Below are positions 1 through 64,000 of a DNA stretch of 64,000 bases, piece by piece. This DNA is from Prochlorococcus sp. AG-679-M23 (GTDB taxonomy: Bacteria; Cyanobacteriota; Cyanobacteriia; PCC-6307; Cyanobiaceae). The DNA lies in assembly GCA_003208875.1 (NCBI GenBank), contig QCUR01000001.1, forward strand, positions 224,001 through 288,000, in the 5' to 3' direction. The notes beneath the pieces were generated by a model. It was not told where the DNA came from. It saw only the letters and a program-made list of their open reading frames with translations, and did no database searches. Positions within the stretch are counted from its first letter, which is position 1, and every line of letters begins with the position of its first letter. The translations under genes and the position numbers were made by a program.

Positions 1-1143
1 AAATGCAAACCATTCTGGAATTGAATCTCCATTCCTCAGCTTTTTTCTGAATTCTGTACCACTTAGTTTCATTATTTGATATTTTTTCTCTTTTGCTTCT
101 TCGGCAGTTATATAACCTTTTTCTATTGTGTAGACCAAATTTTTTGAAGGTACAGTTTTCATCAATAATTCTTCTGCGCATTCATTCGCAAAATTCTGGG
201 CATCATAAGGTCCATAAAAATCTTCACCAGTTGATGATGATTTACATCCAGCCATATCCCTACCAATTATAAAATGAGTACATCCATAATTCCTTCTTAT
301 AATCATGTGTTGCAGAGCTTCTCTAGGTCCTGCCATATGCATTGAGTATGGCAAAAAAGCCCATTTTATTTTCATATTAGAAATTTCTTCTTCTAATTTC
401 TTATAGGTTAAATATCGGACTTTCCCTGGAATATCATCCTGTTGTGTTGGCCCGCAGGTTGGATGAACCAAAACAACTGAATTCGAGGAAACATTTTCCG
501 ATTGTAAGGCGTTAGTAAATAATTCATAATGAGCTCTATGAATTGGATTTCTACATTGAAAAGCAACTACATCAAAATTAGCAGGTAATAAATCTCTCAC
601 TTCTTTTGGCGTTTTACAAGGAAAATCTCTATTTGGGAGCTCCAAGCCATAAACTTTGCCACCTATGTAGTATCGGCCTCTTTCATTGAAAATCATCTTT
701 ACTGCAGGATGATCCAAGGAATTAGTCCCGTAACACAACTCTGCCTCTTCGGCTTTATCTGGCTCCCATTTTGAACTTACTTTTAAAAGGGCTAATTTTT
801 GTTTTTTATAAGTTAGTAATATTGTTTCACCCTCCTTGATTTGTACATTATTAGTATCAAAGACAATCGGCAAACCAAAGAGTAAACCCTTTGTGTCTCG
901 ATGGCTTTTAATTACAGATTTATACTCTTCTTTATCCATAAATCCCTCTAGAGGAGAAAATCCGCCAACCATTAAAAGTTCTACATCACAAGCATTTCTA
1001 TCACTACATTCGTGCTCATAAGAAACTTGAGAAAGGAGCTTTAATTTTAGTTCTTCATCCTTAATAATTAATTCTTTTAGTTCACCTCCATAAGCAGGTA
1101 TTAAACCTTTTGAATCTCTTTTAGATTCTTGTTGTGAATTCAT
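1..1143 (-). CDS. sat: Sulfate adenylyltransferase (ATP sulfurylase), 3' end runs off the window
   Basis: Manual translation from ATG at 1143 (MNSQQESKRDSKGLIPAYGGELK) gives VVAFQCRNPIHRAH and THFIIGRDMAG motifs; absent from the ORF track because there is no stop in the window. Confidence 0.95.
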   Translation of the reverse strand, partial: MNSQQESKRDSKGLIPAYGGELKELIIKDEELKLKLLSQVSYEHECSDRNACDVELLMVGGFSPLEGFMDKEEYKSVIKSHRDTKGLLFGLPIVFDTNNVQIKEGETILLTYKKQKLALLKVSSKWEPDKAEEAELCYGTNSLDHPAVKMIFNERGRYYIGGKVYGLELPNRDFPCKTPKEVRDLLPANFDVVAFQCRNPIHRAHYELFTNALQSENVSSNSVVLVHPTCGPTQQDDIPGKVRYLTYKKLEEEISNMKIKWAFLPYSMHMAGPREALQHMIIRRNYGCTHFIIGRDMAGCKSSSTGEDFYGPYDAQNFANECAEELLMKTVPSKNLVYTIEKGYITAEEAKEKKYQIMKLSGTEFRKKLRNGDSIPEWFAF

Positions 1144-1167
1144 TTGATGATTTGTATAAGATAAATT

Positions 1168-1202
1168 AAAAAAAAGAGGGCTTGCTTAAACCCTCTTTTT
1201 TT
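1168..1202 (-). terminator. Intrinsic terminator after psbO (symmetrical, could be bidirectional)
   Basis: A8-GAGGG-10 nt loop-CCCTC-T7, 15 nt past the psbO stop. Confidence 0.85.
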
Positions 1203-1216
1203 ATCTTTATTTGGAA

Positions 1217-2011
1217 TTAAGCTTTTCTTCCGTAAAGCTCACCAATTATTTTTACATCAAGAGGTTCTTTTGAGCCCATATCAGTATCTGAAGGTTGGAT
1301 CGCTACAAATGTACCTGCAAATTCATCTGTATCAGAATCTACATTTTCAATCGATAGTGTTACTACTCCAGTACCATTTACATCAACTTTGATATTTTCT
1401 TTAGCAAGTTCTTCATCATCTCCCCCTAGGGCAACTAAACCTTGAGCGTATTCAACACCAGTATTTTTGGCTCTTGCTTTAGGATCTAAAAAATCTCCTG
1501 TTCTATAGTTAGGTGTAAATGTAGCACCACTGACTTCTGTCCCAGGCTCGATTGAGGAAGGTAGATCAGCTGTTAAATCTTTTGCAGAAAATGCGAATGG
1601 AACCTCTAAACCTCCAGGAGTAAGAACAGTAATTAATTGAAAATCAATACCACCTTTTTCAGTAAATGTTCCGGAGTCTATATCTCCATATACCTCTGTA
1701 ACTGTAGTGTTATTCCTAGGGCTAATAATTTTTGTTGCAACAAATTCTGCTTCTTTTCTTTTTGACCCCGGAACTTTTACATAAACTTCCGTTGGATGCA
1801 TGCATATCCCTTTAAGGGAATCACCATTTCCTAAAGATATTGATCCAACTAAGGAGGAATCTAAGGAAGGACAATCGTTAGCTTTGCCTGTGTTTACAAC
1901 ATCTGTAAATTGGGCATTTCCTCTCTCGGAGAAGGCATATGTTTTATCTGTGACAAAAGCAAAAGTTAAACAAAAAGAAATAACTAAAGCTAAGAAAGAA
2001 CGAATTCTCAT
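1217..2011 (-). CDS. psbO: Photosystem II manganese-stabilising protein PsbO
   Basis: Signal peptide, VNTGKANDCP, GGIDFQLITV, PNYRTGDFLDPKAR, QPSDTDMG. Confidence 0.95.
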   Translation of the reverse strand: MRIRSFLALVISFCLTFAFVTDKTYAFSERGNAQFTDVVNTGKANDCPSLDSSLVGSISLGNGDSLKGICMHPTEVYVKVPGSKRKEAEFVATKIISPRNNTTVTEVYGDIDSGTFTEKGGIDFQLITVLTPGGLEVPFAFSAKDLTADLPSSIEPGTEVSGATFTPNYRTGDFLDPKARAKNTGVEYAQGLVALGGDDEELAKENIKVDVNGTGVVTLSIENVDSDTDEFAGTFVAIQPSDTDMGSKEPLDVKIIGELYGRKA

Positions 2012-2225
2012 AATTAAATTTCAATAAAGTTCTGTGACTGCTGGTAAGGGATTACTTAAAAATGTTCAGTACGGATAATACAAGGTAAAGAACCACAAAA
2101 GAAAGTTTTTTAGATCCTCGAAATAACTCGTAGCTTTTTTATTTTTAAAACTTGAAGTATTTTAAGGTATCAGACTATTTTTAATGATTAAGATTACAAA
2201 AAAATACAAATATAAATGCTATGGA

Positions 2226-3482
2226 TTATTTATTAGTAGAAATAATTTCATTTATTAATTTATTAGCTAACTCAATTTTTGATGTTTTTTCTAGATAATT
2301 TTCCATATTTTTTTTATCAAAAAGCCAACCTTCATTTTTTGCTAGTGGACCAAATCCTTGGTCTTCGATGTCTATAGGATTTGCAAATAGTAAATCACAA
2401 CCCTTAAGCATTATTTTCTCTTTAATGGTTTTTTTTGCACTTTTAAAAGAACCTGTAAATGCACAAAATCCAACAAAAATTTGATTTTCTTTTTTTACTT
2501 TACTTATCTCTTTTAAAATATCTGGAACATATTCGATATTTTCATTTAAAAAATCCTCAAATTTGCTTTTTGGGATTTTTTTTGAAGTATCTCCTGATAT
2601 TTTGAAATCTGCTACTGCAGCATTCATAATAAAATAATCGCATTTCGAAATTTCTTTTTCAATTGCCTGAATTAAATCATTACTATTATCTATTTCGTAC
2701 GTATTAATCCCTTCGGTTATATCTAGTTTATTTTTTAAGGGACCATGGATATATTTGACTTTTGCACCCCTAAATCTTGCTACTTGAGCAAGCATTAATC
2801 CCATAGTTCCCGAACTATTGTTAGTTATCTTTCTTGCTGCATCTATTTTTTCTGAAGTACAACCTCCTGTAATTAAAAATTCTTTATTTAATAAGTCTCT
2901 GTAATAGGGCTTTTTATTTTGTAGGAGTAAAAACTTTAGAGCTAGTTGTATTAAATCATTTGGGGGTATCTTGCCAACTCCAATTTCGTCACAAGCTAGA
3001 ATCCCTTCACTAGGTTTAAGGATTAGAACATTTGGATACTCTTTCAAGTATATATAATTTCTTTGAACAGCTTTATTACTCCACATCTTTGAATTCATTG
3101 CTGGAGCAACAATAATAGGCTTATTATTCGCAATTAAAATACTCGAGATCAATCCATCAGCATTACCTGTAACCCACTTTGAAAGTGTTGTTGCAGTCAT
3201 AGGAGCCATTATCAAAACATCAGCCCAATCGCATAAATCTATATGTAAAGGTCTTGAATGAAGAAATGACCATTGGTCCTTTTCTAATATGCAAGTATTC
3301 CTACTTAAGATAGAAAGTGAAAGTGGCTGAATTAGTTTTTCAGCATTTTCAGAAACAACGCACTTTATCTCATAATTTTCCTTAACTAGTTGACTTACTA
3401 GTAAAGGGATTCTTACTGCAGCAATACTTCCAGTAATTAATAAAAGAACCTTAATTCTTAACTCTTTAGATTTAGTGTTCAT
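2226..3482 (-). CDS. coaBC: Bifunctional phosphopantothenoylcysteine decarboxylase/ligase
   Basis: ITGSIAA, HIDL, APAMN, ITGG-T-EKID, NNSSGTMG; second ATG (3482) chosen as start, ORF track starts at 3500. Confidence 0.93.
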   Translation of the reverse strand: MNTKSKELRIKVLLLITGSIAAVRIPLLVSQLVKENYEIKCVVSENAEKLIQPLSLSILSRNTCILEKDQWSFLHSRPLHIDLCDWADVLIMAPMTATTLSKWVTGNADGLISSILIANNKPIIVAPAMNSKMWSNKAVQRNYIYLKEYPNVLILKPSEGILACDEIGVGKIPPNDLIQLALKFLLLQNKKPYYRDLLNKEFLITGGCTSEKIDAARKITNNSSGTMGLMLAQVARFRGAKVKYIHGPLKNKLDITEGINTYEIDNSNDLIQAIEKEISKCDYFIMNAAVADFKISGDTSKKIPKSKFEDFLNENIEYVPDILKEISKVKKENQIFVGFCAFTGSFKSAKKTIKEKIMLKGCDLLFANPIDIEDQGFGPLAKNEGWLFDKKNMENYLEKTSKIELANKLINEIISTNK

Positions 3483-3693
3483 CAAATTGTTCCTGTTCAA
3501 GAAGATGAATAAAATCGGATGTTAATTTATACGTTTTAGTTGCACAAGTCCTTACCAAATTCCAATTTCTAAATACATTAAATGGTTTAACGTAATTTTT
3601 CTCTCCTAAAGTTTTGGCAAGTTCAAAAGTTCCTTCTTCATAAGATGAATATAAAGGCTTTTCAAATATTTTGTTATCGGATTTGAATAACAT
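3472..3693 (-). CDS. Small conserved cyanobacterial protein (diverged DUF2555-like)
   Basis: ELA...Y..PF....W.L.R and HLLEQEQFDEH pattern; overlaps the coaBC start; start at ATG 3693 or TTG 3708. Confidence 0.6.
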   Translation of the reverse strand: MLFKSDNKIFEKPLYSSYEEGTFELAKTLGEKNYVKPFNVFRNWNLVRTCATKTYKLTSDFIHLLEQEQFDEH

Positions 3694-3884
3694 TTTTATC
3701 CTTGTCAATGTATTTTTAATAATATAACCTCAAGGAAATTGATATTCACAAAATATTCCTCACTTTCAAAATTTTCAAAAATAATAAATCTATTTTAATT
3801 TTATATATTATAATTTTAGACACAAATTGTTTATTCTCCTTAAGAAAAAAAATTATTTAAACTAAGAATGACTAAATATCAATT

Positions 3885-4067
3885 ATGTCACAAACAAAAA
3901 AAGAGCAAATAGTAAGTCATTTGCGTTATTTAAGGCAGGAATTAAGAGAAATGCATTTAGGAATTCAAGATGATGGACTATTTCCTGAACCTGGAGAAAT
4001 AAGAGGAATTCTTGCCCAAATGGAGGCTTTACTTGAATTAATTGAAGGTAATCCTAAAGTTAAATAA
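3885..4067 (+). CDS. Conserved hypothetical protein (60 aa, helical)
   Basis: ATG-started ORF filling the intergenic space, with typical codon usage (SHLRYLRQELREMH). Confidence 0.75.
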   Translation: MSQTKKEQIVSHLRYLRQELREMHLGIQDDGLFPEPGEIRGILAQMEALLELIEGNPKVK

Positions 4068-4104
4068 AATCATGAATAGATCCAGCACTTAGTTATAATT
4101 AAGA

Positions 4105-4446
4105 ATGTTTTTAAAACCCCAAAAGACTAAATTTCAACGATTAGTTATTGAAACTTTTGACATATTAAGCCAATGGGCAGTAAATCCATGGCGTAGATAT
4201 TCTTTAGCTTTAACAGTTGTTTTGACTGGTTACTTTTTCGGGAGTTCGTTAGGAATGATTAGTGCAGTCGTTGAATTAATTGACCCAGTAGGTGCTTTTT
4301 TATCAGTTTTTTTTATTGAAATTTTGATAAAATTTAGACGAAGATTACGTTTTGATAAAAGAAAAAAAACATTATTATTAATACTTGATTCTTTAAGATT
4401 AGGTCTATTTTATGGTTTTTTTACTGAAAGTCTAAAATTGCTTTAA
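4105..4446 (+). CDS. DUF565 / Ycf20-like membrane protein
   Basis: Q.T.FQ, W..NPWRR, GLFYGFFTESLKL C-terminus. Confidence 0.8.
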   Translation: MFLKPQKTKFQRLVIETFDILSQWAVNPWRRYSLALTVVLTGYFFGSSLGMISAVVELIDPVGAFLSVFFIEILIKFRRRLRFDKRKKTLLLILDSLRLGLFYGFFTESLKLL

Positions 4447-4448
4447 AT

Positions 4449-5465
4449 TTAATTTTTGAATTTACTTAATAGATAAAGTAAAGCCATTCTTGTAGGAATA
4501 CCATTTGAAACTTGATCATTTATTAAGCAATTTGGATATTCATCAACTATTCTACTGCTGATTTCAATGCCACGATTAATAGGCCCTGGGTGCAAAATAG
4601 GAATATCTTTACAATTCAAGGATAGTTTTTCTGGAGTCAAACAATAATTCTCACTATACGATTTAATGCTGCTTAGTAAATTCTCTATCATTCTTTCTTT
4701 CTGTAATCTTAAAACAATTACTGCATCTGCATATTTAATGGATTCTTCTAATGAACTCGAAATTGTAATAGAACCTCTTGAAGAAATTGGGTCTCTTAAT
4801 TGATTTGGGGGAGAACTACTTACAAAATCAGTAAATTCTTCAGGAATAAGTGTTGGTGGACCACACAAAATTATGTTCGCACCAAATGCTGTCAGTGCCC
4901 AAAGATTTGATCTGGCAACTCTAGAGTGAACTACATCACCAACTATTAATATTTTTTTAGAATTTAATATCTCTGGTTTCAGTAATTTTGGAGAAAAGAA
5001 TTTTATTAACGTATAAAGATCTAGTAATCCTTGACTAGGATGGCTATGTAAACCATCACCAGCATTAAGAACCGAAGTTTTTGATTTAGATGCATCGAGT
5101 TTTTTGGAAATTTCTAAAGGGACATGGCTAGATGAATGTCTAATGACTAAAATATCAGTCCCCATGGCAGCATATGTTAGTGCAGTATCTATGAGAGTTT
5201 CTCCTTTACTTAGAGAACTTGAAGAGGGAGAAAAGCTTTGTAAATCTGCAGAAAGCCTTTTGGCAGCAAGCTCAAAACTATTGCGAGTTCTAGTGCTAGC
5301 CTCAAAAAATATTGATGTTATTAACTTTCCTTGTAAAGCAGGTATTTTTTTTGTCCCAGCATTATTAAGAGATTTAAATCTTTCAGTTAACTCAAAAACT
5401 GATTTGTAATCATCTATTGAGAAATTTGAAAGTGTGAGGATATGTTTGTGAGGCCAATTTCCCAT
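4449..5465 (-). CDS. pyrB: Aspartate carbamoyltransferase catalytic subunit
   Basis: [28 protein letters not shown] motifs. Confidence 0.97.
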
Positions 5466-6079
5466 TATGTTACACCAAACAAATTATCAGTTGAATTTGT
5501 TAAATTAGGATTCCTATCACCTTTTTCCCTTTTACTAATACTTCTGCTCCTTTTAAGATACCAACGCCATTTTATATTTTTTGCTTTAGAAATGCCAATT
5601 CTTGTTGTTTGAATTAAATCTTTTTTCTCTAAATATGAATTTCCTTTGCTGATCCACAAACATTTATTATTAAGAATTTCGAGAGAATTCAATTTATTAT
5701 CTACTTCAAATGTTTTGGTTACTAATCCTGGGCCAGAAGCTGACCTTTCGTTTTTATTTGATATAAAAACCGCCCTTATTAAAACACCACTTGCAAAATT
5801 ATCTTTATCAGTAACGATATTCAAGCAATGATGAATTCCGTAAGATCTGTAAATATAAAATCTTCCTGGCTCACCAAACAATACTTTATTAGAAGGAGTT
5901 TTTTTATTATATCCATGGCAAGCCTCTTCTTCTTGTGAATAAGCTTCAGTCTCAACTATCATTCCTTTTATTAGGCCTTTATCAATTCTATTTCTAAATA
6001 GGTAACATCCAATTAAGTCAGGTGCTACAAGCTTGGAATGCCGGTAAAAAAAATTTTTTTTAAAAGGTTGTTGATCTAT
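5465..6079 (-). CDS. mpg: 3-methyladenine DNA glycosylase (MPG/AAG family); start uncertain, possibly non-canonical
   Basis: [30 protein letters not shown]; the frame continues upstream of ATG 5962 through [18 protein letters not shown]. Confidence 0.88.
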
Positions 6080-6281
6080 TTTTAAATACTTATCTAAGCT
6101 TATTTTTAACGGTGAAATACAATTAAGTCTAGCTTTTGAAGCATAAAAAAATTTTTTCTCTTGTTATGAGATTTATAAATATATAGTTATCAATTTTGTT
6201 TAATTCATAAAAGGCTTAAGTAATGTTTGTGAAAATCCTTTAATATCTATAATGAAATTGATTTTTAATAATTGAAAGCAG

Positions 6282-6575
6282 ATGAAACGAATTAGTAGTG
6301 ATGAAGTTAAAAAAGTAGCACAATTAGCAAGACTTGAACTAAACGAGAGTGAGATTCATCAGCATGCAGAACAGTTAGAAAAAATTTTGGAGTATATTAA
6401 ACAATTAGAGAAAATTAATACCGAGGATATTCCATCCACAACTAGAGCTATAGAAGTGGCCAATGTATTGAGAAAAGATGAAAAGAAAAATTATGAAAAT
6501 TCTGAGGAAATTTTAGATTTGGCACCTTCTAGAGAAAATAAATTTTTTAAAGTGCCAAAAATTATTAATGAATAG
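6282..6575 (+). CDS. gatC: Asp/Glu-tRNA amidotransferase subunit C
   Basis: EVKKVAQLARL...LR.D...FFKVPKI. Confidence 0.95.
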   Translation: MKRISSDEVKKVAQLARLELNESEIHQHAEQLEKILEYIKQLEKINTEDIPSTTRAIEVANVLRKDEKKNYENSEEILDLAPSRENKFFKVPKIINE

Positions 6576-7595
6576 CTAGTTACCACCGATATAAGTTTTA
6601 TTAACTATCTTTAGTAAAATTTTTCTTATTTTAAAACCTGGGAATGAATTTATTATTTTTCTAAGTTTACCTTTTTTACTTTTGTGACTTCTTATCCCTA
6701 TAAGTAGATCATAAATAAAATTAAAAGTATCACCTTTAGTTTCAAAAATACCTACTCTTTGGGGTGAACCTTTGATGTCTAATAAAGGTTTGGTTTTTTC
6801 GTAAGCTATTTTATATTCAAACCAGGGGATTGAAGGCCATAGGTGATGGATTAAATGATAATTTTGACCCATTATGAGAATATTCAAAAATCTACCTGGA
6901 TAAACTCTTGAGTTTATCCATTTATTTTTTGAGCGAAATGGCCTATGAGGGAGATAATCAAAGAAAATACCTAAAGTGACTCCAACCATTAATGCAGGAC
7001 CAAACCATAAATTATAAATTAAGTTCATAAAGTCAAATTTTAAGCCAGCTAAAATGATTGTTATAAATATCGATCTCTCTACCCCCCACTGTAGTAATTC
7101 ATATTTTCTCCAGAGTTTTCTCTGAAAGAAAAATATTTCATGATAAAAAAATCTTGGAGCAATAAGCCAAATTGGCCCAAAAGTACTCACAATATGGTCT
7201 GGATCATTTTTAGGATCATTTACATGAACATGATGTTGTAGGTGGACTCTGGTGAAAACTGGGAAACTGAAGCCTAAGAGAATAGCTGATCCATGCCCCA
7301 TTGCTTGGTTTATCCAGGGCACAGGATGCGCAGCCTTATGACATGCATCATGTATAACGGTTCCTTCAATATGAAGAGCAAGAAATGCCGTGGCAACAAG
7401 AAGAGGTAGGGGCCAAACTCCTCGGTACCATTGCCATATACTCAGAAAAGCGAGAAAATAACCACCAAAAAAAAGACCTAATGTGGGATTCCAAAAATTA
7501 GGAGGATCGACATAATTTTTGATCTCCCTGTTCCAGCTAAATGTCTTGGAGGAATTAGTTTGAATATTTTTATTTTGACTAGTTAAATTTGAAAT
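6576..7595 (-). CDS. crtR: Beta-carotene hydroxylase (fatty acid desaturase superfamily); start non-canonical or uncertain
   Basis: Three His boxes HDACH, HLQHH, HLIHH plus FFDYLPHRPF; frame open from 7601, first canonical start (GTG 7322) lies downstream of HDACH. Confidence 0.9.
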   Translation of the reverse strand: MSNLTSQNKNIQTNSSKTFSWNREIKNYVDPPNFWNPTLGLFFGGYFLAFLSIWQWYRGVWPLPLLVATAFLALHIEGTVIHDACHKAAHPVPWINQAMGHGSAILLGFSFPVFTRVHLQHHVHVNDPKNDPDHIVSTFGPIWLIAPRFFYHEIFFFQRKLWRKYELLQWGVERSIFITIILAGLKFDFMNLIYNLWFGPALMVGVTLGIFFDYLPHRPFRSKNKWINSRVYPGRFLNILIMGQNYHLIHHLWPSIPWFEYKIAYEKTKPLLDIKGSPQRVGIFETKGDTFNFIYDLLIGIRSHKSKKGKLRKIINSFPGFKIRKILLKIVNKTYIGGN

Positions 7596-7768
7596 TGTTT
7601 CTTAAATTCTATAAGTAATATAACCAATAATTCATAGTGATTGCATAACAATACCAAACATTTTTAAATCTTTCTAAAATCATTGAGCCTTGTATTATGT
7701 GTCAAATTAAGGATCTTAAGTAAAAAATATTTTAAAAATATACCTTGCTAAACTAAAATTTTAATTAA

Positions 7769-7850
7769 GCGGTCGTGGCGGAATTGGTAGACGCGCGAGT
7801 TTTAGGTACTCGTATCTTCGGGTGTGGGAGTTCAAGTCTCCCCGACCGCA
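7769..7850 (+). tRNA. tRNA-Leu(TAG)
   Basis: GCGGTCG acceptor stem, CGAGT-TTTAGGT-ACTCG anticodon arm, long variable arm, GTTCAAG T-loop. Confidence 0.96.
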
Positions 7851-7935
7851 TTTTTAAGGGAAAATTAATATAAAGCAATTAAATTAGTTAACTATTTCCA
7901 TATTTACTATAATTTAGATATAAATAAAAAATTTT

Positions 7936-8460
7936 TTGACAATTTATTTAGGCTGTTTATATTTATTCTTTGGAATTATATTTTTGTTAATGCCTTTAAT
8001 ATATATTGAATTAGGCAGACCAAGAGATTTTATAAAAGGTGGTTTAAACCTAATAATTGGGATGTTATTAATTTATAAAAAAAATAGTTTTAATAACTTA
8101 TATTCTTCACTTATTACTGTCATCACTGCATTACTGATCTTTTATATAGTAGAAATATTTTCTATAAGGTGGAATCAATTAACTGATCAAGAGAAAAATA
8201 AATTAAAAACTTTAGAGGAATTGAAAAAAAATATTTCAATTTTTTTAAAGGCTATTTCTTTTGCAAGGCACGATTTTTTAAATTCGAACAATATTTTAAA
8301 TTTTGGAAGAAAAAATGAAAATTTAAATAAAAAAAAGTGGGTTAGGAATGATGAAAATGATAATATAGTTAATTCAAATAAAAATAATTTACTGACTTTA
8401 GAGATGCCAAAAAAAGCAACAAACCAATCTACAGAAGATACAATTAATGAGGGTAAATAA
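7936..8460 (+). CDS. Ycf66-like membrane protein
   Basis: N-terminal TM helices, ELGRPRD, RWNQLT..EK, KKWVR. Confidence 0.7.
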   Translation: MTIYLGCLYLFFGIIFLLMPLIYIELGRPRDFIKGGLNLIIGMLLIYKKNSFNNLYSSLITVITALLIFYIVEIFSIRWNQLTDQEKNKLKTLEELKKNISIFLKAISFARHDFLNSNNILNFGRKNENLNKKKWVRNDENDNIVNSNKNNLLTLEMPKKATNQSTEDTINEGK

Positions 8461-8502
8461 TTAAATAAATTAATTGATTACAAATAAATTTTATAAATTC
8501 GA

Positions 8503-11400
8503 ATGAAATCACAACATAACAAAGAAAAAAAATCTGGCTTTTCCTATAAAGAAACTTTGAATTTACTCAAGACTGATTTTTCGATGCGAGCTAATTCAGT
8601 AATTAGGGAACCAGAGATTCATGAATTCTGGTCAAGAAATAAGATTGATTTGGAGTTGGGTTCATCTAACTCAGGTAAAAATTTCACTTTGCATGATGGC
8701 CCCCCTTATGCGAATGGTTCCCTCCATATGGGACATGCCTTAAATAAAGTTTTAAAGGATATTATTAATAAATACAAAACCTTAAAAGGTTTCAAAGTTC
8801 ATTTTGTACCTGGTTGGGATTGCCATGGGTTACCAATTGAGTTAAAGGTTCTACAAAGTTTAAAATCCAATGAAAGAAGAAATTTAGATTCTTTAGGTTT
8901 AAGAAAAAAAGCAAAAGATTATGCAAAGATTCAAATTAACAATCAACTAGAGGGCTTTAAGAGATGGGGTATTTGGGGAGACTGGGATAATCCCTATTTG
9001 ACCCTTAAAAAAAATTATGAGTCTGCGCAGATTGGTGTTTTTGGAAAGATGTTCTTAAATGGCTACATATATAGAGGTTTAAAACCTGTTCACTGGAGTC
9101 CAAGTTCTAAAACAGCACTTGCAGAAGCAGAATTAGAATATCCTGAGGAGCATTTTTCAAAAAGTATTTATGTTTCTTTAAATATTACTAAATTATCAGA
9201 TGCAGTTCTTCTTAAATGTGAAGAAAAAGATCTGAGAAACAAATTACTTTCTAGTTTAAATAAATTATTTATAGCTATATGGACTACTACTCCATGGACA
9301 ATTCCTGGTAATGAAGCAGTAGCTATCAACCCTAGAATAAATTATGTTTTCGCCTCGGATCAAAAAGGTAATATATATCTTTTTGCTAGAGATTTAATCT
9401 CTGAAATTTGTAAAAAGCTAGATAGAGAATTTAATGTTTTATTAGATGTAAAAGGCTCATTACTAGAAGGTATTGAGTATCAGCATCCTACAAAAAATAA
9501 GGTTTGTCATATTGTAATTGGAGGTGATTATGTAACCACTGAATCTGGGACAGGAATTGTACATACTGCCCCAGGTCATGGCATGGATGATTTTAATGTT
9601 GGGCAAAAATATCAATTACCCATAACTTGTATTGTCGATGAAAAAGGTAATTTAAATAAGCATGCTGAAAAGTTTTTCGGATTAAATGTTTTAAAAGATG
9701 CTAATGATTTGATTATTGAAGATTTGGAGAAAAATAATTTACTCCTTTTAAAAGAAAAATATAAACACAGATATCCTTATGATTGGAGAACTAAAAAACC
9801 TACAATTTTCAGAGCAACTGAACAATGGTTTGCATCAGTAGAGGGATTTAGATCTTCAGCTTTGAAATCAATAGAAGATGTTGAATGGATGCCAAATACA
9901 GGTAAAAAAAGAATTTATTCGATGGTTGTTGGAAGAGGTGATTGGTGTATTTCTAGACAAAGGTCGTGGGGAGTGCCAATACCCGTCTTCTATGAAAAAG
10001 AAGGGAAAGAAATACTAATTAATACTGAAACTATTAACCATATAAAAAGTTTATTTGAGGAATATGGAGCAGATGTATGGTGGGAATGGGATGAGAAGAA
10101 ACTATTGCCAGAAAAATATAGAAATGAATCTGATCGTTGGAAAAAAGGTCTAGATACTATGGATGTCTGGTTTGATTCAGGTTCTAGTTGGGCTGCAGTT
10201 TGTGAGCAAAGGGAAGAATTACAATATCCAGCCGATTTGTATTTAGAGGGATCTGATCAACATAGAGGTTGGTTTCAATCATCTTTGCTAACTTCTGTAG
10301 CAGTAAATAATAAGCCGCCATATAAGACAGTTCTAACTCATGGATTTGCTTTAGATGAGAATGGAAGAAAAATGAGTAAATCCTTGGGTAACGTTGTTGA
10401 TCCTAATATTATTATTAATGGTGGTCCTAACCAAAAAATCCAACCTGCCTATGGAGCAGATGTCCTTAGGCTTTGGGTTAGTTCTGTTGATTACTCAGTT
10501 GATGTCCCAATTGGATCGAATATTTTAAAACAACTTTCAGATGTTTATAGAAAAGTAAGAAATACAGCTAGATATCTCTTAGGTAATATTCATGATTATG
10601 ATCCTGCGTTAGAGGAAATTGATATTGATCAGTTGCCGTTATTAGATCAATGGATGTTAAATAGACTAGTTGAAGTCTCAGATCAAGTAACAATTGCATA
10701 TGAAAATTATGAATTTTCAAAGTTTTTTCAAATATTGCAAAGTTTTTGTGTTGTGGATTTATCTAATTTTTATTTAGATATCGCAAAAGATAGATTGTAT
10801 GTAAGTGCTAAAACTCAATTCAGGAGAAGATCTTGTCAGTTTGTGATGTCCAAAATTGTAGAAAATTTAGCTGTCATTATTTCTCCAGTACTTTGTCATA
10901 TGGCTGAAGATATTTGGCAAAATATCCCATATTCAACTATTGAAAAATCAGTATTTGAAAGAGGATGGCCAAAACTACCTGAGTCATGGCTTAATCCCGA
11001 ACTTAATGAACATATTTTTAATTTAAGAAAATTGCGAGTAGAAATTAATAAAGCAATAGAAGGTTGTAGAACCCAACAAATGATTGGAGCTGCTCTTGAA
11101 ACTCAGGTTAATTACCTCCCTGAGAATGAGTTTTTTAAAAATTCGCTTTCTTGGCTTGATAAATTTGGCAATAAAGAAGTAGATTTATACAGTGATTGGT
11201 TGATAGTTTCTGATTTTAATATAGTTGATAATTTATCTAAGGATTGTTTAAGTATCGATAATAATGAACTTGGAAAGATTCAGATTCTTAAAGCTAAAGG
11301 TTTTAAATGTGATAGATGTTGGCATTACCAAAATATTATAGTTAAAGGGATTGAAAACACTAAATTATGCGAAAGATGTGCAAATATTATTAATTTATAA
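8503..11400 (+). CDS. ileS: Isoleucine--tRNA ligase
   Basis: [36 protein letters not shown]-terminal CDRCW/CERC zinc finger. Confidence 0.98.
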
Positions 11401-11566
11401 ATAGTTTATTTAGATCAATTTCAGTATGGTGAGTTTTAGATCTACTGAACCCTATATGAATTTTTATTTCTAACAATTCTTTAGAATATTTCCTTGATAA
11501 GTAACCTTCTATTTTAAAAGACTATTTAAATTCTTAAAACTAATTTGTTCTAAGTTTTTGATTAAG

Positions 11567-12208
11567 TCAATCCCTGCCATTATGAGAAAAACCAGAATTC
11601 CGACCACTTTTTGGGAATTTAATTATCGCCCATTGTAATAAACCTAATGTATATATTAATAAGGCAAATAATCCTAAAAATTTTGCAACTGGTTGAGAAA
11701 AGCTAGCTCCAAATAAAAAATTAAATAAATTTTTTAAAATCAAGTAGAAATTTGTTGAAGGTTTAAGCCAGATTTTACATTCAGCAGAATTAATAAAAGA
11801 AATACAATTAATATTATTTAAACTTTGAATTAAAAAACTTAAAGATATAAAAGTTATAGACCATCGCCAAATTTTCGTAGTTGTAGTTAATGCATGAGAT
11901 ATCCTATATTCATTTAACTCGTCATTAATATCATTCCAAAACCATATTGAGATTGTCATTATTAATGTCGAAATATTTGTAATTAATAGAGCGAAATTGT
12001 ACTCACCAATTAGGAGGATAAGACTTATTAAGAATAGAATTGATATTTTCCAATAATTAGATAAAAGTTTTGTAATGGCTTTACTTTTGTTTTTTATAGA
12101 CCAACAAAATAGAGTTAAAGGAAGACCAACTATAAAGACTAATGAAAGTTGAAAAGATAGATAAATGGAAAGCTGATTTAGACTGTTCAAAACTTTTTCT
12201 TTTAACAC
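11567..12208 (-). CDS. DUF3177-like membrane protein
   Basis: Several TM segments, YWKIS, SIWFW.D.N.EL, WRW. Confidence 0.7.
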   Translation of the reverse strand: MLKEKVLNSLNQLSIYLSFQLSLVFIVGLPLTLFCWSIKNKSKAITKLLSNYWKISILFLISLILLIGEYNFALLITNISTLIMTISIWFWNDINDELNEYRISHALTTTTKIWRWSITFISLSFLIQSLNNINCISFINSAECKIWLKPSTNFYLILKNLFNFLFGASFSQPVAKFLGLFALLIYTLGLLQWAIIKFPKSGRNSGFSHNGRD

Positions 12209-12308
12209 ACATAATTATTAAACCTTACCCACCTGCTTCTTAACTTATTATTGTCATAGTTATGAATAATATGCATCATATTAATTTCTACTAAGAAATA
12301 ATTAAATA

Positions 12309-12944
12309 ATGTTTATGAGACAGCATGTCAATCCACTCAGTAAAAATTTCTTTGAAATAGATCCAATACCTCCGTTGAACCAAGTTTTTGAAAACCCAAA
12401 ATTGCCTCTCCATTTAGATATAGGTTGCGCTTCAGGTGATTTTTTATTCGAATTATCACTAAAAAATAAAAATTGGAACTATATAGGAATTGAAATTAGA
12501 GAAAAATTAGTTTTAAACGCTAATTTAAAAATGAAAAGCAGAGAAAATAAAAATTTATATTTTTCATTTGGTAATGCTAATAATATTTTTAATCAATCTA
12601 ATAATAAATCGATTATTAATTTTATAAATAGTATTTCATTTAATTTTCCTGATCCATGGTTTAAAAAGAAACATCATAAAAGACGTGTAATTCAACCTAA
12701 ATTAATAAATTTACTCTCAAATTCAATGAAAAGAGGATCTTTAATCTTTATTAAAACAGATGTAAAAGATCTTTTTGATCATATGGAACTCACAATATCC
12801 GAAAGTATAAAGTTTAAAAAAATTCCATATCAAGATATTAAATCTTATGAAAGTTTTAATCCTAATAGAGTTCAAACCAATAGAGAAAAATATGTAATAT
12901 TAAATCAACTTAAAATTTATGAAAGTATTTATAAGAAAATTTAA
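12309..12944 (+). CDS. trmB: tRNA (guanine-N7)-methyltransferase
   Basis: [34 protein letters not shown]. Confidence 0.95.
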
Positions 12945-12945
12945 T

Positions 12946-14304
12946 TCATAAAGTTTTAGATATTTTATAGATTTTTGTACTAATTTCGGTCGTGATTTTT
13001 GTTGATAATGAATCTACTTCTTTCTGATTTCGTGCTTCAACCAATATACGTAAAACAGGTTCCGTTCCACTAGGACGTATGTAAACTCTACAATTATCCT
13101 TTTTAATATTTGAAAAACTTTCTATAGTGTCATTTATGAATTCCTCATATGATTTATCAATATTTTTAAAGTTAAAATTTAATACTACATTAGTTAGCTT
13201 TTGAGGATATGGTGAGAAGCTACTATTAAGCCAAGATCTTAAACTGATATTTTTTTTCTTGCAGTATTTTGAGATTTGAATTGCAGTTAATATTCCATCC
13301 CCACAAAAGTTATTAATTTTTGAAAGTATGTGACCTGATTGTTCCCCTCCTAATAAGGCCTTTTTTTTCTTTATTGCTTCAAATATGAATTTATCTCCAA
13401 CTTCAGTTCTATGTAAAATTCCCCCAATTTTATTCCAAGTATTTTCAAAACCCAAATTTGCCATTTTTGTAGAGATGATTGTGTTATTTATAAGCAATTT
13501 TTCTTTTAAAAGTTCTCTTCCCCATAGAAAGAGTATGTGATCCCCATCTAGTATATTGCCTTCTGAATCAACCCCAATAACCCTATCAGCATCTCCATCG
13601 AAGCTAAATCCCATATCAGCATTGTTCTCTTTAATGGCTTTAATTATTGGATCCAAGCATGTAGAGCCACAATTTAAATTTATTTTAAAACCATCTTGCT
13701 CATTATGAATGACTTTTACATTAGCTCCTAGTTTCTTAAAAATACTTTCTGCGCAGGTAGTTGCAGATCCGTAACATGTGTCTAAAATTATTTTCATTCC
13801 ATCTAAGGTCTCATCCCCCATAGTATTAATAAGTCCTTCTGTATAGATATTAAAAAGTTTATTATTTCCCCTTATAGATGTTTTTTTATAAGTAGATAAT
13901 TTAAGCTTGTTTGCTGTCTTTAAAATAAGTTCTATTTGATTTTCAAATGTCTTTTTAATTTTTTCTCCATTATTATCAAAAATTTTAATACCATTATATT
14001 CAGGGGGATTATGGCTTGCCGATATCATAATCCCACTACTAAATTTTTCTTTTTTTATTAAGAAAGGGATAGCTGGTGTAGGACAGATTCCTAAGTATAT
14101 AAATTCTTTTCCTGCTGCATTAATTCCTCTTGATATAGCCTCTAGAAGAATATATCCACTTACTCTTGTATCTCTTCCTAATAGTATTGGATTATTGGTT
14201 TTCGTTAAAACTCCTAAGGCATATCCAACCTTATATGCTAAGGAATATGTTAATTCTTTAGCAAATATTCCCCTAATTCCATCAGTCCCAAATATAGATT
14301 GCAT
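12946..14304 (-). CDS. glmM: Phosphoglucosamine mutase
   Basis: [36 protein letters not shown]. Confidence 0.93.
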
Positions 14305-14436
14305 ATTATTATTATTTCTATAATTATAAATATTTTTTAACTGTATTTATTTTATCAGTTGATTAAAAGTAAAAAGAATAATATTCTCTTTAATTAAACT
14401 ATCTATATAAAATATAGAAAAGTTAATTTTTAGATA

Positions 14437-14982
14437 ATGCAATCTGGCAATAAAGAATCCTTTTTAAATTCCTTCCAAAAATCGATACTAATATTATTTT
14501 TTGCTCTAATTATTTGCTCTGCGCTTGTATTAAAAAATTTTATATTTCAACCCACTTTTCTTCTTAAGAAATTTGGACAATCATCTATTGATCCTGAAAT
14601 AGCTTTTACAAATAATAAGCCTACTTTTCTTGAGTTTTATGCAGATTGGTGCGAAGTTTGTAAGGAAATGGCTCCAAAAGTTGATGAAATTAAAAATAAA
14701 TATGAAAAAGATATTAATTTTGTTTTTTTAAATGTAGATAATCCAAAATGGGAAAAATACATAAGAAATTTTAATGTTAATGGAATTCCACAAATAAATA
14801 TTTTAGATAAAGATTCAAATTTAGAATTCACGTTTATTGGAAAACAGGAAGAAGAAACTATAAAAGAATCTCTCGATAATTTATACGATAAATTTAGAAG
14901 TGATTCACAAATTCTAAATTCAGAATTCTCAATAATCAAAGACAATAAAAATTATCAATCCTCTCCGAGAAGTCACGGATAA
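14437..14982 (+). CDS. Membrane-anchored thioredoxin-like thiol:disulfide protein (TxlA-like)
   Basis: N-terminal TM, EFYADWCEVC, LNVDNPKW, C-terminal PRSHG. Confidence 0.85.
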   Translation: MQSGNKESFLNSFQKSILILFFALIICSALVLKNFIFQPTFLLKKFGQSSIDPEIAFTNNKPTFLEFYADWCEVCKEMAPKVDEIKNKYEKDINFVFLNVDNPKWEKYIRNFNVNGIPQINILDKDSNLEFTFIGKQEEETIKESLDNLYDKFRSDSQILNSEFSIIKDNKNYQSSPRSHG

Positions 14983-14984
14983 AT

Positions 14985-15623
14985 TTATTTCCAATTCAAT
15001 GCTTCAGATACAGATGGAAAATATTTAATAAATACTTTCTTACAGTCTTCAGCTATTTCCATATGTTCTTTTTGTGTTCCTTCTTTTGATCTTAGCTGTA
15101 TATAGTGAATCCAAGACCTACAGGAACCAGTCATATAGATTCTTGTTGGGGTAGCTAAGGGCATAATAAATCTTGCGCATTCCTTTGCAATCCCTTCATC
15201 TAGCATTTCTTCGTATAGTTTATTTGCCTCTTGAAAGTGTTTTGAAATTTTTTCTGAAAATTTTATTTTAAGTTCATCCGTTATGTCATCAATGCTATTT
15301 TGACGATTCTTTTTATCTTGCCTTCTTAAGTTTGGGATAGGAATTTCATTTCCTAGTAAGCTAGTTTCAGCATATCTTTGTGAGAATTCTTGAAAAGTAA
15401 ATGATCTATGTCTAAGAATTTGAGCCGCAATACCTCTATTAGTTTCGATTTTCAATGTCATGCATGATTGTTCAAAAACTGACCAGTGCTCATGCTGTAT
15501 GCAATATCTTAATAATCCGGCGAATTTATCATTAGCCTGATTCGAAGGATTAGAAACTCTGGCGATATACGCCATTGTTTTTTCTGCCTCTGGAGTTAAT
15601 GAAATTAGCTCAACTTTACTCAT
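14985..15623 (-). CDS. thyX: FAD-dependent thymidylate synthase
   Basis: ARVS, HWSVFE, QILRHRSFTFQEFSQRY, KECAR. Confidence 0.96.
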   Translation of the reverse strand: MSKVELISLTPEAEKTMAYIARVSNPSNQANDKFAGLLRYCIQHEHWSVFEQSCMTLKIETNRGIAAQILRHRSFTFQEFSQRYAETSLLGNEIPIPNLRRQDKKNRQNSIDDITDELKIKFSEKISKHFQEANKLYEEMLDEGIAKECARFIMPLATPTRIYMTGSCRSWIHYIQLRSKEGTQKEHMEIAEDCKKVFIKYFPSVSEALNWK

Positions 15624-15624
15624 A

Positions 15625-16218
15625 TTAAATTTTGGCTAAAGTGACCTGTTCTGGTTGATTTTGATATTTACCTTTCCTATCTTCATATGTTGTAGAGCAA
15701 GGATCACCCTCAAAAAACAATAGTTGACAAATACCTTCATTTGCATAAATCCTACAATCTGCACCTGAACTGTTGCTGAATTCTAATGTAAGATGCCCCT
15801 CCCAACCTGCCTCGGCTGGAGTTGTATTCACTATAATTCCGAGACGAGCATAAGTACTTTTACCTATGCAAATCACAGTAATATTTTCTGGTACTTTCAT
15901 TTTCTCTAAAGCAACTCCTAGGCCGTAAGAATGAGCAGGTAAAATAAAAAATTCACCATCTTTATCTTCATGAAGAATCGTTTTTTCTAAATTATCAGGA
16001 TTAAACTTCTTTGGATTCATGACTGTTCCCGGGACATGCTTAAATATTAAAAACTCTTTAGAAGATAGTCTTAAATCATAGCCATATGAAGAACATCCAT
16101 AACTTAGAACCGCATTTTTTTTATTATTAGGATCTAAATGTCTGACTAAATTTGATTGAAAAGGATTTATCATTCCTTCAGAAGCTTTTTGGTTTATCCA
16201 GAGATCATTTTTGAGCAT
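15625..16218 (-). CDS. dcd: dCTP deaminase
   Basis: SYGYDLRL, GKSTYARLG, TPAEAGWEG, KGKYQ. Confidence 0.95.
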   Translation of the reverse strand: MLKNDLWINQKASEGMINPFQSNLVRHLDPNNKKNAVLSYGCSSYGYDLRLSSKEFLIFKHVPGTVMNPKKFNPDNLEKTILHEDKDGEFFILPAHSYGLGVALEKMKVPENITVICIGKSTYARLGIIVNTTPAEAGWEGHLTLEFSNSSGADCRIYANEGICQLLFFEGDPCSTTYEDRKGKYQNQPEQVTLAKI

Positions 16219-16223
16219 AATTT

Positions 16224-16799
16224 CTATGAGCGAAGTTCTGTAATTTGGTCAGCCATTAATAAGAAATTTTTTGGAATGGATGTACCAGTAAGGATTACAT
16301 CTCCTGATATAAATCGGTTTTCAAGTGTTGAAATCAAATCATCTTTACTAATAATATTCATCTCGACAGCTAGAAAAACTTCATCAAGAATAATTTGATC
16401 ATATTCTCCAGAAAGTAATTCTTTTTTACAAAAATCCCATAATTCTTTTATTGAATTATTAATAGATTTAGAAATATTATGATTTATGTTTTCTGACTCA
16501 TATTGATCATAAGAATTAGCAGATCTTATCCAGGTAAGATTACCGCAAAGCTTTTGAGCATTGAAAATCCCTTGTTTTACACCTCCCTTCATTAATTGAA
16601 CTAAAAGTACTTTTCTTCCTAAAGCTGCATTTCTTAGTGAATCCCTGATAATGGATGAATAACTTCCTCGGTATGAAGATTGATAAATCTGAATTTGACC
16701 ATTTTGATTTATCTTTCTTAATTTAAATTCTTTATTTTTATTTATGTTTACAACTTCATGATTGCTTTTTAGATAACTATTTGACGAACTGGCTACCAT
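16224..16799 (-). CDS. Cob(I)alamin adenosyltransferase (CobA/BtuR/CobO)-like protein with degenerate P-loop
   Basis: GQIQIY, G.KVLLVQLMKGG, YDQIILDE, VILTG, ADQITE. Confidence 0.8.
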   Translation of the reverse strand: MVASSSNSYLKSNHEVVNINKNKEFKLRKINQNGQIQIYQSSYRGSYSSIIRDSLRNAALGRKVLLVQLMKGGVKQGIFNAQKLCGNLTWIRSANSYDQYESENINHNISKSINNSIKELWDFCKKELLSGEYDQIILDEVFLAVEMNIISKDDLISTLENRFISGDVILTGTSIPKNFLLMADQITELRS

Positions 16800-16814
16800 T
16801 ATTTTGAATTAACT

Positions 16815-16861
16815 TTTCTAGATTCAGTATAGTTTGTATTTTAGAACACTGCATGTAGTGT
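16815..16861 (-). promoter_or_regulatory. Tandem NrdR-box-like operators overlapping a TATACT -10 element
   Basis: ACACTGCATGTAGTGT (16846-16861) and weaker TTTCTAGATTCAGTAT (16815-16830), 31 bp apart, upstream of the cobO-like/dcd/thyX operon. Confidence 0.7.
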
Positions 16862-16941
16862 AATTTTCCTTAAAGTAGTTTCTTAGAATAAAGAATTGTT
16901 TTTTATAATAATTTTCAAAAAAAAATATAAGAATTGAAAAA

Positions 16942-16984
16942 TGTTACTGTTGATACAAGTTATTTCTTGCTGTCTTCTTAAATT
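16942..16984 (+). promoter_or_regulatory. NtcA-activated promoter of ntcA (autoregulation)
   Basis: tGTT-ACTGTTGA-TACa at 16942-16957, with TAAATT (-10) 22 nt after TAC. Confidence 0.8.
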
Positions 16985-17004
16985 TTTTAATAGTAAAGAT
17001 ATTT

Positions 17005-17739
17005 ATGTTGCCTGCTTCTAGAGGATTTAGCCGTTTAACTCCGCAACCTTCCGGACAAAATACTGTTAATACTATTGGTGAACGTTTTCCGATTAATAGA
17101 ACATTAATGGAAGTCATAAAAGGTCTTGAAGGGGCTAGCACAGAAATGGTTGAGAGATCGAAAACAATATTTTTCCCTGGAGATCCTGCTGAAAGAGTTT
17201 ATTTAATAAGAAGAGGAGCAGTTAGGTTATCAAGAGTTTATGAATCAGGAGAAGAAATTACTGTGGCATTGTTAAGGGAAAATAGCCTTTTTGGAGTTTT
17301 ATCTCTCCTAACAGGACATAGATCTGATCGTTTTTATCATGCGATTGCTTTTACAAGAGTTGAAATGATTACAGCTCCTGCAAATTCTGTTTTGAGAGCA
17401 ATTGAAGCAGATGCATCCGTTGGTCTTTTACTCTTGCAAGGCCTTTCCAGCAGGATTCTACAAACAGAAACAATGATAGAAACTCTTACACATAGAGATA
17501 TGTCATCTCGCCTAGTAAGTTTTCTGATGGTTTTGTGTCGAGATTTTGGAGTGGCAAGTGAAAAGGGTATTACTATTGATTTGAGGCTTTCTCATCAAGC
17601 TATAGCAGAGGCAATAGGTTCTACAAGAGTTACCATTACAAGATTATTAGGAGATTTGAAAGATTCAGGATTATTAACTATTGAAAGAAAGAAGATTACA
17701 GTTTTTGATCCAATAGCACTTTCAAAAAGATTTAATTGA
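17005..17739 (+). CDS. ntcA: Global nitrogen regulator NtcA (CRP family)
   Basis: [46 protein letters not shown]. Confidence 0.98.
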
Positions 17740-17802
17740 TATTTAATCAATTAATTCTCTATTATGATGAGTAAGTAAATATTTAAATACAGTAAGTATA
17801 TT

Positions 17803-18774
17803 GTGTCTGGTTGGCTTTTCATAATTTTCTTATTACTCCTTGGAGGTTTAATTTCAACTTTAGGTGACTTATTAGGTTCTAAGATAGGTAAAGCTAGATT
17901 TAGCATTTTAAAGTTAAGGCCGAAAAAAACTGCAATTTTAATTACAATTTTGACAGGCAGCCTGATAAGTGCCTCATCTTTGTTCTTAATGATATTAGTA
18001 AATAGACAGTTGAGAGTAGGGTTATTTAGGTTAGGAGATTTACAGAAAAAACTTCAAGAAAGTAAACAAGTATTGATACCTTTAGAAAAAGAAAGAGAAA
18101 AACTAGAAAATAAAATAAAAGCTAAAGAGACTGAATTTAAGCAATTAGAAAGGAATATAATTGCATTAAGGAGTGGGAAATTTGTAATAAGAAGTGGGCA
18201 ATCTTTAATTATTTCAGAGATAAGTTCTTCTAATCTGAAAGACATTAAATCTAAAATAGAAAAAATTATTATCAATGCCAATAGATATACTCATAAGTTA
18301 GTTAAACCAAAAAATAAAGAAGTTATAAATTTATTGTTATTAAGAAAAAATCATATCGAAGAAATGCAAAATACTATTTTAAAAGGAGGTAATTGGGTAA
18401 TTAATATAAAATCTGTGAGGAATGTTTTAACAGGAGAAAATTTTGTGTATGCTTTTCCCGAAATAACAGAAAATAAGATAATAGTTAGAAAAGGTGAAAA
18501 AATAACAAAAATTGACTTCAAACAAGAAGATTTTAATAAAAAAGATTTTGGCGATAAGGTAAATTTTTTACTATCTTCTAGTTTGGCCGAAATTAAGAGA
18601 AGAGGTTCACTTGTAAATGAAATTAAATTGCGAGGCGACTCATTAAAAGAATTAAGAGACTTCTTAAATAAAAATAATAAAACTAATTTTGAATTAGAAG
18701 CAGTTTCTTTGATTAATAGTAAGACAGCTCAACCAGTGATTGTTGAACTAAATGTAAATTATCCAGAATCTTAG
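17803..18774 (+). CDS. DUF3084-like membrane-anchored coiled-coil protein
   Basis: GG.I..LGD.LGSKIGKAR..I..LRPK.TA...TG..IS followed by a coiled coil. Confidence 0.75.
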   Translation: MSGWLFIIFLLLLGGLISTLGDLLGSKIGKARFSILKLRPKKTAILITILTGSLISASSLFLMILVNRQLRVGLFRLGDLQKKLQESKQVLIPLEKEREKLENKIKAKETEFKQLERNIIALRSGKFVIRSGQSLIISEISSSNLKDIKSKIEKIIINANRYTHKLVKPKNKEVINLLLLRKNHIEEMQNTILKGGNWVINIKSVRNVLTGENFVYAFPEITENKIIVRKGEKITKIDFKQEDFNKKDFGDKVNFLLSSSLAEIKRRGSLVNEIKLRGDSLKELRDFLNKNNKTNFELEAVSLINSKTAQPVIVELNVNYPES

Positions 18775-19212
18775 ATGTCTAGAGTTATAACTATTGATCC
18801 AGGAATATCGAAATGTGGAGTGATAATAGCTGATATCAAAGAAAAAAAAGTTTATGAAGCAGTAGTTATTAAAAGTCATCTACTTTTGAAATATGTTAAA
18901 AAAAAATATCAGAGCGGAAAAAACTTTCAGTTGTTAATTGGCAATGGAACAAGTAGTAAAAATTACATAAAATGTTTATATCAGTTTGAGCCTGATTTGA
19001 TTATTGCTGAAGAAAAAAATTCAACTTATAGGGCTAAACAAAGATATTTTGAAATTTTTCCTTTAATAGGCATAAAATGTTTTTTGCCAAGAGAGATATT
19101 TATTTTGAATAAAAATTTAGATGCATTAGCTGCGTTAATTATTATGGAAGATTATTTCAAAATTAAATTTGATGTAAGTGAAAAACTTAAGACTAAAACT
19201 TGGCTGAAATAA
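18775..19212 (+). CDS. YqgF/RuvX-like RNase H-fold protein
   Basis: ITIDPGISKCG, IGNGT, EEKNST..A, LDALAA. Confidence 0.75.
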   Translation: MSRVITIDPGISKCGVIIADIKEKKVYEAVVIKSHLLLKYVKKKYQSGKNFQLLIGNGTSSKNYIKCLYQFEPDLIIAEEKNSTYRAKQRYFEIFPLIGIKCFLPREIFILNKNLDALAALIIMEDYFKIKFDVSEKLKTKTWLK

Positions 19213-19450
19213 TGAATTTATATTCATTTCCTGCTTCAAGTTCATAATCTTTCTTTAGAAAGAATCTTAATAATGAATCTTCAATTAATGCTCTGCCTAA
19301 AGGTGGGTTTACAAACAAAACTCCTCTTCCAAATGACCATGTGAAAGACCACTTGAAATCGCTTGCTTCAACAATTCCTTTCACTTCTTTTTTTGTGAAA
19401 CAGTATTCTTTTACACTTACATGTGCAGTTGTCTCAGGCTTTGCTTTCAT
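19193..19450 (-). CDS. DUF3146-like conserved protein
   Basis: PETTAHV, F.W.F.W.F, PPLGRALI, DYELEAG. Confidence 0.75.
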   Translation of the reverse strand: MKAKPETTAHVSVKEYCFTKKEVKGIVEASDFKWSFTWSFGRGVLFVNPPLGRALIEDSLLRFFLKKDYELEAGNEYKFIISAKF

Positions 19451-20062
19451 TTACAAATTCTCTTCTCTATGAAAGGAATTTAATTCACTAATAATATAAT
19501 CTTCATTTTTATCATTTAGTTCTATGAGTGATTCGATTAATTTTTTATAAACTCTATCCAAAGTTAAACTTTCTTTTGAAGATATATTACCTAAGACATG
19601 GGAAATAGTATTGAGGGTTTTGTTTCTTTCATTAACTGGTGGGGACCCTATACCTATTTTTATTCTATTAAAATTTTCAGTCTGCAATTTCTTAATGATA
19701 TCTTTAAGTCCATTGTGTCCTCCAGAACTTCCTTTTTTCCTAAATCTAATTTTGCCCAGAGGCAGATCAATGTCATCAACTATTATAAAAAGACGATCCA
19801 AATCTATCTTATACCAGTCCACTATCGCCCTTACAGCATTTCCACTATGATTCATAAAAGTGTTTGGCATAAATAATCTATAAGTATAATTATTTATTTT
19901 GAATTCTGAATACCAACTTTTAAGCTTATTTTTCAAAGTAAATTTAGAATCGTATTTTTCCGAAAAATATTCAAGTAGTAAAAATCCAAGGTTGTGTCGA
20001 TTTTTGATATATTCTTTACCAGGATTGCCCAAACCAATTATAAATTTCTCATTGTTATTCAT
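19451..20062 (-). CDS. pth: Peptidyl-tRNA hydrolase
   Basis: GLGNPG..Y...RHNLGF, P.TFMN.SG, GGHNG. Confidence 0.96.
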   Translation of the reverse strand: MNNNEKFIIGLGNPGKEYIKNRHNLGFLLLEYFSEKYDSKFTLKNKLKSWYSEFKINNYTYRLFMPNTFMNHSGNAVRAIVDWYKIDLDRLFIIVDDIDLPLGKIRFRKKGSSGGHNGLKDIIKKLQTENFNRIKIGIGSPPVNERNKTLNTISHVLGNISSKESLTLDRVYKKLIESLIELNDKNEDYIISELNSFHREENL

Positions 20063-20252
20063 AATTGTAATTTCATCTTTAAATTTTTATAAATTATAAA
20101 ATAAAAACTCAACAAGATTTTCTAATGTGCATGAGAACACAAATTTAAAGAAAGATTTTTATGTTATTACTAATAAAATTATAGATTTTTACCTATTTAA
20201 AAATTATTTAAACAATCAAAATGAATTACTTTATAAAAAATAATTAAAAAGT

Positions 20253-20453
20253 TTAGTTTCCATTCCAATCAACTGAGAATCCTTGAAGTAGTAAGGATTG
20301 ATTGTATATTTGCAAAAGGATAACAAGAAAAACTAATAAAAGTAAACCTATGACGGTCATAATAGGAACGGCCCCCCAACCAGGAACAACTTTTCCTTGT
20401 CCTGAATTTCCAATAGCTTTCAAAAGATTTCCTAATGCAGTTTTTTGGCCCAT
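20253..20453 (-). CDS. psbH: Photosystem II protein PsbH (66 aa)
   Basis: MGQKTALG...[10 protein letters not shown]...[13 protein letters not shown] at 20453. Confidence 0.95.
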
Positions 20454-20526
20454 AGTAATTTCTCTAAATCGAATATATTTCGTTATTGTATAAGAATGAA
20501 TACATAAATTGTTCACAAATTTACTA
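20453..20526. ncRNA. Candidate psbNH RNA motif (structured psbH-psbN intergenic region)
   Basis: Nested inverted repeats TAGTAA/TTACTA, CGAA/TTCG and TGTAT/ATACA between divergent psbH and psbN, where this motif is described. Confidence 0.45.
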
Positions 20527-20532
20527 AAATTG

Positions 20533-20685
20533 ATGCAAACTTTATCATCTGCTCCCGATCCTGCTGTATCCGTGGCAGTATCAATCCTAGCCGTATTATT
20601 AGCTTTAACAGGTTTTGGACTATGGACAGCTTTCGGTCCAAAAGCGGCAAAACTAACAGATCCTTGGGATGATCATGATGATTAA
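20533..20685 (+). CDS. psbN: PsbN (50 aa)
   Basis: Manual translation [50 protein letters not shown]. Confidence 0.95.
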
Positions 20686-20813
20686 GATATTTTTAATCCA
20701 ATAATAAAATTTAAAAGTATTTCAAAACTTACCAAAAATACAAAAAGTAAACCTTTTCACATAATTTAAATATAAATTTAATAGGATATAAATCTGTTAG
20801 CAATTGCAATTCC

Positions 20814-20942
20814 ATGCTCGCCTTAAAAATTTCAGTTTACACAATCGTTTTTTTCTTCGTAGGAATCTTTCTATTTGGTTTTTTAGCTAGTGATCCTACA
20901 AGAACACCAAATAGAAAAGATTTAGAGAGTCCACAAGATTAA
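20814..20942 (+). CDS. psbI: Photosystem II protein PsbI (42 aa)
   Basis: Manual translation [42 protein letters not shown]. Confidence 0.96.
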
Positions 20943-20953
20943 TTACCATCATT

Positions 20954-22969
20954 TTGAAGTCTAGAAATCTTGTAAAAGTCATATTTTTCGTTTCTGCATT
21001 AATTAACTTATCCCCTACCGGGAAAGCAACAGAACTTTTTGCTAATGAGACGAGAAATTCTTCTCAATCAAAGAGTGTCAATTGGGTTAAAAAAGTTGTT
21101 CCTGAATATACAAATTATTCCCAAAATATATCTTTTCAAAAATATATAGATAATTATTCAAGTGATTCTAAAGATAAGAAATTACAAACTAGTAGTAATG
21201 CATCCACCTTACTTTCAGCTAACTCTCTTGATATCAAAAACGAGTTAGAGATACAATCTGATATACAATCTGAGGAGAATAATATTTTAAAGGCAGAGGG
21301 TAATGTTCTCGTTCTTTATAGAGGAAATATTCTTAAAACAGATAACCTAGTATATGATAAGACCCAAAAAACTATATTTGCTAAGGGAAATATTTCCCTT
21401 AGTATAGGTGAACAACTATTCAAGATGAATAGGTTTCAATATGATTTTAATAATGAAAAAGGTTATTTGTATGAGGTAAAAGGATTAATTAAAACAGATA
21501 ATCTTTTTGATGACTTGTTTTCTAATTTTAAAACCTCAAATATTAAAAATATTGAAATTTTAAAAGAGATAAAAAAAGATAAAGTTTTGAATACACCTAA
21601 TAAGATTGAAAAATGGTTTTTTTTTACAGATAAAATTGAAATCGATGGTAAGAAATGGAAAAGTGACAAAGCTATATTTTCTAATGATTTAATTGAATTA
21701 AAGCAAGTTAAGATAGAGATAAATTCAATTGAAGCGACTTCTAGAAAAGAAGAATTAAGATTTAAATCTTCTTTAAATCGGTTGATATTAGATGAGAAAG
21801 TTTCAATACCCTTTTGGGTTGGCGATAGAACATTAACCAATAAATTAAGTTATTCAAATAAATGGAACTTTGGATTTGATAATACTGATAAAGATGGATT
21901 TTTCATTGGTAGAAAACTTAATTCAATAAATTTATTTGATGAATTTATTGTTGATTTAGAACCACAATTTTTACTTCAACGATCACTTAAAGGTAATACC
22001 AAAAGTTTTGTGAAGAAGGGAGATTCCATAACTGGAGATAAAGTAAAAAGAGAAACATTATTGAAAGATTATTTTGCTCTAAATTCTCAAATCAAAGGAA
22101 AAATTAATAATTGGAAATTGGAAACAAATCAGCAAATTAGCTCTTTTGATTCTGAAAAATTTTCAAAAGCTCTAAGATTTAAATCTAATTTAAGTAAAGA
22201 TATTTCTTTTTTTAATTCATTATGGAATAAAAGTTTTTATGGTATTTATAGAGAAAGGGTGTGGAATGGTTCCATAGGTGAAACTGAAATTTATTTGGGA
22301 TATGGTTCTAAATTAAAAAAACAAAATACTTGGGAAGTTAATGGAATTAGGAAAACCGAGATACTATCTTTTGGATTTGCAAATATTAAAGCAGAAGCCT
22401 TAAATAGTAAAAACTTGGTTACTAGTACAAAGGGTAATTTCTTTTATTTGTTAGATCAAAAATTCCCAATAATTGTTAATGAACCTTCGAATATATTTGT
22501 TGATAGTTCTTATAAATACATTCCTAAGCCTATCAAGAGTGGACTAAGTCTTCAGACTAAATTAGAATTACTATATTCTTTTTATGATAGTGGAAATAAT
22601 CAACAATATGTCTCTTTAGGGGCTGGTCCAGAAATCGTTTATGGGAATTTCAAAAAAAAATTTTTTGACTATACCAAGATAAGTGTATTACCAATTTATA
22701 AAATAAATAGTGGAGATAGTCCCTTTAAGTTCGATCAAATGTCTGATAAATTCACCTTAGATATTACATATGATCAGCAATTATACGGCCCTCTTATTCT
22801 GAAAAGTTCTGCAATTCTAAATTTAGATAGTAATTCAAAAGATTATGGTGATTTGATAAATTCTAAGATCTCATTAAATTGGAAAAAAAGATCTTATGAA
22901 TTTGGAATCTTTTATCAACCCCATAATGAGGCCGGTGGAATTTCTTTTACCTTATTTGGTTTCAAATAG
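20954..22969 (+). CDS. DUF3769 / LptD(OstA)-like outer-membrane protein
   Basis: Signal peptide, OstA-like AEGNV...D.L.YD...GNI region, DGFFIGR, PQFLLQR, SPFKFD, QQLYGP, aromatic beta-strand C-terminus. Confidence 0.75.
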   Translation: MKSRNLVKVIFFVSALINLSPTGKATELFANETRNSSQSKSVNWVKKVVPEYTNYSQNISFQKYIDNYSSDSKDKKLQTSSNASTLLSANSLDIKNELEIQSDIQSEENNILKAEGNVLVLYRGNILKTDNLVYDKTQKTIFAKGNISLSIGEQLFKMNRFQYDFNNEKGYLYEVKGLIKTDNLFDDLFSNFKTSNIKNIEILKEIKKDKVLNTPNKIEKWFFFTDKIEIDGKKWKSDKAIFSNDLIELKQVKIEINSIEATSRKEELRFKSSLNRLILDEKVSIPFWVGDRTLTNKLSYSNKWNFGFDNTDKDGFFIGRKLNSINLFDEFIVDLEPQFLLQRSLKGNTKSFVKKGDSITGDKVKRETLLKDYFALNSQIKGKINNWKLETNQQISSFDSEKFSKALRFKSNLSKDISFFNSLWNKSFYGIYRERVWNGSIGETEIYLGYGSKLKKQNTWEVNGIRKTEILSFGFANIKAEALNSKNLVTSTKGNFFYLLDQKFPIIVNEPSNIFVDSSYKYIPKPIKSGLSLQTKLELLYSFYDSGNNQQYVSLGAGPEIVYGNFKKKFFDYTKISVLPIYKINSGDSPFKFDQMSDKFTLDITYDQQLYGPLILKSSAILNLDSNSKDYGDLINSKISLNWKKRSYEFGIFYQPHNEAGGISFTLFGFK

Positions 22970-22974
22970 CGTAA

Positions 22975-23589
22975 CTAATTATTAAATTTTATATAAGGTA
23001 AATCATTTAATTTTTTTTCAATTAAATCCTTATTTTCAAGTAATTTTGAAGTGGCATCCCATTCTCCAGATAAGAACATTTTTTTTGAAGTTTCTTTTAT
23101 TTCGAGATTAAATTTCAAATCTTCTGCTTTTGCAGTGGATTTAAAAAGATCAATCTCTAAGAATAAATTTTGAATATCCTGATATTTCTGGATTTCTTTT
23201 ATTGATTTCTTTGGAAGAGTAAAGCATGGAATTCCAATTGCAATACAGTTACTATAAAAAATATCCGCAAAACTTTCTCCAATTATGGCTTTTATTCCCC
23301 ATCTCATCAATGCTTGAGGAGCATGCTCTCTGCTTGAACCGCATCCAAAATTACTATTAACAACAAGTATTGAGGCCCCTTTATTAATCTCTAAATCAAA
23401 GGGGTGATTTCCTTTAAGGGTTTTACGATCATCATCAAAAACATATTTACCCAAGGAGTCAAAATCAATACATTTAAGAAATCGAGCAGGAATTATTCTA
23501 TCGGTATCGATATCATCTCCAACTAATGAGATGCATTTCCCATTTATTTGAGAAAAATTCCCTATCGGCGGTTTGAATTTGGAACTCAT
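22975..23589 (-). CDS. leuD: 3-isopropylmalate dehydratase small subunit
   Basis: [31 protein letters not shown]. Confidence 0.97.
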
Positions 23590-24995
23590 TTGTTAATAAA
23601 ATCTCTTACGTCACTAACTTTTCCTGTAATTGATGCAGCGGCAACCATTGCTGGACTCATTAGAAGCGTTCTTCCATTTGGAGAACCTTGTCTACCTTTG
23701 AAATTTCTATTGCTAGAGCTGGCACTTACTTGATTTCCAATGAGTTTGTCTGAATTCATTGCTAAACACATTGAGCAACCAGGCTCTCTCCACTGAAAAC
23801 CTGCTTTTATAAATATTTTATCAAGACCTTCCTCTTTTGCTTCTTTCGCAACCTTCTCTGAGCCAGGAACTACAAAAGCTTTTATATTTTTTGCTACTTT
23901 ATTATGCTCCAATACTTTTGCGGCAACTCTTAGATCACTTATTCTTCCATTTGTACAACTCCCAATAAAACAAACATCAATTGGAGTATTTTTAATTGAT
24001 TGTCCCGGTTTGAAACCCATATATTCATATGCCTCTTCAGCAATAAATTGGTCGTTTGGATTTATCTCATTTAATGAAGGAATTTTTTGATTTACGCCGA
24101 TACTTTGCCCAGGTGTAATACCCCAGGTAATAGTGGGTTCTACTTTAGAAGCATCTAACTTGAATACATCATCATAAATACAATTATCACTACTTTCTAA
24201 TGATTTCCACCATTTAACGGCCTTCCCCCAATTTTCATTTTGAGGCGAGCATAATTTATTTTTCATATAACTAAAGGTTTTTTCATCAGGATTTATATAA
24301 CCGCATCTTGCTCCTCCTTCAATGGACATATTGCATATAGTCATCCTCTCTTCCATTGATAATGCACTTATGGCAGGACCTGCAAATTCATAGGCATAAC
24401 CTACTCCTGCTTTCACTCCGAGTTGATTAATTATATGTAGTACTAAATCCTTAGCATAAATTCCATTTGATAATTTATTTTCACACCAAATTTGTCTGAC
24501 TTTGAGCTTATTCATAGCTATGGTTTGACTAGCAAGTACATCTCTTACTTGGCTAGTACCAATACCAAAGGCAATTGAACCAAAGGCTCCGTGAGTTGAT
24601 GTATGAGAATCTCCACAAGCAATAGTCATACCTGGTTGGGTCAAACCAAGTTCAGGAGCTACTACATGAACTATTCCTTGATTACCACTTCCAATATTAA
24701 AAAATTTAATTTTGTGCTCGATACAGTTCTTTTCTAGAGTGTCGATCATTTGTTCTGCCAGATCATCTTTGAAAGGCCTGGTTTGATTATCTGTTGGAAC
24801 TATATGGTCAACTGTAGCTACAGTTCTTTGAGGAAATTTTACCTTTAAATTTTTATCTTTTAAAGCTCCGAATGCTTGCGGGCTAGTAACTTCATGAATA
24901 AGGTGAAGACCGATTAAGATTTGATCGGAACCACCAGGAAGATTTGCAACTTTGTGTAAATCCCAGACTTTATCAAATAAGGTATCTTGACTCAA
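23586..24995 (-). CDS. leuC: 3-isopropylmalate dehydratase large subunit
   Basis: [40 protein letters not shown]. Confidence 0.98.
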
Positions 24996-25007
24996 TTTGC
25001 AAAAAAG

Positions 25008-26309
25008 TTACTTACTACTAGATAATAAGATTAATCTAAGGCTGTTTAAACACACGTTTACACTTAGTCTTTGAATTTCAATTCTATTTCTTGTTGAGCT
25101 AAATATTTTCTTAATATTGGTTATATGACCATTCGGTCCTGCAATTGAGATATAAACTAATCCAACAGGTTTCTCTTTATTACCTCCACTTGGACCGGCA
25201 ATGCCACTAATTGCGATACACCAATCTGAATTTAGTTTTTCTTTTGCATTAATTGCCATAGTTTCAGCCACCTCTTCAGAAACAGCACCAAACTTTTTTA
25301 TTAGATTTTCTGGAACATTTAATAATGATTGTTTAAGGTTATTATTGTACGAAATAATACTGCCTTTAAATACTTGTGATGAGCCCGGTATTGATGTGAT
25401 TGAAGAGGAGAGAAGACCTCCTGAACAGGATTCTGCAAAAACCAAAGATTCTTTTCTTTTTATTAATTCCTTTATTAATACGCTTGATAAATTATCATCG
25501 TTTTCACCAAAAATAAATTTGGAAAACTCTTTTTTCAATTTTTCTTTAACGGGGTTAATTATATTTCTTGCTTCTAATTCATTTTTAGCTCTTGCTGTTA
25601 GTCTGAGCTTAACTTCTCCCAAATTCGCGTATGGGGCGACAGTAGGGTTTTTTAGTTTTAGAAGATTATCAATCTTTTCTGAAATAGTAGACTCTCCTAT
25701 ACCAGAAAATTTAAGAGTATTTGAGAAAAATATATACCCATCTGAAAAATTATTTTTAATATAATTGACTGCAGTTTCTTTCCACATTTCTTTCATTTCA
25801 CTTGGCACTCCTGGAAAAGTAAGGATGGTAAATCCCTCAATTGGTTTCCATATCATGCCAGGAGCAGTGCCTCTAGGATTATTAATAATCTGAGCATCTT
25901 TTGGAAAAAAACATTGTTTTTTTAAACTAGATTTGTTGTAAGTTGAGCCTGAAATTGAAAGCTTTGTTTTAATTTGATCCCATAAATATTCTCTTTCAGA
26001 AAGAGTTGCATTAAAAGATTTAGCTATTGCCTCAGTAGTTAAGTCATCTGGAGTAGGGCCAAGACCACCTGTAGTAATTAATAAATTACTTCTTGAAGAT
26101 ATTTCTTTAATTAGGGTAGTAATTCTTTCAGAATTATCTCCAATAGTTGACTGTCTAAAATGATTTAGTCCTAAAGTTGATAACTCCTCAGAAATCCATT
26201 GAGCGTTAGTATTTACAATATTTCCTAAAAGTAACTCAGTTCCTATAGAAAGAATTTCAACCCCTTTACAGTTAGGATCATTTGATTGATGCTTCAAGTT
26301 TGAATTCAT
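25008..26309 (-). CDS. cinA: CinA-like competence/damage-inducible protein (MoCF-binding plus PncC NMN-deamidase domains)
   Basis: IGTELLLG...[42 protein letters not shown]. Confidence 0.92.
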
Positions 26310-27549
26310 AAAGAGGGAAACGATTACATAAAGTTAATACCCTTTCCTTGCATTTTTTTTCTATTGATAAATCATCTGGATTGAGTAATCTATCAGAAAT
26401 AATTTCACCAACTTCAACAAAAGCATCATCATTAAAACCTCTAGTAGTTAAAGCTGCAGTTCCCAATCTCAACCCACTTGTTACAAAAGGTGATTCAGGA
26501 TCAAACGGGACAGTATTTTTATTTGCTGTTATGTTAACTTCACTTACAAGTAAGTCAGCAACTTTTCCAGTCATATTAATACTTCTTAAGTCAAGCAATA
26601 CAATATGATTATCAGTACCTCCACTAACAATATCTATTCCTCTTTTAATTAAAGTTGAAGACAGAACTTTTGCATTATTTATAACCTGTTTTGAGTAACT
26701 AATAAAGTTGGGCTGTAAAGCTTCTCCAAAGGCAACAGCTTTAGCTGCGATAATATGTTCTAAAGGCCCACCCTGAGTTCCAGGGAACACAGATTTATCA
26801 AATTTCTTTCCAAATTCCTTATCTTTACATAAAATTAATCCTCCTCTTGGACCTCTCAAGGTCTTATGTGTTGTGGTAGTTACCACATCACAATACGGAA
26901 TTGGATTAGGGTGGAGTTTGGTTGCAACTAGTCCTGCAATATGAGCAATATCAGCCATTAAAAAAGCTCCAACTTCATCAGCAATTCTTCTGAACGACTC
27001 GAAATCAATTTTTCTTGGATAAGCAGAATATCCACAAATAATTAGTTTTGGTTTTGTAGCTAATGCAATATCTCTAATTTCATTAAAATTCAATTTATTA
27101 GTTTCTTTATCAACTCCGTAGTGAACAGCATTGAACCACTTTCCGCTCATATTAACTGGGGATCCGTGGGTTAAATGTCCTCCATGCGATAGGTCCATTC
27201 CTAATATTGTGTCACCAGGTTTAAGTAAACTTAGAAAAACAGCTGCATTTGCTTGTGCTCCACTATGGGGTTGAACATTCGCCCAGTCTGCATCAAAAAG
27301 TTGTTTTGCTCTTTCGATTGCTAGTTCTTCTATCTCATCTACAAATTCACAACCACCGTAATATCTTTTTTGTGGAAGACCTTCAGCGTATTTATTTGTT
27401 AAAACCGAACCCTGAGCCTGCATTACAGCCATTGATGCAAAATTCTCACTAGCTATCAATTCAAGATGCGTTTCTTGCCTATTTTTTTCGGAATTAATTA
27501 AGTTAGATATGATTGGATCGCTTTCTTTAAGATTTTGAAGAATATTCAT
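26278..27549 (-). CDS. glyA: Serine hydroxymethyltransferase
   Basis: [33 protein letters not shown]. Confidence 0.98.
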
Positions 27550-27627
27550 TAAAATAAAGGGAACTTTTAGTTAAATATAGACGATATTTTGAAAGAAAAT
27601 GTAAAAAAAATATTTCATAATTTTTAA

Positions 27628-27701
27628 CGCGCCTGGAGAGATTCGAACTCCCGACACCCTGATCCGTAGTCAGGTGCTCTAATCCACTGAGCTACAGGCG
27701 C
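27628..27701 (-). tRNA. tRNA-Arg(ACG)
   Basis: GCGCCTG acceptor stem, CCTGA-CTACGGA-TCAGG anticodon arm, GTTCGAAT T-loop. Confidence 0.96.
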
Positions 27702-27789
27702 ATATTTATGTAATATCTCTGGTCCTGGGTCTCTTAGTCAACTAGATTTCAGTTAAACTATCTAATATTAACAATCTAAATTTATAATT

Positions 27790-28041
27790 ATGCCGATTAA
27801 ATGGTATGGCAATGGTGATTCAGAAGACCCCATTTACAAACATTTTTCCAGAATAGTAAATTTTGTAATTCATTGCATGGTATTTACTGCAGTCGTAAGT
27901 GGAACTTGGCTTTTTAAAGAGATTAAACATGACTTAGTTTTTTTTAATAATTTTGCAATTGCATGGGCAGTCATTCTCTCATCGCATTTACTTTTTGTAT
28001 TTATAAAAAAACCTAAGGATTATAAAAAACAATCAACTTAA
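27790..28041 (+). CDS. Small two-TM conserved hypothetical protein
   Basis: MP.KWYG...DP.Y.HF.R.VNF..H, two hydrophobic segments. Confidence 0.75.
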   Translation: MPIKWYGNGDSEDPIYKHFSRIVNFVIHCMVFTAVVSGTWLFKEIKHDLVFFNNFAIAWAVILSSHLLFVFIKKPKDYKKQST

Positions 28042-28050
28042 GTTTTTATT

Positions 28051-28332
28051 ATGAATTCTCAGATGCAAATCAGTGATCTAGAAAATATTATTTCAGAAAA
28101 AATTTTTATAAAAATAGAAAAATGGAATCTGTATCTTGGAGATGCTGGTTTAGCCAGAAATCTTGCTTTGGAATGTATTAGCAATTTAGATAAAGGTAGC
28201 CAGCAGGCTGCAAAATTAGGCTTAGAAGCTATTAAGGTAAAAATTGGAGATGGAAATCAAACAATTCTTTTGTCTAAGTTGATAACTGCATCACAAATTT
28301 GTGATTTAGAGGAAATTCTAGATAATTTATGA
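28051..28332 (+). CDS. DUF3181-like protein
   Basis: KWNLYLGDAGL, V.IG.G, DLEEIL. Confidence 0.75.
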   Translation: MNSQMQISDLENIISEKIFIKIEKWNLYLGDAGLARNLALECISNLDKGSQQAAKLGLEAIKVKIGDGNQTILLSKLITASQICDLEEILDNL

Positions 28333-28339
28333 TTCTTAA

Positions 28340-29920
28340 TCATATTTTGATTAGTGGATTTAATTTATTAACCCCGAATAACTTGGTTATCGAAAAATAA
28401 ATAATCAAAAAAGCCAATAATCCTATAACTAATATAAATATCTCCCACAAGTTCGAATTTAATACATTTATATCCTTGATAACTGAATAACAAATTGTGC
28501 TTGTAATAGAACAGGCTAATGAAATAAGAACAATTTTTTTTAATAAAATAATTTTAGGGATTTTGATTCCATAAGTATTAAAGTTTGTAGTAAGAAAAAT
28601 ACAAATAATTAAATTAACTATTCCTGAAGAAAGGATTATACCCATAACACCAAAATTATAGGGAGATAAGTTTCCATAATTAATAGTTGGAGCTCCTACT
28701 AGAAACCAATCGAAAAAAACATTTAGTATTATTCCAGCGAAAGATAATTTAAAGGGTAACTTTGGATTCTCAATTGCATAATAAGCTCTAACTAATAAAT
28801 CTCTGTAGAGATAAAAGGGAATTCCAACAGCATAGGCAATTAAAATATTTTTTACTAAAAATACGGCTTCGGAATTAAAAGCCCCTCTTTGAAAAACAAA
28901 TTGTACTATCTGGTTATTAAATGTGATAAAAAAACCAGTCAAAAAAATAGTTGTAAAAAAACAATATTCTATTCCTGAAATTAAACTTTTTTCTAAGTTT
29001 CTATTCTCTTGCTTACTGTTGAATTTTGAAAACTTTGGAAGTAGTGGCAAGATCAAAGCATTTGATAAAACTCCAAGTGGAGCTTGTATAAGAAAATTGC
29101 CGTAGGCTAATCCCGATGCGGCACCTTGAAAGCTTGAAGCAAAAAACATATCAACAAAAACATTAATTTGACCTAAACCTGATGAAATTGTTGCAGGAGC
29201 GATTAATTTGAAGATTCTTTTCTCTTCATTTTTAAATAAATGCCAAGCCGAATTAAATCTAAATAAGCCGATCTTATTGATTTCCCAGCACTGAACAGCA
29301 AATTGTATACAAGTACCTGTTAAGGTCGCTTTGGCTAGTAATCCTGAATAAAACAAATAATTAGAATTTGTATTTTGATGACTAAAGATCCAACTGGCTG
29401 AAATAAAAAAAATTGTTGTCAGACTTGTTAAAGCGGGACTTATGCTTGATATAAAAAATTTATTTCTTGAATTTAAAGCTCCAAAACTCAACCCAATAAA
29501 AGCAGAAAGAGGAATACAAGGAGTTAGGATTTTTAATTGATAAGTAGCGATAGATTTAACTTCATCACTTAAATTTGGGGCTGTAAAGTTTATTAGAAAA
29601 CCTGAATTAAAATATACAACTACTCCTAGAATAAAAAATAATAAAGTTAGTTTAATACTTACTTTTGTTAATACGAGGCCCCCCTCTCTCCTCTTAAGTG
29701 GAGTTAGCACTGCTACAACTGCATTATGTAATGGGCCATTAATTCCACCAATAATAATAAGTAAAAAACCTGGGATTATGTAGGCGTAGTTATAGGCATC
29801 GTATGTTATTCCAATTCCAAAGGCTGCAGCGATAAATATTTGTCGTATAAAACCCGCAACTTTACTTAGAGATGTGGCAAACGAAATTGAAGCCACATTA
29901 TTTTTAAAATATGAATGCAT
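28340..29920 (-). CDS. murJ: Lipid II flippase MurJ (MviN)
   Basis: T.LSK..GF.R...IAAAFG, GGINGPLH, QINVFVD..FAS, QRGAF; many TM helices. Confidence 0.92.
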   Translation of the reverse strand: MHSYFKNNVASISFATSLSKVAGFIRQIFIAAAFGIGITYDAYNYAYIIPGFLLIIIGGINGPLHNAVVAVLTPLKRREGGLVLTKVSIKLTLLFFILGVVVYFNSGFLINFTAPNLSDEVKSIATYQLKILTPCIPLSAFIGLSFGALNSRNKFFISSISPALTSLTTIFFISASWIFSHQNTNSNYLFYSGLLAKATLTGTCIQFAVQCWEINKIGLFRFNSAWHLFKNEEKRIFKLIAPATISSGLGQINVFVDMFFASSFQGAASGLAYGNFLIQAPLGVLSNALILPLLPKFSKFNSKQENRNLEKSLISGIEYCFFTTIFLTGFFITFNNQIVQFVFQRGAFNSEAVFLVKNILIAYAVGIPFYLYRDLLVRAYYAIENPKLPFKLSFAGIILNVFFDWFLVGAPTINYGNLSPYNFGVMGIILSSGIVNLIICIFLTTNFNTYGIKIPKIILLKKIVLISLACSITSTICYSVIKDINVLNSNLWEIFILVIGLLAFLIIYFSITKLFGVNKLNPLIKI

Positions 29921-29993
29921 TTGATATTGAGTTAAATCTTTTCAAGAAGATTTAGATTCCATTATATTTTGTTTCTAATCTAGTTCACACTTT

Positions 29994-30740
29994 ATGAATG
30001 ATCGAATAATTGAATTTGAACCATTAATTGAAGGTATTTTAATTAAAAGATATAAAAGATTTCTCGCTGATATTCAGATTGAAAATGGAGAAATAGTTAC
30101 TGCCCATTGTGCTAATACAGGCCCGATGAAGGGTCTTTTAAACGAAGGAGCTAAAGTAAGAATTAGCTTTTCTTCATCAACTACAAGAAAGCTACCTTGG
30201 ACTTGGGAACAAGTAAAAGTAATAGGAAGTGATAACAAAGAGGTTTGGGTTGGGATAAATACATTATTTGCAAATAAACTGATTAGAAAAGTTATTGAAC
30301 AAAACCTATTCAAAGATAAACTCGGGGAGATAGCTGAAATCAAGTCTGAAGTACCTTATGGCAAAGATAAAAAAAGTAGAATTGATTTTCTTTTGACTCC
30401 AAAATCTTCAAATCCTGATAATCGTAACATTTATGTTGAGGTTAAAAATACTACTTGGACAAAAAACAATGTAGCTCTTTTTCCTGATACGGAGACGAAA
30501 AGAGGACAAAAACATTTAATAGAATTAAAAGGCTTGATTCCTGAAAGTAAAAGTGTTTTAGTTCCTTGCATTACAAGAAAAGATATAGATTATTTTGCCC
30601 CTGGAGATGAATCAGATCCATTGTATGGAGTGCTTTTTAGAGAATCAATTAGTGCAGGTATGTTATTAATGCCATGCTGTTTTGAGTTCCATTCAGATCA
30701 TGTAGCTTGGAAAGGATTTAAACCCTTAAAATTAAATTAA
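29994..30740 (+). CDS. sfsA: SfsA family nuclease (sugar fermentation stimulation protein)
   Basis: [39 protein letters not shown]. Confidence 0.94.
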
Positions 30741-30818
30741 TTTTTGGGATTTTTAAGTTGATTTAGAAAAAAATACCTTAATTTAACAAAGATTTTTTGG
30801 AACGCAACAATTAAATTG

Positions 30819-30832
30819 GTATAAACGACTAC
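30819..30832 (+). promoter_or_regulatory. NtcA binding site upstream of amt1
   Basis: Exact GTA-N8-TAC (GTA-TAAACGAC-TAC), 83 nt before the amt1 ATG. Confidence 0.8.
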
Positions 30833-30915
30833 TAGACATACATAAGTTTTCTGAGCAAAATTATATATGAAAGGAAACAGGACCTCCTGTTTTTTTGCAG
30901 ACTAATTTTTTATTT

Positions 30916-32376
30916 ATGACCACTGCTTTGCAAACGCCTCAAAGGCGCTCTAGGTCCAAGCTTCAAGATGCAAGTCTTGTTAATGGACCTATGCTCCTTT
31001 TGAGGAGTATTCGTGGGTTCAGTTCAAACCGCTCAATGTTGTGGCTTGCAACTGTCCCTCTAGCTTTGTTTGGTTTAGGTATTTTTAATCTTTCAGCTCA
31101 CGCAGCTGATTTACCTGAGTTGAATGCAGCTTTTCTAGCTAACAATTTATGGCTTTTGATCGCTACTATTTTAGTGATCTTCATGAACGCCGGTTTCGCT
31201 ATGGTTGAAGCGGGTATGTGTCGGTCTAAAAACGCCGTCAACATTCTTGCTAAAAACCTTTTCGTATTTGCTTTAGCTGTAACCTCTTATTGGTTTATTG
31301 GCTACTCATTAATGTACGGAGGAAGTGTTGCTGACGGATGGCTATATTTTGGAGGCTTATTTTTTGATCCCACAGTAACAGCCGATATGGTTACTGATGC
31401 TGGATTAGTTCCAACAGTTGATTTCTTATTCCAGTCTGCTTTCGCAGGTACTGCAGCAACTATCGTTTCTGGTCTTGTTGCTGAAAGAGTTAAATTTGGT
31501 GAATTTGTTGTTTTTGCGATTGTATTAACAGCATTTATTTATCCAATTGCTGGTAGCTGGAAATGGAATGGTGGTTGGCTTGATTCTCTTGGTTTCGTTG
31601 ACTTTGCAGGTTCTTCAATTGTTCACTCAGTTGGAGCATGGGCAGGTTTAGTGGGAGCTATGCTTCTAGGACCAAGAATCGGTAAATACTCCGATGGAAA
31701 GCCACAGGCTATGCCTGGTCACAATATGGCTATTGCTACTTTAGGTGCTCTAATTCTATGGATAGGTTGGTATGGATTTAATCCTGGTTCTCAACTTGCT
31801 ATGGATCAATGGGTTCCATATGTTGCTGTAACGACTACTCTTGCAGCTGCTGCTGGTGCTATTGGAGCGACTATTGTTTCTACTTTAACTTCCGGAAAGC
31901 CAGATCTTACTATGATCATTAACGGTATTCTTGCTGGTTTAGTAAGTATTACTGCAGGTTGTGGTGACATGACTCTTGCGGGAGCTTGGTTCGCTGGACT
32001 AGTTGGCGGTATTATCGTTGTATTCTCTGTTGCAGCACTTGATGCAGCTGAAATTGACGATCCTGTTGGTGCATTCTCTGTTCACGGAGTTTGTGGTGTA
32101 TGGGGTACCCTAGTTATTGGTCTTTGGGGAACTGCAGTTCAAGGAGATGGAGCAGGTATGGGATTGTTCAATGGTGGTGGTATTAATCTACTTCTTGTTC
32201 AAGCTCTTGGTGCCGCAGCTTATGCTATCTGGACACTAGTTACTTGTTGGATCGCTTGGTCTATCATCGGAGGATTATTCGGAGGAATCCGTGTATCTGA
32301 AGAAGAAGAGACTCAAGGTTTAGATATTTCAGAGCATGGTATGGAATCATATCCAGACTTTGCATCTGCTAAATAA
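30916..32376 (+). CDS. amt1: Ammonium transporter Amt1
   Basis: FMNAGFAMVEAG, DFAGSSIVH, GWYGFNPGS, DDPVGAFSVHG; ATG 30916 preferred over TTG 30895. Confidence 0.97.
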   Translation: MTTALQTPQRRSRSKLQDASLVNGPMLLLRSIRGFSSNRSMLWLATVPLALFGLGIFNLSAHAADLPELNAAFLANNLWLLIATILVIFMNAGFAMVEAGMCRSKNAVNILAKNLFVFALAVTSYWFIGYSLMYGGSVADGWLYFGGLFFDPTVTADMVTDAGLVPTVDFLFQSAFAGTAATIVSGLVAERVKFGEFVVFAIVLTAFIYPIAGSWKWNGGWLDSLGFVDFAGSSIVHSVGAWAGLVGAMLLGPRIGKYSDGKPQAMPGHNMAIATLGALILWIGWYGFNPGSQLAMDQWVPYVAVTTTLAAAAGAIGATIVSTLTSGKPDLTMIINGILAGLVSITAGCGDMTLAGAWFAGLVGGIIVVFSVAALDAAEIDDPVGAFSVHGVCGVWGTLVIGLWGTAVQGDGAGMGLFNGGGINLLLVQALGAAAYAIWTLVTCWIAWSIIGGLFGGIRVSEEEETQGLDISEHGMESYPDFASAK

Positions 32377-32394
32377 ACTAAATTTAAGTAAATT

Positions 32395-32429
32395 AAAGAA
32401 ATCTGACTTATGTCAGGTTTCTTTTTTTT
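32395..32429 (+). terminator. Intrinsic terminator of amt1
   Basis: AAAGAAATCTGAC-TTAT-GTCAGGTTTC followed by T8. Confidence 0.88.
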
Positions 32430-32465
32430 GCAATAAATTATTAAAAATGTTGTAATATCAAAAAT

Positions 32466-33662
32466 ATGGACACTCAAGCTTTTAGAAGATCTCTTCATCA
32501 TTCGGACAGATATAACCGAAGAGGTTTTGACTCTCCTACTAAAAGAGCCCAAGCTTTAGAAGAAGCTTACCAAAGTGATTTAATCACCTCAATTAGAAAT
32601 AATAGTTTTACATACAAAAAAGGGAGATTAAATATAAAATTAGCCCAGGCATTTGGTTTTTGTTGGGGAGTTGAAAGAGCTGTTGCAATGGCCTATGAAA
32701 CTAGAAGACATTATCCTAATGAGAATATTTGGATAACAAACGAAATAATTCATAATCCCTCAGTTAATGATCATTTAAGAAAAATGAATGTTAAATTCAT
32801 TTCAGCAAAAAATGGCATTAAGGATTTTTCTTTGGTTTCAGATGGAGATGTGGTTATCTTGCCAGCTTTTGGTGCTACTGTTCAAGAAATGAAACTTCTT
32901 CATGAAAAAGGCTGTCATATTATTGATACAACGTGCCCTTGGGTTTCAAAGGTGTGGCATACGGTAGAAAAACATAAAAAACATACTTTTACATCTATTA
33001 TTCACGGCAAATTTAAGCATGAAGAAACTCTTGCTACTAGTTCATTTGCGGATAAATATCTTGTAGTACTTAATCTTGAGGAGGCAAATTATGTCTCAGA
33101 ATATATTCTTGGTAGAGGCAATAAAAATCATTTTCTTAATAAATTTGCTCAGGCTTTTTCTAATGGATTTGATCCAGATAAAGATTTAGATAGAGTTGGA
33201 GTTGCTAATCAAACAACGATGTTAAAAAGCGAAACAGAGGAGATAGGAAAAGTTTTTGAAAAAACAATGCTTTATAAATTTGGTCCAGAAAAGTTAAATA
33301 GTCACTTTTTAGCTTTCAATACTATTTGTGATGCTACAGAAGAAAGACAAGATGCGATGTTTTCATTGGTTGATGAAGATTTAGATATCCTTGTGGTAAT
33401 TGGTGGATACAATTCTTCAAATACAACTCACTTGCAAGAGATAGCTATAAATAAAAATATTTCTTCTTTTCATATTGATACACCTGAAAGGATTTCAGTT
33501 AAGGAAAATTCTATTCATCATAAACCACTTAAATCTGAAATGGTTTTGAAAAAGAATTTCATTCCTGAGGGAGAAATTAAAGTAGGTATTACTTCTGGAG
33601 CTTCTACTCCAGATAAGATAGTCGCTGATGTTATTGAAAAGTTAATTGCTATTACTAAGTAA
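32466..33662 (+). CDS. ispH: 4-hydroxy-3-methylbut-2-enyl diphosphate reductase
   Basis: [42 protein letters not shown]. Confidence 0.97.
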
Positions 33663-33757
33663 ATATTAATTTTTCTGCATAATTTTTAACTTTATTAAAT
33701 ACATATCACCAAAAGATCCTCGTTATTATCTAGAATAACCAAAAGTAATTTGGAAGT

Positions 33758-34318
33758 ATGGAAGACACAACACAATCTAATCGAGATCAAACAGCTAAAA
33801 TGAATGCTTCAAAGGCTCCTCAAAAGGTGGAAGTCGTTGTGGCTAATCCCTCTACGAATTCAGAGGTCAATATATTAGGTGAATTATCTATATTTATTTT
33901 AAGGATTGGTTTTAGTGTTTTGATGATTCATCATGGCTTGGAAAAGCTTCAAGATCCTCAAGGCTTTGGAGAATTTGTTGTAGGTAAATATTTCCCATTC
34001 TTGCCAGGAGATCCTGTCCTCTGGACGTATGGAGCTGCTATTACTCAATTAGTTTGCCCATTAGGATTAGCATTAGGAATTTTTGCAAGACTTAGCTCTC
34101 TAGGACTTTTCTCTACGATGGCATTTGCTGTTTATTTTCACCTTTTAGATACAGGTTTAGAGGGGTTTCCATTAGCAGTAGTTGAAGGTCATAATTATGC
34201 TTTTGAACTTTCATTCATATACGGAGCTATCTCTCTTTATTTCTTATGTGCAGGACCAGGAAGATTAGCACTTCTTCGTAAGACAAATAAAATCACTTAT
34301 TATCCAAAATCAAATTGA
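33758..34318 (+). CDS. DoxX family membrane protein
   Basis: LRIG....MIHHGLEKL, LG...R, GPGR. Confidence 0.82.
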   Translation: MEDTTQSNRDQTAKMNASKAPQKVEVVVANPSTNSEVNILGELSIFILRIGFSVLMIHHGLEKLQDPQGFGEFVVGKYFPFLPGDPVLWTYGAAITQLVCPLGLALGIFARLSSLGLFSTMAFAVYFHLLDTGLEGFPLAVVEGHNYAFELSFIYGAISLYFLCAGPGRLALLRKTNKITYYPKSN

Positions 34319-34319
34319 T

Positions 34320-35873
34320 TTAGTGCAGAAAATGCCTCTTCTTAGTAAATACCATAGAAATCCCTTTTAGATTACACATTTCAATACTTTCTTCATCCCT
34401 TATACTTCCCCCTGGTTGAATAATTGAACTTATTCCATATTCATTAGCAAGCTCTACTGTATCTGCAAATGGAAAGAAACCATCGCTTGCTAAAACGCCT
34501 CCGTAACCATTCTCTTTGGCAGCTTGCAAAGCTATTTTTGAAGCCCCAACCCTGTTCATTTGTCCAGCTCCTATGCCAAGAGTTTGTTGATCTTTTGCAA
34601 TCACAATGGCATTTGATTTAACGTGTTTGCAAATTTTCCAGGCAAAACTCAAATCTAAATAATCTTGAGTACTTGGAATTTTTTTAGTAACTGGAATCCA
34701 ACTTTCAGTTTTTTCTTCACTATTATCAGTATCTTGAACGAGTAATCCTCCCATTATTGATTTAGTAGAAGTTTGGTTCTTTTTTGGGATTTGATCTTTT
34801 GAAAATTTTAAAATTCTTAAATTCTTTTTGATTTTTAAAATTTCTAAAGCCTCTGCATCAAAAGAAGGAGCTACTACACATTCTAAGAAAATATCTTTGA
34901 GTTTAATTGCGGTTTCACTATCTACATTTGAATTAAAAGCAACTATTCCTCCAAATGCACTAACTGAGTCACATTTCAAAGCATTCAAAAATGCTTGAGA
35001 GGCTCGATTACTGATAGATGCGCCACAAGGATTATTGTGTTTTAAAATTACAGATGCAAACGTGTCTGTTGTAGGTTCATCTTTTTCTTCATAGCCAAAT
35101 TCTAAAACTGTTGAAAGTGCCGACTCAAGATCCAATAGATTGTTATAACTTAACTCTTTCCCTTGTAACTGTTCTGCTGAGTTCCATCCAATATTATTTA
35201 AACCATACCAAAAAGCTTTTTGATGAGGATTCTCCCCATATCTTAAGGTTTTGATTAGTGGATAAGATTCAATATATATGGAAGATTGTAAACCTCTTTC
35301 TTTTCTTATCCAATTAGATATCGCAGTGTCATAGTCAGCTGTATGTTGAAAAGCTTCAAGTGCTAATTTTGCTTTATATGTTTCTTTTAACTCCCCTTTT
35401 TTACTCTCTTCAAGAAATTCTTGATATTGACTAGGATCGACTAAAACTGAAACGTCTTTATGATTTTTAGCCGCAGAACGAATCATTGATGGTCCTCCGA
35501 TGTCAATATTTTCAATAGCATCTTCCCATTTAGATCCCTTCTCAACAGTTTTCTTAAAAGGATATAAATTGACAACTACTAATTCAATAAGTTCAAGATC
35601 GTAGGCTTCTATATCTTTTTTATGTTCCTCATCTGTTCTTTTAGCTAATATTCCTCCGTGAATTTTCGGATGTAAAGTTTTAACTCTTCCTCCAAGTATT
35701 TCTGGAGAATTAGTAAAATCTGCGACTTTAATAACTGGAATTTTTGCCTCCATTAGATGTTTAGCAGTGCCTCCACTTGATAGAATTTTATAATTAAATT
35801 TTTCTACCAATTCTTTACAAAATGGGATTATATTTTTTTTATCAGAGACACTTACAAGGGCTAATGGTGACAT
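34320..35873 (-). CDS. purH: Bifunctional AICAR formyltransferase/IMP cyclohydrolase
   Basis: SVSDK, GGRVKTLHP, IDIGGP, LRYGENPHQ, SDGFFPF, RHFLH. Confidence 0.98.
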   Translation of the reverse strand: MSPLALVSVSDKKNIIPFCKELVEKFNYKILSSGGTAKHLMEAKIPVIKVADFTNSPEILGGRVKTLHPKIHGGILAKRTDEEHKKDIEAYDLELIELVVVNLYPFKKTVEKGSKWEDAIENIDIGGPSMIRSAAKNHKDVSVLVDPSQYQEFLEESKKGELKETYKAKLALEAFQHTADYDTAISNWIRKERGLQSSIYIESYPLIKTLRYGENPHQKAFWYGLNNIGWNSAEQLQGKELSYNNLLDLESALSTVLEFGYEEKDEPTTDTFASVILKHNNPCGASISNRASQAFLNALKCDSVSAFGGIVAFNSNVDSETAIKLKDIFLECVVAPSFDAEALEILKIKKNLRILKFSKDQIPKKNQTSTKSIMGGLLVQDTDNSEEKTESWIPVTKKIPSTQDYLDLSFAWKICKHVKSNAIVIAKDQQTLGIGAGQMNRVGASKIALQAAKENGYGGVLASDGFFPFADTVELANEYGISSIIQPGGSIRDEESIEMCNLKGISMVFTKKRHFLH

Positions 35874-35906
35874 TATTGAAAAGTTTACTTACTTAAGAAT
35901 ATAAAC

Positions 35907-36524
35907 ATGAAATATGATATTGATCATGAATTTGTCGGGATTAGTTCTCAAACCGCAACTCATAGAATAATTTTGCTACATGGCTGGGGAGCCGATGCAG
36001 ATGACCTTTTAACACTTGGAAAGGAGATTATAGAAAAAATAAATCTTGATTTTGAGGTAATTTCTTTGAGGGCTTCTGGATTACATCCAAGTGGTCAGGG
36101 AAGACAGTGGTATCAACTATACCCTCATGATTGGGAGGGGGCTGAGGTTGAAGTAAATAAACTTTTAGGTACATTAAAAAAATTTGATAATGATCAGATT
36201 TCAATAGGAAAAACAATTTTGTTGGGTTTTTCTCAGGGTGCAGCTATGGCAATTGATGCAGGATCTAAATTAAAATTAGGTCTAATTGTTGCTTGTAGTG
36301 GTTATCCCCACCCAAACTGGGCTCCAGGAGAAAAATACCCACCATTAATTGTTAGTCATGGTTTGTTTGATGACGTGGTGCCTATAGATGCTTCAAGAAT
36401 TATTCATGAAACGGTAAAAAATAAGTCTTCTAAATTTTGCGAATTAATAGAATTTAATGGATCCCATCAAATTGATCCAAATTTAATTGATTTTATAAGT
36501 TCAAATATAAATAATATTTTTTAA
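35907..36524 (+). CDS. Alpha/beta hydrolase (phospholipase/carboxylesterase family)
   Basis: LHGWG, GFSQG nucleophile elbow, HG..D.VV, G.H. Confidence 0.88.
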   Translation: MKYDIDHEFVGISSQTATHRIILLHGWGADADDLLTLGKEIIEKINLDFEVISLRASGLHPSGQGRQWYQLYPHDWEGAEVEVNKLLGTLKKFDNDQISIGKTILLGFSQGAAMAIDAGSKLKLGLIVACSGYPHPNWAPGEKYPPLIVSHGLFDDVVPIDASRIIHETVKNKSSKFCELIEFNGSHQIDPNLIDFISSNINNIF

Positions 36525-36889
36525 ACGAAAGCATATTCGTATTCTTCAATCTCTTCCCAATCATCTGCAGTAAGTTCTAGACCCTCAAATATTTTTTCTT
36601 CACCAATTCCCTCAACTACGACTTTTAGAGATGGAAATAGAAAATGATTTTCTTCAGCATATTGGGCGCTAAATAAACCTTTTTCACCCCAAAAAAACCT
36701 ATCAGTGGTATGTTCATTTCTTCGAACATTGAAAACTGAAGGGGCACACAAAGCATTTTCAGCTATAAATCTTCTTGCAGCTGTAACTGGTTTATGTTTG
36801 CCAGTTTCGATATGATAAATAGGTACATGTGCCATTACTCTTTGGCCAGCCAACCTTCTTCTGCTGATTCTTTTTCTCTTTTTTGACAT
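36521..36889 (-). CDS. DUF3155-like conserved cyanobacterial protein
   Basis: KPVTAARRFI, RNEHTTDRFFWGEKGLFSAQYAEENHFLFPSL; AGGAG Shine-Dalgarno at 36903-36899. Confidence 0.85.
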   Translation of the reverse strand: MSKKRKRISRRRLAGQRVMAHVPIYHIETGKHKPVTAARRFIAENALCAPSVFNVRRNEHTTDRFFWGEKGLFSAQYAEENHFLFPSLKVVVEGIGEEKIFEGLELTADDWEEIEEYEYAFV

Positions 36890-36979
36890 TGATTGGTACT
36901 CCTAGAATTATTAATGAGATTAGTCTTATTAATTGTTACTAATCTTATATCTGTGATTTTGAATTCACTTAAATTACAT

Positions 36980-37057
36980 AGAGGACCCATCAACCCCTGA
37001 TGTAGCTTAAAATATGATTAAATGTTCATATTTAAGGCTGGCTAAAGTCAGACCTCT
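36980..37057 (-). ncRNA. Candidate structured 5' leader RNA of the DUF3155-like gene
   Basis: Nested inverted repeats beginning at the predicted transcription start (see findings). Confidence 0.5.
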
Positions 37058-37063
37058 TTATAT

Positions 37064-37091
37064 ATCTTAATACTTTTTTCATATTTTACAA
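37064..37091 (-). promoter_or_regulatory. Sigma70-type promoter for the DUF3155-like transcript
   Basis: TTGTAA (37091-37086), 16-nt spacer, TAAGAT (37069-37064). Confidence 0.5.
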
Positions 37092-37125
37092 GTCCTTTTT
37101 CAGATTTTTTTTAATTTCACTGATT

Positions 37126-38262
37126 ATGAAGCTCTCAAAAAAATTTGAAGAATTAATCATAAAACAGCTAGAGAGCTTTGGTTGCTCAATGGGAGTGACT
37201 CATTTGGTTATGTATCTTGCTTCAACGGAGCAAGGAACTAAAGCATCTTTTGAAATGATTGGTCAATGGCCACAAATTGATAGGCTTCTGATATCAGTAG
37301 AAGATGATCCTTCCCTAAAAGTTTCTTCTCCTAATAGAAGATGGTACCCGCTTCAAGAAAACGATATCCTACTTGGTGTTCTTAGGGTAGAAACTGATTT
37401 TAAAGAAGGGTATTGGCCAGGATCTCTTGACTCTAGATTAAAAGCACTTTCACTATCTTTAGCTAAATGCGTTTCTATCGAATTAGAACGTCAAAATAAA
37501 AATGAAGAAATTAATTATTTAAAAAATCAGGTCAATGTCATAATCCATCAATTGAGGAATCCATTGGCTGCTCTTAGGACATATGCAAAATTACTAATAA
37601 AAAGACTTGGTTCAGATGATGACTCTATTGAAATAGTCGAACGAATGATAACAGAGCAAAAACAAATTAATAATTATATGGACTCTTTTGCGCAATTAAA
37701 TTCAGCTATTCAACTTCCTCTAGAAATTGGAGAGGAAAGATTATTATTACCACCAAATTTAGATAACAAAAAGCTTATAACTGTTCAGAGTTTATTGAGG
37801 CCAATTTTGGAAAGGGGCCAAGCTAATGCGAAGTTAGAGAATAGAGATTGGACGGAACCTTCTCTTTGGCCAGATTGGACTTTAGCGCCATTAAAGGTTA
37901 AATATGCTGTAATTGCTGAAATTGTGGCTAATCTATTAGAAAATGCGTTTAAATACGCCCAAAAAGATGCTGAGATTGGACTCACCATTATGAGTAAAGG
38001 TCTGTGCATATTTGATGATGGTAAAAAAATAACCAAAATTGAAAATGAGAAAATTTTTCAAAAAGGCTTTCGAGGATCTGCGGCTAAGAAGAAGGATGGT
38101 ACTGGTGTTGGACTTTTTTTAGCGAGGAAATTAGCAAAACAAATTGGAGGAGAGTTAAGATTGCTTGAAAACTCCTCAATTAATGATGTAAAGGAATTAA
38201 AAAGTCTTAAGAAGAAGAATATTTTCTATTTAGAACTTCCTATAAAAGAATTGCATTCATAA
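37126..38262 (+). CDS. Soluble sensor histidine kinase, Hik2/CSK-like
   Basis: GAF-like N-terminus (YPL....LLGVL), H-box HQLRNPL, N-box NLLENAFKY, IFQKGFRG, GTGVGL; no TM segments. Confidence 0.85.
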   Translation: MKLSKKFEELIIKQLESFGCSMGVTHLVMYLASTEQGTKASFEMIGQWPQIDRLLISVEDDPSLKVSSPNRRWYPLQENDILLGVLRVETDFKEGYWPGSLDSRLKALSLSLAKCVSIELERQNKNEEINYLKNQVNVIIHQLRNPLAALRTYAKLLIKRLGSDDDSIEIVERMITEQKQINNYMDSFAQLNSAIQLPLEIGEERLLLPPNLDNKKLITVQSLLRPILERGQANAKLENRDWTEPSLWPDWTLAPLKVKYAVIAEIVANLLENAFKYAQKDAEIGLTIMSKGLCIFDDGKKITKIENEKIFQKGFRGSAAKKKDGTGVGLFLARKLAKQIGGELRLLENSSINDVKELKSLKKKNIFYLELPIKELHS

Positions 38263-38980
38263 ATAACATTGTAGTTTCGACTAGTACAACACTCGCACCG
38301 CAGGCATCTCCATTGAAGCCTCCAATTTTATTCCCAAGTATGTTTGGAATAGAGTAACTAAAAAAAATACCAATTAAAATTAGAAATAAAAATTTAATTA
38401 ATATTGCTTGGGATGTAATTGAAACAAATTGGTATGCGATGAAAATTAATAGAAAAAAAATGGAAATCAAAGATTCTTTTTTAAATCCATTCCAAAACTT
38501 TTTGTGACTAATAGATTTTTTCTTGTAACTCATATATTTAAACTTTTCTATAAAAAATAAATTTGAAAATCTTCCCCAAAATAAGCATATTGGCAAAGCA
38601 ATAATTATTTGGTTTTGAATTTTGAGTATACAAGCAATCTGAATTAAAGTTATAAAAAATAAAGATTGGACGCCAAAGGATCCAACTTTACTGTCTTTCA
38701 TAGCTTTTAAACGTTTCTTTTTACCCGCAAAAATACCATCGAAAGTATCCATTAAACCATCGATGTGTAGACCTCCTGTAATTAAATATCCTGAAGCTAA
38801 ACAGATTAAAGTAGATGCATAAATAGACCAAGAGTTTACGCTTAAAAAAACAAAAATATAACTCTGTATTGTTCCAATAAAAAATCCCAAAGGCGGCGCA
38901 AATTGTGCAATATTTTTAAATTCGGGATTAATTAAAGGTATCTTTGGAAATGTCGTATAGAAAATCCAAGATCCGGCCAA
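38240..38980 (-). CDS. cobS: Adenosylcobinamide-GDP ribazoletransferase (cobalamin synthase)
   Basis: FYT.FP, TGGLHIDGLMDTFDG, MKDSKVGSFG, GGFNGD..GA. Confidence 0.94.
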   Translation of the reverse strand: MAGSWIFYTTFPKIPLINPEFKNIAQFAPPLGFFIGTIQSYIFVFLSVNSWSIYASTLICLASGYLITGGLHIDGLMDTFDGIFAGKKKRLKAMKDSKVGSFGVQSLFFITLIQIACILKIQNQIIIALPICLFWGRFSNLFFIEKFKYMSYKKKSISHKKFWNGFKKESLISIFFLLIFIAYQFVSITSQAILIKFLFLILIGIFFSYSIPNILGNKIGGFNGDACGASVVLVETTMLFMNAILL

Positions 38981-39078
38981 ATTTTTTATTAAATATTTTT
39001 TGATGAGATAAAAATAGATTCAATATTTAATAATAGGGTAGATTAATAAAAAAGGATCAAAACATTTTATAAATTATC

Positions 39079-40197
39079 GTGTTTGAATTTGAAATTAAAT
39101 CGAATTGTAGTAATACAGAGGCAAGAACTGGTATATTTTATACCCCAAATGGTCAGGTAAAAACTCCAAGATTTATGCCTGTGGGTACTTTGGCAACGGT
39201 TAAAGGAATCTCATCTAAGCAGTTAATCTCTACAGGATCAGAAATGATTCTTTCGAATACCTTCCATCTTCATCTGCAACCTGGAGAAAAACTAGTTAAA
39301 GAATCTGGTGGAATACATAAGTTTATGAATTGGAATAAGCCTATTCTTACTGATTCAGGTGGATATCAAGTTTTTAGTTTGGCCAAATTAAATAATATTT
39401 CTGATAAAGGTGTGGAATTTAAAAATCCAAGAGATGGTAGTCATGTATTTTTATCACCTGAAAAAGTAATGCAGATTCAAATGGATCTTGGTTCTGATGT
39501 TGCTATGGCTTTTGATCATTGTCCTCCGCACACAGCTAACGAAAATGATGTTGAGGACTCTTTACAAAGAACTCATTCATGGTTGCAAAAATGTGTTGAG
39601 ACTCATCAGAAATCAAATCAAGCATTATTTGGAATAGTTCAAGGTGGTAAGTATCCAAGATTAAGAGAACATAGCGCAAAATTTACAAGTTCTTTTGATC
39701 TCCCTGGGATAGCGGTTGGAGGTGTCAGTGTTGGAGAGGCAGTCGAAGAAATACATAGTGTAATTAATTACGTCCCAAAATTCTTACCAATAAATAAACC
39801 AAGATATTTAATGGGAATTGGCTCTCTAAGAGAAATTTCTTTAGCTGTTGCAAAAGGATTCGATATATTTGACTGTGTTTTGCCTACAAGACTGGGAAGA
39901 CATGGGACTGCATTTTTTAATGATGAAAGATTGAATTTGCGAAATGCTCGATTTAAAAATGATTTTTCTCCAATAGATAAAACTTGTAAATGTGAAACTT
40001 GTAAATCTTATTCTCGCGCATACTTGCATCATCTAGTTAGAAATGATGAAATATTAGGCCTAACGCTTATAAGCCTACATAATATTTCTCATCTAATACG
40101 ATTTACAAATGCAATTTCTAAAGCAATTAAAGATAATTGTTTTACAATAGATTTCGCTCCTTGGAAAAGATCCTCTATTGCTCACCATACATGGTAA
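39079..40197 (+). CDS. tgt: tRNA-guanine transglycosylase
   Basis: [39 protein letters not shown] zinc site. Confidence 0.97.
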
Positions 40198-40230
40198 CGT
40201 CTTAAGATAATTAATTAATTTTTTAAGAAG

Positions 40231-40371
40231 GTGCTCACTCTATTAAATACATTCGCTGAATTGCCTGAGGCATATAAGGCTTTCGCTCCAACCGTTGACG
40301 TTCTTCCTTTAATACCTTTATTTTTCTTTTTATTAGTTTTTGTTTGGCAAGCTGCAGTAGGGTTTAAATAA
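40231..40371 (+). CDS. psbK: Photosystem II protein PsbK (46 aa, GTG start)
   Basis: Manual translation [46 protein letters not shown]. Confidence 0.96.
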
Positions 40372-40385
40372 AATCTATTTATGAT

Positions 40386-41390
40386 TCAGAAGGGTATTTC
40401 AAGGGATATTGCATCACCAGAGTTTTCTACTGCACATTCAATGAAATCTGCAATCTTTAACGCTCTTGAGGCTTGTTCTCCGTCCACTTCTGGTAACTCT
40501 TTACCTTGCACGCACTTAAGAAAATGTTCTAATTCTGCATATAAAGGTTCGATAGAGGTTGTGCTTACTTCTTCAACATAACCATCATTTCGATAAACTA
40601 ATTCTCCATGCTCTGCTGTATAGGATTCATGAGCTTTTCTATGTATTTGTAGAGAATGATTTAAGAAGTCTGTTTCAACTAGACCATTTTGGCAATGTGC
40701 GCTTAAATTCCTAATTTTTTTATGACTCATTTTGCTGGCAGTTAAGCTTGCAATAATATTATTCTTGAAAACCAAAGTAGCATTTACATAATCTATTAAG
40801 CCATCACTATTTCTTCCTCCGACGGCGGCTAATTTCTGTATCTTTGAATTAACTAATTCAAGCACTAGATCAATATCATGAATCATTAAATCCATAACTA
40901 CTGATACATCATTTGCTCTGTCAGCATGAGGACTGTGCCTTCTTGCTTCTAAAACAACAATATCTTCATTTTGAACTATTTTATTTAACTCTCTAAAAGC
41001 AGGGTTAAATCTTTCAATATGTCCAACTTGTAGAAGACAGTTACTAATTTTAGAGGCATTTATTAAAGATTTAGCCTCTAGCTCAGTAGCTGCAATAGGT
41101 TTTTCAATAAGAACATTAACACCTGCCTTAAGACAATCTAGGCCTACTTTGTGATGGAGAAGTGTAGGGACAGCAATACAAATTGCATCAACTTTAGATA
41201 TAAGATCATGATAATCTTTAAACCACTCACATTGAAATTGCTCTACTGCTAATTTACCTCTGCTTTCGTCTGGATCGGCAACTCCAACTAAATCTGCATC
41301 TCTTAGCAAACTAAGCACTCGAGCATGATGCCATCCCATATTTCCTATACCGATTACTCCAACCTTTACTGAGGATGAGGTTGGTTTCAT
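40386..41390 (-). CDS. Gfo/Idh/MocA family oxidoreductase
   Basis: GIGNMG, EKP, VGHIERFNPA, DLMIHDID. Confidence 0.9.
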   Translation of the reverse strand: MKPTSSSVKVGVIGIGNMGWHHARVLSLLRDADLVGVADPDESRGKLAVEQFQCEWFKDYHDLISKVDAICIAVPTLLHHKVGLDCLKAGVNVLIEKPIAATELEAKSLINASKISNCLLQVGHIERFNPAFRELNKIVQNEDIVVLEARRHSPHADRANDVSVVMDLMIHDIDLVLELVNSKIQKLAAVGGRNSDGLIDYVNATLVFKNNIIASLTASKMSHKKIRNLSAHCQNGLVETDFLNHSLQIHRKAHESYTAEHGELVYRNDGYVEEVSTTSIEPLYAELEHFLKCVQGKELPEVDGEQASRALKIADFIECAVENSGDAISLEIPF

Positions 41391-41440
41391 ATCTTATAGT
41401 CCATGTATATTAAGTTATTATCCTTCATTGGATGTCAATT

Positions 41441-42709
41441 TTAACTTTTTGGCAGAAATATTTTTACACGATCTATTTTGGGACCTGACATTGAAATTAT
41501 TTCAAATTTAATATTTTTAAATTCTAAACTATCTCCGATTTTTGGGACCATTTGAAATTTTTCAAGAAGAAATCCTGCGAGTGTATGATAATCAGCTCCT
41601 TCTGGAATAAAACATCCCAACTTTTTGTTGATTTCTATTATTTCTGCTTTACCAGCAATCGACCACTTCTTAGAGAAATTATCCAACATTTTCATATCAG
41701 AATATACTCTGCTATTTAGCATTTCTTCCCCAACAATTTCACCAGTAAGATCAGCTGCAGTGATAAGTCCCTCAGTCCCACCATGTTCATCAACAACCAG
41801 TAAAAATGGATTATAGTCTCTAACGATAGGTAATATTTCTGCTAATGAGCATGTCTCTATTACTTTTGTTACTGGCAAAAGGAAAGGTTCTAATAATGTA
41901 TTTGCTCCCATTTCGCTTTTAGAAATTGGTTTTGCTAAATAACGTAAATCTAAAACTCCTAAAACATCATCAAGAGACTCACCAATTACAAAAAAACGCG
42001 CATGCCTTGTTTTATCAACCTGTTTCATAAGTTCAGCAAAAGTAATATTTTTTGGCAAAGTTACCATTTCAGATCTTGGAATCATTACTTCTTTGACTTG
42101 AGTATCTTTTAAAGCAAAAACACCTTCTAAGATGTTTTTCTCATCAGGCTTTAATCCTGTGACATTATCTGTTTCTATTAATGTTTCTAATTCACCTGCC
42201 GATAATACTGAATTTAATGAATCCCATTTGTTGTTTAGATTAAATAATCTTAAACAAGCACTTGCAAAAAATTCAATTACAGAAACAATAGGTTGCATTC
42301 CTTTTCGAACTGCATCAAAAATTGTAGTTAATCTCAAAGCGGCTGACTCTGGATTATTAATTACTAATGCTTTAGGAATAAGACCTGATATAAGGGTGAC
42401 TATAAGTACAATAAATAAAAATAATAAGAGATCATATATTCGATTTGAAAATTTATTTATGTTCCAAAAATCATTAGCCAAACCTTTACTTAACCAACCA
42501 ACAGCTATAAGAGAAATTGTCACGCCAAATTGAGATGCTATTAAAGAAGATCTGAATCTTTTTTGAATTTTTAAAATTGAAAATGCTCCTTTTCTTTTCT
42601 CTTCTATCAGTCTTAAAACTTTACTTGGCCTTATTAATAAAAACGAAAGTTCACTAGCAGCAAAAAAAGCTGGAAATATCAAAAGTAAGAATAGTAAAGT
42701 TATTTTCAT
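41441..42709 (-). CDS. Hemolysin-family (CNNM/CBS/CorC) membrane protein
   Basis: AFFAASE, EVMIPR, VVDEHGGTEGLIT..D, TLAG, CorC-type C-terminus. Confidence 0.88.
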   Translation of the reverse strand: MKITLLFLLLIFPAFFAASELSFLLIRPSKVLRLIEEKRKGAFSILKIQKRFRSSLIASQFGVTISLIAVGWLSKGLANDFWNINKFSNRIYDLLLFLFIVLIVTLISGLIPKALVINNPESAALRLTTIFDAVRKGMQPIVSVIEFFASACLRLFNLNNKWDSLNSVLSAGELETLIETDNVTGLKPDEKNILEGVFALKDTQVKEVMIPRSEMVTLPKNITFAELMKQVDKTRHARFFVIGESLDDVLGVLDLRYLAKPISKSEMGANTLLEPFLLPVTKVIETCSLAEILPIVRDYNPFLLVVDEHGGTEGLITAADLTGEIVGEEMLNSRVYSDMKMLDNFSKKWSIAGKAEIIEINKKLGCFIPEGADYHTLAGFLLEKFQMVPKIGDSLEFKNIKFEIISMSGPKIDRVKIFLPKS

Positions 42710-42727
42710 TCAATAACAAATTAGTGA

Positions 42728-42800
42728 TGGGGGTGGCGAGGATCGAACTCGCCTAAGCCAAATTATGAGTTTGGTGCATTCACCAGATTGCTACACCCCC
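42728..42800 (-). tRNA. tRNA with CAT anticodon (non-initiator; Ile2/lysidine or elongator Met)
   Basis: GGGGGTG/CACCCCC acceptor stem, CCAAA-CTCATAA-TTTGG anticodon arm, GTTCGAT T-loop. Confidence 0.93.
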
Positions 42801-42940
42801 AGATTTTCTGCAGTAATGATTAATTACATTCGATTTACATACAATATAAAAATAATATTTCAAAAAGCACCAACTTAGTAAGTTTTTGTGAGATTTCTTT
42901 TTTTTCTCCTAATCTTGAAATATAAGCTTAACTTCTATTA

Positions 42941-43501
42941 ATGAACAATTTCTCGCAGAAGAATAAATTAAATAAGAAGAATTTGTTAAAACTTTTAATT
43001 GAAAAGTCTTATAAGAAAGGAAACTTTACTTTGGCATCTGGCAAAAAAAGTGCTCATTATTTAAATTGTAAACCTGTATCTTTAAATGGCACAGGGTTGA
43101 AATTAATTAGTAATTTGTTTTTGGAATTAATGGATCCAAGTTCAAAAGCTGTGGCTGGGTTGACTTTAGGAGCCGATCCTTTAGTTAGTGGTTTAATCGT
43201 AACAGCTGCTTCTCAAGGGTTATTAATAGATGCTTTAATCATCAGAAAAGAAATTAAAGAATATGGAACAAAGGCTGGGTTAGAGGGGCCTACATTAAAA
43301 GAAGGAACTGAAGTAACTGTCTTAGAAGATGTTGTGACTACTGCTGGATCAGCTATTAAAGCAATTAATAAGTTACGAGAAAATAATCTTTTAGTTAAAG
43401 AAGTTTTGTCTATTGTCGATAGAAGAGAAGGAGGATATGAGGCCTTAAAAGAACAAAATATACAATTAAAAAGCTTATTTTCAATAGAAGACTTTCTATA
43501 A
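42941..43501 (+). CDS. pyrE: Orotate phosphoribosyltransferase
   Basis: [35 protein letters not shown]. Confidence 0.96.
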
Positions 43502-43504
43502 ATA

Positions 43505-44353
43505 ATGTCAAAAATTAAAGAAAATAAAGAAAAATTTTGGCTTGAAAAATTTGATTCCTTTTCTGTTACTGGAAAAGATAGTAAAAGATTCTTAAATGGA
43601 ATAACTACAGGAAATATTGTTGATTTAAATAACAAGGTTTTAAAATCTTGCTGGTTATCCCCAAATGGAATTTTAAAATCATTACTTGAAATTAATTGTT
43701 CGGAAAATGAATTAAAAGTAATTGTCTTAGTAGGAAATACTAGTGAGATTAGAAAATACTTTAATGACATTATTTTTCCGTCTGACGATGTTTCATTAAG
43801 TGATACTTTTTCAATAAATAGACTTCAGCAAGTTGATGATATGAATTCTTGGAGAATCACTCAACCTATTTATTTAAAAAATGAAGATAAAAAATATGAT
43901 TTTTATAAAAAAAATCCAAATTCAATGAATACTAATGACTTGCAATTGTGGAAGATTAATCAGGCTATACCATCTTTAAATAGTGAAATAAATGGGAAAA
44001 ATAATCCACTTGAATTAGGATTAACAGATCTTATAGACTTCAATAAAGGTTGTTATTTGGGTCAAGAAACAATGTCAAAAATCAAGAATGTTTCTTCTTT
44101 AAAGCAGGAGATCAGAGTTTGGACGGCTAAAGATAAAGATTTGAATTTAGAATCTGATAGTAAGAGTATTTACAATAATCATAATAAAGAAAAATCGGTT
44201 GGTTATATTACTAGCATTTATGTATTAGAGTCTCGAATAATAAAAGGCCTAGCAATGATAAAGAGAAAATATTTAGATAATGGAAATCCATTTTTCTCTG
44301 ATAATTTTGGCCAAATTTCATTAGAAAAATCTGTAGGTTCAACTTTTCTTTAA
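43505..44353 (+). CDS. YgfZ/GcvT-like folate-binding protein
   Basis: G.D..RFLNG.TT, DFNKGCYLGQE signature. Confidence 0.88.
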   Translation: MSKIKENKEKFWLEKFDSFSVTGKDSKRFLNGITTGNIVDLNNKVLKSCWLSPNGILKSLLEINCSENELKVIVLVGNTSEIRKYFNDIIFPSDDVSLSDTFSINRLQQVDDMNSWRITQPIYLKNEDKKYDFYKKNPNSMNTNDLQLWKINQAIPSLNSEINGKNNPLELGLTDLIDFNKGCYLGQETMSKIKNVSSLKQEIRVWTAKDKDLNLESDSKSIYNNHNKEKSVGYITSIYVLESRIIKGLAMIKRKYLDNGNPFFSDNFGQISLEKSVGSTFL

Positions 44354-45780
44354 TTAACATTTTCATGTTTTTTGATTAACCACTTCGCGATTTGAAGTGT
44401 AGCCAAACAGTCATCTCGATTATATTTAATTATTTTTTTTAGGAAAATATCATTTAAAGTACTTTTATATTGGATCCACCAATATAAAGCTTTTGATCCA
44501 CTTACATTTTCTTGCTCCCATTTGAATCCAATCCAATTGGCAACTGTTTTTAAACTATAGTTTCTAATAGGTAATATCCACGATCCTCTTACAATTAAGT
44601 GTAAGTCTATAAATCTGGAATTTAGGATTTCTATTTCTTTTACATCGAGATCTAATTGCCTAGCTAAATTTAAAATTGCAATTTTCTCAGTCTCTCCATA
44701 ATGTAAAACTGGCCAGTATTTTTGAGAAAAAAGTTTTTGAATAATTTCTTGATTAGATTTTTTAGTATTGTTTTTAAGGTTTAATATTGGATCATAAAAA
44801 TCATCTTCAATATTTTCAAACAAACTATTTACTTTTAAAAATCCATATAAAAAATCATGTTTATCATCTGGATTTGACTCAATATCAAAAATAAAGAATC
44901 CCGAATCTTTATTTTTTAAAAGATAAGATAAGTTTTTATTTTTCAAAATTCGAATTGGTATTCCTGATAAATATGCTTTTGATTGCTTTATAAACTTTGA
45001 AGCTTTTTCAAATCTTTGCTCCTTAAATTGAAAAAGTTTTTTTCCTAAATCGATTTTCTTTGTAGCAGCTAGTTCTTTAATATTAGATATCCCATTTTTT
45101 TGGAGAAACAAGGCTGTTTTAGAACCAATACCATCAATATCAGTTAGATATCCATTATCTTTTGCTTCTGTATCGCAAAACTTTTGCCATGAACATATCG
45201 TACATTTTTTCCTGTCTTCAGTAATATCTGGAATAGATCTTTTTAGATATTCATTTAAGTTTAAAAAGGTATGTATTACTTTTTTTCTTAAGCGTGGATT
45301 TAAATCAATTTTTTCAATATTAATTTGATTTGAAAAATTTGAAATTACCAATCCTTTTTCAATTTTTGCTTCTTGAAAGGGTTCTAATAACATCGAAGAA
45401 AAAGCTAAATCGAATAGATGCTCTTTTGTTGTTCTATGGCCTAACTTATATACAACAGGTATATATTTATATTCGCCCCATTTGCTATGACCACCTACTT
45501 TTTTAAGTAATTGAGGTTGCATTTCAGTATTTATATTATTGATTACTTTAGATCTTGCTTTTAATCCGATTACTCCAGTTGAACCCCTCTTACAGGCTTT
45601 TTCCCCAGAATATAAATCTCCATCACTTAGTTTGTAAAAGGTTTTGTATCGTTTAATTATTTCTATAGATTGATGTGGTGACCAAATTCTTTGAGACTTA
45701 TTGCCCTGGTAATCTAGCCAAGCTTTTCTTTTGCATCTTATAAAACTTTTTAAATAAAGATTATTCAAATTTTTTTGCAA
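44350..45780 (-). CDS. TM0106-family RecB-like putative nuclease with C-terminal RNase H-like exonuclease domain
   Basis: RC.RKAWLD, CTICSWQKFC, IDGIG, FDIES, YSLK.VA...GF.W, YNRDD. Confidence 0.82.
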   Translation of the reverse strand: MQKNLNNLYLKSFIRCKRKAWLDYQGNKSQRIWSPHQSIEIIKRYKTFYKLSDGDLYSGEKACKRGSTGVIGLKARSKVINNINTEMQPQLLKKVGGHSKWGEYKYIPVVYKLGHRTTKEHLFDLAFSSMLLEPFQEAKIEKGLVISNFSNQINIEKIDLNPRLRKKVIHTFLNLNEYLKRSIPDITEDRKKCTICSWQKFCDTEAKDNGYLTDIDGIGSKTALFLQKNGISNIKELAATKKIDLGKKLFQFKEQRFEKASKFIKQSKAYLSGIPIRILKNKNLSYLLKNKDSGFFIFDIESNPDDKHDFLYGFLKVNSLFENIEDDFYDPILNLKNNTKKSNQEIIQKLFSQKYWPVLHYGETEKIAILNLARQLDLDVKEIEILNSRFIDLHLIVRGSWILPIRNYSLKTVANWIGFKWEQENVSGSKALYWWIQYKSTLNDIFLKKIIKYNRDDCLATLQIAKWLIKKHENVN

Positions 45781-45849
45781 AGGCAGTTTAAATTTTTACT
45801 TCTATAAATTAATATAGATAATTATTGGAAATTAAGGAACTATTTTACT

Positions 45850-47310
45850 TTGTCTTCAAATGAACTAGATGAAATAAAATTCGGAACCGATGGCTGGCGA
45901 GGAATAATTGGTTTTGATTTCAATCTATCAAATCTCTCAAGAGTTGTAGTCGCTTCTTGTCAGGAATTATATTATCAATACTTCGAAGAAACTAATTCTA
46001 AAAAAATTCTTATAGGTTACGATCGTAGATTCATGGCAAATGAGTTCGCAAAAGAGATAGCATCTTTTGTTAAAGGGTGTGGTTTTGAACCCATTCTTTC
46101 TACTAGTTATGTACCCACGCCTTCCTGTAGCTTATATGCCAAAAAATTTATGTTTTTAGGTTGTTTAGTTATTACTGCAAGTCATAATCCTTATAATTGG
46201 CTGGGTTTAAAGATTAAAAGTTTTAAAGGATGTTCTGTGGATGAATCTTTTACAAAGGAAGTTGAAAAAAGGTTACTTCTGGGAAACTCAATTGAAAGAT
46301 TGGAAGGTACATATGAAAAAGTTGATATCAAGAAGTTTCATTTAGATCAAATTAAATCTAATTTTAATATTGATTTTATTGCTAATAATTTAAAGAAAAT
46401 GAATTTGCATATTTTTGTTGACTCTATGCATGGTTCAGCAGCAAATTGCCTTAGTCAGATCTTTGAAGGTTATGATACAAAAATTTTTACTGAAATTAGA
46501 GCAGATTATGATCCTTTATTTGGAGGAAATCCTCCAGAGCCACTGCTAAAATATTTAGATAATTTAACTGAAACATTAACAAAAACTTCTAAAAATGGTA
46601 TTAAAACGCTAGGCATAATTTTTGATGGGGATGGCGATAGGATTGCTGTAATTGATGAAAAAGGAAGATTTTGTAGTACTCAAGTTTTATTACCTTTCTT
46701 TATTAGTTATTTGGGAGAAAAGAATAAGAATTTATATCCAGTACTTAAAACTGTTAGTGGTTCAGACATAATTAGTAATATCGCAAAAAATCAAGATAGA
46801 GAGGTTTTTGAACTACCGGTTGGTTTTAAATATATCGCAAAAAAAATGATTAAAGAAAAAATATTTATTGGAGGAGAGGAATCAGGAGGGGTAGGTTTTG
46901 GAGACTTTATGCCGGAGAGAGATGCTTTATATGCAGCTATGATTTTACTAAATGGAATCGCAGAAAAATCAAAATATTTATATGAAACTTTAGATCAAAT
47001 TCAAGAAAATTTTGGTCCAAGTTTTTATAGAAGAATTGATGTTAAATTTCCAAATCAATCTGAAAAAGAAATTCTTGAAAAATATATTAAAAATAATATT
47101 CCTTCAAAAATATGTGGCTATAGTATAAAAAGTGTATCAAATATCGACGGCATAAAATTGAGAATGGATAATAATTTTTGGCTATTATTTAGGTTCTCAG
47201 GAACAGAGCCTCTTTTAAGATTGTATTGCGAGGCAAAATCTGAAAATGATGTAAATGAGGTTTTGGAATGGAGTCAAAAATACATAAATAAAGTAAAAAA
47301 TATAAAATGA
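45850..47310 (+). CDS. Phosphoglucomutase/phosphomannomutase family protein
   Basis: FGTDGWRG, TASHNP, FDGDGDR, GGEESGG, RFSGTEP. Confidence 0.92.
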   Translation: MSSNELDEIKFGTDGWRGIIGFDFNLSNLSRVVVASCQELYYQYFEETNSKKILIGYDRRFMANEFAKEIASFVKGCGFEPILSTSYVPTPSCSLYAKKFMFLGCLVITASHNPYNWLGLKIKSFKGCSVDESFTKEVEKRLLLGNSIERLEGTYEKVDIKKFHLDQIKSNFNIDFIANNLKKMNLHIFVDSMHGSAANCLSQIFEGYDTKIFTEIRADYDPLFGGNPPEPLLKYLDNLTETLTKTSKNGIKTLGIIFDGDGDRIAVIDEKGRFCSTQVLLPFFISYLGEKNKNLYPVLKTVSGSDIISNIAKNQDREVFELPVGFKYIAKKMIKEKIFIGGEESGGVGFGDFMPERDALYAAMILLNGIAEKSKYLYETLDQIQENFGPSFYRRIDVKFPNQSEKEILEKYIKNNIPSKICGYSIKSVSNIDGIKLRMDNNFWLLFRFSGTEPLLRLYCEAKSENDVNEVLEWSQKYINKVKNIK

Positions 47311-47882
47311 AAAAATTATATTTAGCAAGTAAAAACCAAGGTAAAATTGAAGAATATAAAAAATTACTATTAAATGTAAATTGCCAATTATTGCTTCAAC
47401 CAGAATCAATAGAAGTTGAGGAGAATGGGATAACATTTAGGGAGAATGCAATCAAAAAAGCAAGTGAAGTTTCTAAAAAGACAAGAAACTATGCCATTGC
47501 AGATGATTCAGGAATATGTATTGATGCTTTAGACGGTAGGCCAGGAATTTACTCATCAAGATACGCAGAAAATGATCAAAAAAGAATAGAAAGAGTTTTA
47601 CATGAACTTGATGGAGAAAAAAATAGAGGTGCTTTCTTTATTGCAAATGTTTGTGTTTGCTCTCCTACTGGAGATGTGATATTAGAATCAGAAGCTAAAT
47701 GTTTTGGGAACATTATTCTAAGCCCTAGAGGAAATAGTGGTTTTGGTTATGATCCTATTTTTGAGGAGTTATCAAGTAAATTAACGTTCGCTGAGATGAA
47801 TAATGAATTAAAAGATTTATGTAGTCATCGTGGTAAAGCAGTTAAAAAAATCATTCCTCAATTGTCAAATATAATTGCCTGA
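47307..47882 (+). CDS. rdgB: Non-canonical purine NTP pyrophosphatase (HAM1/RdgB)
   Basis: ASKNQGK, ADDSG, PGIYS.RY, GFGYDPIF, SHRG. Confidence 0.95.
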   Translation: MKKLYLASKNQGKIEEYKKLLLNVNCQLLLQPESIEVEENGITFRENAIKKASEVSKKTRNYAIADDSGICIDALDGRPGIYSSRYAENDQKRIERVLHELDGEKNRGAFFIANVCVCSPTGDVILESEAKCFGNIILSPRGNSGFGYDPIFEELSSKLTFAEMNNELKDLCSHRGKAVKKIIPQLSNIIA

Positions 47883-49370
47883 TTAATTATTAACCCAAGA
47901 TCCATGTAAGCCATGCGGAATGGATATTGGAAGTTCATAAATAGCTAATTCTTTTAAGTCTTTAGAATCTAGTATCACAAGATCACTTCCTCTCCTACTA
48001 CCATTCCATAATAAAATAAATAAGTAACCCTCATCTTCTTTGTTTGATGATTGAGATGGAACCATTATTGGTTCACTAACGAATCCACTAGGTGCAGCTG
48101 ACCAAGAAATTTCCTCTTTGGTGATCAAATTTATTTTTTTAATAGCTTGTAAAGGAGCATTCCCTATTTTCTTATCTGTACAAGCCATCCATGAGTAAGA
48201 TGCCTTTAATCCTAAAAATTTAGGGTTAACAGTAGCGAATTCGCAACATTGTGAACTTAAAGTTTCAAGCTTAGAGGTTTTCAACTTTAAGTCGATAATA
48301 GATCTTTTTAAATTACCCTCTGGATACTTATCAAAGTCAATATCCCTAAAATTTTCATCGGGCCCAACAGAAGGAAAATCATCATAAAAAATACTATCTA
48401 AAATTATGTTTGAATCTTTTTCGTATGCATTAACATGATGAAATACAAATCCATCTGGGGCATCTATAGTTATAGGTGGTTGCCCCTTAAATAAACCACT
48501 TTCTCTTGGGATTATAAAAAATTTAGCTTTTTTATTAGGATTTGATTTCAAACATTGAGCGGCTCCTTTTTGGCCCATTACAAATGGTAAAGGATTAAAG
48601 TCAATAGCGTTTTGTAAAAATATCGCCCAATTGGTTGTAATGGCAAAATCATGAAGGAATGCAAATCCATTAAATGTATCTTTTCTGTCTATTATCAGGT
48701 CACCAGCATTTTCACCAGCATTTGAAAATTCCATTAATCTAATAGTACTTTTTGGACCAGTTTGAACTCCAAAAGTTACCAACATTTCAGATGAAATATT
48801 TGAATTGAAATCGGCTTTTGGATGAGCACTAAATGCTTCGTTGCTCTTTAAAACTCCACCTAAAGTTGTTAGCCCAATAGTATCAAGATTGTTAGGATCT
48901 AAAGCATGTGGACCCGCTGCTTCCCATAGTGCAAGCACTTCATTTCCTAATTTTATAACGTGTGTATTAGCAATATTTTTGAATTTTAAATCTAAAGCAT
49001 TATTTAAAATTCCTCCACTTTTTTGAGTGCCAAAAACTCCTCTATATATGAATTTGTTAATCTTTTTTTCTTCTAAAAAACCTTTTGTTTGGACAAATTT
49101 ATTTGTTAATGATGGTTTTCCATTCTCGAATTTAATTGCTGTAATCATTCCATCTCCATCAAAGGGATGATGAACCCATTGGCCTCCTCTTTCTAATATC
49201 CCTGGCCCGTTTCTGAATAGAGTTCCATTCAATTCCTCAATATCCCCCCCTTTACTTGTATTTAATGGTTCATTTGTTAATTCTTTTTCAACATTTTTGT
49301 ATGCACTAGCCCAGTCTTCTTTATTAAAAGCTGGTTTATCATTAATTTGTTTTTCTTGAATATAAGTCAC
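47883..49370 (-). CDS. Carotenoid cleavage oxygenase (RPE65 family)
   Basis: RNGPG, HPFDGDG, FSAHP, FLHDF, FHHVNA, SEP, HGLHG. Confidence 0.92.
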   Translation of the reverse strand: MTYIQEKQINDKPAFNKEDWASAYKNVEKELTNEPLNTSKGGDIEELNGTLFRNGPGILERGGQWVHHPFDGDGMITAIKFENGKPSLTNKFVQTKGFLEEKKINKFIYRGVFGTQKSGGILNNALDLKFKNIANTHVIKLGNEVLALWEAAGPHALDPNNLDTIGLTTLGGVLKSNEAFSAHPKADFNSNISSEMLVTFGVQTGPKSTIRLMEFSNAGENAGDLIIDRKDTFNGFAFLHDFAITTNWAIFLQNAIDFNPLPFVMGQKGAAQCLKSNPNKKAKFFIIPRESGLFKGQPPITIDAPDGFVFHHVNAYEKDSNIILDSIFYDDFPSVGPDENFRDIDFDKYPEGNLKRSIIDLKLKTSKLETLSSQCCEFATVNPKFLGLKASYSWMACTDKKIGNAPLQAIKKINLITKEEISWSAAPSGFVSEPIMVPSQSSNKEDEGYLFILLWNGSRRGSDLVILDSKDLKELAIYELPISIPHGLHGSWVNN

Positions 49371-49450
49371 TTTAAAATATTAACTTCACTTATTTTCGCC
49401 AAAAATATATGAAATTGTGGCTATTTCAGAAAAGTACTGAATTTAATTAT

Positions 49451-50056
49451 CTAATCACTTTCTAACATTCCTTTACTACTTGGAATAGTTCCAGATCTTC
49501 TGATATCTATTTCAGAAGCCATTCGCATTGCTCTCGAAAAGGCTTTAAAACATGCCTCAACTATATGATGAGAATTTGTACCTTGTATTTGATTGATATG
49601 AAGAGTGATTCCACTATTATTTACAAAAGCTATAAAAAATTCTCTTACTAATTCAGTATCATAATTCCCTATTCTTGGTGCTTTTAATTTGAGATCATAA
49701 GACAAATGAGGCCTCCCTGAACAATCTAATGTTACTTGAACTAAAGCCTCATCTAAAGGAGCAAAAAAATGCCCAAATCTGTTTATACCTTTTCTTTCTC
49801 CTAAGGCTTTAGTAAAAGCTTTCCCAAGAGCAATGCCAACATCCTCATTTGTATGATGATCATCAATATGTGTATCTCCAATAGCTCTTATTTTTAAATC
49901 AAATAATCCATGACTAGATATTTGATGCAACATATGATCTAAAAAAGGTATGCCAGTATCAATTTCAGAAATCCCATTGCCATCTATATTTAGAAAAATA
50001 CTAATATCTGTTTCATTTGTTTTTCTCTTAATTTCAGCTTGTCTTGAGGATGACAT
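49451..50056 (-). CDS. hisB: Imidazoleglycerol-phosphate dehydratase
   Basis: [34 protein letters not shown]. Confidence 0.97.
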
Positions 50057-50077
50057 TTTATTTGTTTAAATTGTAAT

Positions 50078-50860
50078 TTACATTCCATTAATGCAATAAC
50101 CTGCATCAACATAAATAGTTTGGCCTGATATGCCACTTGAAAGATCACTTAAAAGAAAAGCAGCTGTATTTCCTACTTCTGTTTGAGTAACTGTTCTTCG
50201 TAGCGGAGCTTTTTCTTCAACATTATGGATCATATCCAAAATGCCACCTATTGCAGAACTCGCAAGTGTTCTAATTGGACCAGCACTTATCGCATTTACT
50301 CTTACTTGCTTTTCAGGGCCCAGTTCTGCAGAAAGGTATCTTACTGAAGCCTCCAAAGCTGCCTTTGCTACGCCCATTACATTATAGTTAGGTATAGCTC
50401 TCTCAGAGCCTAAATAAGTTAAAGAAACTACCCCAGCGCCATCGCTGAAAAGTGGCTTTGCTGCCTTACATAGAGGTGCTAAAGAATAAGCACTAATATT
50501 CAAAGCTCTATCAAAGCCTTCGGATGAAGTTGCACTATAGTCTCCAATTAATTCGTCACGACCTGCGAATGCAAGACAATGAACTAACCCATCAATTTGT
50601 CCCCAATTGTTTTTAATATTTTCAAAAATTTCTTCAATTTGAGAAGGATTTTGAACATCAAGTGGGAGGAATAATGATGGCTCTAAATCTTTGGTTAATT
50701 CTCTTACTTTTGATTCAAACCTTCCTTTTTCATCAGGTAAATAAGTAATTCCTAGTTCAGCCCCAGCTTTTGAAAGTTGCTGAGCTATTCCCCATGCTAT
50801 TGAACGATTGTTGGCAATTCCAGTAACTAGAATTTTTTTGCCAGTTAAATTTAGAAGCAT
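50078..50860 (-). CDS. fabI: Enoyl-ACP reductase (NADH)
   Basis: GIANNRSIAWGIA, YNVMGVAKAALE, SAGPIRTLA. Confidence 0.97.
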   Translation of the reverse strand: MLLNLTGKKILVTGIANNRSIAWGIAQQLSKAGAELGITYLPDEKGRFESKVRELTKDLEPSLFLPLDVQNPSQIEEIFENIKNNWGQIDGLVHCLAFAGRDELIGDYSATSSEGFDRALNISAYSLAPLCKAAKPLFSDGAGVVSLTYLGSERAIPNYNVMGVAKAALEASVRYLSAELGPEKQVRVNAISAGPIRTLASSAIGGILDMIHNVEEKAPLRRTVTQTEVGNTAAFLLSDLSSGISGQTIYVDAGYCINGM

Positions 50861-50961
50861 TTTATTTCTTATTTATATAATTGTCCTACAAAAAGTACAC
50901 TTCTTTGCGAATTACTGCAAAATATACAATAAATTTCAACTATATGGAATATTTTTTAAGT

Positions 50962-51555
50962 ATGGTTAAAACAAATTCAATGTTTTTGGAATTAGGGACT
51001 CAATTACCTTCTTTCGAAATGATGAATACCAATTCATCTAATCAAGAAAACTATAATTTAACCAAACTAGATGATAGGCATTTACTTTTAATGTTTATTT
51101 GTGCCCATTGCCCTTTTGTGAAATATATCGAAAATTATATTTCAGTTTTAAGTAGTGATATTGAGGATAAAGTTCAAACTATCGCAGTTTCAAGTAATGA
51201 TATTGTTACTCATCCTTCAGATTCTCCAGATTGTTTAAGAAATCAAGCTCAATTACAAGGCTGGAGTTTTCCTTATCTTTATGATGAAAGTCAAGTTTTT
51301 GCAAAAGAGTTAAAGGCTGCATGTACTCCTGATTTTTATCTTTTTTCTAATACTGGAAATAGAAAATTTGACCTTTTTTATCATGGCCAACTTGATAGTA
51401 GTAGACCTAGTAATGATATTTCTATCACTGGTGAAGATTTACATGCCGCTGTTAAAGGCTTAAATAAAAATAGTAATTATCCTCATCCTCAACAACCATC
51501 GCTTGGATGCAATATAAAATGGACTCCAGGTAAAGAGCCTGATTGGTTTAAATGA
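50962..51555 (+). CDS. Thioredoxin-fold (AhpC/TSA-like redoxin) protein
   Basis: FICAHCPFV, FPYLYDESQ, AACTPDF, SLGCNIKW; ATG 50962 preferred over TTG 50881. Confidence 0.88.
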   Translation: MVKTNSMFLELGTQLPSFEMMNTNSSNQENYNLTKLDDRHLLLMFICAHCPFVKYIENYISVLSSDIEDKVQTIAVSSNDIVTHPSDSPDCLRNQAQLQGWSFPYLYDESQVFAKELKAACTPDFYLFSNTGNRKFDLFYHGQLDSSRPSNDISITGEDLHAAVKGLNKNSNYPHPQQPSLGCNIKWTPGKEPDWFK

Positions 51556-51608
51556 ATTAAATATAATATTTATCCCAGAGAAAAACCTTTAAAGCTAATA
51601 TAATAAAT

Positions 51609-52814
51609 ATGCTAATACCTCCATTTACATTAGAACGACAGTTCCAAGAAATCGGCTCTGATATTGAGGAGGCGGTTATGAAAGTTCTTAAAGGTGGACA
51701 ATATATAGGTGGTCAAGAGATTGCTGAATTTGAAGAGAATTTTGCATCTCTTGTTGGGGTAAATCATGCTGTTGGGTGTAATAGTGGGACTGATGCATTA
51801 ATACTTGCTTTACGTGCTTTAGATATTGGGAAAGGAGATGAAGTAATTACTTCTTCTTTCAGCTTTTTCGCAACTGCTGAAGCTATAAGTGCAGTAGGCG
51901 CTAATCCAGTTTTGGTTGATATTAATCCAAATGATTATTTAATTAATATTGATTTAATTGAAGGAGAAATCAACTCTAATACTAAAGCTATTATGCCAGT
52001 CCATTTATTTGGTAATGCTGTAAATATGAATTCAATAAAAGCATTAGCTGAAAAATATAATCTAAAAATAATTGAGGATTGCGCGCAGGCAACTTGTACT
52101 ATGTGGGGAAATTCTAAAGTAGGAAGTATTGGAGATATAGGATGCTTTAGCTTTTTCCCAACTAAAAATTTAGGCGCTGCTGGAGATGGAGGGGCAGTTA
52201 CAACTTCAGACCAAAATATTGCAAAAAAGGTCAGAGAGTTGGCAGTTCATGGAAGTCCTAAAAGGTATCACCATACTCAAATAGGTTTTAATAGTAGGCT
52301 GGATACTCTACAAGCAGCGGTTTTAAATATCAAAATAAAATCTGTATCAAAATGGATTAGTAATCGTAAAAAAATAGCTAATAATTATCTTGATTTATTA
52401 GAAAAAAATAGTTTTATTCATTTACCCAAAATTGATTCTGAAAACGTTTCTCATTCTTGGAATCAATTTGTGATCAAATTAAAAAATTATAATTACGATA
52501 TAAATAAAGATTATTCAGAATTATTTGAAACTGATGTCAACAAAAATAATTCTTTAAGAAATTTATTGAAACTAAGACTTTCCGAGAAAGGAATTAATTC
52601 TATTATTTATTATCCAATACCAATACATGCACAAATAGCCTACAAAAATAAAAATTTTTCTAGAGAAAAACTTATTAATACAGAAAGAGTTTGTACTGAA
52701 GTACTTAGTCTACCAATGTATCCAGAAATTTCTTACGAAGAGCAAGTTTATGTGGCAGAAAATTTAAATATTATTTTAAAAAGTTGTATTAATGAACTTC
52801 AGATTTGTGCGTAA
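51609..52814 (+). CDS. DegT/DnrJ/EryC1/StrS PLP-dependent aminotransferase
   Basis: NSGTDAL, PVHLFG, EDCAQA, SFFPTKNLG..GDGG, NSRLD. Confidence 0.92.
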   Translation: MLIPPFTLERQFQEIGSDIEEAVMKVLKGGQYIGGQEIAEFEENFASLVGVNHAVGCNSGTDALILALRALDIGKGDEVITSSFSFFATAEAISAVGANPVLVDINPNDYLINIDLIEGEINSNTKAIMPVHLFGNAVNMNSIKALAEKYNLKIIEDCAQATCTMWGNSKVGSIGDIGCFSFFPTKNLGAAGDGGAVTTSDQNIAKKVRELAVHGSPKRYHHTQIGFNSRLDTLQAAVLNIKIKSVSKWISNRKKIANNYLDLLEKNSFIHLPKIDSENVSHSWNQFVIKLKNYNYDINKDYSELFETDVNKNNSLRNLLKLRLSEKGINSIIYYPIPIHAQIAYKNKNFSREKLINTERVCTEVLSLPMYPEISYEEQVYVAENLNIILKSCINELQICA

Positions 52815-54235
52815 AGTTCCTTAAAAAGTCTTTGCTGAATATTGTGATTAACTAAAGCCCCTGAATAATTATTTTTTTCCAAATCAGATATCTCACCATT
52901 AAGAATATCTGTATTAGAAACCTTAGATAATTCAGGAATCCAGAATTTAATATATTTGCAAATAGGATCAAATTTTTTTGTTTGAGTATAAGGATTAAAA
53001 ATTCTTAAAGGTTTTGGATCCATACCACTACTCGCACTCCATTGCCAGCCTCCATTATTTGCCGCTAAGTCACCATCAACCAATACATTCATAAATTTTT
53101 CTTCACCCATTTGCCAATTGCAAATAAGATCTTTTACTAGAAATGAAGCCACTATCATTCGACACCTATTATGCATCCAACCAGAACTATTAAGTTGTCT
53201 CATTGCTGCATCAATAATAGGAACTCCAGTCTGCCCATCGCTCCATCGAGTAAACCATTCATGATTATTTTGCCAAGGGAAAAGGTCCCATTTTTTTCTA
53301 TAGGGCCCTTTCTCTAATTCTGGAAAATTAAATAAGCAATGTTGATAGAATTCTCTCCAAACTAATTCTTTCTGCCAAGTTTCTATTGATAGTCGATTGT
53401 GTTTATTTATATTTATTAAGTAAGAAGATAATGTTGCATCCCAGACTTTTCGTATACTTATAGTCCCAAATCTCAATGAAGCGCTAAGGAAAGATGTTCC
53501 ATTTTGAGATGGAAAGTCTCTTGAAGATTCGTAAGATCCAATTTTATCTTGGTAAATAAATTGATCTAATAATTTTTCTGCAGCGAGCTCTCCTGGTTTG
53601 CAAGGACATAATTCAACTCCAGCAAAATTTATATTTTTATGAAATCGATCTAATATTAATCTTGATATATCAATTTTCTTTTTTTCTTTAATCCCTATCT
53701 CTAAATCTTTTAGATCACCAATATTATTAAAATTTTTTTTCACATTTACAAAATTAATTTTCGACTTTAAATTCTTGTAAAAAGGACCATAAACTGAATA
53801 TGGTTTGTTAACTCCAGTGAAAATTTGAGAAGGCTCTATTAATAGATGATCCCATAGTTCTATAAACTCAATATTAAATTTTTTTAAATTATCTTTTATT
53901 TTTAAATCCCGATTAATTTCATAAGGTTCTATCGCTTTATTCCAAACAACAAACTTAGCATCAATTAATTTAGCTAATTTAGGTATCAGAATTAAGGGAT
54001 CACCCTCATCTATAATCAATCGACTTCCAAGATTTTTCCAGTTTTTACTTAATTCTTCGAGTGAATTCCCAAGAAACCATGCTCTGGATTTCGCATTGAA
54101 GTCGTAAGAATAATTTTGATCTAAAATATAGGTTGAAGTAATAGCATTTGATAAAGAAAATGCTTTTTTCAAAGCATTATTATCATTTATTCGAAGATCT
54201 TTTCGATGCCAAAAAAGTATTCTGGGGTTATTCAT
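52799..54235 (-). CDS. phrB: DNA photolyase (class I CPD type)
   Basis: WHRKDLRI.DN, WREFY, GWMHNRCRM, D.D.AAN.GGWQW, RIFNP. Confidence 0.93.
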   Translation of the reverse strand: MNNPRILFWHRKDLRINDNNALKKAFSLSNAITSTYILDQNYSYDFNAKSRAWFLGNSLEELSKNWKNLGSRLIIDEGDPLILIPKLAKLIDAKFVVWNKAIEPYEINRDLKIKDNLKKFNIEFIELWDHLLIEPSQIFTGVNKPYSVYGPFYKNLKSKINFVNVKKNFNNIGDLKDLEIGIKEKKKIDISRLILDRFHKNINFAGVELCPCKPGELAAEKLLDQFIYQDKIGSYESSRDFPSQNGTSFLSASLRFGTISIRKVWDATLSSYLININKHNRLSIETWQKELVWREFYQHCLFNFPELEKGPYRKKWDLFPWQNNHEWFTRWSDGQTGVPIIDAAMRQLNSSGWMHNRCRMIVASFLVKDLICNWQMGEEKFMNVLVDGDLAANNGGWQWSASSGMDPKPLRIFNPYTQTKKFDPICKYIKFWIPELSKVSNTDILNGEISDLEKNNYSGALVNHNIQQRLFKELYAQI

Positions 54236-54795
54236 TTAATTCCCAAAAATTGCTTTGCCCTAAACCAAGCGGTTACGGTTTTTGCATCCAGAATTTCATT
54301 ACCACTACAAATCAAATTATCCAAACTTTCAGGTTCCATAAGTAAAACTTCTATATCTTCATCTATATCTCCTTTTACTTGATTGTTTAATTTGCTTAAA
54401 TCGCGTGCAAGAAATAAATGAATTACTTCATCTGAATATCCAGGAGCATTAACGAGAGCACCTAGTTCATCCCACTTTTCTGCTTTATATCCAGCCTCTT
54501 CCTGAATTTCTCTTTTGATTGAGGTTATTGGGGTCTCTCCTATTTCTAAAGTACCTGCTGGAAACTCAAGTAAATATCTTGATACAGCAAATCTATATTG
54601 GCGAAGAAGTATAACTTTATTTTCCTTTGTTATGGGTACAGCTAATGCAGCGTTTGGGAATATTATTTGTCCGTATTCATCTTCATGTCCATTGGGTAGT
54701 TCAATTCTATTTATTTCAAAACTAAATTTTTTTGTTCTTAATTCAGATATTTTTTGTTTAAAAATGGCTTTTTTGAAGTATTTTTTATCTTCCAT
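54232..54795 (-). CDS. NUDIX hydrolase (ADP-ribose pyrophosphatase-like)
   Basis: QYR, EFPAG.LE.GE.....IKREIQEEAG Nudix box. Confidence 0.9.
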   Translation of the reverse strand: MEDKKYFKKAIFKQKISELRTKKFSFEINRIELPNGHEDEYGQIIFPNAALAVPITKENKVILLRQYRFAVSRYLLEFPAGTLEIGETPITSIKREIQEEAGYKAEKWDELGALVNAPGYSDEVIHLFLARDLSKLNNQVKGDIDEDIEVLLMEPESLDNLICSGNEILDAKTVTAWFRAKQFLGIK

Positions 54796-54840
54796 AATTT
54801 AAATAAAAATACCCTAACAATTATTTTAGAATTTTGTAAA

Positions 54841-55407
54841 TTAATAAATAAGCCATCTTGGTTCTTCTATTTTTTTTACTGTTTGTGTTCTGCTTAGGAC
54901 CTCAGACAAAGGAGATATTACAAAATTACGATTCATAAATCTTGGGTGTGGCAATATTAATTCTTCATCCTTGAAGCAAAAATCTTCCCACCATAAAATA
55001 TCTAAATCTAAACATCTAGATAGCCATTTCATATTATTGGGTGTCTTTTTTCTCCCAAAATTTCTTTCCATATTTTTCAATTCTCTTAGGAGTAATTTTG
55101 CGTTGTTTGTTGTTAGGTTTGGAAAAAAATTACTTTTTACTATAAGAAGAGTATTTAAATAATTTGGTTGATCATCCTTAACTCCATGAGGACTTGTTTC
55201 ATATATTGAGGACCAATAAAAAATTGCTTTTGATGATTCAATTTCATTCTCAAAAGATTTAGATTGATTTATCCAATTCTTGATAAGGTTCTCTATTTTG
55301 GGTTTGCAAATTATTAATGATTCGATAGGTTTACCATAATTACTATCAATATTTGCTCCTACAGATATACATAGTCCATTTTTGATATTAAGATTTGATA
55401 ATTCCAC
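54841..55407 (-). CDS. folK: 2-amino-4-hydroxy-6-hydroxymethyldihydropteridine diphosphokinase
   Basis: [33 protein letters not shown]...RNFV. Confidence 0.9.
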
Positions 55408-55455
55408 TACAAAAAACTAAGTTATTGGATAAATTCTATATCAGGGATTTTTAAA

Positions 55456-57612
55456 GTGATTTTGGAACAAAAGTTAAAAGGGAAAGAAGACATAAAGGAT
55501 TTAATGCAAAAGAGGGATTCGTTTAGAGCATTCCCATTAGCTGCAATTACAGGTCACAGCTTATTAAAATTATCTTTACTTTTAGCAGCTGTCGATCCTA
55601 GCTTAGGAGGAGTAATCATTGCAGGTGGTAGAGGTACTGGTAAGTCGGTATTGGCAAGAGGTTTGCATTCCTTAATCCCACCGATTGAAATAATAGATAA
55701 TGAATTAATACTCGAGAAATTAACTGATAATAAGATTTCTTTCAGACCTATAAGTAGAAATTTAGATCCAACTAAACCTGAGGAATGGGATAAAAATATT
55801 AAACAATTAATAGCGAAAATTATCGGTATTGATTACCTTAGTCAAATTGAAAGTATTCCAAGCAAGGTTGTACAGGCTCCATTTATTCAAGTTCCAATTG
55901 GAATTACGGAAGACAGACTCGTTGGATCTATAGATGTTTCTGCTTCATTGAATACAGGCGAGCAAGTTTTTCAGCCCGGAGTTTTAGCAGAGGCTCATAG
56001 GGGTGTTTTGTATGTTGATGATATTAATTTATTGGATGACGGGATTGTAAATTTAATTCTTGAAGCTACTGGTAGAGAACAAAATAATATTGAAAGAGAT
56101 GGATTAAGTCTTTCTCATCCTTGCAGATCACTTTTGATTGCAACTTATAATCCTGAAGAAGGGGCTTTAAGAGATCATGTATTAGATAGATTTGCAATTG
56201 TTCTTTCTGCGGATCAATCGATAGATAATAACCAAAGAGTTGAAATAACAAAATCTGTATTGTCTCATGCTGAAAACAATATCAAGTTTTCAGAAAAATG
56301 GTCTGAAGAATCTGATAATTTGTCCACCCAGTTAATTTTGGCTAGGCAATGGTTAAAGGATGTAAAAATTACTAAAGAACAAATAACTTATTTAGTAAAT
56401 GAAGCCCTTAGAGGTGGAGTCGAAGGACATAGATCTGAGTTGTTTGCAGTAAAAGTTGCCAAAGCAAATGCAGCCCTTAGAGGTGATGAGAATGTTAATT
56501 CTGATGATTTAAAGGTTGCAGTAAGGTTAGTAATTCTTCCAAGAGCTACGCAAATACCACCTCAGGATGATGATATTCAACCACCACCTCCTGAGGATCA
56601 AAGCCCACCCCCACCTCAGTCAAATAATGAAGATTCTGAACCTGAATCTAACGAAAATGAGGATAATCAAGAAGAAGAACAAGATAATTCTGATGGGGAA
56701 GAAGATTCTACTCCTGATATTCCAGAAGAATTTATTCTTGATCCTGAATCATGCATGGTAGATCCTGATTTATTGCTTTTTTCATCAGCAAAATCTAAAG
56801 CAGGAAATACTGGAAGTAGATCAGTAATTTTAAGTCAAAGCAGAGGTAGATATGTCAGACCTTTAATTCCAAGAGGTAAAGTAAAGAGAATTGCTGTTGA
56901 TGCAACTCTAAGAGCAGCTGCTCCATATCAGAAATCTAGAAGATTAAAGAATCCTAATAAAACTATAATTATTGAAGAAAATGACTTTAGGGCAAAGCTA
57001 CTTCAAAAAAAGGCAGGAGCTTTGGTTATTTTTTTAGTTGATGCTAGTGGTTCTATGGCACTTAATAGAATGCAAAGTGCTAAAGGTGCTGTCATAAGAC
57101 TTTTGACTGAGGCTTATGAAAATAGAGATGAAGTAGCTCTCATACCATTTAGAGGCAATCAAGCAGAGGTTCTTTTGCCGCCAACAAGATCTATTACTGC
57201 AGCAAAAAGAAGGTTAGAGACTATGCCATGTGGAGGTGGGTCTCCTTTGGCTCATGGGTTAACTCAATCAGCAAAAGTAGCAAAAAATGCTCTTTCTACA
57301 GGAGATATAGGTCAGGTCATTGTTGTTGGAATAACTGATGGGAGGGGAAATGTCCCTTTAGGTACATCATTAGGTCAAGCAGAAGTTAATGAAAACGATA
57401 ACGTGGATTTGAAACAAGAAGTATTAGATATTGCCGCTAAATACCCCATGTTAGGAATAAAGTTATTAATTATTGATACAGAAAGGAAATTTATAGCTAG
57501 TGGTTTTGGAAAAGAACTTGCAGAAGCTGCACAAGGGAAATATGTTCAATTGCCTAAAGCTACTGATAAGACAATTGCCGCCATGGCCTTAAATGCAATT
57601 AATGAATTTTAA
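55456..57612 (+). CDS. chlD: Magnesium chelatase subunit D
   Basis: AAA-like domain (GRGTGKS), Pro/acidic linker, vWA DASGSM. Confidence 0.96.
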
Positions 57613-57617
57613 ATTTT

Positions 57618-58463
57618 TTATGGGTAAATCTCATTAAGGAATTTTGATAGCCCAATTGTTAAATCTCTAATAGATTTAGTTAATTCTTTATCTTTCATTA
57701 ATTGTACAAAATCATCACTCATAGTATCAAATTTGCCTGATATTGATTCGGCCGCTTCGATTGTTAATTTAATATCTTTAAGAGTTTCTTCGTCATTAAT
57801 AGTAGACAAAATATTGTTTAAATGACCTGCTGCAATGGTTACCTCTTCTATGAGAGGTTTAACTCTAATTATTTCTTGCTTTGATAAATAAATTAGTTCA
57901 TCAAGATTTTCTTGCGTTTTATCAAATTGGTCTATTGAATTAACTACATTTTCAATTAAATTTTCTTGATTTGATTCTTTAAGTAGTTGATTTATCCTGT
58001 TAGTGATATTTGAAAGGCTCGATAGTTGCTTTCCAGTAATAGTGTCTCCTTGGCAAATAATTAATTTACTATCACATTTGTCTGATATGGCTTTTGGAGT
58101 ATTCTTTGGAATTGTTTTTTCACTAGTTTCTAATGCAACTTGAACATCTCCCCCTAAAAATGAATTCGTAACAACTCGTGCGAATGCAGGTTTGGGAAGA
58201 ATAATGTCTAGATTATTTAAAACAATTTTTGCTTTGATTGATTCATTAGTAAAAAGAATATCCTCAATTGAACCTACTAAGATCCCTCTGTAAGTTACTG
58301 GAGATTTTTTTGATAGACCACTTGCGTTGTTAAATTCTGCAAAAAGATACCAATTTTTCGAAGATAGCTTTACACCTCTTAACCAGAATGAAAAAAATGT
58401 AAATACTAATAAACCTCCTAACAAGGAAAATCCTACTATCGAATCTCTTAAGCTTCTACGCAT
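57618..58463 (-). CDS. MlaD/MCE family substrate-binding protein (Ycf22-like)
   Basis: N-terminal TM, ASGL....PVTYRGI.VG MCE motif, helical C-terminus. Confidence 0.85.
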   Translation of the reverse strand: MRRSLRDSIVGFSLLGGLLVFTFFSFWLRGVKLSSKNWYLFAEFNNASGLSKKSPVTYRGILVGSIEDILFTNESIKAKIVLNNLDIILPKPAFARVVTNSFLGGDVQVALETSEKTIPKNTPKAISDKCDSKLIICQGDTITGKQLSSLSNITNRINQLLKESNQENLIENVVNSIDQFDKTQENLDELIYLSKQEIIRVKPLIEEVTIAAGHLNNILSTINDEETLKDIKLTIEAAESISGKFDTMSDDFVQLMKDKELTKSIRDLTIGLSKFLNEIYP

Positions 58464-58468
58464 GGTTT

Positions 58469-59287
58469 TTAAATGTCTTTTGGTTGCATTGGTCCTGCAA
58501 GGTTCCCATTTCTAAATTGAAAAACATAAGGATCATTACTCTTTTTAAATTCATCAATTGAACCAGCCCATCTGAATTTACCTCCATATAGCATAACAAC
58601 TTTTTCTGAAGTCCTTTCTATAGTACTAAGAACATGACTCACAACAATAGATGATCCATTGGCTTTATTATTTGTATTATTTATCAAGTCTTCAATTCTT
58701 GAAGAAGCAATAGGGTCAAGACCAGCAGTAGGTTCATCAAAAAGTAATAATGGTTGACTTTTTTTATCTAAATCTTGATCTGTAATCAATGCTCTTGCAA
58801 AACTTACTCTTTTTTGCATACCGCCACTTAATTCATTTGGTAGCTTTTTCTCAACATTAAATAATCCTACTTCTTCCAAACATTCTCTTACAATTTCTTT
58901 AATAAATTTCTTGGATAAATTTTTATTCTTTTGAAGTAGGAAGCCTACATTTTCTTCGATAGTTAAAGATCCTAATAAAGCAGGATTCTGAAAAACTAAT
59001 CTTACATCTGGAGGGTTAGTTTGATCTAATCTTAAGTAAGTTTGTTTATGTCCAAATATACTTAATTCACCCGCAGTGGGTAAAAGCAAACCTGCCAAGA
59101 TTTTTAATATAGTTGATTTCCCTGAGCCTGAAGGGCCAACAATAGCTAATTTTTCTCCCTCATAAAGTTTTAAATTGATTTTATTTAGTACATTCAGTTC
59201 TCCCCAACTAATTGAGAGATTAGTGGTTTCTACGACATTCTTTGTTTTTTTCAAAATGTATATAGAGCAATTTGTCTTTAAATACAT
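58469..59287 (-). CDS. ABC transporter ATP-binding protein (MlaF/Mkl-like)
   Basis: GPSGSGKS, LSGGMQKRV, DEPTAGLDP; adjacent to the MCE gene; true start may be slightly downstream. Confidence 0.9.
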   Translation of the reverse strand: MYLKTNCSIYILKKTKNVVETTNLSISWGELNVLNKINLKLYEGEKLAIVGPSGSGKSTILKILAGLLLPTAGELSIFGHKQTYLRLDQTNPPDVRLVFQNPALLGSLTIEENVGFLLQKNKNLSKKFIKEIVRECLEEVGLFNVEKKLPNELSGGMQKRVSFARALITDQDLDKKSQPLLLFDEPTAGLDPIASSRIEDLINNTNNKANGSSIVVSHVLSTIERTSEKVVMLYGGKFRWAGSIDEFKKSNDPYVFQFRNGNLAGPMQPKDI

Positions 59288-59376
59288 ATTGCCTACTTTT
59301 TAAAAATAAAAAAGGATGTATGTATTTGATTTATAATTAATTTATATATTTAGATTTTAAGAAATTTAAGAGGATT

Positions 59377-60765
59377 TTGATGCAGAAGAAGAAAAAAAGA
59401 ATAAAGAGAACTTTATCTTATTTCAAAAAGTCAAATTTGGGTTTGATAAATAAAATTATAAGAATTCTTAGTTGGTTATTGCCAGGGTTAGTAATCAAAA
59501 GATGGATGATAACTTCTGCTATTGGATTATTAACTTCTTTATTAGGGATTGCAATCTGGACTAATTTAAGACCTCTTTATTGGTTAATAGAAGTCTTTTT
59601 CTCGATAATGAACGTAATAACAAAAATTTTGCCTATTTCAGTTTTGGGACCATTAATACTTTTGTTTGGGCTTCTCTTGATTGGTATTGGGCAAAACAGA
59701 AGTATTAATTCTATACAAAAAGCTCTTGTTCCAGAAAAAAATACATTTTTAGTAGATGCACTAAGAGTTAAAAGTAAATTAAATAGAGGCCCAAATATTG
59801 TTGCTATTGGAGGAGGAACAGGCTTGTCAACATTATTGAAAGGCCTAAAAAACTACAGCAGTAATATAACTGCAATAGTTACAGTTTCAGATGATGGAGG
59901 TAGTAGCGGAGTTTTAAGAAAACAATTAGGAGTTCAACCACCTGGAGATATCAGAAATTGTTTGGCAGCCTTATCAAATGAAGAACCAATATTAACAAGA
60001 TTATTTCAATACAGATTTTCTGGAGGTAGTGGATTAGAGGGACATAGTTTTGGCAATTTATTCTTATCTGCTTTAACAACAATTACGGGGAGTTTAGAAA
60101 AGGCGGTTCAGGCTTCCAGTAAAGTTTTGGCAGTACAAGGACAAGTATTGCCAGCAACAAATACAGATGTAATGCTTTGGGCAGAACTTGAAGACGGTGA
60201 GAAAATATTTGGTGAAAGTAAAATAAGTCAATCAAAAAAGGTGATTTCCAGGATTGGTTATCTGCCCGAAAATCCATCGGCTCTTCCTAGTGCTCTTGAA
60301 TCTATTAAAGAAGCAGACCTAATAATACTTGGTCCAGGAAGTCTTTATACTTCTTTGCTACCTAATTTACTAGTCCCTGAAATTGTAGATGCTCTTCTGA
60401 AAAGTAATGCTCCCAAAATCTACATAAGTAATTTGATGACTCAACCAGGGGAAACGGATAATCTTGACGTATATCAACACATCAAAGCAATAGAAAAGCA
60501 ATTATCAAATTTTGGTGTAAAAAATCGAATATTTAATGCAATACTTTCTCAAATTCAATTTGAAAAGTCACCGCTTGTTGATTATTACCAAAGTAGAGGT
60601 GCCATGCCAGTGATTTGTAATAAAGAAGAATTAATTGCAGAAGGATATTACGTCTTGCAAGCTCCCCTTTATTCAAGAAAGATAACTCCAACACTTAGGC
60701 ATGACCCCCGAAGACTTGCAAGGGCAGTAATGTTTATTAATAAAAAATTGAAGAAATTAAATTAA
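59377..60765 (+). CDS. YvcK/CofD-related UDP-sugar-binding protein with N-terminal membrane anchor
   Basis: IGGGTGL, DDGGSSG, PPGDIRNC, GHSFGNL, GPGSLYTS, RHD. Confidence 0.9.
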   Translation: MMQKKKKRIKRTLSYFKKSNLGLINKIIRILSWLLPGLVIKRWMITSAIGLLTSLLGIAIWTNLRPLYWLIEVFFSIMNVITKILPISVLGPLILLFGLLLIGIGQNRSINSIQKALVPEKNTFLVDALRVKSKLNRGPNIVAIGGGTGLSTLLKGLKNYSSNITAIVTVSDDGGSSGVLRKQLGVQPPGDIRNCLAALSNEEPILTRLFQYRFSGGSGLEGHSFGNLFLSALTTITGSLEKAVQASSKVLAVQGQVLPATNTDVMLWAELEDGEKIFGESKISQSKKVISRIGYLPENPSALPSALESIKEADLIILGPGSLYTSLLPNLLVPEIVDALLKSNAPKIYISNLMTQPGETDNLDVYQHIKAIEKQLSNFGVKNRIFNAILSQIQFEKSPLVDYYQSRGAMPVICNKEELIAEGYYVLQAPLYSRKITPTLRHDPRRLARAVMFINKKLKKLN

Positions 60766-60774
60766 TAAACTTGT

Positions 60775-61305
60775 CTAATAAGCATCTTGTAATTCGTAGA
60801 AGTCAGGTTGTATATAATCTTTTCTTAATGGCCAGCCTCTCCAGTCTTCTGGCATTAAAAGTCTTGTTGGATTTGGATGATCAGCAAAATTGATTCCAAA
60901 CATGTCATAGGTTTCCCTTTCTTGCCAATCACTACCCTTGAAAATTTTATAGAGGCTAGGTATAGATAAATCTGAGTCTCTATTTAAAAACACTTTTACT
61001 CTAATTTCTTTAATCTCTTTTATATCTTGAATATCTCCAAGTGAGATTAGATGGTAAAAACTTACGAGACATTTGCCTGGCCCTTCATCATAACCTCCTT
61101 GACACTGTAGGTAGTTAAAGCCATACCCTTTTAAAGTAGATATTGCTTCGTACAAATTTTCTGGTTTTACTGAAAGTATCTCAACACCTATATGATCATT
61201 CCCTAAAGATTCGTTTGTAATTCCATCTTCAGAAAGCTGATTACTTATTATTCCATTTTGTTTTACAATTTTTTCTGAAGATTCAGGTGAACTATTATTT
61301 TCCAT
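60775..61305 (-). CDS. ndhJ: NDH-1 subunit J
   Basis: WQERETYDMFG, HP...RLLMPEDW.GWPLRKDY. Confidence 0.96.
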   Translation of the reverse strand: MENNSSPESSEKIVKQNGIISNQLSEDGITNESLGNDHIGVEILSVKPENLYEAISTLKGYGFNYLQCQGGYDEGPGKCLVSFYHLISLGDIQDIKEIKEIRVKVFLNRDSDLSIPSLYKIFKGSDWQERETYDMFGINFADHPNPTRLLMPEDWRGWPLRKDYIQPDFYELQDAY

Positions 61306-62039
61306 TATTTTATTTCTTCATCTATAGAATTTGTTTCATATATATTTTCACTACTTTCTTCTATCTGATCAAGATTAGAGGATTCAATTGACTTTTCAGA
61401 TTTTTTATTTAAATACTCACCAGTATTTTCTGAAAAAACAAGATTCATTTCATGACCTACAGTTAGATATCTATGAGTTTGTTCAGCTTTACTCCTCTCA
61501 AGAATACTCTCATTAGCAACTTTTTTTCTTAATTTTATAACAGCATCAAAAATAGCTTCTGGTCTAGGAGGACATCCAGGAAGGTACAAATCAACTGGGA
61601 TTAATTTATCAACTCCTCTAACTGCTGTTGTTGAATCTGCACTAAACATTCCACCAGTTATGGTACAAGCTCCCATGGCAATGACATATTTTGGTTCTGG
61701 CATTTGCTCATATAATCTTACTAATGCTGGTGCCATTTTCATTGTGACTGTTCCAGCAACAATTAGTAAGTCTGCTTGTCTTGGAGAACTTCTAGGTACC
61801 AAGCCAAATCTATCAAAATCAAACCTAGACCCTATAAGTGCGGCAAATTCTATAAAACAGCATGCAGTACCGTATAAAAGTGGCCATAGACTACTTAATC
61901 TAGCCCAGTTATGAAGATCATCTAAACTTGTCATTATAATATTTTCGCTCAAGTCAGTTGTGACTTGTGGCGCACCTAGAGGATTACAAGTTTCTTCTCT
62001 AAGTTCTCTTATTGCTTTTGGTGAAAGTGAATTGTTCAA
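61305..62039 (-). CDS. ndhK: NDH-1 subunit K
   Basis: [17 protein letters not shown]...[10 protein letters not shown]. Confidence 0.97.
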
Positions 62040-62043
62040 ATTT

Positions 62044-62406
62044 TTAACTCCATTCTAAAGCTCCTTTTCTCCAAGCGTAAGCAAGAGCAACTACTAATAT
62101 TGTAATAAATATTAGAGCCTCAATAAATGCTAGTAAGCCTAGTCGATTGAATGCAACCGCCCAAGGATAAAGAAATACTGTTTCTACATCGAATATAACG
62201 AATACTAATGCAAACATGTAATATCTAATATTGAACTGTATCCAAGCTCCCCCAATAGGCTCCATCCCTGATTCGTAGGTAAGTTTTCTCTCGCCGGTTC
62301 TTCCTTTGGGAGAAACTATTAGGTTAGTAACTAAAGCTAAAATAGGTACTGCCGCTGCAATTATTAAAAAACCTAAAAAATATTCGTAGCCGGGTAATAA
62401 AAACAT
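62044..62406 (-). CDS. ndhC: NDH-1 subunit 3
   Basis: [31 protein letters not shown]. Confidence 0.97.
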
Positions 62407-62478
62407 TTAAAAAAATTGTTGGAAAATTCGCTTAATTCAGCAAAATCTTTTAGAGTCTCTAAAGTTAGATACTAAATC

Positions 62479-62907
62479 GTGAGTGAAAACATTCAACCAT
62501 CTTCTGAGGAAAACCAAATAGTTGAGGATTTAACAGATAAAGAATCTTCTGAAAAACTTTTAGAAGTTAAAGATAAAGAACTAGTTACTAATTTAGAACA
62601 AAATAGATTCGAATGTAGAAATTGTGGATACATTTATGATCCTATAGAAGGAAACAAGAAACTTAATATACCTAAAAATACTCCTTTCTCGGCAATAGAT
62701 GGAAATACTTTTGCTTGTCCAGTCTGTAGGGCAGGCAAAAATTTATATAAAGATATTGGTCCTAGAGAAAAGCCTAGTGGTTTTGAAGAGAATTTAACTT
62801 ACGGCTTTGGATTCAATAGTTTGCCACCTGGTCAGAAAAATATTTTAATATTTGGTGGTTTAGCATTTGCAGCTGCTTGTTTCCTTTCTTTGTACTCTTT
62901 GCATTAA
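62479..62907 (+). CDS. rubA: Membrane-anchored rubredoxin
   Basis: CRNCGYIYDP...CPVC plus C-terminal TM; upstream of ycf48. Confidence 0.93.
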   Translation: MSENIQPSSEENQIVEDLTDKESSEKLLEVKDKELVTNLEQNRFECRNCGYIYDPIEGNKKLNIPKNTPFSAIDGNTFACPVCRAGKNLYKDIGPREKPSGFEENLTYGFGFNSLPPGQKNILIFGGLAFAAACFLSLYSLH

Positions 62908-62916
62908 AATATATCC

Positions 62917-63930
62917 ATGAAAAAATTTTTAACTAGCATTCCAAATCTTCTTTTAACATTTACACTTTGCTTTGTTTTAAGTAGTTGCTCATCAACAGGT
63001 GTAAAAATGAGCGAGAGTAGTCCCTGGGAAACAATTCAGTTTGAAGATCAGTCAAATGTATTAGATATAGATTTCATAGATAATAATCATGGATTTTTAG
63101 TTGGATCAAATAGGCTAATTATGGAATCTAATGATGGAGGTAAATCATGGGAAAAAAGATCGTTAGATATTGCTGCAGAGGAGAATTTCCGTTTACTTGA
63201 TATAGATTTTAGAGGTTCTGAGGGGTGGTTGATAGGACAACCTTCTTTAGTTATGCATACTATTGATGAAGGCAAAAACTGGACTAGGTTATCCCTTGGT
63301 AAGTTACCTGGCCAGCCTTTTTTAGTTTCAACTATTGATGATGGGGTAGCTGAATTGGCAACAACTTCAGCTGCTATTTATGTAACCTCAAATAGTGGTG
63401 AAACATGGGAAGCAAAAGTATCAGACCCTTCAGAGCAGGGGGGCATCAGAGATTTAAGAAGAACATCTAATGGAGATTATGTAAGTGTAAGTAGTCTTGG
63501 TAATTTTTTCTCTACTCTTGAAAATGAAAGTGATACATGGATAGCTCATCAAAGAGCGAGTAGCAAGAGAGTTCAAAGTATAGGATTTAATCCAAACGGT
63601 AATTTATGGATGTTATCTCGAGGAGCTGAAATAAGATTTAATGATGATAGTGATGATTTAGAAAGTTGGACTAAACCAATAGTTCCAATTCTAAATGGCT
63701 ATAATTATTTGGACATGGGTTGGGATCCTGAAGGAAATATCTGGGCTGGCGGCGGTAATGGAACTTTGATTGTTAGTAAAGATGATGGTAAAACATGGGA
63801 TTCTGATCCTGTCGCTTCAAATCTGCCAACTAACTACATCAAGATTCAATTCTTAGAAAAAGATGAATTAGATGCTAAAAAAGGCTTTATTCTGGGAGAA
63901 AGGGGTTATATCCTGAGGTGGAACGGTTAA
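62917..63930 (+). CDS. ycf48: PSII assembly factor Ycf48/HCF136
   Basis: Lipobox LSSC, repeated S/T.D.G..W (BNR) motifs, [10 protein letters not shown]. Confidence 0.95.
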
Positions 63931-64000
63931 TTTCCATTAAATACAAAAATAAAAAAATCCTTAATTTTGTTGCAATTTAACAACTGTCTGTAACCAAGCT

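Follow-up and report, generated by a model that had tools for sequence, protein, structure and literature searches.

A conserved two-hairpin RNA element in the 5′ leader of the DUF3155 gene of Prochlorococcus and related picocyanobacteria

Introduction

Prochlorococcus and marine Synechococcus possess few protein regulators and rely heavily on control at the RNA level. The closest described counterpart of the locus studied here is found in Prochlorococcus MED4, for which the '5′UTR of PMM0268' and the antisense RNA asMED4_02731 are listed (Steglich 2008, PLoS Genet, Table S2). In this table the UTR is recorded from microarray and RACE, with a reported microarray signal, the 5′-RACE end 'taagatatataaA' in 3/3 clones and 'NT' in place of a 3′ end; the entry comes without structure, family-wide comparison or function. 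For asMED4_02731 (258538..258669) the same table gives the 5′ end 'tatgataaatagG', obtained in 4/4 clones. The supplementary TSS tables of Read 2017 contain an antisense start at 258539(+) and a proximal start at 258616(-), described as '12nt upstream of gene PMM0268', whereas the distal start found by RACE has no entry in these dRNA-seq tables. PMM0268 has also been labelled HEG (Wang 2014, supplement 4). The name 'PMM0268' was not found in any main text of the literature searched, and 'DUF3155' was found in one paper, which is about an unannotated ORF. Searches of the Axmann 2005 supplements, of the supplement to the Red Sea mdRNA-seq paper and of passages of Lott 2020 turned up no mention of the DUF3155 leader locus.

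Here we describe the corresponding locus in a window of 64,000 nucleotides from Prochlorococcus sp. AG-679-M23 (contig QCUR01000001.1, positions 224,001 to 288,000), to which all coordinates without further mention refer. It has the same gene order as MED4, the same gene length of 369 nt and the same leader of 168 nt; both 5′ ends mapped in MED4 occur identically in the window and the antisense RNA is shared, while the genome differs. Measured against the PMM0268 entry in Table S2, the two-hairpin structure and its family-wide conservation are new, and the element is without a match in Rfam 15.

Results

The DUF3155 gene

The features of the locus are collected in Table 1. In the original prediction, a long structured leader was placed upstream of a highly basic DUF3155-like protein, and this description of the product holds: it matches Pfam DUF3155 with an E-value of 6.4e-45 and its N-terminus is strongly basic. 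The gene is present in all 201 of 201 family genomes. A PDB sequence search with the protein gave no match. Its predicted model has a pLDDT of 84, and fold searches with this model revealed no clear relative (Foldseek, best E 0.09; VIA, best Z 5.4 over 46 residues). As the protein is thus without a clear solved relative, nothing marks it as RNA-binding. The AGGAG proposed as ribosome site was located in front of the start codon.

Table 1. Features of the DUF3155 leader locus in window coordinates
Feature	Position	Strand	Description
DUF3155 gene	36521..36889	-	122 aa; N-terminus basic, C-terminal tail acidic
Sensor histidine kinase gene	37126..38262	+	divergent from DUF3155 gene
-35 hexamer TTGTAA	37086..37091	-	from sequence; TTGAAA in most other genera
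-10 hexamer TAAGAT	37064..37069	-	preceded by conserved spacer ...GAAAAAAGTAT
Distal start A	37057	-	string identical to published 5′-RACE end of orthologue
5′ hairpin	37034..37056	-	GAGG 37056-37053/CCUU 37037-34; CUGAC 37051-47/GCCAG 37042-38, one A.C mismatch
P3	37004..37039	-	inner AAAUAUGA (37033-26)/UCAUAUUU (37017-10), loop 37025-18, outer AGC (37039-37)/GCU (37006-04)
P4	36976..37003	-	ACAU 37003-00, bulged C 36999, AGGGG 36998-94, loop UUGAUGGGU 36993-85, CCUCU 36984-80, AUGU 36979-76
Small hairpin GUGA/UCAC	36953..36968	-	pairing in 99.2% of cells over 30 same-genus loci; 3/4 pairs invariant; weak evidence
8-bp hairpin AGAUUAGU/ACUAAUCU	36917..36945	-	genus-specific; loop variable in length and sequence
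AGGAG and ATG	36903-36899 and 36889-36887	-	ribosome site and start codon, from sequence
Antisense promoter TATGAT and start G (36823)	36811..36823	+	within DUF3155 coding sequence

Promoter and transcript ends

The promoter and the start near 37057 that had been proposed from the letters agree with the RACE result of the orthologue. Both hexamers are in place with a spacer of 16 nt, the start A follows seven bases past the -10, and the window carries a string identical to taagatatataaA, ending at 37057. Judged by a hexamer spacing of 16-18 nt and a mapped 5′ end 5-9 nt past the -10, the promoter is of the sigma-70 type, its hexamers matching the consensus at only 8/12 positions; a consensus promoter scan with a cut-off of 9/12 hexamer matches did not list it. 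Across the family the -35, the entire spacer and the -10 are retained, and the sequence preceding the -35 varies among relatives. Placement of the -10 by a regular expression was right in 66/70 loci; it was set by hand in L039, L056 and L057 and not found in L065. A regulon sharing this promoter was considered and rejected: the promoter sequence has 1 exact copy in the own genome, and its 7 sites with two mismatches compare with 4 in a backwards control.

The dRNA-seq data bear on this start in two ways, which in part speak against the original prediction. The proximal start is equivalent to ~36901 on the minus strand, inside the AGGAG and thus downstream of 36980, and the distal start is absent from the tables; RACE and the family-wide conservation of the promoter still back 37057. 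Where dRNA-seq lists the proximal start alone, the long form from the distal start may be a minor isoform. In GC-rich relatives, inspection by eye found no obvious second promoter before the ATG, so the gene is probably transcribed from the distal promoter there. On the opposite strand the window contains a string identical to the antisense end tatgataaatagG, and the antisense transcript crosses the ATG into the leader. Together, proximal start and antisense RNA complicate the regulatory picture.

Folding of the leader

From 37057 to the ATG at 36889 the leader measures 168 nt, in line with the predicted length of about 170 nt, and comparison agrees that it is conserved and folded. The predicted enrichment in GC is found as well, with 0.378 in the segment 37057-36976 against 0.233 in the remaining leader, 0.176 in the 68 nt upstream of the start and 0.312 in the window. 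Likewise, every pairing named in the original prediction is present on the minus strand: AGAGG (37057-37053) with CCTCT (36984-36980), the inner arm AGCCTTAAATATGA (37039-37026) with TCATATTTTAAGCT (37017-37004) at 12/14 positions, CTGA (37051-37048) with TCAG (37000-36997), and the second hairpin AGATTAGT (36945-36938) with ACTAATCT (36924-36917) in 8 pairs. The stability of the leader by itself is only weakly above chance: an 86-nt piece reached a z of -2.14 with 5/200 shuffles as good, and the 174-nt leader a z of -1.54 with 14/200. It is the comparison between loci, together with the published start site, that lifts the leader above chance.

This comparison calls for a revision of the fold, since what the family keeps is the promoter followed by two hairpins, P3 and P4, both with compensatory changes. 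Folded alone, the 82-nt RNA of the window prefers the predicted outer helix AGAGG/CCUCU together with the G-U alternative UUAGCC/GGUUGA (-21.3 kcal/mol, against -17.3 kcal/mol for the comparative fold). The outer helix therefore stands as the best fold of this single RNA, but not as a closing helix conserved in the family. Within the genus its five pairs are invariant and thus uninformative, its CCUCU is shared with P4, so that the two helices compete, and the 5′ end of other genera, AUCGACC, is unable to pair with CCUCU. The G-U alternative did not hold up, as 3/6 of its pairs are lost in the three most divergent same-genus loci (by eye). The inner arm is recovered as the family-wide hairpin P3, extended by its outer AGC/GCU pairs, and the second hairpin of 8 bp is kept in 30/30 same-genus loci, with a change from U-A to U-G in 4 of them. 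As RNAalifold returned no structure for all 49 sequences together, group-wise folds were used. Nine same-genus loci yielded an additional candidate 5′ hairpin, in which 89% of the cells pair over 30 loci and 2 pairs change on both sides; it is not alignable outside the genus.

Competition for CCUCU could also be read, in line with the original prediction, as a conformational switch restricted to the window's genus, with the 5′ AGAGG displacing AGGGG of P4 and the opened P4 allowing GUUGAUGGGUCCUCU to pair with AGGAGUACCAAUCAAU, thereby covering ribosome site and start codon. We regard such a switch as decidedly unlikely. The energy difference given above speaks for it, as does the whole-leader MFE, in which AGGAG..AUCAAU is paired with the loop and the 3′ strand of P4; among 6 same-genus representatives, the MFE was the originally predicted fold in 3 and the comparative fold in 3, and all the participating segments hardly vary over 30 loci. 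This invariance, however, leaves the outer helix uninformative. The duplex of P4 loop and ribosome site was no better than shuffles within the genus (z -0.1 to -1.9, 4 loci), the ACC/GGU pairs are broken without compensation in L003 and L025 (by eye), and none of the pairings of the switch is possible in other genera, yet P4 is conserved there. A family-wide pairing between P4 loop and ribosome site was rejected: in RNAduplex runs against 200 shuffles for 44 loci, z ranged from -2.9 to +2.2 and was <= -1.5 in 7/44.

The conserved P3-P4 core

In 29 same-genus comparisons, the mean identity was 96.4% for the first 83 columns of the leader and 90.3% for the remaining leader, against 84.0% for the third codon positions of the adjacent gene. 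Even in the three loci of the genus that diverge most, the leader retains 83-86% identity, compared with 59-64% at these codon positions. These comparisons show that the leader sequence is under selection.

The two-hairpin core has a length of ~70 nt. All pairs of the P3 inner helix (8/8) change on both sides across the family; its outer pairs are 73% paired and 1/3 changes on both sides. In other genera P3 reads GGUUGCA..UGCxACC, and in the window's genus an A/U helix of unrelated sequence occupies the same place. P4 pairs in 99.6% of the cells in 30 same-genus loci, and 5/10 of its pairs change on both sides family-wide. Together with the near-invariant linker joining it to P3, it forms the most conserved block, which reads GCUACAGCAGAGG in other genera; a GCUACAGCAGAGG-like block was found in 67/70 loci. 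A 19-sequence ungapped MAFFT seed has 76.0% of its P3 and P4 cells paired, against 32.7-48.5% when the partners are slid, and 0/500 shuffles attain the covariation score. A 42-row alignment gave 78.1% against 33.1-52.9%, with 13/18 pairs changing on both sides and a covariation score of 0.261 against a maximum of 0.120; this alignment was fitted to the structure and hence leans towards it. Compensatory changes in P3 and P4 occur in independent lineages. Judged by these two-sided changes, P3 and P4 constitute a conserved structured RNA element.

The loop of P4 varies between genera and is not conserved in Cyanobium-like genera. An upstream reading frame from the AUG of this loop was rejected, since Cyanobium-like loops lack the AUG and its reading frame with respect to the gene is not the same in all loci. 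Near-invariant unpaired linker nucleotides, several helices and a purine-rich internal loop in P3, all upstream of one gene family, would suit a metabolite- or ion-sensing riboswitch with P3, linker and P4 as aptamer, which in view of the missing Rfam match would be an orphan. We consider this highly improbable: no conserved expression platform was found, neither a terminator nor a ribosome-site pairing, the product of the regulated gene is a small basic protein, neither enzyme nor transporter, and the P4 loop differs between genera.

A further reading places the conservation mainly at the DNA level, as a compact bidirectional control region for DUF3155 and the divergent kinase, in the genus also for the antisense RNA, with hairpins that are incidental or belong to the other strand. 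The kinase, putatively Hik2-like according to the original prediction and shown to contain HisKA and HATPase_c domains, is divergent to DUF3155 in 66/70 loci at a nearly fixed 68-95 nt between DUF3155 start and kinase ATG. For its orthologue PMM0269, a TSS at 258764 and an ATG at 258843 are published (Wang 2014, supplement 3). This TSS projects to ~37049(+), 8 nt within the leader DNA, and the kinase promoter must therefore overlap the leader within its first tens of bases; the 5′ hairpin overlaps this presumed promoter on the opposite strand. Also in keeping with the DNA-level reading, the antisense RNA enters the leader from a start within the coding sequence, and the conserved AUCGACC 5′ end has no consistent RNA partner. 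Its pairing with the inner GGUCGA (mean z -0.56; 7/41 loci below -1.5) and with the P4 loop or the downstream GUUGAU (mean z -0.50; 9/41 loci below -1.5) found no support in either case; the motif GGTYGAY is enriched, with 17 observed against 2.3 expected. Furthermore, the helix cells contain 69 G.U and 59 A.C, and with such similar counts they are uninformative as to which strand folds. We nevertheless hold a mere DNA-level origin to be quite improbable. P3 and P4 lie about 50-110 nt into the transcript, outside any plausible kinase promoter, and their pairing survives two-sided changes, which DNA-binding sites do not need. In addition, the element accompanies the DUF3155 gene in L056, L060 and L064, three loci without the kinase upstream, and GC-rich relatives do not share the codon context of the antisense promoter (by eye).

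Distribution, family status and the end of the conserved RNA

A model of P3 and P4 matches 104/151 family genomes in 27/36 genera at E <= 0.01. Among the matches that could be placed, 79/82 are found on the same strand as the DUF3155 gene, 81-247 nt upstream of it. The model is without a match in 47/151 genomes and in 6/51 loci (L031, L032, L034, L035, L058, L065), and no convincing copy was found with it in G074, whose DUF3155 locus is without the element, and four other genomes (best E 0.038). In the own genome the DUF3155 locus is the single best match with 19.9 bits. No second P3-P4-like site was better than E 0.96 there, a search that a distant mimic would escape. Each genome has a single copy of the element, associated with the DUF3155 gene.

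No named RNA family had been recognised at the locus, and this agrees with the database. The Rfam 15 scan (4227 models) returned 3 tRNA matches for the window, none of them near the locus. A permissive scan of 36400-37400 gave 21.3 bits at best against a threshold of 55, and none of 20 orthologous loci of other genera had a match at E <= 1.

Downstream of P4, a spacer of ~80-250 nt that varies in length and sequence leads to the ATG. That conservation stops at P4, with unconserved sequence behind it, would also be expected of a small RNA of ~85-125 nt, whether independent or 5′-UTR-derived, which would mostly end or be cut after P4 and act in trans through the P4 loop or the linker, the mRNA being made mainly from proximal starts. 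Such an RNA would have a promoter of its own, strong-looking and very conserved, and its existence would fit the dRNA-seq tables of the orthologue, with the start 12 nt before the ATG listed and the distal one not. A U run after P4 is seen by eye in L032-L036 and L040, and other Prochlorococcus small RNAs keep their neighbours too, e.g. yfr7 beside purK (Axmann 2005). Still, we take a small RNA to be unlikely. The U tract is absent after P4 in most loci and a terminator scan of the window detected nothing resembling a terminator on the minus strand; on these grounds P4 was rejected as an intrinsic terminator. The P4 loop, through which such an RNA might act, is not kept in the Cyanobium-like genera, and in the GC-rich relatives inspection by eye reveals no clear second promoter from which the mRNA could be made. 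The transcript is filed as a 5′UTR without a Yfr name (Steglich 2008, Table S2), and in Table 1 of Axmann 2005 a kinase/conserved-hypothetical screen element, possibly another locus, is marked '-' where confirmed RNAs are marked '+'. Assembled RNA contigs from 4 runs of 4 studies cover gene and leader, one of them bridging 36759-37400. They are blind to starts, ends, strand and level, and for this reason do not decide between a leader and a small RNA.

Discussion

The explanation that we favour, if tentatively, is a cis-acting 5′ leader of the DUF3155 mRNA, transcribed from a distal promoter that the family keeps and serving as docking site for a trans factor. Such a leader would be composed of a lineage-specific 5′ hairpin, the P3-linker-P4 core with a presumably single-stranded linker, and the variable spacer of ~80-250 nt in front of the start codon. 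It would act in cis on the DUF3155 mRNA alone, most likely by docking a trans-acting factor that sets the stability or translation of an abundant message. This factor would be a protein, possibly the Arg/Lys-rich DUF3155 product itself, and the 5′-terminal helix may additionally shield the end of the mRNA. A more specific version is rather unlikely in our view: here P3-linker-P4 would be a picocyanobacterial feedback operator, on which an RNA-binding DUF3155 protein docks to set its own abundance, and the lineage-specific acidic tail and the TTG-to-ATG start switch would have co-evolved with the leader.

Promoter and core are nearly unchanged from AT-rich Prochlorococcus to GC-rich Cyanobium-like genomes, and the core precedes one of the most conserved uncharacterised cyanobacterial proteins, whose gene has been labelled highly expressed in one study. 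The leader element therefore offers a concrete handle on the role and control of the DUF3155 protein and is a candidate entry for RNA family catalogues. Only a demonstrated ligand or autoregulatory loop would raise it above such an entry.

Three kinds of described RNAs invite comparison. The ompA 5′ UTR of E. coli is a 5′-terminal stabiliser hairpin of an abundant mRNA. As in this type, a helix lies 1-3 nt from the 5′ end in the window and in the MFE folds of many relatives, in front of a gene labelled highly expressed; however, a stabiliser has no need for a P3, linker and P4 that are conserved in sequence 25-110 nt downstream.

Among orphan cyanobacterial motifs, Cyano-1 and Cyano-2 are Rfam families. 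With such motifs and the Yfr RNAs (Axmann 2005), the element has in common that it is conserved, structured and non-coding, limited to marine picocyanobacteria, tied to one neighbouring gene and equipped with its own conserved promoter. Unlike these, it matches 0/4227 Rfam models, continues into an mRNA and has no known terminator end.

Autoregulatory leaders of genes for RNA-binding proteins are exemplified by the L10, S15 and L20 leaders and by the cyanobacterial S1 leader motif. In contrast to the ribosomal-protein type, DUF3155 is not a known ribosomal or RNA-binding protein, the P3-P4 model found no mimicked RNA site in the own genome, overlap with the ribosome site is not conserved, and the Rfam leader families are unmatched. 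What the DUF3155 leader shares with them is the long, folded 5′ UTR, the small, very basic and abundant protein encoded behind it, and conserved hairpins in which sequence matters in addition to pairing.

Promoter and start sites

The 122-aa ORF downstream of the leader is a member of Pfam family DUF3155 (E 6.4e-45). The original prediction had placed its transcription start near 37057, and this was borne out by the MED4 orthologue, PMM0268. In Steglich et al. (2008), Table S2 has an entry '5'UTR of PMM0268' at complement(258570..258772), with the gene at complement(258236..258604); the UTR was detected on microarrays and by 5'-RACE, 3/3 clones having 'taagatatataaA' as their 5' end. The window has the same gene (369 nt) and leader (168 nt) lengths as MED4 and the identical string taagatatataaA, so the start is assigned to 37057. 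A scan with a consensus promoter did not flag the distal promoter of this gene.

Features of the DUF3155 leader in the window and elements of its family-wide architecture
Feature	Position	Strand	Basis or remark
-35 TTGTAA	37091-37086	minus	sequence
-10 TAAGAT	37069-37064	minus	16 nt after -35
Distal start A	37057	minus	string identical to RACE end of orthologue
ATG of 122-aa DUF3155 ORF	36889	minus	168 nt after distal start
Antisense promoter TATGAT	36811-36816	plus	match to published asMED4_02731, inside DUF3155 coding sequence
Antisense start G	36823	plus	match to asMED4_02731; transcript to at least ~36954
5' end	after promoter		(U)AUCGACC in most non-Prochlorococcus-like genera
Variable hairpin	between 5' end and P3		other genera
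P3			GGUUGCA-loop-UGCxACC, other genera
Linker	P3 to P4		CAARGCUA, other genera
P4			CAGCAGAGG-loop-CCUCUGCUG, other genera

Against the distal start, Read et al. (2017) include in their dRNA-seq tables a start at 258616(-), '12nt upstream of gene PMM0268', and none at the distal site; 258616(-) corresponds to about 36901 (minus) in the window, within the AGGAG motif and with an AATAAT at 36912-36907. From this listing it follows that a short, nearly leaderless form of the DUF3155 mRNA exists without the structured leader; under the conditions of that study the longer form may be a minor isoform. The supplements of Wang et al. (2014) label PMM0268 as 'Core, HEG' and its neighbours as 'VEG'. 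Assembled contigs of four public metatranscriptomes cover gene and leader, a kind of data that cannot show ends or levels.

Beyond the genus, 40 genomes of other genera supplied the DUF3155 gene with 700 nt of upstream sequence. In 69/70 loci, GC-rich genomes included, the promoter can be recognised together with its spacer (consensus CTTGAAAAATCNGRAAAAAGTMTTAAGAT; 66 placed by regular expression, L039, L056 and L057 by hand); it is absent at one locus, L065. No second copy was found in the window's own genome. Conservation from AT-rich to GC-rich genomes extends over the entire promoter with spacer (GAAAAAGT[A/C]TTAAGAT; 37064-37091), which exceeds the need of a -35 and a -10 element. On the opposite strand this promoter contains TTTTCCAGAT/TTTTCAAG, directly repeated at a spacing of 10 nt and possibly the site of a response regulator.

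Conservation of gene and leader

The gene was present in 201/201 family genomes searched, where the listed rows from other genera show 77-88% amino acid identity, and in 54/61 relatives and other cyanobacteria (38/38 of good quality). Conservation of the protein is extreme: 33 sequences from across the class have 45 invariant columns in common; its AlphaFold model (pLDDT 84) has no clear solved relative. Picocyanobacterial members share ATG starts and an invariant acidic tail (..DDWEE[I/M]EEYEYAFV).

The leader is under selection as well. Mean column identity among 30 same-genus loci is 91%. Measured against the locus in the window, identity averages 96.4% over the first 83 columns, from the start to the end of P4, 90.3% over the remaining leader and 84.0% at the third codon positions of the adjacent gene; in L002, L008 and L029, the loci that diverge most, the values are 83-86% vs 59-64%. 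The DNA immediately upstream of the -35 element is variable.

A two-hairpin core shared across genera

In other genera the leader consists of the elements listed in the table, and the block GCUACAGCAGAGG is present in 67/70 loci with up to four mismatches. In the window's genus, P3 is an unrelated A/U helix (AAAUAUGA/UCAUAUUU) at the same place, and P4 is ACAU-C-AGGGG/CCUCU-AUGU with the loop UUGAUGGGU. With 19 sequences in an ungapped MAFFT alignment, P3+P4 cells pair at 76.0% vs 32.7-48.5% for slid partners, and five of the pairs show two-sided changes. The covariance model built from this alignment detected 42/51 loci at E <= 0.001, always on the strand of the gene, and three more at E 0.01-0.04, and missed L031, L032, L034, L035, L058 and L065. 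The resulting 42-row alignment was fitted to this model and is hence biased toward its structure; here 78.1% of cells pair vs 33.1-52.9% for slid partners, 13/18 pairs change on both sides and the covariation score is 0.261 vs at most 0.120. For AGC/GCU, the three outermost pairs of the inner arm, the paired share is 73% and changes are mostly one-sided. Pair counts were uninformative as to the folding strand, G.U (69 cells) and A.C (59) being nearly equal.

Two loci, L042 and L044 (G076 and G106), carry a tandem duplication of P3, linker and P4 5' strand at about leader positions 55-125; their P4-loop AUG is in frame with the gene, giving an open frame of 192 aa in G076. In seven loci of Cyanobium-like genera (L056, L060, L062, L063, L064, L069, L070) the spacer, elsewhere variable, contains another conserved block (GGUCGACAGAUGUAUGGGCGU-like) at about leader positions 170-200, which resembles the GAUG-containing P4 loops of other genera.

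All pairings originally proposed are present in the window. GC content is 0.378 in the 82 nt from 37057 to 36976, 0.233 in the rest of the leader and 0.312 in the window. Folded alone, the 82-nt RNA has a minimum free energy of -21.3 kcal/mol, combining the outer helix AGAGG/CCUCU, the G-U alternative UUAGCC/GGUUGA and the inner arm; the comparative fold (with P3 and P4) reaches -17.3 and is thus 4 kcal/mol costlier. Stability is only modestly unusual, with z -2.14 for an 86-nt piece (5/200 shuffles equally good) and z -1.54 for the whole leader (14/200). Minimum-energy folds of six same-genus representatives were split three to three between the two structures, and same-genus cells pair at 96.8% in the comparative and 92.5% in the predicted fold. 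The outer helix fits within the genus, where its five pairs never vary and are uninformative, whereas the 5' end of other genera cannot pair with CCUCU and P4 persists there. By eye, three of the six pairs of the G-U alternative are lost in L002, L008 and L029. A genus-specific switch alternating between the folds is a possible reading without comparative support.

Distribution

With stricter filters for large sets, the P3+P4 model hit 104/151 family genomes in 27/36 genera at E <= 0.01. Gene position was known for 82 of the 107 hits listed; 79 lie upstream on the same strand at 81-247 nt, and three weak ones (E 0.0015-0.0027) elsewhere. The locus is the single best hit in the window's genome (19.9 bits, E 0.013; next E 0.96). 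Five of 121 class genomes gave hits at E <= 0.001, four of them in the family and at the locus wherever gene position was known; that in G046, outside the family, lies on another contig than the gene. The arrangement differs at ten DUF3155 loci of other cyanobacterial families, whose leaders are short (about 60-70 nt) and have a conserved promoter of their own (AAGAAGTTGAAATTTT...GATATACT) and a UGUAAC..GUUACA hairpin at the 5' end; the start codon is TTG or GTG in 10/10.

Second weak partial hits (24 bits) away from the DUF3155 locus occur in two genomes of one genus (G161:C1:1293288-1293329 and G193:C24:22516-22557). L065 (G074) represents the only examined family genome lacking conserved promoter, element and kinase upstream, and the model found no convincing copy elsewhere in it (best E 0.038).

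The leader belongs to no named RNA family: Rfam 15 reported three tRNAs only in the window, no near-threshold match within 36400-37400, and no match at E <= 1 in 20 orthologous loci.

Antisense RNA and the divergent kinase

Table S2 of Steglich et al. (2008) further contains an antisense RNA, asMED4_02731 (258538..258669, 'tatgataaatagG', 4/4 clones), and the tables of Read et al. (2017) list an antisense start at 258539(+) plus internal starts. In the window this transcript spans the DUF3155 start codon, the AGGAG and the 8-bp hairpin, and it could read on toward the kinase gene. Wang et al. (2014) place the kinase start at 258764, about 37049 (plus) in the window, which falls 8 nt into the leader DNA. 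Between the DUF3155 start and the ATG of the divergent kinase the interval is nearly constant, 68-95 nt in 66/70 loci (window 37058-37125). Given this near-fixed spacing and the position of the kinase start, the two genes have an overlapping back-to-back control region in common. Conservation might reflect constraint on the DNA, through the overlapping kinase promoter, as a rival to constraint on an RNA, for which the two-sided changes in P3 and P4 speak.

A UTR-derived small RNA is a further alternative. Axmann et al. (2005) tabulate a kinase/hypothetical intergenic element, possibly this locus, with '-' where confirmed Yfr RNAs carry '+'; a U tract after P4 is not consistent among loci.

Possible function

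Between the P4 loop and the ribosome site, pairing reached z <= -1.5 in 7/44 loci and is not conserved. For the 5' end, pairing with inner or downstream GGUYGAU-like motifs, which are enriched, does not consistently beat shuffled sequences (mean z near -0.5). An ORF start at the P4-loop AUG was considered and rejected, as no ORF is conserved; in the window a 52-aa ORF (36835-36993, minus) starts at UUG AUG in this loop and runs across the DUF3155 start in a different frame, and is unconserved as an ORF in other genera.

The finding itself is real and well observed. An unnamed UTR with a mapped start has been published already; for the architecture of P3, linker and P4, its family-wide spread and its absence from Rfam, no earlier description was found in the literature searched, and text searches for PMM0268 and DUF3155 returned no description of the leader. 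We regard it as a conserved structured mRNA leader, whose P3-linker-P4 core would be a docking site for a trans-acting factor, accompanied by a stabilising 5' structure. Binding by the gene's own product would be attractive because of its basic N-terminus. A riboswitch would be a further, unlikely rival. Compared with a self-contained switch, a docking site with stabilising structure better fits the two-hairpin core with its invariant linker, the tie to one gene, the variable spacer and the terminal 5' helix.
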